A program made the translations under genes and the position numbers. Source: Orbicella franksi (taxonomy: Eukaryota). Taken from it: a stretch of DNA of 64,000 bases. Below, in pieces: positions 1 to 64,000 of the stretch. How positions within the stretch are numbered: the stretch's first letter is position 1; each line of letters starts with the position of its first letter. The stretch spans positions 31,806,001 to 31,870,000 of the forward strand of contig OZ116700.1 in the NCBI GenBank assembly GCA_964199315.1. Direction: 5' to 3'. The notes beneath the pieces are model-generated. The model was not told the origin of the DNA and made no database searches. It saw only the letters and a list, made by a program, of their open reading frames with translations.

Positions 1-11400: not shown

Positions 11401-14400
11401 CAAATATCAAAGTGAATTCAAGTAAAAAGCAATTCTTAGTCATTACATGTATCAGCAGACAGTATATATATGGCTAGCGTTGTCTGCTCAAAGTTACCAG
11501 TGATCTGCAATTCTCGTCTTGCACTAAAGTTTATCAGAGTATTTACTCTGATATGTGCATAAAAATCAGGACTCAAAATGGCATCCCCCGCTAGTTGGTT
11601 GTGCATGTATTACTGCTGTTACTGTTTACTGTACATACACTGCAGTATGGAAAGAGCCAATACAGTCTTTTTTATTGGATCATTGTGCCATGGATGCTTA
11701 ACTTCCTACAATAATTTCAAATTGCTATGTGTATTCTAACTTCACTTCACTTTTATTCGTACGTTATTATTAATGATACTTTTACTTGGTGCAGATATCA
11801 CAACAAGCTGATGCAAAGGAAGAAAGTGAGAGAAATCAGTCGAGAAAGGCTAAGAGTTTGGTGCAGGAAACCAAAGACGATGAGGGCCAGAGGTGAGAAA
11901 ATTTACAAATAGTTGTGTATTCACACAGATAACTATTTGTCAACATGTACATTTAGTATTGAAGATGTCACCGAAATACTGTATGGTGATCAAAATTACT
12001 CACTGGATGAACTATTTCTTGTTATGATCAGAGATACAAACTTGTATATTAACTGTTTCATAAGTTGGTAACTGTTTAATAAATGTGTGATTACATAAAA
12101 GAAAACTAAACTTATGAGGACAAGCAATTACATTCAGAAGATGAACAGCAATTTGAGGTCTAAAAATGACAAAAGTCTGATTTAGAAAAATAACCAAGTT
12201 GGCTTCTCTGTAGATGAAACAAAGTCAAACAAGCAAGAACTTAAAGGAAAAAGATGACTACAAAAAATCAGAAAAAAAAATAATCAGGAGAGGCTTGGCA
12301 GCCTTGGCTCTACAGCATGTATATCATATGCAGTAGTTGATACAGCAGATTATCATCTTGTGAAAAGGAAGATTACACGCCTCTGAAGTCGCCACTTTGA
12401 AATACATTAATTCTAGATATTTTACTTCACAGGGGAAGAAGCGAGCAGGAAAAAAGAGATAACAGCAGCTCACCCAAGCAAATGGTTAGTCATGAGGGGA
12501 TATATATTGATAACTGATAATATTGTAGAAGTATCTCATGAATTTGTATGGTTGAACTAACTCTACTGAAGTAGCTGTAAATGTGTTTTTCTGGATCATA
12601 CAAAGAAAACAGAAACAAGAAATAACCCATGTAGAGTGCACATGTGCTTTTTTGTATGTTTTATTGTCATTTGATATTACAATTTTTTTTTTTTTTTTAC
12701 AGAAACGATTCACAGTTCCAAGGTTTGCTTCTAAAGAAGATTCAAGGCGGAGAGCTGTACCAGTGTACTGTGCTTCTAATGAGGAATCTGAGATGGTGAG
12801 ATCTCTTTAGAGTCTTGTATGAATCTGAAGATTTCTACTGCTACTCAAAATAATTTGAGTATTACTCCCTTTCAATGACAATGGACTAGACAATGTATGA
12901 ATAAATGTGAAGACTTGTATCTCTCAATTACATCTGTACAATGGGCTGGGTAAAATATTAGACTCTTGCAGGCATTCAGTGAGTTGGGTGAAGGGTGAAA
13001 AATGGCGCACAAAAGAATAGGGGAGAAGCACAGGGCAGGAAGGCAAGAGAACTCCATCATCGCAGCAAGCCTTTGTCTCCTTTATTTCACTTTATTTCAC
13101 ATGAGGCACTCCAACTAACTGAATGCCTGGAAGAGTCTGCAGCAATACCGGTATTTAGGCCGTTCTATTCAGATGAATTGGGTTTTGCATTCTTATTGTA
13201 TGGATTGCCTTTTCACTCAGATACCATTCACAAACCTTGGGAATTACCTCTAGGCTTGGAATGTAAGATTCACACCTTGTTTCTTGTTATTAGCCTCAAA
13301 GAAGAACTGTGTCCAGAAAAATTAACCAGGAGCAGATCAAGATTGATCGCAGACTTGCTTGGGAGCGTGTGAAGGAGCTGCTTGGTGGTGATGAAGATGA
13401 CGAGGAGGAGGAAGAGGCTACCAGAGCTTCCAAATCAGGTATATACAGATAGGTACATGTACTTGTACCCCGCAAGGTGGATTTTCCCCTCACTTTCTGC
13501 TCTGATCAGATAAGAAAGGGAATCACTGTCTCGCAGGGTAGGTACTCATGGGCTTCCACAGGGGCAAAGCACCTGCCAAACTGACCGGATGTGAGGAGTA
13601 TTTTGCCTACCTGGTTTGACCATCCAGAGGAAAGTTTTTCTTATAAAGAAGTTCTTACAAAGAAGTTCAGTTCAAAAAGGTTTGTGAAAACCTGTTGCAT
13701 GTGAAACACCAGTTGCTCTCCCGCTGAAAACGCGAATGAAACCCCTGGGTACTCAAGCAAACTAGGAAAACCTAGCAGAGTGCTGGGATAACCAGTGAAT
13801 GACAAGCATCCCATCGAAGGGGAGTAACAGTGCTTATTGTTGCTTCATCCTAAGATACACTTCTGCAGTCAGCAGTCTAATATTGCACTATCCGGACATC
13901 TCAGTGAACCAATCAAAATGCTCTTTTTCATGAGGCCCAGTTTGGGAATTACTAATGAATACATCAAGTGACATGTCCAAATGGTTTCTTACATTAATAA
14001 CAATAATGATCATTGTGGTGCTTTTCTAACAGGTGATGTTCCTTTGAATCCCTCTTCAGGTACAACAGCAGCTTCATCAACAGCTGCTGGTACTTCCACC
14101 TCTTCATCGTTATTGAAGATCCCTACTGCCGGGGCTGTGACCAGTGCCGGGACAATAACCACCACCACCACTCAGAGTCTCATCACCCCAGCGCCTTCTT
14201 CTGGCGTCCCACAGAGGACCACAGGGGTTCAGGGAGTCCCTGTGACAAATGCCCCATTTTTGCAATCCCAAGGTACAGCGGTGCCCTCATTACAGTCTCA
14301 GCAAGCGTCAGGGCCCGGGCTATTGGCTAATTTGTTAAGTAATCCAGGATCATCAAAGAATACCTCATCGGCAGCAGGATCACAAACAGCTACTCCAGAA

Positions 14401-16794
14401 CAAGCGCAGTCAGCTGTTACTGCCCAGACATCTGGAGTAGTAAATTTATTAAAAACTCCCACAATAGGATTACAAGCAAACGTGTCACTAACATCAACTG
14501 CAACTGCAACCCAAGGTCCTGCAGGTTTCCAGTTCTCATCTTCTTCGTCTTCGTTTGGAAATTCGCCCTTTGTAAAGCCAGCAATATCAAACCAATTAAC
14601 TTCATCCTCAGTTTCTTCTCACAAAAATACGTCTGACACCAACACCAGCTCAGCCCAACAACCAGGCTTTAGTTTTCCTGCAATTTCTTCTTCGGGGCCT
14701 GGCCAGGCAGGGTTTACATTTGCAGCTGCTAGTGGCGCCCCAAATGCTGTTAGTTTAGGTCAAAATTCAACACAAAACACTCCTGGAACAAGCTTGTTTA
14801 ATTCTCCAAGTACTTCCGCTTTGGGAGCAGCTAGTTCTCAAAAACCTGTTACGTTGGCAGGTAACAGTTCAATTGCACCATCTCAGAATCCATTCGCATC
14901 TATTGCCAAGCCTACACAAAATAGTTCTGTGTCCAGTGCGTTGCCAGCACCGAGCGGTTTTGCCGGGCAAAGTTCAAACGCAGCTCAGAGTTCTTTTGGT
15001 TCAGTAGGCCAGAACAAGTTGGCATTTGGTGCCACAAACATGCAATCTGTACAAGGACAACAGAGTCAAAGCCCATTTGGTGGTACCCCCAGCACTATGT
15101 CGGGTTTCGGTTCAACGTCTGCGCAAAACACTTTTGGAGTTGCAGTTAGTAAAAGTTCTACGCAAAGTCCATTTTCCCAGGGTACGTTGGGAGCGCAGGC
15201 CAACCAAAACACTTCCCAGGGACCTGCCCAAAAAGCCTTCGGAGCACAACAGCAAAACCAGCAAGCTACTGCAAGTACTTTTGGAAAACCGTCCGGCAAA
15301 AGTACATTTGCGAACCTAACTAATACTCCAGGCAACTTTACGTTTGGTTCACAAGTCCAACAAAGTGCCACGCAGAATGTATTCGGAAGCCAGACAACTC
15401 AAAATGCGTTTGGACCTCAAGCAAATCAAAATACTAGCCAAAGTGCCTTTGGAAACCAACTTACCCAGAATGCCTTTGGAGCCCAAGCTACCCAAAGTGC
15501 TTTTGGAGCATCTTCAACCCAAAAGACAACTCCGTTCACTTTTGCCGCTCAGAACACTGTCCAGAACCCTTCCAACACACCTTTCGGTGGGTTTGGTAAA
15601 ACTGGTACCCAGAGTACTTTTGGGGCAGCGCTTTCCCAGAATACTGCAGCTCCCTCAGGTGGATTCAATTTCAGTGCTACCGGAAGTAACCCTGCACCTG
15701 GTGGTTTTAATTTCAGTGCAACTGGCAATAAACCCAATGGTTTTCAGTTTGGTAAGAGTGACATGTAGTTATTGTTTCCTTGGGATTAACTTCTCGTGTC
15801 ATTGAAGCGCTTGATACAGCAAGTGTGTTTTCCAATCGTTTTGCTAAAGTGCGTATTTTTGAACTACAATTACTTCTCGGGTAGTTTTTTTTTATTATTC
15901 TTAATTGCCTTCACATATTTGACATTTGACCAAAACTACCGAATGGCTATGGACGGATCTGATTTGCAAGGTCTTAAAAAATCTTCGCATTGTTCAAGGT
16001 CCTTGAAAGTCACAAATAAAAAACGCTACTCGTGGGGATAAGTGGGGTTTCGTCAGGGAAATCTCTTGAGAAAATGCCAGAGGCCTTCCCAAAAACTAAT
16101 CTGGCCTGAGAAGCGTATTTTTATCCTGCAAGTTACACGCAGAGCTGAGAGCTCGACGGAAAAATGTGTCAATCCTGTTGTCGTATCCTCAACTGCCTCT
16201 TTTCGTGAAGTTCATTTGAGTGTGTTGTTTCTGTAGGTGCAGCGGGAAGCAGCGGTAATTTTGGTCAATTTGGCCAAACAACTGCTCAGCCTGGAGGTAA
16301 GAATATTCTTATAAGATGAACAAATTGTAAAAACTCCTATCCTAAGCACATTCTTAACTATGATTCCACTCCCCTGATTGTGGAAATCTTCCACGTTAGG
16401 TGTGGTTCGCGTATGTTGAATCCCCTCTCAAAATGGCCTGCTTCTTTTCCCGCATGCTTCTCTCGAACGTCTTACGTGCAAGAATGTTGTTGTCTAGGTG
16501 TTGAAGGTCTGACCGAAGCCGAAGTTTTACCTCTTATTACTTCAGATCCATGATCGTTGTAAATCTTGCCCAATACTTTCGTCTCTTTCATCTCTCACAG
16601 CTGCGCCCGCAACACCTACACCCAGTGGTGGTTTCAACTTTGCTCCAGGGTCTGGTGGCATGCCGGGAAGTCCGTTTGCATCACCTGCGGCTGCGCCAAC
16701 GTTTGGCATACCAAGCACTCCACAAGGGGCGGGCAGCACGCTGACGACAAGATCGCGGGCTCGCTTAACGGCCCGACGGAGAGGCAAGAAATGA
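8428..16794 (+). CDS. POM121: Nuclear pore membrane protein POM121-like; exons 8428-8762, 9190-9384, 9821-9961, 10554-10785, 11180-11347, 11795-11892, 12433-12484, 12703-12795, 13294-13438, 14033-15751, 16237-16296, 16601-16794
   Basis: N-terminal transmembrane segment (VLAILGLVILTLWSLFGLFWSLLLVFTFLIYAY). POM121-type motifs PSTVKIASPD and NPCSRVTVLSALKESRKRSLVVEDEED...KRR. Long S/T/Q-rich FG-repeat exon (GFSF, GFTF, AFGA, GGFNFS) and a basic C-terminus ARRRGKK*. All 11 introns are GT-AG with consistent phases. Confidence 0.88.
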
Positions 16795-17476
16795 GAGAGG
16801 GCAAAATAACTGTAGCTGCCAAGAACATTGGACTGTATGTAGGGGAATAAGACTTTAACAATGATGCAATTTTGTATTTGTATATAAATTTACAAAGGAT
16901 ATCGTTCGGTTTTATTCCATACTCGATTTATTGCGGATTTCAGATTATGTAGTTTTTCAATTTTATATATTTGATTAATAAATGAACTTTGTACATAGTG
17001 TTCATTTTGTTATCGTTGTCTTTTCAAATAACACCTCCCTTAATTAATCTGCTTTAGCGAACCCGTGAAATTGACTCTAATTTCTGCAACTTTAATTATA
17101 TTATTTTCGACTAAGAGTATGAATCTAGCTTTTCCCAACGTATAGCTATGCAGTCAAGAACCTTAACAGCTTATCTACTTGCTTCATTTTAATCTTAAGT
17201 CGACGTTTCTTAAGAATTCAGGTAGCTCCTCAGTTTTATAGGAATCTTTTCATCGGAATATATTGTCCTTATTGTGCTCTGGCCATTACTGTAGGTGTCT
17301 TGTTTGTGCTATTTCGTTAATTTCTAGTATGAAAAAAAAAATTGCTTGTCGTTCGCGTTAGTTCATAATTTTGCGCAATTCCGCCCTTCCTTTTCACATT
17401 TAATTAAGTAGAATTACTTTAAAACATTTCTAGTGAAAGCCTAGCTTTGTCGAAAGTCTTAACTACGAATATAGTC

Positions 17477-18200
17477 ATTTAGAAAATGAATTTGTATTTT
17501 ACATACGAATCTCGCGGTGCTCGAAAGTCATTTACTTTGTTTATAACAGTCAAAACTATCTCGAAACTAAATCTGGAACACAGTGATAAATTTGATATAG
17601 AAATTTAACAAATTATCCGTCGTGGTTCACGTTCTACGGACAACGCAGAATTTGGTCATTTCACGTTGTTGTTTTGCAAAGGACGGCAAAGAAATGTACC
17701 AAGAATTATAACGCACGTGCACAGCCACTGTACTGCTCATTAAACCTTTTGTTTAACGACGTTGCCGTTGCCTTTCTTAGGCTCCGTCCCCACGTATCCG
17801 GATATTCTTTAAATCCGCAACTTTTTCTCTCCGGATTCAAAAATTTCCCCGTCCACACGTAGCGCATTCAAATCGAATCCGCCTGTCCACACGCATTCGA
17901 TGGTATCCGGATTCACTCGAGAGAAACCAGGCCTACACGTTGTGCCGCCATATTGGTTTATTGTTCGGTAAGAGACTGGCCACGATTTTGCTACGTCATT
18001 GTATTCGAAAATATCCGGATTTACTGTCCACACGTTATCGGAATTATTTTTTTTCCACTTGGGAGAGCAGATTCAAATATATCCGGATTCGCTGCCGAAT
18101 TCGCCGGGTACGTCTGGACGGAAGCCGTGTCCGGAAAGAAAAAGTTGCGCTTTTCAAAAATATCCGGCCGGATACGTGTGCACGGGGCCTTAAACTCCCT
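17477..18200. mobile_element. PIF/Harbinger-type MITE (same family as 40645-41008), 5'-truncated and interrupted in its right TIR by a second MITE
   Basis: 17480-17776 aligns by eye with 40690-40998 (GAATCTCGCGGT, AAGTCATTTACTTTGTTTAT, CTAAATCTGGAACACAG, AAGAAATGTA.CAAGAATTAT). The terminal CTTA|AACTCCCT is split by the insert. Confidence 0.75.
17780..18189. mobile_element. PIF/Harbinger-type MITE, 410 bp, with TTA target-site duplication
   Basis: TIRs GGCTCCGTCCCCACGTATCCGG versus the reverse complement GGCCCCGTGCACACGTATCCGG. TTA at 17777-17779 and 18190-18192. Many internal ATCCGGAT palindromes. Confidence 0.85.
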
Positions 18201-18216
18201 ATTGATCTACTCAAGC

Positions 18217-21200
18217 TCAGTTGTTCTCAGCTTGTTTTTGTTTCTCTTCGCTCTTTTCTGAGTCCGTTCCCTCTGTTTCCATGTGTTCTTGTTTGGGCGG
18301 TGCATCCACGTCATCAATTAGTTCGTAAAATTCTTCTTTGAAGGCAACTATATCTGAGAAAAACAATTAAGAGCGTTGATTATCGCGGCGATGGTCGGCG
18401 GTGGTTAGTGCGCTCGTCTGCACATAGAGCGGTCCGGGTTCAAGCCCTGGTCGGGGACATTGTGTTGTGTTCTTGGGCAAGACACTTAACTCTCACAGAT
18501 CCCTCTCCACCCAAGTGTATAAATGAGTACCGCGAAATTAATGCTGGGGGTAACCCTGTGATGGGCTAGCATCCCATCCTGGGGAAGTAGAAATACTCCT
18601 AGTCGCTTCATGCTACTGAAACCGGAGATAAGCACGTACCGGCCTTATAGGCCACTTGGCTCGTATGCAGACTTTACCTTTACCTGTTAGCGCTAGTCTT
18701 GAGAGAGGGTTTGAAAAAGTTTCTTTCGAGCTTTGAAACGTAAGACCAAGTCCGTTCAAATCCTTGTCCATAGTGGGTTATTTTCAACCGTTATGTCAGG
18801 TTCCTCGACAATCTAAACTGGCGCTATATCTTGGAAAGTTTCTTGTCCGACACCTAAACACAGTCACCCAAGGCACGAACGGAAACCACTCGACACGATC
18901 TGGTGTTGAACACGGCCGACAGACTTTGCAATGAACCTTATTTAAGTGTAAAGGCCGTTGAACATAATTCTCTAGAATAACAAGATTAACTCAGCTGAAA
19001 AAAAAAAAGAATACTTACTAATGACAACTCTAAAAATTCTCCACAGTCGAAGAACGATAATAAAAGCCAAGCCATTCCATGCCCTCTTAGCGCGGATTAC
19101 ACTGAAAGGTAAATCACATAACATGAGTAATACTTCGTGCAAAGGCCCCTTTCCGATGTTTCTTCGTCCATACTGGTCTAAGTAGACTATGCGAAATTGA
19201 TTGTTACACGATTTGTGTCTAGTTTTATGGACATATAATTCTCTCGAACCGATAAATTTTTCTCTCGAGGATTTCATCTGGTGCTCTTCGTGTTTTTTCC
19301 CACTCCCTGCTCTCCTATATTTACCTCTTCCAGACAACCACTCACTCACGCGTTCCTATTGACCAGCGGTCCACAAAAGGGAGAAAAATTCGTTCCTCGT
19401 TTAGTAACCGCTGGCCAGAGTAAAGCGTGGGAGCTTACCATACAGACAGTACTTGGTTGACACTATCGGCATGATGTTGTGTTGGGTTTGGCTGCAGAAC
19501 TGACTCACCTTAGCACTACCTCAATTACGAAGGCTGATACGACCACAAAGCCATCAAATATCTGAAGAGTGGAATAGATCATCGGTTATGTATAAGGACT
19601 GTGTGTGTTACTGTTGGAAGCAAGAGCTGCACAGTTGTGGCCTTACCTCCATTTTCTCCTCTAAGTAATACTCGCATCCCATTGCATAGAATTTGAGAAA
19701 AACCTGTGAAAAAGAATGTTCGGCGAATCAGTCGATGAGGCGCATTAGAAACCAGCACCTTTACATTAAGAAAAGGTTAAAAGTTTGAATTTAAAAACTC
19801 CGCAAAGACTGACCTCTAAGACGAAGACACCAAGGATAGAAAGACCAACAAAATGAAGAAGGTGCCTTGATAGGTGACTCTCATCTGAAAAAAGGAAAGT
19901 TAGTCCTAAGCGTGACACAGAAATACACAAAGACAGCAATTTTTCTTAGACAGTTCTGTCCAAGGGAGAAAGGCGCAATGAGGTTAACTTTATGTGAAGC
20001 ACCAACCCGTTAAACAAGGTCAGACCACAACAGCGGGAACTCCGTGCCCTATACTCTTTGCAAGAAGTGTGTGGGTTCTTTAACGTCCCCTGCTAACCAT
20101 TTAACACTGAAGATGCAGGAGACGGGGCCTACGGGTTATAGTCCTTATCCGAGAAGACTTGAGCGTCTAACCGTTTGCATATGTAATTACAAAGTCTACA
20201 AAGGCAGCACATTCTCCCCAGTTATTTTAAGACCCTGAGTGTTGGTTCGGTGTGGGGCTCGAACCCTCGACCTCCCGCACAGCAGTCTGGCGCTCTATCA
20301 ACAGAGCTAATCAGGCGCGTGTGATCTCATGTCCATATTTTTGCCAACTGACCTCAAGTTAAATTCAGTCCCGTCTTTGATCAAGAGTGAAATCCTTAGA
20401 GAACTCTGTGGGATTCGTTATAGAGAATCTCATACATTAGAATCCCATCGAAACCTTGAAACCCTATGGAATAAGGAGAGCTTTAAACTCCTTTGGGACT
20501 TAAATCATTTTAGTTTAAAGGCGACCTCCAATATTTATCAAACCCTCTCAACTTTGATAGCATCGACTTTAAATTGCTGTAAAATTGCCACTGATTGGTC
20601 AAACCGCTGACACTACATGTAATAACTTCGTTGTCGAAATTTCCTTTTTTCAAAACCGTCGTTCCAGTACCTTTAATGACGTGGAATTCGATCAGCATGA
20701 GAACGAGGTTGATGAGCACTTCAATTAAGACCAGGATGACGATCCCCAACTGCCATGTGACTCCTGTCAACATTACAGCCAATGAGTGGCGAAGAACCCT
20801 TGAAACGGCAAAAAAGAGGAATTTTCTACATGTTACAGACACGACGTAAATACAACCTAGTTAGTGGGGTTGGGTTCTAATCATAAATACTCCTGTTTGC
20901 TTTAAAATACGGTTTAGATTACGTACGCTCTGATTGGATAAAAGCGATTAAACATGTTTTACTGGAATTAGTGTGATATTGTTTCCCGCAAAAAGAAGCC
21001 GGCATTAATGCTGGCATAAAACATGCTTAAAGGAGCTCAGTCAGTCAATGTGCTCTCTTGATTTTGTGAGTGTGAGTGAGAACTTTATTAAAGTGTCAAA
21101 AAAAAAAAACCTTATAACCTGGGAATAAAAACACCATACTAATTAGGGGACACTGCTAAAAAACTATACTGATACTAATATTAATACAATAAAAAAATAA

Positions 21201-22032
21201 ATGACTTGAAGGGCATTATGTACAGCATAGGATGCAGCCCTTACAGCCGGTGTCCATTAAGCGAGTTATATCCCTTTTGCGAATATAGTTTGTAAAAGCT
21301 TGCAGTGTCTTGGCTGATCTGTCAGCCATAGACAGTTTGCCCCATAATTTGGGTCCTACATAACGCAAAGAGTGCTTCCCATAAGTAACAGTGTTGTATC
21401 TAGGAGCAGAAAAATCTGATTGTCTCAGGTTGTATGCAGAAATATGCTCGTTAAATGTGAGGGTTTTATTTCGTTCCTTGGGACTTCAGTATTTACGACC
21501 TGGTCAAAACAGATCGTCACACAGGTTAGAATTCCATCTCAAGTACATTTACGGGGCTCTTTGACAAAGCCAGCTTAAAGCTATAATAATCTGTAACAGA
21601 CGAATAGAAAACCAGTCATGGCGAATCAGTTCCGGGTGATTCGTTCACTTGTAACGCAAGTACGCTAGTAACGTTTCGCTCGTACTATACGTCTTGCTTT
21701 GAGAGGGTCAGCTGTCAGTTAAGTGGCTGTTAATAATTGGTTGTTAAGTAGCTGTTAGTAATAACTTAACCCTCTCCTAGGTGACTACCTTTTATAGAAA
21801 GTATGCACATAATTAAATGAAAAACCCTTATTTTCTTAAAATTATTTGTTTTCTACTTTTTTTTACAGGCAACTGCTAATGAAAATCAATGCCTAAATAA
21901 TATCTGCCAATGCCGGTACCTTACAAATCCAGGCGAAAACGAACTTCTTCTGACCTTCTGGCTCTGAACACGATCTACCAACGAGTCATAACGAATGGGT
22001 AGCGATTTACATTTCGCGGAATAAGTAAACAT
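18217..22032 (-). CDS. HVCN1: Voltage-gated proton channel Hv1-like, 213 aa; exons 22032-21920, 20798-20671, 19884-19814, 19703-19647, 19561-19509, 19101-19019, 18353-18217
   Basis: Stand-alone four-helix voltage-sensing domain: S1 WQLGIVILVLIEVLINLVLMLIE; S2 HLLHFVGLSILGVFVLEVFLKFY; S3 EKMEIFDGFVVVSAFVIEVVL; S4 with the Hv signature RxWRxxR (LRLWRIFRVVIN). All six introns are GT-AG with matching phases. The first exon is the least certain, and orthology to HVCN1 as opposed to a paralogue is untested. Confidence 0.85.
18375..18686 (+). mobile_element. tRNA-derived SINE, family A, near full length, in the last Hv intron
   Basis: A-box-like TGGTTAGTGCGC, B-box GGTTCAAGCCC, body TTCTTGGGCAAGACACTTAACTCTCAC...CCACCCAAGTGTATAAATG, tail GTATGCAGACTTTACCTTTACC. 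Homologous to 33118-33320 and 61247-61565. Confidence 0.85.
20022..20318 (-). mobile_element. tRNA-derived SINE, family B, in an Hv intron
   Basis: Minus strand: TAGCTCTGTTGATAGAGCG (A box), GGTTCGAGCCC (B box), then a non-tRNA body ending CGTTAAAGAACCCACACAC...GTTGTGG. Confidence 0.75.
21060..21460 (-). mobile_element. 5'-truncated non-LTR retrotransposon (CR1/L2-like LINE) 3' end in Hv intron 1
   Basis: Minus frame reads AYNLRQSDFSAPRYNTVTYGKHSLRYVGPKLWGKLS...FTNYIRKRDITRLMDTGCKGCILCCT*, typical of a LINE ORF2 C-terminus. It is followed by AATAAAG and a (CTCA)-type tail. Confidence 0.75.
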
Positions 22033-22567
22033 ATGAGTTTCTCGCACTTATAATTTAGTTACACTCACTGAACACCAGCAAACATTATTAATACATTATT
22101 TTGAGCAAACTGAAACAACGGCGTCTTCGATTCCCAGCGTCTTGAAAGGGTTAAAAACTCGGCCATGCTAATCGCAATTACAGAATGCCACGGAGAATGT
22201 GATGTTCGATTTAGACGACTAAACATTATAAAAATTAAATAACAAATACCGTTTACTTTGCTGCGTGCTTCCCCCGCGAGTATGACTGGTAGTTCCAGTT
22301 GCCATTGTATATCCGTAGTTACCGTAAAATATTTTTTCTTTACTTATTCCACAGGTAGCCAAGGTGTCCAAGGCATCTCAAGTTCACTATGTGAGCGACA
22401 CCAAACTTCGCGGATTCTCCGGTCTTTTCGCTACAAAGCCGTTTCGCTCTGTAAGTCCGTCTTGTTTCAACTGAAAGTCGATTCTCTACACATCGATCGC
22501 TTTAATAGCAGCACACAATTAGATTCTCCCTGTGGCCCAGGACTCTGGCCTGAAGCGTCATCCGTGG

Positions 22568-22810
22568 CGGGGGGAGGGGGGGGGGAGGGGCATACAAAAA
22601 GGACGGGGGTGCTCGTAGTACCTTTTAAGGGTTGAAAAAGTAGTTTTGGAACCTCTTAGGGTGCTAAACCTCAAAACGTCCACAGCTGGAGCTTGTGCGG
22701 TATTGAGCCGAAACATTTTGACAGGAGCAGGAGATAATGTGTTATGTAAGCATTGGTGCCTGTAGCTTAGGGGAGAATAATGTTTCAAGCCACGCCCACA
22801 AAACAGGATC
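22568..22810. mobile_element. Fragment of a non-autonomous DNA-transposon-like repeat with a G-run terminus
   Basis: The G-run, ACGGGGGTGCTCGTAGTACCTTT and TTCAAGCCACGCCCACAAAACAGGATC all recur in 36447-36927. Confidence 0.6.
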
Positions 22811-23565
22811 ATCAGGCCAGATCGAAGAGATTGGTAATGATACGTGTACACTTGCATTCTGTCTACCTTACATTTTATTGAAAGAAATTCTGGATGGGGT
22901 TACCTGAGGGAAAAAAAATTGACAACTGACAGATACCCGAATCGAAACCTTAACAACTGACAACTGACATTTGTAGTCAGATTTACTGACAACAGACCAA
23001 AGGCTTTATCCATTATTATTCCTTTGCAATTCATCAAAAATAACTATTGTTCGGTTGAAATAACATACACAACATTAACTAATTTTGTTTTTTAGATTTA
23101 TACCTGTTTGTTTATTCGCAGAAAATACGCGTTAGTTGTTAGTTTTTAATCCGCCCATTGTGATCTTTAGTTTTGTCTGCGTGAATAAAACACGTCACTT
23201 CAATGTCTAGCCTGTCATTTGATGTCCAAATTGATTAAATCGCGAGCTAGTTGTGTAAACCGTGGGCTCGAACTCAAAGTAAAACGCTGCAAATGCTTGA
23301 GTCTCCAAGGTCGGCATGCCAATCCCCTTGAAAAATAGGAATAAACGGAGTGTCTTCAATCTGTACCGAATCAGTTGCCAAAATCAATAGCACAAACAGC
23401 CGTCAATTGAGCGTTTTATATGCCTATCTTTCGTAGACAAAATTGATTAACCCGAGAGTTTCCAGAGCCGCCCTTCATACGAATCTTATATTAGGAACGT
23501 AAAGAATGGTTTACACAGCAGCGCGACGAATCCTTACACAGGAATGCAGAAGCCACTACATATAA

Positions 23566-23601
23566 CTCGTGTCCGCGTGACTTTGGTCACGCGGACACGA
23601 G
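23566..23601. repeat. Perfect 16-bp-stem hairpin
   Basis: CTCGTGTCCGCGTGAC-TTTG-GTCACGCGGACACGAG read directly. Confidence 0.9.
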
Positions 23602-25054
23602 GCAAAAATCCGTGACGTGATGCATAAACCGTGACGTACTCCTTTGATGTGAAGAACGGTCAATCGACAGCTTACGTTTTACAGATTTCCCGTCCGTTTT
23701 CATCACAATATCATATTCACTTGAATTCGACTCTCTATTTGTTAGCTATTGCAGCTTTCAAGTAATTAATTTATCAGCTAGTCAAAAAGGACACTCATGC
23801 GCGGCCTATTTTCTGTTGTAGTCCGAGAATATATGAACAGAGCCTCAATTTACTTGTTTGTTCTGAAAACAACTTTCTAAATGAGCCATTTACAAACCAC
23901 ACTCTATGTGTTCAATTTTACCTGCAACATTCTTTGCAGCTGCCTTGGGCCTCGTATGTTTCCGTCAGTCGTCTTCGCCATATTTCCATGTATGTTTTCC
24001 TACCATCTTCGTTATCTGATTTCGTGAGTTCCGCGCTACAGTGACACATAATGAAAAAAAAACAAGGTTGTCATTGTATATCTTTGAGTTACCCTCAGTC
24101 TACTAATTTCTAAATTCTGTGGTAAACTGCGTCGCAAAAATCGTGTTGTATCTCTCACAGTGAGCTTAAAACAATTGACAATTGAACATGTTGTGAAAAA
24201 TTCGCCGCGGCCGGTTCAATTTCGAGACTCAAAATTTAAGCCGTTTGGAACATTAATGTCGAATTCTAAATCCGCAAACTATTCTGTTGATAATCTGTCT
24301 TACTTAAAGATTATTTCAGGTTTAAACGACATCAAAACTCGACTAAAATTAATATTTTAGTCAGAATCATCGATCAGTAAAAGTCATGCAGCGGTGGCGA
24401 ACAAGAACTGACAAAAACCTCTTTTCGCAAAAGATTGTATGTTAAGAGACAACAACCGTCTGCTTCCTGTAAATGAGATCACTTTGAATATCAAACAACT
24501 CAATGACATCAAAATGTTTGAAGAATTGTTTTCTCTTGGATTATATTTCATTCGAAGGATTTTGAATAAACGAAATGAGCATCGGAGCACTGATGAAAAC
24601 TAACTCTGAGCCATCGCCTATGCTTGTTGAGTAAAGTCAGTTGCTATACTCTTTACCTTTCGTCCATTACGGTCAGGTGTTTTCCGCTGTATATATACAA
24701 ACTGCCTTTGTTCAAAAAGGCGACTGCAATTCCCTTTACACTCGCCTTTCCTGAAAGCCTTCTTCTTTCACTTGTCGATTTTGTCTAAAATGGTAGTCAT
24801 GTTGATAAAAAAAGAACTGTCGGAGTCAACAACCATAGGGAAATCGACAAACAACTAACTTAGAAAAGAGTAGATCTCAAAACGTCACCGAAACAAAGCA
24901 GACGGGAAATTAGCATACGCAAATGAAGTGTATGCGATATGGAGAGGGTGATTCCTGCTAATTTAAGCCACGATATCGAGACATATGGTACTTTACAACG
25001 ATAACAATCACATGCCCAGTTTCCCTTCTTCGTTTTTGGCTCTTTGCTGAAACT

Positions 25055-25135
25055 GTGAGATTTTTTTTTGAAAACCTGAAAACCTTAAAACTGAAAACTG
25101 GAAAAAGCTGAAAACCTTTAAAGATTTGAAAAATC
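25055..25135. repeat. Short degenerate minisatellite, (GAAAACCT/GAAAACT)n
   Basis: CTGAAAACCTTAAAACTGAAAACTGGAAAAAGCTGAAAACC array. Confidence 0.6.
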
Positions 25136-25880
25136 GAAATGTTATCATGATCAGCTCTGTTGTTGGTTTGTCTTCGACGAAATTACGTTGACGATAATGG
25201 TGGATGATCACGGACTGTTGATCTGACAGTGTATTAATTAATGATCAATAATTCACCCAGTCAGGCTGTCATTAATTACTCGTCGCATCCGGTTTCATTT
25301 TTATCTTTTATTACATGTCGGTTGAGTACTCCTCAGTACAATCAAAATTTCTTCCTTTAAAACACTTTTTACCGCCCTACCCTCTCCTCTCCTCCCCTCC
25401 CCTCTCTTCCTCTCCGCCCCCCGCCCCCCCCCCCAAACGAAAAACAATCATGTGCGTGAAGTTTTTAGAGATAAAAAATGTGCAGAGTCAATCCGCGATA
25501 CACTCATTCAGGAAACTCAAATTCGTCCTTTCAAAGTGTTTTTATTTTCAGTGGCAGTGGCACAGAAGATCCCTATAAATGCTGAAAACGAGAGGTTGAA
25601 CAGTTTGTGAATTTTCTGTATGCGCCTGCAATAAGAAGGAAACGCGGAATACGAATTAGACCCATGCCTTCATCAGCAGCCGCGATTAGCGGTAGCACTC
25701 CATGTACTAAAAGATTTAGTTCACGTTGTTTTCCCTCTACACGTTTTTAAGAAATAAACGGTAGGAATCATAAGCAAGGAGATTTCTCCAGGCTTCAGTC
25801 TTGGTTGATCAGCACATCTGGATGATTTAATTTTGATTTGAAGTTCGAATTCTCAAGATTAAATCGAAAGTATCGCAGTC

Positions 25881-27302
25881 ATGGACGGGACTATTGTGCG
25901 CCGTCTGGGATTTGTTGACATACTTGTTGCATCAGTGTTCACTGGAGCATTCTTCTTTATAGCATTACTGCTGTACCAGCGAGCCAAGGAACATCCAATG
26001 AATAGTCTTCTAAGAAAAGCTCATAGAGTAGATGGCTTTATCCAGAAGCAACTGGCAAAAAATCTTTACCGAGAAGACTTCGATCCGCTTCCGCCTGTAA
26101 TGGGAGAAGGCGATGATTTGTATTTACTTGAGAAGTGTGGCAGTGTAATGGAGCGCTACGGTTTCTTTTCAGTCGAGGTAACAGGAACTGAACAGGACAT
26201 TGATGTGATGGTTTCTCCGAAGATGTTTGCCGTTCGAGACTTGGATGTCGACGAAACACGCACACCCGTGGGTTTTGTTTGGGTGCGAATGAGCAACTTG
26301 TTACAGCAAATAGGAACACGAACGTCGGATCTGCTCGAAGTGTTAAAGGAAGCGAATCAACAGTTTGTAAGCGCAAGCGCGATATATCAGCATTTTCTAA
26401 GGATTGCACAATCCAGAAGTGAAGATCTTGACTTCCACGTTGTGAAGAACGAGCCGGCAGTAACATTCAAAGCAAAAGAATTGCACCAGGAGCGTTATGG
26501 CTATATGAGAGTTATTGATGTTGCGGTGTCCTTGACCTTCTCTGCTTGGCCTAATGTGGCAACAGAATGGTTGAATCGCGCGAACAGAGAGTCGCACCTT
26601 CTTAGCATCGGTACCATTCAAAAAATCGCAGGAAGTGGATGCCATTTAGTCTACAAGCCATCAGGTTTATCTGAAGATCCTGAACTAGACTGGAGGTTTT
26701 CATTCTCCAAAGCAGAGAGAACATTGCTTCAGTATCACAGTGATAAACACGCGCTCAAGCTTTGTTACATCATGCTAAGGTACGCATACAAGAAACACTT
26801 GAAACCGAGGTTGGATACAAATAAGGTTTTAGCATCGTATTATCTGAAAACTTTGTTTCTATGGCTCGCAGAGACAGAAACTGGGTTTGATTACTATAAT
26901 CTAGATGATCGGCGACTAGGCGGTCTGTTTGAGTTCATGGTAAAGAAACTTATAGATTCTTACAAGAAACAATTGCTGCCTCATTACTTTATTCGTCAAT
27001 GGAATCTGCTTCGGGACTTCGCGAAAGAAGACCTGAAACAAGTGCTAGATTTCTTGGAAGATCTTTTGCAAAATAGCAAAGATTACGTCACGTACATTCG
27101 AGATACACGGAAGTATGTTCCACCGCTGGCCAAACAAAATGGAGGACCATACAATGAACTTCTTATGATTATTGATGAGTCTTACACAACATACCTCCTA
27201 ACTCAAGTACTCGTTATTGCAACTTCCACCTTTGCATCTCTAGTGTTTGTCAAGTGTGTGCTAAATCTGTTTTCTTTAGACCTAGCCCTATGCTCATTGT
27301 AA
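25881..27302 (+). CDS. Mab-21/cGAS-like receptor (cGLR) nucleotidyltransferase, 473 aa, single exon, with N- and C-terminal hydrophobic helices
   Basis: Activation loop CGSVMERYG (G87-S88), DIDVM (D106, D108), third acid in VIDVAV (D213). Mab-21 motifs GCHLVYKP, WRFSFSKAERTLL, SYYLKTLFLW, LPHYFIRQWNLL. Hydrophobic segments at about aa 11-32 and 436-465. Confidence 0.92.
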   Translation: MDGTIVRRLGFVDILVASVFTGAFFFIALLLYQRAKEHPMNSLLRKAHRVDGFIQKQLAKNLYREDFDPLPPVMGEGDDLYLLEKCGSVMERYGFFSVEVTGTEQDIDVMVSPKMFAVRDLDVDETRTPVGFVWVRMSNLLQQIGTRTSDLLEVLKEANQQFVSASAIYQHFLRIAQSRSEDLDFHVVKNEPAVTFKAKELHQERYGYMRVIDVAVSLTFSAWPNVATEWLNRANRESHLLSIGTIQKIAGSGCHLVYKPSGLSEDPELDWRFSFSKAERTLLQYHSDKHALKLCYIMLRYAYKKHLKPRLDTNKVLASYYLKTLFLWLAETETGFDYYNLDDRRLGGLFEFMVKKLIDSYKKQLLPHYFIRQWNLLRDFAKEDLKQVLDFLEDLLQNSKDYVTYIRDTRKYVPPLAKQNGGPYNELLMIIDESYTTYLLTQVLVIATSTFASLVFVKCVLNLFSLDLALCSL

Positions 27303-28212
27303 TTTTATAACGGAAACCTTTTGATTTGAATGTGTCTTATTATATTGTACTTGTGGATTATGAAATGGAATACTAACTAAGATATATTGCACTTTTTATG
27401 AATCACTTATCTTAAAAGAGAGCAACAACAACAGTCTTTCACTCCAGAGTCTCCCTGTTCGAGGGCTTCCAATGTATTCTACATTTGTTTTTTCAAACAC
27501 AAAAGCAACACTGTTTTCCTTAAAGATGCTATGTTACGGTTTGCGTATCCTGAAAAGTTTAGCCTAAATTTTTGAAGCTAAGTTCATCATTTGTAATCCG
27601 TGTTAATCTTCTCCATCCTTAACCATCCCTGTTCCGTTATGGTTTATGATCATCTCTTTGGTGTTTTTACTATCTTAGTAAACTGCTATATTCAGGTTTC
27701 CATGACTGAGCTCCCTTAAAATTGAAAATATTAACTTGCCCAAAATACTAATTACAGTATTGGAGGAGCTTGAGTAAAATATTGTAATTGTCACTGGCCA
27801 GCAATAAATAGCGAAGTTTCTTAAAGGGGTTAATTTTAATCCCGCGAAACAGTCAGTTAAATTTGCCTACTAATGAGAATGCTTACTTTCTGTACAGCAA
27901 TAGTTAAGTAGTTAACATATCTTATGGAAATAATTCGAAACATATCTTTCTTTTACTGAAACGTCCAGCTAGTTCAGTCGGCTTAATGGGAAGTACTTTT
28001 CAAAACTCTTTCCTGTCGTTTGAAATATCTTCAGAAAGAATAAACTAAAAAAGTCATATCAACTTTTAAGACTGATATGAAGCCATTGTTCCCATCGTAC
28101 GTTTATGGTCAGTCAGGCTTCGTAAAAAGTGCCAGCTGAAGTGCGTGAAATACGTCCACAGTCAAGCTCAAAGCGGGCGTGGTAGAAAGCCAAGAAAGTA
28201 AATATTATAACA

Positions 28213-29739
28213 CTAAATTGAATTGGAATCAATTCTGTTCTTAATGCTGATTTCATAAGATTTAGGAACAAGCACAACACCAGGGTGACCTTCCAGATCG
28301 GGCAGTGGTTTTCCCGGCGCACACTCAAACGTGAACTGATGCAGGAGCCTGGCGAAGACTAAAAACAGCTCAGTCTTGGCAAGTGACTCCCCCAGACACA
28401 CGCGTCGACCGGCGCTGAAAGGTAGATAGCTGCGAAATCCCCACGGACCCGAAGCTGAAAACTTTCCTTTGGCATCAAGAAAGCGCTCCGGTTGAAACAC
28501 ATCTGGTTTTTCCCATTCCTCCGGATCATGATGGATCGCCCACAAATTCGTCATCATCATGGTATCTTTCGGTATGTTATATCCCCCCAGAGTACTCTCC
28601 CGCGTCGACTTGTGGGGGATGGACAGAGGCGTGGTTGTCGCAATGCGAAGCACCTCTGCCACTGTGGATTCCAAATAAGGAAGATTGCCACGGTCATCGA
28701 GACGAGGCTTGCGATCTCGACCAATGACTTCGTCAATCTCCGCATGGACGCGCGCTTGGATGTCTGGGTAATTAACCATGTACGCAAGTAACCATAGCAA
28801 CGTTGCTGTCGTGGACTGAATGCCGGCGTTGAAAACGTCATTGACGATCATTAATAAGTGATCTTCAGACAGCAGCTGTGAGATTTTTCCATCTTCTTCT
28901 TGCGCGTCATAATACGCCTTCAACAGCGCGTCAGTCAAGTCGTTAATTTTTATCCCGTCCTTGTCTAGGTCGCCATCAAACTTTCTTTTGTGTTCGCGGT
29001 ATTTCGCATTCAGTACAAGGTCCCGCAATTCTTTCGCCTCGCGAAGGATTCTTCCTTCTTCGATCGGAAGATAGCGCAACCAGGGCATCATTTCTAAGAT
29101 ATTGAATCCTTTAAACAAACGAACAAAGTGATTGTTGTACTTCATTATCAGCTGAAATTCTTCGTCTTCAAGATCGTAACTTTGCCCGTAAACGAGAGCG
29201 CAAATGACGTTCAAAACCATGAGGCTGATGTCGTCGGTAGGATCGACTGCCTTTCCCTGATGGGCGGAGAATCTTTTGAACAACTGCTCTACTTCATCGT
29301 TTATCTTTCCCTCCAAGTGCTTGAGTCCACTTCCGTACATGCGCAGTGCAGAATGGGTGAGTTTCCGCTGCAGGATCATAGTCGGTGACAAGTCCGCAAA
29401 GAATATGTCCTTGGCTTCTCGGGTGAGATAATCTCCGATGAACGTGCGGGGTCTCCCGGCAAAATCGTCCTTCTTGGACAGCAAAGCCTCACGGGCCAGA
29501 CTAATGGAATTGACTAGGATACACCGCTGACCACCTGGTAAATACAACGTGAAGATCTTCCCGTATTCCTTTGCGAGGTCGGTCACGGCCAAATGAATCG
29601 GCTTACCCACCAACTGAGTTAAGTTACCAATCAGGGGATAGGGGCGGGGGCCCGGTGGAAGGTTTTTTGGTGAAGGGACGAGAAACAACCGCCAGCCCAG
29701 TACGAGGAGAATAATCAAAATGGCCGCCTCCAGGATCAT
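28213..29739 (-). CDS. Cytochrome P450, clan 2 (CYP17/CYP1-like), 508 aa, uninterrupted CDS; paralogue A
   Basis: N-terminal anchor, PPGP hinge, I-helix NAGIQSTT, K-helix EVLR, PERF, heme motif PFSAGRRVCLG. Splice acceptor 20 nt upstream of the ATG. Confidence 0.95.
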   Translation of the reverse strand: MILEAAILIILLVLGWRLFLVPSPKNLPPGPRPYPLIGNLTQLVGKPIHLAVTDLAKEYGKIFTLYLPGGQRCILVNSISLAREALLSKKDDFAGRPRTFIGDYLTREAKDIFFADLSPTMILQRKLTHSALRMYGSGLKHLEGKINDEVEQLFKRFSAHQGKAVDPTDDISLMVLNVICALVYGQSYDLEDEEFQLIMKYNNHFVRLFKGFNILEMMPWLRYLPIEEGRILREAKELRDLVLNAKYREHKRKFDGDLDKDGIKINDLTDALLKAYYDAQEEDGKISQLLSEDHLLMIVNDVFNAGIQSTTATLLWLLAYMVNYPDIQARVHAEIDEVIGRDRKPRLDDRGNLPYLESTVAEVLRIATTTPLSIPHKSTRESTLGGYNIPKDTMMMTNLWAIHHDPEEWEKPDVFQPERFLDAKGKFSASGPWGFRSYLPFSAGRRVCLGESLAKTELFLVFARLLHQFTFECAPGKPLPDLEGHPGVVLVPKSYEISIKNRIDSNSI

Positions 29740-29812
29740 TCCGCAATCGATTTGGATATCTATAAATTAAAAAAAAAATCGACTAAATAATTGTACTTTT
29801 GCAGCTTAACTG

Positions 29813-30162
29813 TAAGGTGGAATATCAGGCAGCATCCACCGGAGAAATTTGAAATTCAACGGTTAGGCCTACCGTCCACACTAATCCGCCACGAAAACGG
29901 AGCTTTCTCGAAAACGCTCTTCAAACCAGAGGAATTTGAAATCGTCGGCTTCGCGTTTTCGTATGGACGGAAAACAATTTGAAAACGGAGCTTTCCGAAA
30001 ACGATGGCGTCACGCTAATCACGTGATTTCCTTGCCAGAGTGTTAGTGAAACACAAATCCAAAATGACCGGTGATTGTTGCGTCTTAAAATTCCTCCGGC
30101 GCAGTGTGGACAGAAAACATTTGATGCGAAAACGCCGTTTTCAAATTCCTCCGGCGTAGTGT
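29813..30162. mobile_element. Interspersed palindromic repeat, copy 2 of the 5081-5418 family, in the putative 5'-UTR intron of CYP A
   Basis: CCGGAGAAATTTGAAA at the left end, TTTTCAAATTCCTCCGGCGTAGTGT at the right end; internal blocks shared with 5081-5418. Confidence 0.7.
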
Positions 30163-31694
30163 AGTAATTATTGCCTGGATTGCGTAACAATTTGTCGATG
30201 ACGTAAAACGTTCCGCTTCAGTAAAATAACTAATGAATGGAACCTACCTCATCAGTCAACCCGAGTTCAAACATCATCTTTTGCTGTATTTGCCAAAATA
30301 AAACTCAAACTTTTAATTTTGTTTACACCCCGAAATCGAGCCCAGATATATTTAGACCGTCCACATGTTGCATGAAATGTAATGATGACGAAATAAAATG
30401 TTTGCCTGATATTGTTGTCATTGGCTTCGTCACGCGAGAGTTATTTTCACTTGTGCTGTACAAATATTAGCATCAGTGGAAAAAACGCAGTACGTGTGTA
30501 AAATAACATATCTATTGAGAAGGTCTGACGATACATGCATGTCAATGTCACAGTGTAGCCTACGTTGAGAGCAGTTTTTACCCCGATCGAGTGCGAAAAA
30601 GGGTCTTTAAACACGCTCACATTTCATTATATCGCAATGCGATCCGATCACGTTCGATACAAATTTAATGTATTGGTTGCGGAGAAGATGAAAGCAGGAA
30701 AGATACCTGAAGCGCAGGGGTTTTACAAAATTTGTTTTACGACAGTAACAGTTAATCCTTTTGCCATCACTTCATACCCAGACCGGGGGCATCCAGTTCA
30801 CGAAACTCTACAAAACAACAGGTCAAATGTTGTGATAGCTAACATTGGAGTGCATTTGTCGCTTTTTTTCCAATAGGCAGTGTGAATGAAAAGGCAGGAA
30901 ACCCCAAGTTAGGTGCGCGTGATATAAAGACGATTCAGAAAGTGGAATAACTTACCTTCAACCAAAATTTCCTTCGGCTAAAACCACTGGAATCAAGTGT
31001 TACGTAAGTGGTGTTGCGTTACAAACGATAATGGATATGGGCTAAGAAGACTGTGTGGGACCTGGGAGTGACCGGCCTGACTTATGCCATCGGTATAGCC
31101 TGCGTAGCAGTCTTTTCCGTTTCCTTTCAGGCAAGCAGGAGTCGCGCGAGGGCACGGGGACAGAGGTAACAAAAAAATTAGTGACAGGGGGGAGGGGCAG
31201 GTAAGGAAAGCTCCGGCATTTAGACAAGTCCAAATATTTACATCAGTTTACATAAGTTTAAGACTTAAAAACAGACCATGCTATTTTAGGTTAAACTCTC
31301 CAGGAGCCAATACAAAACCCACTTAGTGCAGAGGCCTTTTTGAGCATTTTGCTTCTGATTTAGTTTGGGCAAGAGACATAATCTCTTGGTTTAGTTTAAG
31401 GGTTCAAGCTTTTAAAAGGATGGTTTTTTTTTTCGTCGTGGTCCAGTTTAGAAAACTGAACTGGGTAAAAGTGTATTCACCTTCTCGCTTTGTGGCGAAG
31501 AAAGCATTTGTTTCTGTCACAGGCTTTTGTTTTTTTACGTTCAGTGGACATGCATGCATCCGGCCTTATTTTCAAGCACAGCCTGCGTGATACGTGTCTT
31601 CGCAATTCCCGGGGCGCACAATATTTGGGCTTGTCCAAATGCCGGAGCTTTCTTGGGCAATAAGCTGAAAACTCTAAACTCGTTATGTAAGCTA

Positions 31695-32466
31695 CAGTCA
31701 AACCTGTACATAACGGTTACCCTTGGGACATGGCCAGGTGACCGCTGTACACGGGTTTCCTTTAAACTCCCCTGGAAGTCAATAAATAGCATTTTTATGT
31801 ACAAATAATTACTCAATTAACGTTTCATTGACAATAACGAGTAACAGTAACGTAATAAACACGATAAAAAAGGCCCATAAAATGTCCGTGGTGTACTTTT
31901 AGGGAGGTGCAGTAAAAGTCTACTAAAAGCTAATGAACAACGTTTTTAAGTGGAAATCACTCAATTTACATTTATTGGCAACAATTTGAAACAGATAAGT
32001 ACAGTACAATGTTATAATCAGGTAACTATTACGAAAGTGAAAACAGTGTGGTTACGGTTGTGTTGTTACAGTTAGAGTAACTATTGTTTGAAAGCGACGA
32101 CACTTTAACGTCATCTGCCACAAGCATGTGTTGGACGTAGGCGATGACATGGATTAGTAGTTGTACTAATATTTGGATTTTTGTGAGACCCCTGCCTTGG
32201 TGGCTGCTATTTAACGAGCTGATGAATAAAGCTTGTCATTATTCGTTAATCGTGACCCAATTTCGTGACCGTTATATACAGGTAAAAGGTAATGAAATTG
32301 TGGATTCAGGAAGTCAAAGGGTGACCGCGTCCGTTATATACAGGTGACCGCTATATGCAGGTCAACTTAACAGTAAATATAAGGGACGATTTTTGGGAAG
32401 TTGTTCAGAGACCGTTATACACAGGGTGACCGCTATATACAGGGCCGTTATATACAAGTTTGACTG
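31695..32466. mobile_element. Tc1/mariner(pogo)-type MITE, 772 bp, TA target-site duplication
   Basis: TA|CAGTCAAAC ... GTTTGACTG|TA, with subterminal arrays of GTGACCGTTATATACAGG. Confidence 0.85.
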
Positions 32467-33117
32467 TAACAGGGCATCAGCTGTTATTTCTTTTATGGTT
32501 ATTATTATTATCTTGCAGTGAGTCTATCATATTTCATTTCGTTGGTAGAAGGAGACAAAACTAAAAAGAACGTTTTTGTTAAGCGAGCCTTCAAAAAGAA
32601 AGAAAACCGTTGGCGGACCAAACGTTGGCTGTAGCGCTTCATCAGCGGGTGGGTGGCTGTTTCGTCAGTTGTCAAGTGAGCAATCTGTCAGATTGCGATC
32701 TTAGCATGTATGAATATCCCCCGATATCGAGAAATCGGTTTAACAGATAAAGGGTTTTTTTTCGGTGAGGCTTATTTCAGACCGCAAATTGCATTACTGA
32801 ATTAAAATCCTCAAGACTGTAAACTATACAAACCGGAATGTCCTTCTTTTCTTTAATAGTGTTAATCAATTTTCAAAATCAAATTACAATTGTCATGATT
32901 GTTATAAATATTGATTAAGGCTATTTTTGTTCTAAACACTGATGATACACATGCAAATAAATCAAAAAATAAACAACAAATACAGCCTACAAATACACAG
33001 GAAAAACAAAACAAAACAAAATAAAAATCTAAAGCATGTGTGATAAGTAGGTAAAAAGTTAAAGCCAAGAATAATGGCTTTTCTACTCAAGGCCATCGAA
33101 TTAACTCATTGAGTAAC

Positions 33118-33320
33118 GTCTGCATACGAACCAAGTGGCCCATCAGGCCAGAGCTTATCCCGGTTTCCGTTGCATGAAGCGACTAGACGTATTTCTGCTC
33201 CCTCCAGGATGGGATGCTAATTCATCGCAGGGTTACCCCCAGCATTAAATTAGCCGGTACTCATTTATACACTTGGGTGGAGAGGGATCTGTGAGAGTTG
33301 AGGGTCTTGCCCAAGAACAC
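33118..33320 (-). mobile_element. SINE family A, 5'-truncated copy
   Basis: Reverse complement matches the body and tail of 18375-18686; the tRNA head is absent. Confidence 0.8.
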
Positions 33321-33322
33321 TT

Positions 33323-33507
33323 AAGCAATAGACCACAAGTTTTCATGGTTTATAGGCTGATAAACCACGCGAGATGTTGGAAGAACACGAGAAGAATTCG
33401 TAAATCACGAGTCGCAGGCGAGTGATTTACGAATTCTTCTCGTGTTCTTCCAACGTCCCAAGTGGTTTATCATCCTATAAACCATAGGAAATTGTGGTCT
33501 ATTGCTT
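33323..33507. mobile_element. Fold-back MITE-like palindrome
   Basis: Ends AAGCAATAGACCACAA / TTGTGGTCTATTGCTT. Perfect inner arms of at least 32 bp (33377-33408 / 33422-33453). Confidence 0.85.
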
Positions 33508-34541
33508 TTATATAATAATTCAGAAGACACGCGAAATTTCCATGAGTTTACTGGCACAATAAACCATAGCTGATTGGCCAATCAGGGCGCGCGCATTGAT
33601 TTGATTATTATATAAAACACCGGCTAGGATATAACTTTTCCCACTTTTGAAAATGCGTAAGGAGCTTTTTTACGTGACGTTTCATTCTTGTTCCTGACAA
33701 TCTAGAACCAGCCGGTTAAAAGCAGGATTTAGCCTTTATCTCAGATTAGACCAATTGAGTTGTGAAATCCACTGCCAGTTTCATTATGTCTGTTATCTTT
33801 TGCTAAATTTCATACTTACCTTTTTTCTTATACTGTATTTTCATATTAAGTAGACATGTACAATGTAAACTATAACATAACATTGTCAGGTTATAGAAAC
33901 ACCTGGTTAAAAACACCTGTGACAACACAATACACATAAATGTACGCCTTACGGACCTATCATATCAACTTACCGGAAAACAGCACCTTTCTGATCAAAA
34001 GTTGGGAGTCATTGCGTATCCAAGTGTGGTTTTCCCATAACAAAAACTGAGTGTAGTAAAGCCCCTAAATACGCTATCACCTTTACAAGGCCTGCCTTTA
34101 TCGCAAATTGAGCCTACGGGAGGTTCGACTTTTGACAAAAAGACAGGAAATCTTTTTCGTTCAGTCGCGACTTGAAGACCGTCATTGGTCAACTTGTGGT
34201 GTATGCGAGACGAACGGCCGGGGGAAGTCCTCGGTTTTCTCCTCGGACCACATGACTAATGCGCTAAACCGCAGCGAAATATCGAGGCCCAGGAACTAGG
34301 CAACACAGTAGCACGTGTTGCATCTCTTTGCGACGTCAAAACATTTTCAACCTAACCCTAACCCGATACAGGGGCCCATGACCTATGGGCTCTTGGCCGA
34401 TATTTATTTACCCTGGTCCCAGGAGTTTTCATTCTTTGTTTTTTTGTTTTTGTTTTTTGTTTTTTGTTTTCTTTTTGTTTTGTTTTTTTTGCTACTGAAA
34501 GAGAAAAGAGAAAGCCTCTAGGTTAGAACATTTTTAAGCAT

Positions 34542-34662
34542 GATCCTCACTAGCGACGCAAGCATAAGCATAAGCATAAGAAATAAAGGATCCTTACTCC
34601 CTAGTGGAGACTAGCTTATGCTTAACTGTTTATGCTTGCTTCTTAAGTGAGGACCGGGCTTT
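34542..34662. mobile_element. Short MITE with (AGCATA)n subterminal repeats
   Basis: CCTCACTAGCGACGCAAGCATAAGC ... TTATGCTTGCTTCTTAAGTGAGGACC. A related copy lies at about 36645-36826. Confidence 0.6.
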
Positions 34663-36446
34663 AGAAATAATAGGAAAGGAAACCGTTTACAACGAACATT
34701 AGCAATTGATAGAACTGACTGCATGAACTATCTGTTCTTTTCTTGCGACGCACACTTCAAATTACCAAATGATCGTTTATTAGGAAAGAAAAACTAGCAA
34801 ATGAGACAAAGCTAATGGGATATATACATAAGTCAGTTTGTGATCAATGGATAGCGGGATTCTTCAGAGAGAAAATTGTATGAAAAAAATTGAGATCTTC
34901 TATCGTATATGCAAACACTACATTGAGCCCCCTTTTTGGGGGGTGGGGCGGGAGAGATGGGGGTTATAAAATCTCCCGTCTGTCTCCCGTCTGGTCGCAG
35001 TTTCGTAAAGCTCAACCGTGACTGCCTTGAGTAATTACACTTAGTACGTTAAGTGCACAAAGCAAAACTTTTGATCTAGAACATCCGAATTCGCTAATTA
35101 GCATATTAAAAGTGTCTTTCAATTTACAGACCACTCAAAACGACTGGAGTAACACTGAGTTCGATCAAGGCAGAATTTTCTGGGGTATTTAAATTAACGT
35201 CTTGAAACTGTTGTATGTAGTGTCAATTCTCAACAAGAGAAATTTCTCGACTATAAACAAATTTTCAAGAGATGAAAATTTTTCCAAGTAGATGATGCAG
35301 AAGCTTTCTCATGCCATGATTCCTTTCCTTCACTGATGTAATTTTCAGAACATTCGTGATCTTTCTATTTCGTCTAAGTCCCTGTTTAAACGCCTTGCTG
35401 CTTTCTGGAATCTACTCCAGACGAAATGGTTCGACAAATTTCCCAAAGCGTTGGCGGAGCCACCGCAAACCCACGCACTTGATCTATCAAGGTTAATCAG
35501 ATACGAGTTCAGTGTTTAATAGCAACATGATACATATATTAAACAAAATGGTTCCAGCTTCCAAGAATAGTTGGTCCTATTTACTAGCTATTATGAATTC
35601 AACGTGATGCAGTGAAAGAGAAACAGCCGTGAAACTTCATTAAACTATTAGGTGAAAGTTTTAGTAAAAGTTTGGCCAATTCGCCCGCAGTTCTTTTCCG
35701 ATCGAGAGGTTGTTTTTGCGGTAATGATACAAACAACGCCAGAATAAGAAGTCAATTGTTCTACTTCATTAGTTTCCTGCCCTGTGGCACTGCGAATAAA
35801 AAATAACTCTGAAGCTATTGGCTAGATTAAGTGTGACTCGCAAAACTTGTTTTGCTGTGTGCAGTGTTCTTCTTTGTTTCATTGAGCGACGGAAGAGCTC
35901 TTGTTCCTATGCAAAGAGTTCTTTAATTTAATTGGTTCTCGGTCTCTTCACTGAGTTCAATTTACCACGGTCTATAAATAGTAATATAAATATCCCTGCA
36001 AGTTGTAAACCGAACGTGCGGTGGTACGCGTTTTTGACCAGTCTTCCTTTTGAACGTTGATATTGCCAAGTCTGCAAGCCGAGGAAACAACTGACACAAG
36101 GCCAGAGACATTGTCGAAGTTAAGATTTGAGGCTCAAGGTAGGAAAATGCGGCATGGAAAAAAGGACGTATGAGATAGTCATTGTAATCGTCTGTGAGAC
36201 AACAAGGAATATTTCAGTCGTACTTGTTGAATATGTATCATTAGCTTAGATAGACTTAGACGCTACCTTCCCGGCTTACAACGGTATGCTTAGCATTTTG
36301 TCTATTTTAATGGAAAAATTCAAGCTAGTCCGCCCAACTTGTTTGTTTTGACGGCTCTGACTGGGTTCACGGTGACGGAACTCTGATACCACGATCGTCA
36401 GTCCCTTAATCACCGCCGCTAGTTTGAAGCCTTCAAGACTATAATA

Positions 36447-36927
36447 CCTGGGGGGACTCCCACATAAAAAGAACGGGGGTGCTCTTCGGAAATTTTGCAA
36501 AGAATCCCTGAGAGGTACCAAGATCCTGTTTTGTGGGCGTGGCTTGAAATTTTTTCACCGCTAAGAAGTACCAATTCTGAAACAACACATTGACTGAAAC
36601 TTTCATGCATAAACTGCTCGCTGATTAGCTGAAAATCTTTCGCTTATGCTTATGCGTATGCTTATTGCAACATGCCGGCGCCCTCACTGGACATAACAGC
36701 GACATAATCATAAGAAGAACGCAAGGTTTTGATATTCTTATGGTTATACTTATTTCGCAGCCGTTCTCACTAGCGCATAAGCTTCCTTTATGCTTATATT
36801 ATGCTTGCGTCGCTAGTGTGAACCGGAATTAAGAGGTATCAAAACCGCTTTCTTTAGCCCCTGAAAGGTACGACGAGCACCCCCGTCATTTTTATATTGA
36901 AGTCCCCCCTTCCCCCCTCCCCCTAGG
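36447..36927. mobile_element. Composite repeat: G-run-terminated element with an internal (AGCATA)n-type MITE
   Basis: Both ends read inward as GGGGGACT..ATAAAAA..ACGGGGTGCTC. The interior carries TTATGCTTGCGTCGCTAGTGTGAACC, matching the 34542 family. Confidence 0.55.
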
Positions 36928-37149
36928 TTTAATGTCGATAATACTCGAATAAAATCTATTTTTGGTGTATTTTCAATCACATCTGGAACATGCGCACAAA
37001 TACATGCGTGTATGGTAGTCGACAATCAAAGCTGTTTAACTGGTTTTTGGTGGAAAATTTATTGTGAATTAAGTCTGCTTGGTAAGTTCTCAGGGCTGTT
37101 TGCAGTATTACATTAAATTCTATATTAAAAGTTTATTGCGATCTTCAAA

Positions 37150-37580
37150 GTAAAGTAAAGGAAAGTAAAGACTTAATTTAAAGAGGGTTTACACTAAATA
37201 TCCAAAGCTTATAAACTCGTGGCATTCTATAATACTCATATTACAATTTCGATGGCACTAAGAATTAAAATTGAATAGCAAATACTATGTAATAAAAATA
37301 TAAGATATAACTCTGATATAATAGCCGAAATCTAAACTCATCATTGTTATTAAAAAACGGAATGAAGAGCCTGCTCTTGACTAAAAAGTTCATTCCACAT
37401 TGCGTATTCGAAACTAATGAGCGAGTCCCTTTGTCTTATACAGTGATAAACTGTTCCACGCTTTGAGTACGTGTCGTGGTGGTAAAAGTTCTTCCACCTT
37501 CGGTCTGGCGATTAAATCTAGGGGGAAATTAAGTTAACATTAGCATATCTAATCTGTGATTAATTTCAACTATTTTTTCC
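37150..37580 (-). mobile_element. Decayed LINE (CR1/L2-like) 3' end
   Basis: Frameshifted minus-strand pieces RYANVNLISP / PRFNRQTEGGRTFT / LKAWNSLS / IRQRDSLISFEYAMWNELF, and a (TTTAC)n tail at about 37150-37175. Confidence 0.65.
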
Positions 37581-38800
37581 ATTCTGGCCTTCAACTCCGA
37601 AACAAACAGTGCCTCATAGAGTTTCTGTACAAAAGGCTCTTCACTTCTTTTCAGGCATTGGGCCACGTGGGGTGAGCGTTGTACAATTCTGCTTTGATTC
37701 GTGACTGAAAAACTCAAGTTTAAGTACCGTTCCCAAGTGTGTGACACATATGCAAATTGATTTCCTTCTGAAGGGTGTCCCAAAACAGCACTGAACTAGA
37801 AATGGCAAACTTTTTCAAAACAGGGCGAGTTTCAATTACCTTCCCGATTGATGTCAGTCTTGCCCATCTTTGTATACACTACACTATAATGGGTTCTCGC
37901 CTGCATGTGAGCTTTTCACTGGTTTGCCCAGCAGCGACAGCCTGTTTACTTTGGTTCACCAGAAAATAAAGTGATGAGTTAAGGCAGAGACCAGTTATTA
38001 CTCGTTCCGTCTAAACTACGTGCAAGACCCTCCGTAAAAGCCACATTCCGTTTGCTTGGGGTGTCTCTTTAAGTTGCTCAGGTATGAGCTGTTAAATCTT
38101 CGGCGATTGCTCAGCTATCAAATAAAATTTCAGCTCAGCTTTAAGAAGATTTTGCACACTTTCAGATCTCAGCAATCACTAAAAAAATAGCAATCAGTAG
38201 AACCCCATTCAGACCCTTTGCTCACAAAGCTCGCTTTACTCAAACACTTCTGCCGGAATCACGCAGCTCAATTTCAGCAAGAGAATGCTCCTCTACAGAT
38301 CTATTTCTGTCGCGGTGAAACGTGTTCGTTTGGGTCCAACAAACATTTGCACGTGCTCACTAGCTGCAAAATAAAGAAGCCTTCGTGGCGCAGTAAATTA
38401 ATAACAAAATAGTCTTCGTGGTGTAGATTCCAAGTTAGTCACGTACAAGTCAACTCGAAATGGTCGGCACGATTTCCAAAAATACTTTAGACAACAAAGC
38501 ATGCAGTTTTCCTATCTGAACGTGACCCAAATAACTGCAATGAAATTTTGGAATTTTTCCACCAGCGTTTTATGACGATTTTAGAAACGAATAGAAACAT
38601 TTTATCACGATGGAAAGAAATGATATCTTAGCACACCCTCTCTGCTAAGGATAGTATAACTTAGGAAGGAAATTCTGCAAATATACCCCTCTCCCAATGC
38701 ATCGCTCGTTCAATGTCACAAAAAAACTCACCCTCCTCTGGGCATGATATGAGAGTGTTTCTGAATGTACAATTGTATGTCGGTCGTTTGTTGTTAATAT

Positions 38801-38970
38801 CCGGAGGGGGTTATTCCCAGAACATTTGGGTAAAGATGTGGGGCTTCTTGAAACCTTTATCTATTTCATACCAAAATGTTTGCTTTTCAAATTTCTACCC
38901 TATTGCCACGGACCCGAAACAAAACTCAATAGCCTGTTTCAGAGCAAACACTCACCTGTCAATTCTTCGG
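38801..38970 (+). repeat. Degenerate G-run-terminated interspersed repeat
   Basis: CCGGAGGGGGTTATTCCCAGAACATTTGGGTA...ACCCTATT motifs. Family is recalled, not demonstrated by a second copy in this window. Confidence 0.35.
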
Positions 38971-40644
38971 TTTGCATAAACATTGAGAAGGACATCAATT
39001 TGGAAATGTTAATTAGATAACGCTTCCCAGAAAGCGAATTACAACAGCGATAAAAGTATTTTTCCCAGAACTATCCCTAACTGCGGACAAGAATGAACAC
39101 ACCACAACCTCTTTCAGACCAAAAAGCAAGCCTAAACGGCTCACAAATGACACCCTTTAGTGCTGCGTATTCCACTGTAGCTTAAGGTAGTAGCGCCCCC
39201 CCCCCCCTCCCTACCGCTAATCCACCACTCCCATCACCTCTTCCCAGGGTTCACATGTTACGTGCTCCAGCAAAATTCAAGACTAAATCCGGCTACAATC
39301 ACTAGTTCTATTTCGAGCTATGCAAACATGACAGAGTCTTAACATTTTTGTAAATAAGATCGCTTTGGATCGGAAATGGTACCGGAGAAAGCCTCTTAAA
39401 TAAACTTCAAAGACCACCCTTGCATGGATTAATACTTTATAATACTGCTCAACACTTTGTCTGAGCCAAGATAACAACTATTGTGTAAAGTTGTTACAGA
39501 GGCCTAATGTAGTTTACTGTCATCTGATCAAAAAACTTTGCGCGCATCCTTCTCGATGATAATTAAGGACGTGAGTCTATTAAACAAATCGATCCCTATC
39601 TTTGGACCAATTTCATTAATCATACGACGGCACGCTTGGTTAAATATGTGTCCGTATGTGTTCGTGTAATGACCTGGCAACAACCGCAGCTTCCGGTCAC
39701 CAAGCACGTGTCTCCGGTAGCCGGTCCGAGGGCCTTCACGTTGACAAATAGATGATTTGTCTCGCTCGAGAAGAAGAACGAAACACTAGAGGCAACAGCG
39801 ATGGACATCAGTTTGTTTTTAGACATATACGGTTTCCATCTCTTGAAATCTTTTCAAAACTGCGATCTGTAATAGCCCTCAAAAATGCGCACAATGTAAA
39901 GAATGCCTTTTTTTACGATCGGACTTTGTTATCACCCCCTACTCTTTTCTTCGAGTCACAATTATGAACACCCGTATTCCCGCCAGAATGTTTTAGATTT
40001 TTTTGTCATCCATAAGGTGACGAGAATTAACTCATGATCAGAACTTAATTCTCGATTCTGGAGAATCCGACCGGATGATCTTGACTGAATCAACTATCAA
40101 CTGCTAAACTAACATCGAAGCAAATGTAACATTTAGAGCTTTAACTGACAAATGGGAGAACTTTATGTCTTTGTGCAAATGAAATTCACGCTTCACTAGT
40201 ATAATCCGTCGTGACTTTGGCCTTGAAGGAAGTATAACTCTGCAGATGAGCTCTTAGTACCACACAATAAAACTCTTTAATCATAAAGTAGGCTAGGCTA
40301 TTTTCATGGCAAAAACTTCGCTCTTGCAACAATCGAGAGCTATACACTTACGTAAGTCCGACACTTATAAAAATAACTTACGATCTGTGAGTCCTAACTA
40401 TTTTATTTTTTTGTCTCATTGTTCATGAGGAATTTGTCGCCAAAAAGACTATTGTAATCAACTGTTTTGAGACAACAAGGCTTATTCCTTATCGTGACCA
40501 AACGTGCAGATGCATAAATTGAAACAAGTAAACACTCAGTGATTTGGCGCCTTTATTAGTGTTACTGGAGGTTTCGAGACGGTCCTTAGCCAGTTCTTTT
40601 GAAAAGCTATCCGTCTCACGAGATACTGTGGTTTCCAGTTTAGT

Positions 40645-41008
40645 AAGGAGCTTAAGTAGCCACAACGGCGACGCTGAGGACAACGTCGATTAAAAAATAA
40701 AATTTGTATTTTACCTTTACGAATCTCGCGGTACTCTAAAGTCATTTACTTTGTTTATCACTGTCACTGTCAAAACCGACTAACACAAGACTAAATCTGG
40801 AACACAGCGATAAATTTGAAACTGTCTGAGAAATTTAAAAAAAATTAGCCGTTGTGGGTCATTGCAGGCTGCTGTTTTGCAGAGGACGGTCAAGAAATGT
40901 ATCAAGAATTATATTAAGCCGACAAGCACAGCCATTGTCCTGCTCATTGAAACTTTTGTTTAGCGACGTTCCCATTGCCGTTGCCGTTGTGGCTTTCTTA
41001 AACTCCCT
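40645..41008. mobile_element. PIF/Harbinger-type MITE, complete copy
   Basis: TIRs AAGGAGCTTAAG / CTTAAACTCCCT, flanking 3-bp direct repeat AGT, homologous to 17477-18200. Confidence 0.75.
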
Positions 41009-42983
41009 AGTGTAGGCGTATGATATGTTGAAAGGCGGGTAATCAGAAAACAACTTCCTTTGCTTGTAAACCCATTTCTTTAAGTTGTAGCCATGCAGAC
41101 GTTTTTTCGCGATTAGTGTTCATTCCGGCATAACGGTGTGGTCAACGAAGCAACGCCGAAAATCAGAAACAACTTCCTTTGTTGCTTACACTTTCCTTTA
41201 AATTGTGGCCGGGCGTTTTTTCTCGATCAGTATTCTTCATAACTGCAAGGCAACGCAACGCCGGCCGAACTGAGCAATTATCAGTGTCGCAAACTTACAA
41301 TGGGTCGCCACTATAATATCACAGATCCCGTGGAGGTGGAATTTGTGTCGCAGGTTTTACTTGGTAAAGTACTGAACATATTAACTACTAATTGTAGATA
41401 CGTATAAGCTAGTGCTTCGAAAGACAAGAACAAAAACGTTTTAGTCGTTTTTTCGCGTTCGAGCACGTGACTTTTGCAAGCCATATATATGTTCGTCTCG
41501 TGTACAGTATTCCTGACCGGTAAGGCCTGTTTCATGCTTGCGACATACATGTAACTACATTAGACACCGTCACACATTAAACGAGGCTCAAATTGGTCTT
41601 GTATGTAAAACTTTGGATCTACCAAGTTGTTAAACTGAACGTTAGCGTTACAGTTGAATCCACCAATAAACATAAAGTTTATCGGCGAAGAAAAAAATTG
41701 ATTCGGCTTCAAGATGCTAGAGAAACATATCGAGCATATACACATGGATGCCAAATTCTTAGGGAAGACTAAATTAAAAGTTCTTGATTTAGTTAAAAAA
41801 GATATATCAGTAGAATAATTTAAAGGATGTTAATTCGACTGAAGCAGTTGTTGATCAGTTATCTGCCTTCAGAAGAAGTAGTTTCTCCCGAAGTTCCGTC
41901 ATTTTGAAAACTTGAGAGCGAAATGCGGTCACTGGATGTGTCGCTATTGCAAACCAGTCACATTGAGATCACTTTTCTAAACTTTAATTTCGGATATGCG
42001 GTATTTCTTAAATGCTTGCCCTCCGTTTTCAAACTCTACTGACAAACGGTATCCCCCGTGGAATTTAAAGAGATTTTAAAATGATCACTTTTTCCCTGTA
42101 TTACTAGTTTGACAGTACACTGCGCAATAAAGGTTCAGTAATACGAATTTCTGTTCGGCAATATTAGTAGCCGGTACCCGGCTTACCAATTCAAACGATT
42201 ATAACAAATACCAAGGACACGTACTGTGTTAATTCTACTATGATTGCCTTTCACAATTGGCAAGAAGATATAAATTAAGTTGACGGAATTTTCTTACAAA
42301 CCAAAGTTGTATATATTCTCTCTTTCCACCCACGCGAGTCTTTATAATATCACGGTTGCTGGAATAAGTTGCGCCGCTTACTCAACTGAGAAAGGGGGAA
42401 TCAACCCCCCCCCTCCCCCCCCCCCAAAAGACTTCTTGCATGGAACTGGGAAATAAACTGATCTAATGCAAGAAACAGCTCATCTCGTATGTAAATATAG
42501 TGTACACTTAAGCTACTTCCTCAAGTACCAATTCAGGTTTCTGTGCTAAATCTAGAAGCGAAGAGGGTTGCTACCTTCAGAACTTTCCGTTAGGCGGCTC
42601 ATTTACGTAGCTAGCGTTTGACGCAAGTTTAACCGCAATGCGCAAAACCACCCTCTTAATTGATTGTATTGTCGCATGGTTCGTACCTACTCAGGCTGCG
42701 GTTGAGCGAGTTGTGAGCGGCCAGACATACAATAGTCTACGTGCCCACGATCGAAAGTTGCCATATATTTTTAATTCGGCTGTATTCATTAACTTAGTTA
42801 CTAATATAATATATATATACTAATTAGCCAATGAGACAAAAATTGATTACCTAAACGAGCTTTCTGTGACCTAAACGAAAAAAAGCTGACGTTGGATGGG
42901 TACGCTTTTAAGGCTACGATCACGCACACACCGTGAAGCCACACACAAATGTATTAGATTCAATACTTTATATTTCTAATCGG

Positions 42984-43156
42984 CAGTTGAATCCCGCTAT
43001 TTCGAACTCTCAGGGAAACGGAAAATAGTTCGAAATAGCGAGAGTTCGAAATAGACCATAGTCAATGACTGAAAAGCAAATTCAAGAGAAATGGTTTTGA
43101 GTTCTAAATAACGGGGAATTTGAAACAACCGAGTTTAAATTAGTGGAGTCCAACTG
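42984..43156. mobile_element. Tc1/mariner-type MITE (CAGT...ACTG ends)
   Basis: CAGTTGAATCCCGCTATTTCGAAC ... GGAGTCCAACTG|TA, with internal GTTCGAAATAG repeats. Related to 59832-59995. Confidence 0.65.
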
Positions 43157-46100
43157 TATTCGCAGCTGCACTGTTTTAAACAAGTGAACACTCTATTTAA
43201 ATATTTGAAATCGTTGTCTGCACGAAGTTTTCAAAAAATTAATTCCAAACCTGTAATTTAAAAAGGGAGGTTGTGCTTTACTCAAATACTTAAAACCAGC
43301 ATAGCTAAAACTCGAAGGATCTTGGCCGCGGTATCCGATAAATTTTGAAAAGTGCTTCCAAAAGGCATCGTGAAGGTCTCTTTTCAATCACCCCTTTCCG
43401 CCTTCCGAAAATTCGATTTCTGATAAATTCTGTTTCAGACATTTAGGTATTTTACGGATAAAATATCTAAGGAATGATGATATGTACCTGGGTAACACAG
43501 AAAGGAAAACAGTTTGAACTTCAAACTAGAAGGTCTGGAAGAAATGTCATTTAAATAAATTGAAATAAGCCAAAACTATGTAAGGGCGCCTCAGCTTTTT
43601 ATTTATAATTATCTTTCTATGGACTAGAAAAGGCAACACATGAAGATTTATCGTGTTTAGTTTGCAAGGATAAATACGGATGCTGTCTCGACAAAATTAA
43701 AATTATCATCGTCATTAAAGAGACTAGTTCTCGAAATATCTTTGCACGTGCTGCAGACCTATGTACGTGCGATGAGCACGAGCTTTCTTGGAAAGGTTCC
43801 GAGTGAATGTGGAGCCTGTCAGCATTTCTGTTTTTCTTGTAATTAGGAAGATGTGCGCGTTCATGATCATGAAGTGATTTCTCCCATTTTTTCGGTTGCA
43901 TTGGAGGTAAGACTTAGTCTTCAAATTACAAACAGCAGTGACTAAGAAATGCACCATGCCAATTTCTTAAAACACGACTTTTCAACTCGAGGAATAAAAT
44001 GAAGCATTAAGTAATCATTCTTAATATACATTTTGGTTGGAACTTCGTGACTTCTGAACGAATCAATGATTTCTGAAGTGTACAAAAACAATGGTTGAAG
44101 AAACTGGAAACTTAACTCTGCTAATTATGTTCCAGACATAAAAATTTGACCTCATGCAGTACATCAAAAACAAGACAGGAAAATATGTAAAATATTATCA
44201 CGAGAACCTCTAAGATCGCTACTTTCACATCAAAAAGTTAGCTACGGATAAAAAAAAAATTTAAGGCGAACGTATGAAAGGGAAAATGACCTATTTCTGA
44301 TTTAAAACGGATTAACATGTATAGAACGTTACTTTAAAATGTTCATAGTGTTTTAAACAGCGTTATTTGAATCACTTTGTGTCAATAAGGTTATCTTTGT
44401 AAAGTGATCTTAATTTGGAAACAGTTCGTCAAGTTTTCGACTAATTGTAGATGAAAGTCCAAGTAAAAAGGTCAACCTTGGACTTTGCCTGTAACTATAT
44501 TCTTTAGATTCATTTCTCAACGAAACTCGTAGGCTCCAAAAATCGCATTTTGCATACGCCGGACTTCAGTTTTTGTTAGCCTAACTCGTTAAGAAAAAGC
44601 TTGCAGAGCAACAGACAGAGCTAGATGCATCACATTTCAGTTGGCCTTCAAACCTAGGCCTTTAACGGGACATACTTGATTTCCTTGAAGTTTTTCTGAT
44701 ATTACAATCTGTTTTGCTTATCAAAAAGACTGGTCTCCTGGGTAGAGGCAGAGAAAAATCAGTGTATGAAAGAAACAAACGCCATGAAATACCGGTTGCC
44801 GGTTAGTGGCATTTGCACTTTTAGGCCACGTCAGAGCTGAACAATCAATGCAGTATGAGTAGAACATCACTTTTTCGGACATTTCCCTTTTCACAGTGAC
44901 CTTCACCACTAAACCGCAAACCAATATTTGAATCTGGTCCATAACAGGATGAAAAACGAGTACATTTTGCCCTCAAATTGACAGCACTTACAATAAATTG
45001 TTTGGCACTTTTGTTTGGCACTTAGCTTTTGCACAAGGGTGCCAACAAAGTCGAGATTTCCTTGTTGCTCCATCTGTTTCGCTAAGTCATTTTTCTTACA
45101 GCCGGGTTGGCATGCAATCTATAATAATCAAACGGAAAAATTATTTTGATGAAAATTACCTCCGGTCAACACTTTACTTCAACTTTCTGTAATTCCTAAC
45201 ATTTAATTACTAACATTTCTCTTCTAGAATTAACCCTGTAAACTGAATGTACGTGCTCATTTTTCTCCCAGACTGATTCACTTAACAATATAACACGTAT
45301 ATAAAAAATATTTAGCTTTGAACTGCTAAGAGCAGGTCTTTGTCTTTAATAATCCGAGATTGTCTGTCTGTGTGGCTTAAGATTGCCTTTAATTCGTGCT
45401 ATATTTAGATTCTCGCTTCATCTAATCTAAGAAGGTCACGAGGTTTGCTTTGGATACTGTGTTTAAATTTCTATATTGCATCAATAAAATCGTATTTATA
45501 TAAGTTTACTTTCAAGCTTACTTGCTGTGATTTTTTGATAACGGCAAGAAAAGAAATTAAAACTCATTGTTCCAACTATTTGAAATATTCATGAGAGAAA
45601 CCGAATATTCTGCATCCAAAAATGCGCTCAGAAATACATCTTTTCACCCCCCAAGATAACAGAGAGCTTTATGTAATCTTAAAATGTTAGTTCCACCGGT
45701 GCAACATATATTGTTTAGACTGATAATTTCCCAGCATGAACTCTAGTTTACTTTGTCATACCAACATGACATTGCATTTCTTTGCAGAACATAACAAAGC
45801 ATTTTATTTCAGTGTACGTGAGCTCTCTAAGGTCTTCAGTTGTGTTTACAATCGATTCTACAGCCATGCATGTTGAATAATCTTTGTTTACGTGATCTCG
45901 ACCTCCCAACACGTGGACGCGGAAAAATTGCATCGCGTGACCTGACCTTTGAGACTAAGTAGTTAATTAGCTCTCAGATCATGGTAGCCGTGGTCTATGA
46001 CTGTGTGCGGAATCTAGCGGTTTTTGAGGTGTAATATCTGCAGAAGACAAAATTTCTTCACGAATTCTGCAGAATTAAATGCAGTTATTATGTAATAATT

Positions 46101-46725
46101 GATCAACTTGTATAGCTGGCTTCTTAAAAATATTCACAAGAGCAGATGAAAAACTCGCTCAAGGAAATAGAATTTGGACCCTCAAAACGCGATTTCGACA
46201 TCCCTTCGTGTCCTAACATAATATAAAGTACAAAAGCAAATATTAGCTTTTCGAGAACGGCTGTTATCTCCATGGCATTACGCGACAAACAAACACAGTT
46301 CGACAAAAATAAATTACAACGAGACTGTCTACGGAATATGCTGATGTACTTCTGTTGTTTCGTGAAGTGGAACAAAAACGTGACTGCATGCCAAGAAACA
46401 CTGTTTATTTCAAGGTTGGGTTACACTTCTTGTCAATGGGGGAGCTATGAAAAATACTGTAGTTGTGCAATCTGATGTATTACAAGCTGGTGCATCTCGT
46501 TACAACCGCCTATTTCTATGTAGATTCGATAAACCCTCACTCTAGGGCCCGCCAAACACGTGGGCGTTGAAAAAGTCATTAATAATCACAGCGCCGTGAT
46601 TCATTTAAATCAATGAGATTTCACGCTATGCGGACTTGAGTTTCTAATTTTATCCTCGGCCGAGACGTACAGCGACACGCGTGTAAACATGCGGAGAACG
46701 TCATGTTTGTCACGTAGTCTTCGTC

Positions 46726-46845
46726 TATATAAGCATCTCTAACATAGTTTCTTGTCTGTGGGCTGTCGTCTCGCGAAGTGCAGACCTGAGAGCGCGATCT
46801 GGTGAAGAACAGAACAGAGAAAATCCGGTTCTCCTTGCAATCAAG
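46726..46845 (+). promoter_or_regulatory. Candidate TATA box and non-coding first exon of CYP paralogue B
   Basis: TATATAAG at 46726-46733 in a CpG-rich patch, then donor CAAG|GTACGC at 46845/46846. A matching acceptor CTTTTTCAG ends at 49363, 12 nt before the CYP ATG. The linkage is inferred. Confidence 0.45.
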
Positions 46846-49375
46846 GTACGCTTGCTGAATTCTAATTCAAACACCGCAGATTGTGATACTTTTTGAAAAC
46901 TTTTTGGCGTGACGAGTAAAGTTTTCCCAGTTTGCTGTTTGACCTCAAATGGGTTCTCGAGGCATTCGCAAAGCTGTACTTCGAACCGGCGAACGGCGAG
47001 CCTTTAGGTAGTTAACATTTTTTCTCTGGGGTAACATCTTGATGTTTCGTGTAAGCTCTGGGGGTTATCGTGCAATCGTGGAGTTCATAAGTTGAAATAA
47101 CAATGTTATAGCGGCTATTTTTTTTGGAGTAGTTCTTGTACATAGTGCCGTTCAAGAGCTCTGTTAACGCCCATCGCAACAGTGCGAATCAAAGAAATTT
47201 TTGCATTCAAGATAATTCCGGGAAATTGAAGCAGGACAAATTTCGCGAGAAATTTTTACAAGTCTTTTGATCTTTCCAATCCACAACTTTTTGGCTTGTA
47301 AATAAGACTAGCTGAAGTTAATTAGACCTCGAATGTTTACACATATCGTTATTATTGCTTGCAATGTTTAAATAGCTCAAAAACCCAGAACTTTCATTAA
47401 GCATGATCAGGATTTCAAAGAAACAGAATACTCCAATTCTTCTTGCTCATTTTTCAGCTCACTTTTATCCAGTGTCTGTCTTCGATAATATAGTTAATTG
47501 TCGAACTTCAATATCTCATATCAAGTCAGTTTTGGTTTCTTTTAAAAGGGAAGTATACACGTTGTTTCAAATTTATTGCAAAGAGGAAGCAAACAAAAAG
47601 TTGTAGTTCTATAGAGCTTTAAAAAGTTCAAGAGTTTATGCATTTTTACTAAATTTCGGGGAGTTTGAAAGGAACCGATCCTAACCTGCTTATAATGACC
47701 GGCCCTTAGTGTGGCGCTTGCAAAATATAGAGTGCTTGATTTAATCTCCTGTCCTATTCAGCGAGCAGCTATGTTTTCTCAGTTGTACTTTGGCAACATA
47801 GTTATCTCTCTTGAAAGTTTAATTCTTGCAGACTACATGTGTCGTGGAGTACAGATATTGACGGTGTTTTCACTCACTTCACAACGAGTTCTTTAACCTA
47901 ACACGTGAACCTAACCCATGTGCAGTACTAATACATGCGTGAGGCTTTGGTAACGGTTGATAGTGAAAGGTTTACCCAGAAAAATTGAACACGGTCTCAG
48001 GCATGTTGTGCCTGATCTATTAAGCCTGGTGCGTCCCTGTTGTAACTTGTAAATAAGAGCTGTTTTCCCCTGATTTTTCTCCAAAATTGGATGTCTCTGT
48101 TTGAAAGCCGCGACTTTAAAGAAATAGATAACATGTGACTTAAATTTCTGTTACATGCATGTTAAGATAATAGAAATTGTGTGACTAGCACAAAGTCCGG
48201 AAAGGCAAATTAAGTATTTGGAACAAATCCTCTTTGAGATGGCGATGATAAACGCAACGTGACTTTTGTCCAAAATACAGGCTTTGTTTTATCTGAAAAA
48301 AATTCCATAAGCCGGTCAAGCTATGATTGGCCTTGATGCTACGAATTTGATTGGCTAAAAAGTGGATTTTGTTCTTTTCTGTCCTTTCCACGTGCTCGTT
48401 TAGCGTTAACCACGTGCACGTGTTTATGTTTATGTATGAATGCTAAGGTCAAGAGCCTTGAGCGAATTCAAATCGACTAACGTGAAATCCAAGGCGGCTC
48501 ATGTAAGCTAGCCATAATGTAACCTAAATATAAAACGGTTTATCTTTGAAGTCTGATCTTTTTCGAGCTGTATTTATAAGTATATCAACTTCCAATTTGG
48601 GAAGGTTGGGAATTCAGTCGAATCAGGTACGGTCCGTTTCATATGGCCTGAAACTTTATAGTCATGATATCGCCTGCGTCGAATTGGAAAACAGTTTTTT
48701 AAAAATAGTTTAAGGTCAAGATCGCGCTCATTCGGCCCGTCTGCTGATTAAAATGGAAAGTGGCGACTAAATATAACTCAGTAACAAAGTTCAGTTTGAT
48801 AAACATTTTGACTCTGACCTGAGAAAGACCGTATGATGATAAAAATATAAAACAAGCAAAATTATGTGCGAAGTTCTCCCTATTAAAGGGGCTTAGTCGT
48901 GTATAATACACTTTTTGGCATTTCCACAAGAAACGGGAAAAGTAAATAAAGAGCTTTAACGAAAAAAAAAAAAAAATAAAATAAAACAAAAATTGCAAAA
49001 ATAAAATTTTCAACCTCGAGAAAATTCGGTCGGTAAAAAGAAACGAGACTTATTCAGTTGAACTGAACAAGTCTCGCTTTTTTTGAACGCGTCGTCACGT
49101 ACTGACCTGTCAAAGTCTGTTTGCGGCTTTTTGAAGAAGATTGAAGTATCGATTTCTAAAAAAAGGCCATTTGACGCATTAACACCCGCTGGGCAGGTCA
49201 ATCAACTCAATAAACTTCACTTGACACCCGCTGGTGAGCTAACGAGGAAACCGGCGTAAACCTGTGGGGTTTTGTTGATGTTCAGAGTAGGTAGCCGAAT
49301 ATTTAAGGTTATTTAAAAACTTCGAACACGTGTAACTAATCAATTACTACTCGTCTTTTTCAGAATTCTTCAAAG

Positions 49376-50908
49376 ATGATTTTGGAAATCGCCCTAGTTT
49401 GCTCCTGTGTTATGCTCATCATATTCCTGATCCAACGTGCTCGTGGACAGAAAGCGTTATCTCTCGCACCTGGCCCCAGTCCTTACCCGCTGATCGGCAA
49501 CATGCTTCGTCTGGCGGGAAAACCTGGTCACCAGGCAATGACTGAGCTCGCTGAGGAGTATGGGAAAATCTTCACGCTCTACCTACCCGGCGGTCAGCGA
49601 TGTGTCGTAATTAATTCAATAGATCTGGCGCGGGAGGCGCTGCTCACCAAGCGAGACGATTTTTCAGGAAGGCCTTCAACCTTCATCAGCGGTTATCTGT
49701 CTCGCGGAGGCAAAGACATAATTTGCGCCGACTTCACGCAAACCATGATTCTTCTACGAAAGATCGCACACTCTGCACTGCGCATGTACGGAAGTGGCTT
49801 GCAGCACCTGGAGGGGCTGATCTGTAGCGAAGTTAGCCAATTAGCGAAACGAATCTCCGCGCACGAAGGCAAACCTCTTGACCCCAAGAACGACCTTCAA
49901 CTAACAGTTTTGAACGTCATCTGCGCTGTTGTTTATGGTGAAAGCTATGATATCGAAGACGAAGAATTTCAGCGCATAATCGAGTACAATGATGATTTTA
50001 TCAGGCTATTTGGAAGCTATCACATTTTAGACTTGCTTCCGTGGCTGCGATTTCTCCCCTTGGAAGACGTGAAAACTCTCCGCAAATCAAGAGCCATCAG
50101 AGATGACATCCTGGGTACTAAATACCGGGAGCACAAGAAGAGATTCGAAGAGGATAACGCGAACAATAACTTCGAGATGGAGGATTTGACCGATGCGCTG
50201 TTGAAGGCTTACCACGAAGCCAAGGAAGAAGATGGAAAAGTCGAGCAGCTGTTGACTGAAGATCACATTGTGATGACTATGAACGATGTTTTTAATGCTG
50301 GCCTCGAGACAACGGCCACCACCCTGCGATGGCTTTTTGCCTACATGGCCCACTACCCAGAGGTCCAAGCGCGCCTTCATGCTGAGCTGGATGATGTCAT
50401 CGGCTGTGGCCGCATGCCGTGCTTGAAAGATCGCGGGAACTTGCCATATTTGGAGTCCACCATTGCCGAGGTCCTCCGCATTGCAGCCACCGTGCCTCTG
50501 TCGCTTCCTCATAAAGCAACTTGCGACACGACACTTGGAGGCTATGATGTGCCAAAGGACACCATGCTGATTACAAACGTGTGGGCTATGCATCACGACA
50601 AAGACGAATGGGAGAAGCCAGAAGTGTTTAACCCCGAGAGGTTCTTGGACAAAGAAGGGAAGTTTGGCAGCTCAGAAAGAAAAGTTTCTGCCGCTGGAGT
50701 TCGTAGCTATCTGCCTTTCAGCGCTGGAAGGCGTGGTTGCCTGGGCGAGTCGCTGGCTAAGACCGAGATGTTTTTAATCGTTTCCAGGTTCCTACATCAA
50801 TTCAAAATTGAAAATCCTCCTGATAAACCGCTTCCTGATCTGACAGGCCGTGTGGGCGTTGTTTTAATGCCTGGACCCTTCGAAGTTTGCATCAAAGAGA
50901 GATTTTAA
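49376..50908 (+). CDS. Cytochrome P450, clan 2 (CYP17/CYP1-like), 510 aa, uninterrupted CDS; paralogue B
   Basis: N-terminal anchor, APGP hinge, canonical I-helix NAGLETT, EVLR, PERF, heme motif PFSAGRRGCLG. Colinear with paralogue A. Confidence 0.95.
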   Translation: MILEIALVCSCVMLIIFLIQRARGQKALSLAPGPSPYPLIGNMLRLAGKPGHQAMTELAEEYGKIFTLYLPGGQRCVVINSIDLAREALLTKRDDFSGRPSTFISGYLSRGGKDIICADFTQTMILLRKIAHSALRMYGSGLQHLEGLICSEVSQLAKRISAHEGKPLDPKNDLQLTVLNVICAVVYGESYDIEDEEFQRIIEYNDDFIRLFGSYHILDLLPWLRFLPLEDVKTLRKSRAIRDDILGTKYREHKKRFEEDNANNNFEMEDLTDALLKAYHEAKEEDGKVEQLLTEDHIVMTMNDVFNAGLETTATTLRWLFAYMAHYPEVQARLHAELDDVIGCGRMPCLKDRGNLPYLESTIAEVLRIAATVPLSLPHKATCDTTLGGYDVPKDTMLITNVWAMHHDKDEWEKPEVFNPERFLDKEGKFGSSERKVSAAGVRSYLPFSAGRRGCLGESLAKTEMFLIVSRFLHQFKIENPPDKPLPDLTGRVGVVLMPGPFEVCIKERF

Positions 50909-53011
50909 ACAAGGAACATAAACAATGTAGATAGCTTTTTTCGAGAACTGATTTTCTTTTTATCAGGACAGAGAATAATATACTGAATAAATTGAATCCT
51001 AACCCATATCCTGGAAACTAACTGAAGGAACTGATCATAACAAGGGACAATATATTAGTATTTAACAGATTTCAACAGTAACTCGATAAGAAAAATAAAT
51101 TCGAGAAACCCACCCTCTGAATTAAAATGGAATAGTTCGCCACTGATACCTCAAATATTGATCGTTTTTCGTTTCAAATGAAGTACGTAGTCCTAGGTCA
51201 AAAAGGAATTGAACTTAGATGAAATCGATCCTCCATGAGGAGCAAGACGTAGTTCACATTTTGGGAATCATAGCTCCGTTTTAAATTCATTTTTTCTGTA
51301 AATCTTTTAATTGAAACGCAAAGCTTAGGTTGAAACAAATTTAAAAACATTTGAGCGGATCTGTTAAAATTAAATGCATTGTATATACGCTATCAAACAC
51401 TTGTATATCTCCAATCAAAAGGTCGCAGTAAAATCCCTGACATTTTGAAGCTTTTAGGGTACCGTGGAGTAGACTCAAATGAATTCAGTTTATACGCTTA
51501 AAATACAGTTTATGAATATGTATTTTATATTTACAACTGTACAGTAACAGAAAACGCTGCTGAGATATACGAATGTTATTTAGTCATAATATTAGTTCAT
51601 AAAAGTAAACAAAAAAAACAAACAAACAAAACAGTTCCAATAGTTCATATCAATAAAAACTATTCTTGTGAAACTATCTACATTTTGCATATCTTGCTTT
51701 TTCAGGGCCTGTTTTCTAGTCTCCACTTCCAAATTTAATGCCGTTGCGCAGTCGTATGTTTTTATTCAAAATTTCACGTTTACTCAAAATCTTGGGTTTG
51801 TTAAAAGTTTAACTCCATCTAGTTTTGCGTGGCTTCCTTCACGGGCTGCAAAGTTTTACTTGAGACAAATGCGCATGCGTACTTTTCATTGTATTAATAA
51901 CGTCTCCCACAAGGATAATACCAGCATTTACAACTGTTATAAATATTGTTTACCCTCGCAAGTGGTACTGTCTTGTGATGACTGTCCTGGCGTGACTTCG
52001 CCGTCGCGTAAATCTCGTTACGTACGTGAGTTACAGGCTGTCTGAAGCATTTTGCTTTTGCGCTATAAAATACATTAGTTGCATATTATACATTAGTTGC
52101 ATATTATTTGGGAGGCCGAAACTCAAGATCAGTCGATCACATAGATCTCCTTTCCCCTTCGAGGCGGCAAAAATCAGAAGAGAGAACTTCCCTTTCATTG
52201 TTCGCCCGGGTTAGACCGGCAAAACGGCAAAGTACATATCGGAACGTTTTTGTCGCGTGCTCAGATCAACACATCGAATCCCTGCTTCGCGGAAAATAGA
52301 GCAACTATTTTGCCGTCAACGTCGCTTGAGTTGCTTGGATTAAATTTAATCAATTCATTGTTTTACACTTTGAAAGCCGATATAAAAAAAAGCGTTTGTA
52401 ATTTAAAAGTTGTCTGAACTTTTATAATGCTGACTAATTGGCTAAAATTGCAATTAAAAATAGTATGAATAAGACTTGCGCCAATCAGATTTTAATGAAC
52501 GATTTTAATACAATATGGAAGTTTTTTTTAGTTTAGTTACTTCGTTTTGAAGTCAGCTCCTGTCAGAAGTAATCAAATTTTCAGCCCAGTCCTGGCCGAG
52601 GTTCCGCATGAGAAACCTCTTTGTTCGGAACCATAGCAACAATTTTCCCGCCATTGTCTCTATCAGCACCACCGTTTGTTTTTCCAACAAAAGGACGCCA
52701 TGTTTCACGCAGCGCTGCCTTCATTGTTCTGTGCAATAATAGTCTTTTTAGGCCCTTGTGTAAGTCGTGGAAAGAAGGCATTTGCCTTGAATGGCGTAAT
52801 GAATCGAATTCACTTAGAAGGGGTACATTTTACAGCTGAGGTTTAGAGTTAATGCAACGAATCAGAACTTGGAAAATCGTTAGAATCATCTTGTAACACG
52901 GGGTGAACGAGCTTTGTTCGGTTTCAGGAATGCGCTATACCGTATCTGTTTTCCTTCCTCGTGGGTCAGTGGATGTGACCGACAAATATAAGTCCTAGGA
53001 ACTGTATTTCA

Positions 53012-56000
53012 ATGGAAAACAGCTGCCCTGGCTACCTAAAGGAACGGGAAAGAAGGTTCAAGTCAAAGGTAAAATGAAGTCTAATAATTCTAAGGTTATG
53101 CAAGCTCATGTCAGAGAGAGGATCGATCGGAAGTTCTTGTCTACAAGTGGGATCTTGAAAATGTCGCACACATTGTAATTGCGGTTTAATCCCATAAATC
53201 TTTAATATTTTTTACTGCTGTCCAAGGCTATCTAAATGGCTTTGAATTGTTCATAAACTTCCATGTTACAGGCAAATTGATATAAAAATCACGGACAATC
53301 CACTCGGATTTCAGGAACTTTTTGCGCTCAATTTAAGCTTATATTATTAAACAATATTTTCAAAAGCTTACACTTTGATTGTCGTTATTTAATATTTATC
53401 GCTCGATTAAGGTAATTTTGTCTTCGTCTCCTATTTTTTTAGTTGATTTCTTTTTCCTGGACTGTTATTACACGAATCCGCCCCTTGCCAGCTTGTTTAC
53501 AACTAGTCTATTAAAATAATGTTGTGGCGTGGCGTTAAAATTTGTTCGATTATTATTTTCCTGGAAGGTAAACAAATGGAGGGTCCATCGTTGCCTAAAA
53601 TGTCTTGTATTAAAAGAAGCCTAAAACTTCCGGGAAAAAAATTTGGGGACGATACAGCACTTGTTTAGATTTCACGCTAAAGTAATTTAATGTTGTTAAG
53701 TTTTAAGTTTAAATGTCGATTCATCAAATGATAATTGATGTACATTTTAAACTACATTTAAAAAAGCCACCAGCATGGAACGTTTAAAACCTAGAGATTT
53801 AATGTACTTTTGATTATTACATTAGTTCTTTCTGCAAATTCTTAAAGAAAATTAAAGTTATAGAAAAAGTACTTTTAATTAGGATAGGGAGCTTTCTCAC
53901 TGGCAGCTCTGAACTGGCCTGAAATCTGGCTGCATAACTGTTTCTTTCTCAAATGACAGTTAACCTTCCATATGCATGCTGCTCTGAAATCACAAATTGA
54001 TAATACTAATGGTAATATAATTTTGTTGGTCATGGAAAAAATTATTGGGTAATGAACTGAAATATGGAGAAGAATATTCTTTTAACATAATTGTGATTTC
54101 TGGTACCTGTGGGGTGGAGGCTTATTGCTTACAGATTATTTTGCATTGGTGTAACAATTGCTGGTACTACCTGTTCATACACCTGAGAAGATGCTCTGGT
54201 AATTTGAGTAAATTTAAAGTGGTTTGCTTTAATTTAGCGTGAAGTCAAATAACTAGCCAGAAACGAGTTCCTGGTTGGTGGATTGTGGATTTTCCCCAGT
54301 AACTTTCTTGTTGCCTCTAAGCACTGTACCCAATCTCTTTCACTCTGGGATAATTATCATTCAATTCTCCCTGAGGAAATGGTGACCACATTTGATCTGA
54401 ATTGGTTTATTACTCACAGATCAGCTTTAAAGAGAAATTCTGGTCTTTGATTATTACTAATCTTCTTCACACGCAATTTTCATTCGCTCTTTTTCCATTC
54501 GATTTTGACCAAAGTGTACAATGTTTATTTAATTAAGTTAATTGAAATGAGGAATTTTTTTCCCTCTGCTCAGTTTGTATTGTGTATTTCCAAAAAATAT
54601 CCATACCTTACCCACAGAAGGGATTTTTTCTAAGATCCCCACCCCTCTGGAAATTCCAGTCAATCTTCATACATTTCTTTAAATTTTTTGGTCTTAGAAT
54701 CTCCCACCCCCAGGAAAATCCCTTCTGTGGGGGGAGTATGGATATTTTCAGGAACTGCACATTGTTCGACCATATACATGTAATGTACAATGTATTGGGG
54801 TGTTTTTTAATTATCATTGTCAAATTTATGTACATCTACATGCAGCATATTTTAAATTCATTTGGTGATTTTTTTTAAGATTTATTTTTAGTCATCTAAT
54901 ATTCTACACTGTACCATCCAATTCATGATAAGTAGTTTAGTAAACTGGTGCTTAATCTTCAATACTGTTTGCTTGAAAAGGTAATGTGTAATCAAGCTAG
55001 AACATTGCTTTGTATTGATTGGTGATTCAGGAATTTTTTTTAAAACAAACAATGTTAATTTATACAAAACCATCTATCAACAGCAAAAAAATTTTCAATG
55101 AGTACCCTACATTGAGAAAATTGCCCTAAATGAGATTGCTATTACAGTTTGCTTTTACAGGAAGAAAAACATTTCTGGATTATCTAGTTATTGTGATTGT
55201 GAGATTAAGCGATATTTTATTTTAGTCGGGACAGGTTTTGCTTTTATCAGATGTAAGACGTGACAATTTTCTGTTCTTTCCATCTTTGATGTGACAGGTT
55301 TTCACAAAGCTGTCAAAGCAGTTAATGGAGAATCAATATCAAGCTTTTTGTTCTTGATAATTTGGCTTGCAAATGACTTTTAGAACACTACAATCAATGG
55401 CTGCTTCTACCCTGGTTTCAGTATGAAGAAGATAACATTTACTCACAATCTTGCCGTCACTTCTTAACATGATATATCACTGTAAATGTCTGTACATTAG
55501 ACAGGACTTTCGTGCTTTGCTGTGATTTATTATTGGTTGGGCTGATTGGTGAGTTGGCTCTTTGTTCTGTGTACTGTAATGAACCAGAAAATAATCTATT
55601 AGCATCTGGCAATTTGTTCTTGTTTAGCTTGGTTTGTAAACTAAGAAACTTGTGCAATATCATCATTTCCATTATAGTGTGCCCTGTTGATCAAAAATAA
55701 CATCAAGTCCGGCTCTTTTCAAATTATGTCAGAACAAAGCTTTTACATTATGTTCTATGTTCAGACACTAGTAATGCGTTAAAGTTCTGATTCAGTTGTG
55801 CCATTAGAGCTTCCGTAATTTGAACCAATTGACTTAAGACAATGCTTGTAATATTTATGAATACAATTTAGATACCATTTTCACTATGACACTGTAGTAC
55901 AGGTTTGAAAGAAAGTTTCCTTTAAAGAGTGCAGATATTGTACACATGTACAGATAAATGGATAATTGACATAAAAGTATGAAACTTCTTAACTCTGCCA

Positions 56001-59000
56001 GATGTCAGCTCATATTGTACATGTATCTGCTTGACATCATGTATTCTAGCTGACTGGTAATGTGATCAACAGTTTTCAGTGGACATGTAGCTGTAATAGT
56101 GAAGTCCATTGTCGATTGTTATGAAGTGGTTTTGCCGTTTAAGCATTTAGATATATTTCCATGTGTATTGTAACTCAATACAAGAAATGATTCACAGATT
56201 TGATACAACTTTTTTGACAGTAATTGTTTTCTTGAATCTTATTATTTGAGTTACGTAAGCTGTTGTTCTAATTATTAAATACATGCATCTTCAATCATCC
56301 TGTATTTCAAAAATTTTGTTTGTGAATTGTCAAGTTAACCCTACACTGGAATATACAATCATGTCGTTTCATTTTTTGTGCAATTAGATATATTTAAGTT
56401 AAATGCGTGTACCAGCTGTCATTTCATGAGCAAGTATGCTGTTTACACATATACACAGTATCCTGGTAACAAAATGTCAACACTGGATTTGTATGATTAA
56501 GACTCTTTTAATGCCCATGACGTTTACATGAAATATGCATGACCCTAAAGTTCTGTACTTCTAATACAATTGTTGTTAGTGATTGTTTTTTTTCAAAGTT
56601 TAATAGACCTGGCTGTAGCACTAACAGCAGAAAGCACAATATTGTTAGTTTGTATTGAGTACGAACAGCTGAATTATTAAATCATAAGTTAAATCAGTTG
56701 CTGCTAGGGTATAAAATTTCATTTGTGATCTTCAAACAATGCTTGCCTCTCTTCAATGGCTAGTTGTGTATGACCCACTGCTGGCCACTCCAGAGAAATT
56801 CAATTATAGTTCACTTTTACTAATCAAATATTCTTGTAATACATTGTATAACTCATACTCTAAGCAGTTATGATTGTAATTTATCATTTTGCAGAACTGC
56901 TTTGACTCTAAGCTGGATTTGTCAAGAAAGAAAGGTAGAATTAATAAAACTATAATAAGTGAATAAGTGAAATAATTATTATTTCAATGCACTACTGTGC
57001 AAAAAATGCCCTGAGCTAAGCAGGGCTTGAAAAAAATGCGGATTCCAGCTTGCCCTTTGAACAAGCAGCTCTCAAATTTCAGCTTGTCCTAGCGAGTTTA
57101 CTTCTTCTATTATTCAGTTGGCAGATGACTTACCTGGGCCCTTGCCCATTGCCCATTGGGCAACTGAGAATGTAAAATTACTTGCCCAGATGGAAAATCT
57201 ACTTGTCCCAGACAACTGGATGGTACTTTTTTCGAGCCCTGCTAAGACTACAGTGTATTTGAATCATAGCAATCTACATCATATATATTATGTATATGGA
57301 AACTACTTGTATACATGTACACATTAATCAAAACGTATTCTTACTAATAAAAGAATTGCTTTTTATATTTACAGTAGTCGGTGATCGTCAGCATGAACCT
57401 TGGTATCAAAGCTTAAGGCAAGATTTGCCAACAGGGAACCAGGCTTGCCTACAGCAAGGAAGCGTTGAGAGCTCAGATGATGAGTGGTCTGACCTCTCTT
57501 TTTACGATTTGCCAGATACCTTGAAGGTCAGTGAGATTTGATGTTTTGCTTTTAAGATGTTTTACATGTTTATACGTGTACATATATGTAACTGGAATTA
57601 AAAGGGTCAGTAGAATTATGATATTATATTTATTAATTAACTTTTATATAGTGCTTGTACGTGTACAATGCTGTCCAGAGCACTTCACTATCAAATCCTA
57701 GAAAATTCAGTCATCAGCGATTGTTTTCAGTTTAAAGTTTTAATGCAAAGAGTTAATTCATGATGGTCCAGTCTTTTGACAGGTATTTGATCCAGTTTAG
57801 ATAAAATTAATTATTACAAACTTTTGGACTTATTGGTAGACTGTCATTATGGTCAGTAAACATATATATTTTTTTCAGGATTCTATTCACAAATCAGTTC
57901 ACCCTGCAGAATTCACCATTCAGTCGCACATGGTATCCAGACCTCCTTATCATGCTACTGCAGAAGGTACAGTGTACAGTGTTAGTTAACCTTTACTGAA
58001 ATAAATAAGCAATAATAATTGTGCTTTTTTACTTCTTCTGGCTTGGATATTCAAACTATAAATCAAGTATTATTTTTACAGTGTATTACTTACAATAATT
58101 TTACCCTTACTCAGATCACATGTACCAATAAACCATCGATGAAATTATTGGTCAGTAAAATAATTTTGTCCATAAAGTGAAAAAAGAAAACCACCGACCA
58201 TTTTTGACAGTAGGTCATCTTCAAAAAACCTTCGGTATTTTTTTATTTTTTAAAAATAATTTGGTTATTTATTTACATGTCAGAGAAATGAAATGTGTTA
58301 ACACCAAATTTTGTGATGAACAAATATCTACAATGTACATTACACCATACATGTACTTTAATTACCATGTGACTGATTTATATTTTCACAGCTCACCGAG
58401 CTCACACATTCCTGGACAGTGAGGTATCTAATCCTTTCAGCTTAGTGATGGGAGACTCAAGCAATCCATCCTCAGGATGTCTTCCCTCAGGGACTGCACA
58501 TCTCAGTGGCAATCAAAGTACAGAGGGCAATGCAACTGGCAACAGTGCAACAGTTAATGAAGGAATGCAGGACGCGGTTGTGACTTCATCTAAACCGTTT
58601 GATGGTAGCTTGTACTACAGACAATCCAATGTGATGCTTAATGGTAAACCAAGGAGAGAGATTCCAGTTGACAATTGTCAGCACAATGGGCACTACGAGT
58701 CCAGTTACCCTCTTTCCACTAGATCTTCCACTCAAGTTCAAATTAAAGTCCCTCCTGTACTAGTCTCTTCTGAGGTATCCACACATAAGCCAGTTATAGC
58801 AAGAAGAAATGTCAATGGAGTAGTGCCAGGTAACAGAGAAAATGCCAGTCATTTGGAAAGACTCAAAAAGAGTCTTTCATCAAGTGGAAGCCACACAATT
58901 TCCAGTTCTCAGGAGGCATACGCCAATAAATTTATGCAAAGATCAAGGGAATTGTTACATAAAAAGGAAAGGCACAAAAATGATGCAGAAAGAAAGAAAG

Positions 59001-62000
59001 AACATTCTCCTAAGTCAGTTTCATTTGCAAATTCTGTAAAGGGCATTAACATGCCAAACGAAACAACTGTGCCAGGGAAAGAAGAAGGAAGAGGTTATTT
59101 GAATGGGTCTGTTACACCATGGAAGCCGAAGATACAGAGCAATGTGGTACTGAGTAGTGGCCTAGGGCAAAACCTGATTGGATGTGGATTACAAAACAGT
59201 GAGATTAAAAGAAGTTTTGATCTGAAACCACGGCAACAGTCAACAGTAGAGAGGGAAAGCCCCTTTGAAAAGAAAGACACCAAATATGGTGATGTGGGTG
59301 ATGTCCCTCTGCCACCCTCCCCTCCCACTAGAGATACTAATAGAATTCCAGATTGCTGTGATTCACAGCAGAGCTCTGGTTCTGTTCAAATCTTGTCGCT
59401 GTACGACGAACACAGCTTGTTTGCTTCAAATTTCTCCAGGAATTCTGGCTCACTGCCCAGACAATCAAATGTCAGATTGGAATATGATGGACGTGAAACT
59501 TTGCATTCTAGTAGAGCTGTGTCTCTAGCACCAAAGAGGGATCAATTTCTCCAACAGTCCAACAGTATAGTGGATGTGACTGCCAATTGTAGTTTGAGGT
59601 CGAGTGTACAAAGCAGAGATGCTAGTCTCACAATTGAAGAGTTACTGAGCAGTGGAAGTGTGTACTCAAGTCCAGAAAGTTCACCTCCAACCAAGGTGAC
59701 TCAACCTCTGTTTGACAGGAACAGCTATTGCAGCAAGAGAGAACACTCACTTGATGATTATGTTGACGAAAAAGGAAATGTACTGCAAGATATAAGGTAC
59801 AGTGCGTGTTTTGATAATTGCTATTTAATAAAAATAACTTTGCACAGTTCAAACTCGCTTATCTCGAACACTTGTCAAGTCACTTTACCTTGGCTATACT
59901 TTTTCATTAACTTATGATCTGCTATCTCGAGCCCCCTAACATGTGGAACTATTTGTCCTTCCCCTCAAGAGTTCTTGATAGCAGGGCTCAACTACTTCAT
60001 CAATCAGTGGCTAAGGTTTGCTTTTGTTCCTTTTTTTTCTACATGTAGCTTGACAAACTCATTTTCAGTTGATACATCACAAAGAATTTCCTCTGCACTT
60101 TGGGCCATGAAGCTTATGGAAGCCACGCGTTCATCTAGCCCAAACTCTTATCAAGAGCTGCTCATTAAGGTACGGTGTACGATAATCTCTAGTAAGTAAT
60201 TAGTTAATAAACAGTAGGTGTACTTGAGCTTCGTTGTTTGATTTGTGGAAAGGAATTTTTAGATCTCATGTAATTTTTTTGCATATGTTTCTTTAGGGTC
60301 GCATGTTTCGACGCTGGTACCAGAAAACAAGGCTAAAGAGACTCATTAAACAGGAGGATGAGGTCAAGTTGCAGAGGTATCTTAGTTTGTTGCTTCTGTA
60401 ATTTTCTGTCAATCTCTTCAGATAATAAGTCATTAACGCCCAAGTTGCTAGTGGAGGGAAGGTGCCTACGAAGCCCGGGGGCTGCAACCGCAGTCACATC
60501 CCCAAGGCGCTAGAACACCCGACTGGCCTGCCCAACCCGCAACCAAGCCACGAGCCCCCCACGCCAAGCCCCCTACAGGCACCCGTCACACTCAAACCAG
60601 ATGGCATTGGTGGAAAATAAATGAATAAATAAATAAATAAGTAAATAAATAAATAAATAAATAAAATAAAATGCTGAAAAGAAAGGGGGGGATAGGGAGG
60701 GAACGCCGAGAACCGCTAAACTATAATTCAATCCACAACGCCACACTAACAGAGCGATGAACACACTGCGAGCACATGGGACGACAACACATGTACTAAC
60801 CAAGTATACCGCTGGACAATGTCAGCCCCAGGGCTCTCACGACCATATGACTGTTGCAAACGCTACAGAAACGCACCAAACGCTAAACAAACGCTAACAG
60901 ATGGCCAAGGCACTAACAAACGCCTACAAAAAACGCTACTGACCAGACTGGCTCCTGGTCATAAACTATGTAAAATTTCATTGAAACTATATCAAACGCT
61001 ACAAAACGCACCAAACGCTAACCAAACGCTCACAGACGGCCAAGACACTGACAACCTCCTATAAAAACGCTACTGACCAGACTAGCTCCTAGTCGTTAAC
61101 TATGTTAAATTCCATTTAACTATATTATAATGTGTATGAAATACATTTCATTAGACAACTACTAAACAGCGCAACTCTGTTGGTCTAAATTTGTTTTGGT
61201 GCAAGGTTTAACAAACTAATTTGAAATGTGTTTGCCCTCGTTTTGAGAGGTACAAGGCTCATGGTTAGTGAGCTCGTCTCTGGATCAAGTGGTTCAGGTT
61301 CGAACCCTGGCCGGGGACATTGTGTAGTGTTCTTGGGCAAGACACTTTACTCTCACAGTGCCTCTTTCCACCCAGGTGTATAAATGGGTACATGTACATG
61401 TACTGGCAAACTTCATGCTGGGGATTAAGCCTGTGATGGACCACATGCAGCTTCCCACCCAGTGGGGAGTAGATTAAATACTCCTAGTCACTGCATGCTA
61501 TGGAAACTGGGATACTGTAGGCTCTGGCATGATGGGCCCCTTGGGTTGTATGCAGACCTGACTTTTTTTTGTTTCACACCAGAATTAATCATGATTCAAC
61601 TTTTGAAATAGTTCCAAACCAAAACCAAATTTAAGCTGTGAGGGAAAAAAACAACGAGGAAAATTAATTTTGTCTTTTTGTCTCTTTTGTACAGTGCTGT
61701 GACTTTCTGGCAAACAGAGATGCAACAAAAATGCTTTGAAGCTTGGAGAAATGCAAGATATGCCCAACAAGAAAAGGCTGACAAGCTACGGAGGAAGCAA
61801 ATGTTGCAGAAAGGGATAAGTGCATTACGATTTGCTGTCAATCAGCACAAACAGTCAGCTGTTGAGGTACAGACCAGGACGAGTGCAAGGATCATGGCAA
61901 AGTACTGGCTGAAGGTATGAAAAGAAAAAAAAACTCTCAAAGGATCGCTCCTCGTTCCACCCCTAATCTCCTAGACAGGGAAAAATGTGTAAAACATCAT

Positions 62001-63449
62001 ACCCCAGAGATTGGATTTCTAGATATGTAAAATCTGAAAAATTCAAGTAAGCTCAGCTCAAGCTTAGATCAGTGCTTTTAATAAGACTTGGCACCTGCAT
62101 AAGCTTTGGTGGGGATTCTATGATGTTAGCAGTTCTCACAAAAGTACATGTAGCTGATTGCCAGTTAAAATCTCCATCTACATGTACTTGATAATCTCAG
62201 CTGGATTGTTTGTCCAGTTCTTTGGAAAAATATGCAAAATCAGCCATAAACAAAGACCCCTACTTGAAAACTTTTGACAACTCTGCATTGTAGTTACAAC
62301 TCTATGGAAAGTGCTGTTGGAGGCATCCTTCTGTTACAATGCACTAAACTTTGTATCATAGTAAATGGTTTGAACCCAGGAGTATCAGTAGTTTGTATAG
62401 TGTGATCGTCCAGGTGAGGGTAGTTCTGAAAAGAACTGTTGTTGGTGTGTTGTCACCAACAACAATTCTTTTCATAGCACAAAATAATGGCTCAGTAAGA
62501 GAAGATGATTGTGTACGCCAATTCGTAGACTACAGTGTACAAGTAGTCCTTCTTTTACTTAGTCCATGTAGCAAGACCATAAATAAGCCGCGAGGAAAAG
62601 GATGGGCACGTGAAATCCTGGGGGTGAGATGCATGTGCTTCTCACCCCCGGGAGCTTGGGTGGCTTTTTTTTTTCTTGCAGGTTTCTTTCACATGATGCA
62701 CAACGGACTACATGTAAGGAAAAGAGGGACTACTCGTAGTTATGTAGTCTAACCAATTTGTGTATCATTTGAAGTTCACTTCTGCTCTGTTTTCTTACTC
62801 AGTGGCAAAAGGGTGTTGAGATGAAGGTAACAACTCGGCTCAAAGAAGCATTTGACAAATGGCACATGTTTAAAATGGATCAGAACAGGTAATCAGTCAA
62901 GCCAGGTAATTTTGTAGTAGGCAGGACAGCAAACGCTGTGTCACCTGTCCTCTGAAGGCTCCTATGGGAGAAATTTGATGTGAACTAAGCAGAAAACATT
63001 TGACAGTAGGCAACATAATTGGCACAATTTCTGGCTCTTGGCACAAGAGAGCTGGATAAAAATTAACACACAGTTACATGCTTTATAGAAGAAGCCATCA
63101 TGGGCGTTCTCTCAAAACTACGCAATTGCTAGTTTCTCATTTCAGACTTAATAAGAAACATAAAGCAAGCTAGGAGAATTAATAGTTTGAGTCTGAGACT
63201 GAAAGAGTTAAGTAAAAGGAGATCAGAATTATGACAAAAAAGCTAGTCATAAGAATTGACATGTGTATTTTTTCATTAGGATGCCCATGCTTTTAGGGAA
63301 GGAATTTGTTCTAAATTTTGGTCTTTAAATGATAGGGATGCAATGATGGAGGAGATGGCTGACAGGCAGGTTTTATCAAGAAACTATACAAAATGGAAGA
63401 TAAAGTACGAGACAGAACAGAAGAATGGTGTAGCTTCATTACACTTCAA
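53012..63449 (+). CDS. Partial gene (3' end beyond the window) for a large protein with a disordered Ser-rich N-half and Sfi1-like Trp repeats (C1orf167/SFI1/CCDC191-type); exons 53012-53068, 56895-56934, 57375-57526, 57879-57966, 58392-59796, 60049-60169, 60297-60376, 61695-61914, 62803-62888, 63336-63449
   Basis: Ten GT-AG exons with consistent phases. Repeats MFRRWY, QKCFEAWR, IMAKYWLKWQ, LKEAFDKWH and VLSRNYTKWK fit the Sfi1 pattern of hydrophobic-x-x-F/Y-x-x-W. The first two exons are less certain, and the family name is from motif recall. Confidence 0.7.
54581..54761. mobile_element. MITE, 181 bp
   Basis: TIRs TGTGTATTTCCAAAAAATATCCATAC versus the reverse complement TGTGCAGTTCCTGAAAATATCCATAC. 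Confidence 0.75.
57021..57241. mobile_element. hAT-like MITE, 221 bp, with a 5-bp target-site duplication (CTAAG)
   Basis: TIRs CAGGGCTTGAAAAAA / TTTTTTCGAGCCCTG, with CTAAG immediately on both sides (57016-57020, 57242-57246). Confidence 0.8.
59832..59995. mobile_element. Degenerate Tc1/mariner-type MITE
   Basis: CAGTTCAAACTCGCTTATCTCGAAC ... GTTCTTGATAGCAGGGCTCAACT; resembles 42984-43156. Confidence 0.45.
60858..61126. repeat. Tandem duplication, 2 x 136 bp, rich in AAACGCT
   Basis: Units start at 60858 and 60994 (AAACGCTACA.AAACGCACCAAACGCTAA...AAACGCTACTGACCAGACT.GCTCCT.GTC.T.AACTATGT). Confidence 0.9.
61247..61565 (+). mobile_element. SINE family A, full-length older copy
   Basis: TGGTTAGTGAGC A box, GGTTCGAACCC B box, the same body as 18375-18686, tail GTATGCAGAC. 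Confidence 0.8.
62401..62472. mobile_element. Collapsed remnant resembling a Penelope-like element terminal repeat
   Basis: GTGATCGTCCAGGTGAGGGTAGTTCTGAAAAGAACTGTTGTTGGTG followed by the inverted CACCAACAACAATTCTTT. Assignment is from recall only. Confidence 0.35.
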
Positions 63450-64000
63450 GTAGGTTGATACTGTTATTGCGCGACAACAACAATATTGTGTTATTATTAT
63501 TTTTAAGTCAATAACTCCTTTGATATGCTAGTCATTGTTTTATTATTATTATTATTATTATTTTCACTTTAGTTTTTTGCGCTTAAGTTATTAGTACTCA
63601 TATAATGTCTGACTAAGCTACAGTATTTTTTAATGGCCTAAAAATGTAAAAGTGTCGTACCAGAAATGTAAACTATAGAGCCATGTAAATTGCATATTAG
63701 CTGTAGTAAAAGTTTGTTTTTTTGTTGTTTTTTTTTTGTTCTTACTACAGCCGTATATTATTTATGATGTTAAATTTGGCATCTGACAGGACGTAAATTT
63801 TTAACTTTTGTAGATTCATTTTATTTAGTAACTTTCAAACATTCTTGGTGAGGAAACTGAAAAAATTGTCCCTATCATTGTAAAGATTCTTCAGGTTGTA
63901 TGATATTGGCAGGTCTGCTCAGATTTTATATTGAAAATAGGAACCAAAATTATGCAACAGGTTTTTGTACCTTTGAGTAATTATTAATTTCTCATTGTCA

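Follow-up and report, generated by a model that had tools for sequence, protein, structure and literature searches.

A stony-coral cGAS-like receptor with a probable transmembrane helix at each end appears to belong to an old, conserved clade

The window analyzed here, a 64,000-nucleotide stretch of Orbicella franksi DNA, contains a stony-coral gene whose single open reading frame (ORF; 25881 to 27302, stop codon included) encodes a 473-amino-acid cGAS-like receptor (cGLR) with an apparently complete active-site signature and a transmembrane-like hydrophobic helix at each end. The gene and all features described below lie on the forward strand. From its sequence relationships, the protein appears to be one branch of an old, conserved clade of cGLRs flanked by transmembrane (TM) segments. 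This clade is apparently undescribed, and full-text searches of the literature turned up no relevant paper on cGLRs that are transmembrane or membrane-anchored. The initial annotation had proposed a doubly tethered enzyme that may sense at an organelle or symbiosome membrane or respond to a non-nucleic-acid cue, and this interpretation is partly supported by our analysis, namely in the cGLR-type active-site signature and the hydrophobic helix at each end. One correction is that the protein is no isolated oddity, since it belongs to an older TM-flanked clade and has a paralogue with two helices at each end in the same genome.

An in-frame TAA (25860 to 25862) lies 21 nucleotides upstream of the ATG. 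Over 25704 to 27616, contigs from two polyA RNA-seq runs are collinear with the DNA and show no joints, and the orthologous loci in five other genomes are all uninterrupted single ORFs (5/5). This confirms the earlier proposal that the coding sequence is intronless, the transcript evidence being collinearity at the level of contigs. The RNA contigs begin at 25704, which sets the approximate start of the 5' untranslated part of the transcript (25704 to 25880), and a 1718-nucleotide contig from two runs (25899 to 27616) extends the 3' untranslated region from 27303 to at least 27616. The transcript was present in 14 RNA runs; no reads fell on the gene in the portion (about 12% each) of raw-read runs X23 and X24 that was read. 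Because RNA depth was zero over the intergenic interval 24961 to 25551, the signal on the gene does not represent DNA carry-over. Rfam gave no match over 24000 to 28300.

Two Pfam domains were detected above their cut-offs: the Mab-21 nucleotidyltransferase domain (PF03281; residues 123 to 284, 26247 to 26732; E 2e-10, 41 bits) and the HhH/H2TH-like Mab-21_C domain (PF20266; residues 293 to 390, 26757 to 27050; E 1e-13, 51 bits). The residues named in the initial annotation were all found at the positions given there, namely the NTase GS motif G87-S88 (26139 to 26144), D106-I107-D108 (26196 to 26204), which provides catalytic acids one and two, and the third acid, D213 (26517 to 26519). They do not vary among 15 orthologues or across the wider clade, and a profile built from 89 relatives matched them, at the sequence level, to the GS, E-F-D and V-D-I motifs of human cGAS, D213 being aligned to the aspartate of V-D-I. 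Furthermore, K259, R272, S274, S276, E279, S319, Y320 and K323 occupy what we take to be the nucleotide-contacting positions of cGAS. Most of these positions are kept clade-wide together with the motifs: residues 274 and 319 are S or T throughout, and residue 276 is mostly A beyond the orthogroup of this protein. The active-site signature thus seems complete. One caution about catalysis comes from the loop between GS and DxD, which exceeds that of cGAS by 6 residues (by as many as 17 in paralogues) and carries a clade-specific G-F-F motif.

An AlphaFold2 (AF2) model computed with 15 close orthologues had a pLDDT of only 40.8 and was discarded; the alignment of 89 sequences gave a mean pLDDT of 87.8. 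In this model, long helices at residues 11 to 36 and 422 to 463 lie outside the part of the protein (approximately residues 38 to 403) that can be superposed on cGLR structures. A basic "spine" helix (residues 39 to 62, 25995 to 26066) comes directly after the first hydrophobic helix (TM1) and starts the cGAS-like fold; the first 15 residues after TM1 include 4 K/R and 1 D/E, and the fold alignment to Sp-cGLR1 begins at residue 38. Foldseek ranked Sp-cGLR1 first (E 7e-16, TM-score 0.76), followed by MB21D2, cGAS and Cv-cGLR1, with a probability of 1.00 to 8GJY, 7LT1, 8GJW and many cGAS entries and TM-scores by target of 0.7 to 0.77. The same ranking was obtained from a fold search of AFDB Swiss-Prot and from two profile searches of PDB sequences, in which Sp-cGLR1 reached E values of 3e-37 and 6e-59 and human MB21D2, the second-best match, 6e-23 and 2.5e-49. 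This is in good agreement with the cGLR identity assigned initially.

The best match, Sp-cGLR1 from Stylophora pistillata (PDB 8GJY), synthesizes 3'3'-cUA upon activation by dsRNA (Li et al. 2023, PMC9980059). Like our protein, it is of stony-coral origin, has the two-lobe Mab-21/Mab-21_C fold and the GS, DxD and D motifs, and lacks a zinc-thumb insertion. However, the two share only about 21% identity, and Sp-cGLR1 is a soluble protein of 376 amino acids without hydrophobic ends and without the longer GS-to-DxD loop and its clade-specific aromatic motif. Human MB21D2 (PDB 7LT1) similarly has a complete putative active site, but it is soluble and about 16% identical. The fold and catalytic residues also align with those of human and mouse cGAS; unlike cGAS, the coral protein has neither a zinc thumb nor a disordered basic N terminus. 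Through its N terminus, human cGAS can bind lipids and so attach to the plasma membrane, a peripheral contact, whereas the contact predicted here would be made by integral helices. The pI of the domain is 6.7, and the median of the TM clade is 8.3, compared to 6.6 for 64 other cGLR domains. Bulk domain charge was uninformative as a proxy for nucleic-acid binding and gave no sign of a lost basic surface.

Both ends of the protein exceed the classical membrane-helix threshold of 1.6 on the Kyte-Doolittle scale (window of 19 residues), with peaks of 2.42 at residues 14 to 32 and 2.19 at residues 443 to 461; the next best peak is 0.99. Together with the position of the AF2 helices outside the cGLR-superposing region, this bears out the claim that hydrophobic helices flank the Mab-21 fold. 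The N-terminal helix (residues 9 to 32, 25905 to 25976) is a probable signal-anchor TM segment, and the C-terminal one (residues 439 to 465, core 443 to 461; 27195 to 27275) a probable TM anchor. When residue values of the Hessa scale are simply summed, the N-terminal segment scores -2.2 kcal/mol and the C-terminal segment about +1.1 kcal/mol. Because the latter value is marginal and K458 and N462 lie inside the segment, the C-terminal end could instead form a hairpin or an anchor at the membrane interface and not span the membrane. K458, C459 and N462 are invariant among orthologues, as are D467, C471 and S472 in the short, acidic and highly conserved C-terminal tail (L-D-x-A-L-C-S-L; residues 466 to 473, 27276 to 27299), which contains no K/R. 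CaaX-type prenylation of the conserved C-S-L was considered and rejected, the cysteine being at -3, not -4, in most orthologues. The tail (8 to 12 residues) is shorter than the roughly 30 residues allowed for tail-anchored proteins, but these have a sole TM segment; since an N-terminal hydrophobic helix is also present here, co-translational targeting is more likely than tail-anchoring.

Full-length orthologues with 66% to 98% identity and conserved gene neighbors were found in other stony corals, and the hydrophobicity of both ends is retained in every one of them and in the wider clade. The dN/dS ratios are 0.09 to 0.15 for the core, 0.14 to 0.41 for residues 1 to 38 and 0.04 to 0.43 for residues 436 to 473, which points to purifying selection that is strong on the core and weaker yet clear on both ends. 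The Stylophora orthologue (RefSeq model XP_022808525.1, 66% identity) is also 473 amino acids long and has both hydrophobic ends. Li et al. 2023 (PMC9980059) list it in their supplementary file 2, where its only annotation is Mab-21 at 108 to 388, and it is not in their table of tested constructs.

In a tree computed with the TM segments cut away, 20 TM-flanked proteins and one fragment formed a single clade with a support of 100/99. Its members have 1+1, 2+1 or 2+2 helices (N-terminal plus C-terminal) and include the 2+2 paralogue from the same genome, proteins of a hydrozoan (Clytia) and of a bryozoan (Watersipora), and proteins of Desmophyllum, a non-symbiotic cold-water coral; at both of these positions, related proteins have helices of still higher hydrophobicity. 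Each coral has two paralogous intronless genes. Catalytic residues are retained in all members bar one degenerate protein, so that the TM-bearing clade containing our protein does not look like a non-catalytic one; P0041, which a quick tree placed within the clade, has lost them. P0109 was rejected as a member: it groups elsewhere in the tree, and its helices, two in number and both N-terminal, look like an independent acquisition. A protein search with the clade alignment found no new members, and one with the own-genome paralogue did. The occurrence of the clade in Desmophyllum, in a hydrozoan and in a bryozoan argues against a symbiosome-specific role.

Taken as a whole, the explanation that we favor, and to which we would give an even chance, is that of a membrane-integral cGLR that has a cytosolic domain and synthesizes a cyclic dinucleotide. 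Sequence architecture, conservation, transcription, fold family and clade membership are observed here, whereas membrane insertion, orientation, catalysis, product, ligand and organelle are predictions. The helices at about residues 9 to 32 and 439 to 465 would hold the Mab-21 domain on an internal membrane, facing the cytosol, with the short N- and C-terminal tails towards the lumenal or outer side. Since the active site appears complete, the most likely reaction would be that of its relatives, in which two NTPs are joined into a cyclic dinucleotide in a Mg2+-dependent manner. The genome encodes three STING proteins with a PF15009 ligand-binding domain (contig C2, 135 to 138 bits), one of which may read the product. 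Tethering would confine synthesis to a membrane surface, possibly that of the ER or Golgi where STING sits, and would keep the ligand-sensing face, which starts with the spine helix continuing straight from TM1, near the bilayer.

An unlikely competitor is a membrane scaffold or nucleotide-binding adaptor comparable to MiD49/MiD51 or ITPRIP/TMEM102, which would make no second messenger. In the mitochondrial MiD proteins, a membrane anchor at the N terminus precedes a cytosolic NTase-fold domain of the Mab-21 superfamily, a layout that the N-terminal hydrophobic helix found here resembles, but they lack both the C-terminal helix and the catalytic triad. Kinship with them was rejected because the profile match was barely detectable (E 0.02 to 0.4 for MiD49 and MiD51, and up to 1.6 among their chains, from the clade profile versus 3e-37 to Sp-cGLR1), and the likeness looks convergent rather than orthologous. 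MB21D2 has no known ligand or product despite its full active site, which would fit an adaptor, and a TMEM102 cluster was found at 0.91 and rank 15 in an Atlas feature search. Also known are vertebrate Mab-21 proteins predicted to start with a signal or TM region (DANGER D1A-C, D2B and D3A; among them ITPRIP, ITPRIPL1/2 and TMEM102), and none is an established synthase (PMC1784063). However, hydrophobic helices at both ends are not reported for the ITPRIP/TMEM102 group. ITPRIP and TMEM102 were compared by fold ranking, in which neither they nor the MiD proteins are among the best 30 AFDB Swiss-Prot matches. Furthermore, the motifs and most of the nucleotide-contacting positions are kept from stony corals to the hydrozoan and the bryozoan, with the low core dN/dS given above. 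This counts against a pure scaffold, which is not expected to keep such positions. A further caution for the favored explanation is that most cGLRs of the published screen showed no activity unless the right ligand was supplied (Li et al. 2023, PMC9980059).

A second alternative concerns the orientation. With the N terminus in the cytosol, the Mab-21 domain would be lumenal (ER/Golgi) or extracellular, and would act on the nucleotides found there or as a surface receptor. The initial annotation had left the topology open on the basis of flanking charges. This stands for the protein taken singly, in which the bias across TM1 is modest (about +3 versus 0 to +1) and an R7-R8 pair at the N terminus resembles the n-region of a signal sequence, and the parity of the 1+1, 2+1 and 2+2 arrangements alone does not fix the side. 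It no longer stands for the clade as a whole, whose charges favor a cytosolic domain. Indeed, the domain-side flank carries 2 to 5 K/R and 0 to 2 D/E in all members and is the more basic one in 23/23 members examined, the TM1-TM2 loop of members with two N-terminal helices is short (5 to 17 residues) and mostly acidic, and the N termini of these members (20 to 108 residues) are hydrophilic and without a signal peptide. Because of these features, a cytosol-facing Mab-21 domain is the favored prediction across the clade. In addition, the 473-amino-acid protein contains no N-x-S/T sequon for N-glycosylation and only three cysteines, an odd number, in its Mab-21 domain, and both the ATP/GTP substrates and the ligand-binding domain of STING are cytosolic. 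We thus consider the reversed orientation improbable.

Finally, a soluble cGLR whose hydrophobic ends are buried or oligomerization helices or a gene-model artifact would accommodate the borderline Hessa value of the C-terminal segment and a deposited S. pistillata model without the N-terminal helix (PFX13870.1, 400 amino acids), but it is very improbable, as both ends lie within one ORF preceded by an in-frame stop and covered by RNA contigs, are conserved as hydrophobic in every full-length orthologue with dN/dS below 1, fall outside the region superposing on solved cGLRs, are matched by still more hydrophobic helices in relatives and are present in XP_022808525.1.

Beyond the favored explanation of a membrane-integral synthase, we tentatively entertain, as possible rather than expected, a more far-reaching one in which the clade represents ancient cGLRs of cnidarians and at least one bryozoan that are active cyclic-nucleotide synthases, integral to the membrane and activated by the membrane itself or by a membrane-bound cue. 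Candidate cues would be a lipid, damage to the membrane or its curvature, or the membrane-wrapped organelles in which RNA viruses replicate. If this were true, the clade would constitute an arm of cGLR-STING immunity devoted to membrane surveillance and separate from the soluble sensors of nucleic acids.

To our knowledge, all cGLRs characterized so far, among them cGAS and those of Drosophila, oyster and corals, are soluble and cytosolic, and they sense either double-stranded nucleic acid or a ligand still unknown. If a conserved clade with an intact catalytic signature is embedded in a membrane by helices at both ends, this would extend both where second-messenger synthesis occurs, possibly right beside STING, and what cGLRs might sense. 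The two intronless paralogues per coral and the orthologues in the laboratory hydrozoan Clytia offer a concrete and cheap experimental entry point. Moreover, disease weighs heavily on corals, whose repertoires of cGLRs and STING proteins are greatly enlarged, so that these unusual cGLRs are of practical interest as well.

The window carries a 473-aa open reading frame (ORF; 25881-27302, +) with an in-frame TAA 21 nt 5' of its ATG and two Pfam domains over cut-off, the Mab-21 nucleotidyltransferase (residues 123-284) and the Mab-21_C lobe (293-390). This cGAS-like receptor (cGLR) stretch was present in 14 RNA runs, and in two polyA libraries the RNA contigs, analyzed at contig level only, were collinear with the DNA across 25704-27616, with no joint. 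The same two libraries showed a GT..AG intron (24036-24656) in the neighboring minus-strand transcript upstream (23921-24886, -). Depth was zero in the upstream intergenic region 24961-25551 in the polyA libraries, which excludes DNA carry-over. The gene drew zero reads in two raw-read RNA runs, of which about 12% each was covered. Orthologous loci in five other assemblies, including Stylophora pistillata (GCA_002571385.2) and Desmophyllum pertusum (GCA_029204205.1), are single uninterrupted ORFs. Their upstream neighbor is an Ion_trans-domain gene; S. pistillata keeps both neighbors, in the order ion channel (-), cGLR (+) and cytochrome P450 (-), while the D. pertusum locus retains the channel and another assembly, L017, the P450. 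The window cGLR is a real, expressed, intronless gene, the lack of an intron noted in the initial annotation being borne out by the collinear polyA contigs and the single-ORF loci.

The gene is convergent with an intronless P450 (28213-29739, -; Pfam p450, E = 1e-118), which holds the same position in S. pistillata and in a second coral; another intronless P450 lies at 49376-50908 (+; E = 1e-120). A ~180-bp interspersed repeat (27522-27718) lies in the 3' region of the cGLR gene. It has more than 3,000 candidate copies genome-wide (84-88% identity), extreme RNA-contig depth (11,000 and 92,000) and no Rfam match, and is suggestive of a SINE- or MITE-type element. At 22597-22990, RNA depth was high and reads joined opposite strands at 22615/22616-22810, suggesting a transcribed inverted-repeat or hairpin-forming element. 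Long ORFs of 595 aa (13981-15768, +) and 490 aa (58445-59917, +) had no Pfam match at E < 0.001.

When 1.8 billion representative proteins were searched, a gap separated the orthologues from the next hits, which likewise harbor hydrophobic helices at both ends (TM-flanked). Among 37 Mab-21 matches in the window's own genome, the best after the window gene was a second intronless TM-flanked cGLR of 527 aa (contig C4, 18357859-18359442, +; 763-2346 of locus L002), with two helices before and two after the domain (2+2) and the residues GSS...QDVDV...D retained. This paralogue has orthologues in several corals, Oculina and Montipora among them, and relatives in Clytia and Watersipora: Oculina patagonica (82% to the paralogue; 2+2), Montipora foliosa (73%; two N-terminal helices and a single C-terminal segment over threshold), the hydrozoan Clytia hemisphaerica (46%; 2+1) and the bryozoan Watersipora subatra (29%; 1+1), whose gene is located on a 64-Mb contig.

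A maximum-likelihood tree (75 rows, LG+C20+F+G4) was built with all hydrophobic segments removed. One branch (support 100/99, 200 of 200 bootstrap trees) separated 20 TM-flanked proteins and the short fragment P0038 from 10 other cGLR paralogues of the window genome and 44 representative cGLRs, and a quick tree of 91 rows agreed on this clade. The phylogeny thus places the window protein among TM-flanked cGLRs that retain the catalytic residues, its 1+1 orthogroup being sister to the rest. Indeed, all members examined except the degenerate P0041 kept the GS, DxD and D motifs and most of the positions that contact nucleotides; position 274 is S or T, and 276 is mostly A outside the window's orthogroup. 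A G-F-F motif within the extended GS-to-DxD loop is common to the clade. The relative P0109, which has N-terminal helices only, was placed elsewhere and apparently gained its TM segments independently. Five 2+1 paralogues from an ENA assembly (P0224-P0228), four of them on one 1.67-Mb contig, suggest a local tandem expansion of the clade.

We searched the PDB sequences with a profile built from the window protein and its nearest relatives. The best match was Sp-cGLR1, a soluble S. pistillata cGLR (8GJY; E = 3e-37), followed by MB21D2 (6e-23), cGAS (about 1e-18), Cv-cGLR1 (4e-16), MAB21L1 (1e-14), MiD49 (0.02) and MiD51 (0.4). An AlphaFold2 model from an 89-sequence alignment reached a pLDDT of 87.8 and a pTM of 0.85 (pLDDT 40.8 with orthologues only), and the proposed kinship with cGAS and cGLR structures was recovered by Foldseek, with Sp-cGLR1 first (E = 7e-16, TM-score by target 0.76) and MB21D2, cGAS and Cv-cGLR1 next. 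The superposition spans only residues ~38-403, so neither terminal helix (modeled at 11-36 and 422-463) is part of the fold. For an orthologue with 66% identity, the AFDB model matched end to end (1-473, TM-score 0.88). G87-S88, D106-I107-D108 and D213 are present as initially annotated and invariant across 15 orthologues. In the 89-sequence profile, the clade GS, DxD and D align with GS, E-F-D and V-D-I of human cGAS, and K259, R272, S274, S276, E279, S319, Y320 and K323 with VPK, WRLSFS, E and SSYHVK, which in cGAS are positions of nucleotide contact.

Alternatively, the protein could be a scaffold without catalysis, of the MiD or ITPRIP kind. MiD49/51 carry N-terminal signal or TM regions. 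Such regions have also been described in the vertebrate DANGER families (PMC1784063). In AFDB Swiss-Prot, the fold order was Sp-cGLR1, Sp-cGLR2, MB21D2, oyster cGLR and Nematostella cGAS, and none of TMEM102, ITPRIP or the MiD proteins was among the best 30 matches. We consider a scaffold rather unlikely.

A lumenal or extracellular domain seems less probable still. The initial annotation took the flanking charges to leave the side open, and those of the window protein are modest (13-residue N-tail, net ~0 to +1; domain-side flank, +3; acidic C-tail). Across 23 clade members, however, the 15 residues past the last N-terminal helix contain 2-5 K/R and 0-2 D/E, which by the positive-inside rule favors a cytosolic Mab-21 domain. 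In 2-TM members, the TM1-TM2 loop (5-17 residues) is mostly acidic or neutral, and the N-terminal extensions (20-108 residues) are hydrophilic, without signal peptide. The whole window protein has no N-x-S/T sequon, and its domain only three cysteines.

That the hydrophobic ends are something other than membrane segments is very improbable: a 19-residue Kyte-Doolittle scan gave only two peaks above the classical threshold of 1.6, at 14-32 (2.42) and 443-461 (2.19), the third-best being 0.99, and both ends are retained in the 15 orthologues (66-98% identity, nearly all 471-474 aa), in line with the helices initially proposed. With a simple Hessa-scale sum of -2.2 kcal/mol for 14-32 and about +1.1 for 443-461, the former is a strong TM candidate and the latter an acceptable one, which could instead be a hairpin or interfacial anchor. 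Pairwise Nei-Gojobori dN/dS was 0.09-0.15 in the core (residues 39-435), 0.14-0.41 at the N-terminal end (1-38) and 0.04-0.43 at the C-terminal end (436-473), indicating that both ends are under purifying selection, looser than the core. Such relaxation is typical of membrane anchors, in which the hydrophobic character counts for more than the exact residue. Conservation among orthologues is unusually high in the eight C-terminal residues, L-D-x-A-L-C-S-L (27276-27299), and at three polar or charged positions of the C-terminal helix, K458, C459 and N462. They are (nearly) invariant, beyond the needs of a simple anchor, and could serve for targeting, for acylation or for contact between helices.

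We give roughly even chances to the whole of the following chain: a catalytically competent cGLR would be anchored in an internal membrane, with the Mab-21 domain on the cytosolic side, and would make a cyclic dinucleotide read by a STING. Candidate receptors are the products of three STING ligand-binding-domain genes (135-138 bits each), in tandem within ~45 kb on contig C2 of the same genome (9042452-9087400, -). The doubly tethered enzyme proposed in the initial annotation is partly supported, by clade membership and by the conserved motifs and ends. The spine helix of cGAS is part of the ligand-binding platform. In our model of the window protein, the spine helix runs straight on from TM1 after a two-residue break, so that the sensing face would probably lie near the bilayer and a membrane-associated ligand is conceivable; the bulk charge of the domain was uninformative on the ligand.

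Li et al. 2023 (PMC9980059) catalogued 42 S. pistillata cGLRs, mentioned only ankyrin and death-domain fusions, and used "transmembrane" solely of STING. Their supplementary domain table lists XP_022808525.1, the orthologue from S. pistillata (473 aa, "cyclic GMP-AMP synthase-like"), with Mab-21 at 108-388; the synthesized and tested constructs do not include it. No description of a transmembrane or membrane-anchored cGLR turned up in our full-text literature searches. Members of the clade occur in a hydrozoan and a bryozoan, and also in a coral that lives in cold water without zooxanthellae, which makes a symbiosome-specific role unlikely as the ancestral function. Overall, the cGLR family itself is already known, and what is new is a conserved clade of predicted integral-membrane cGLRs.
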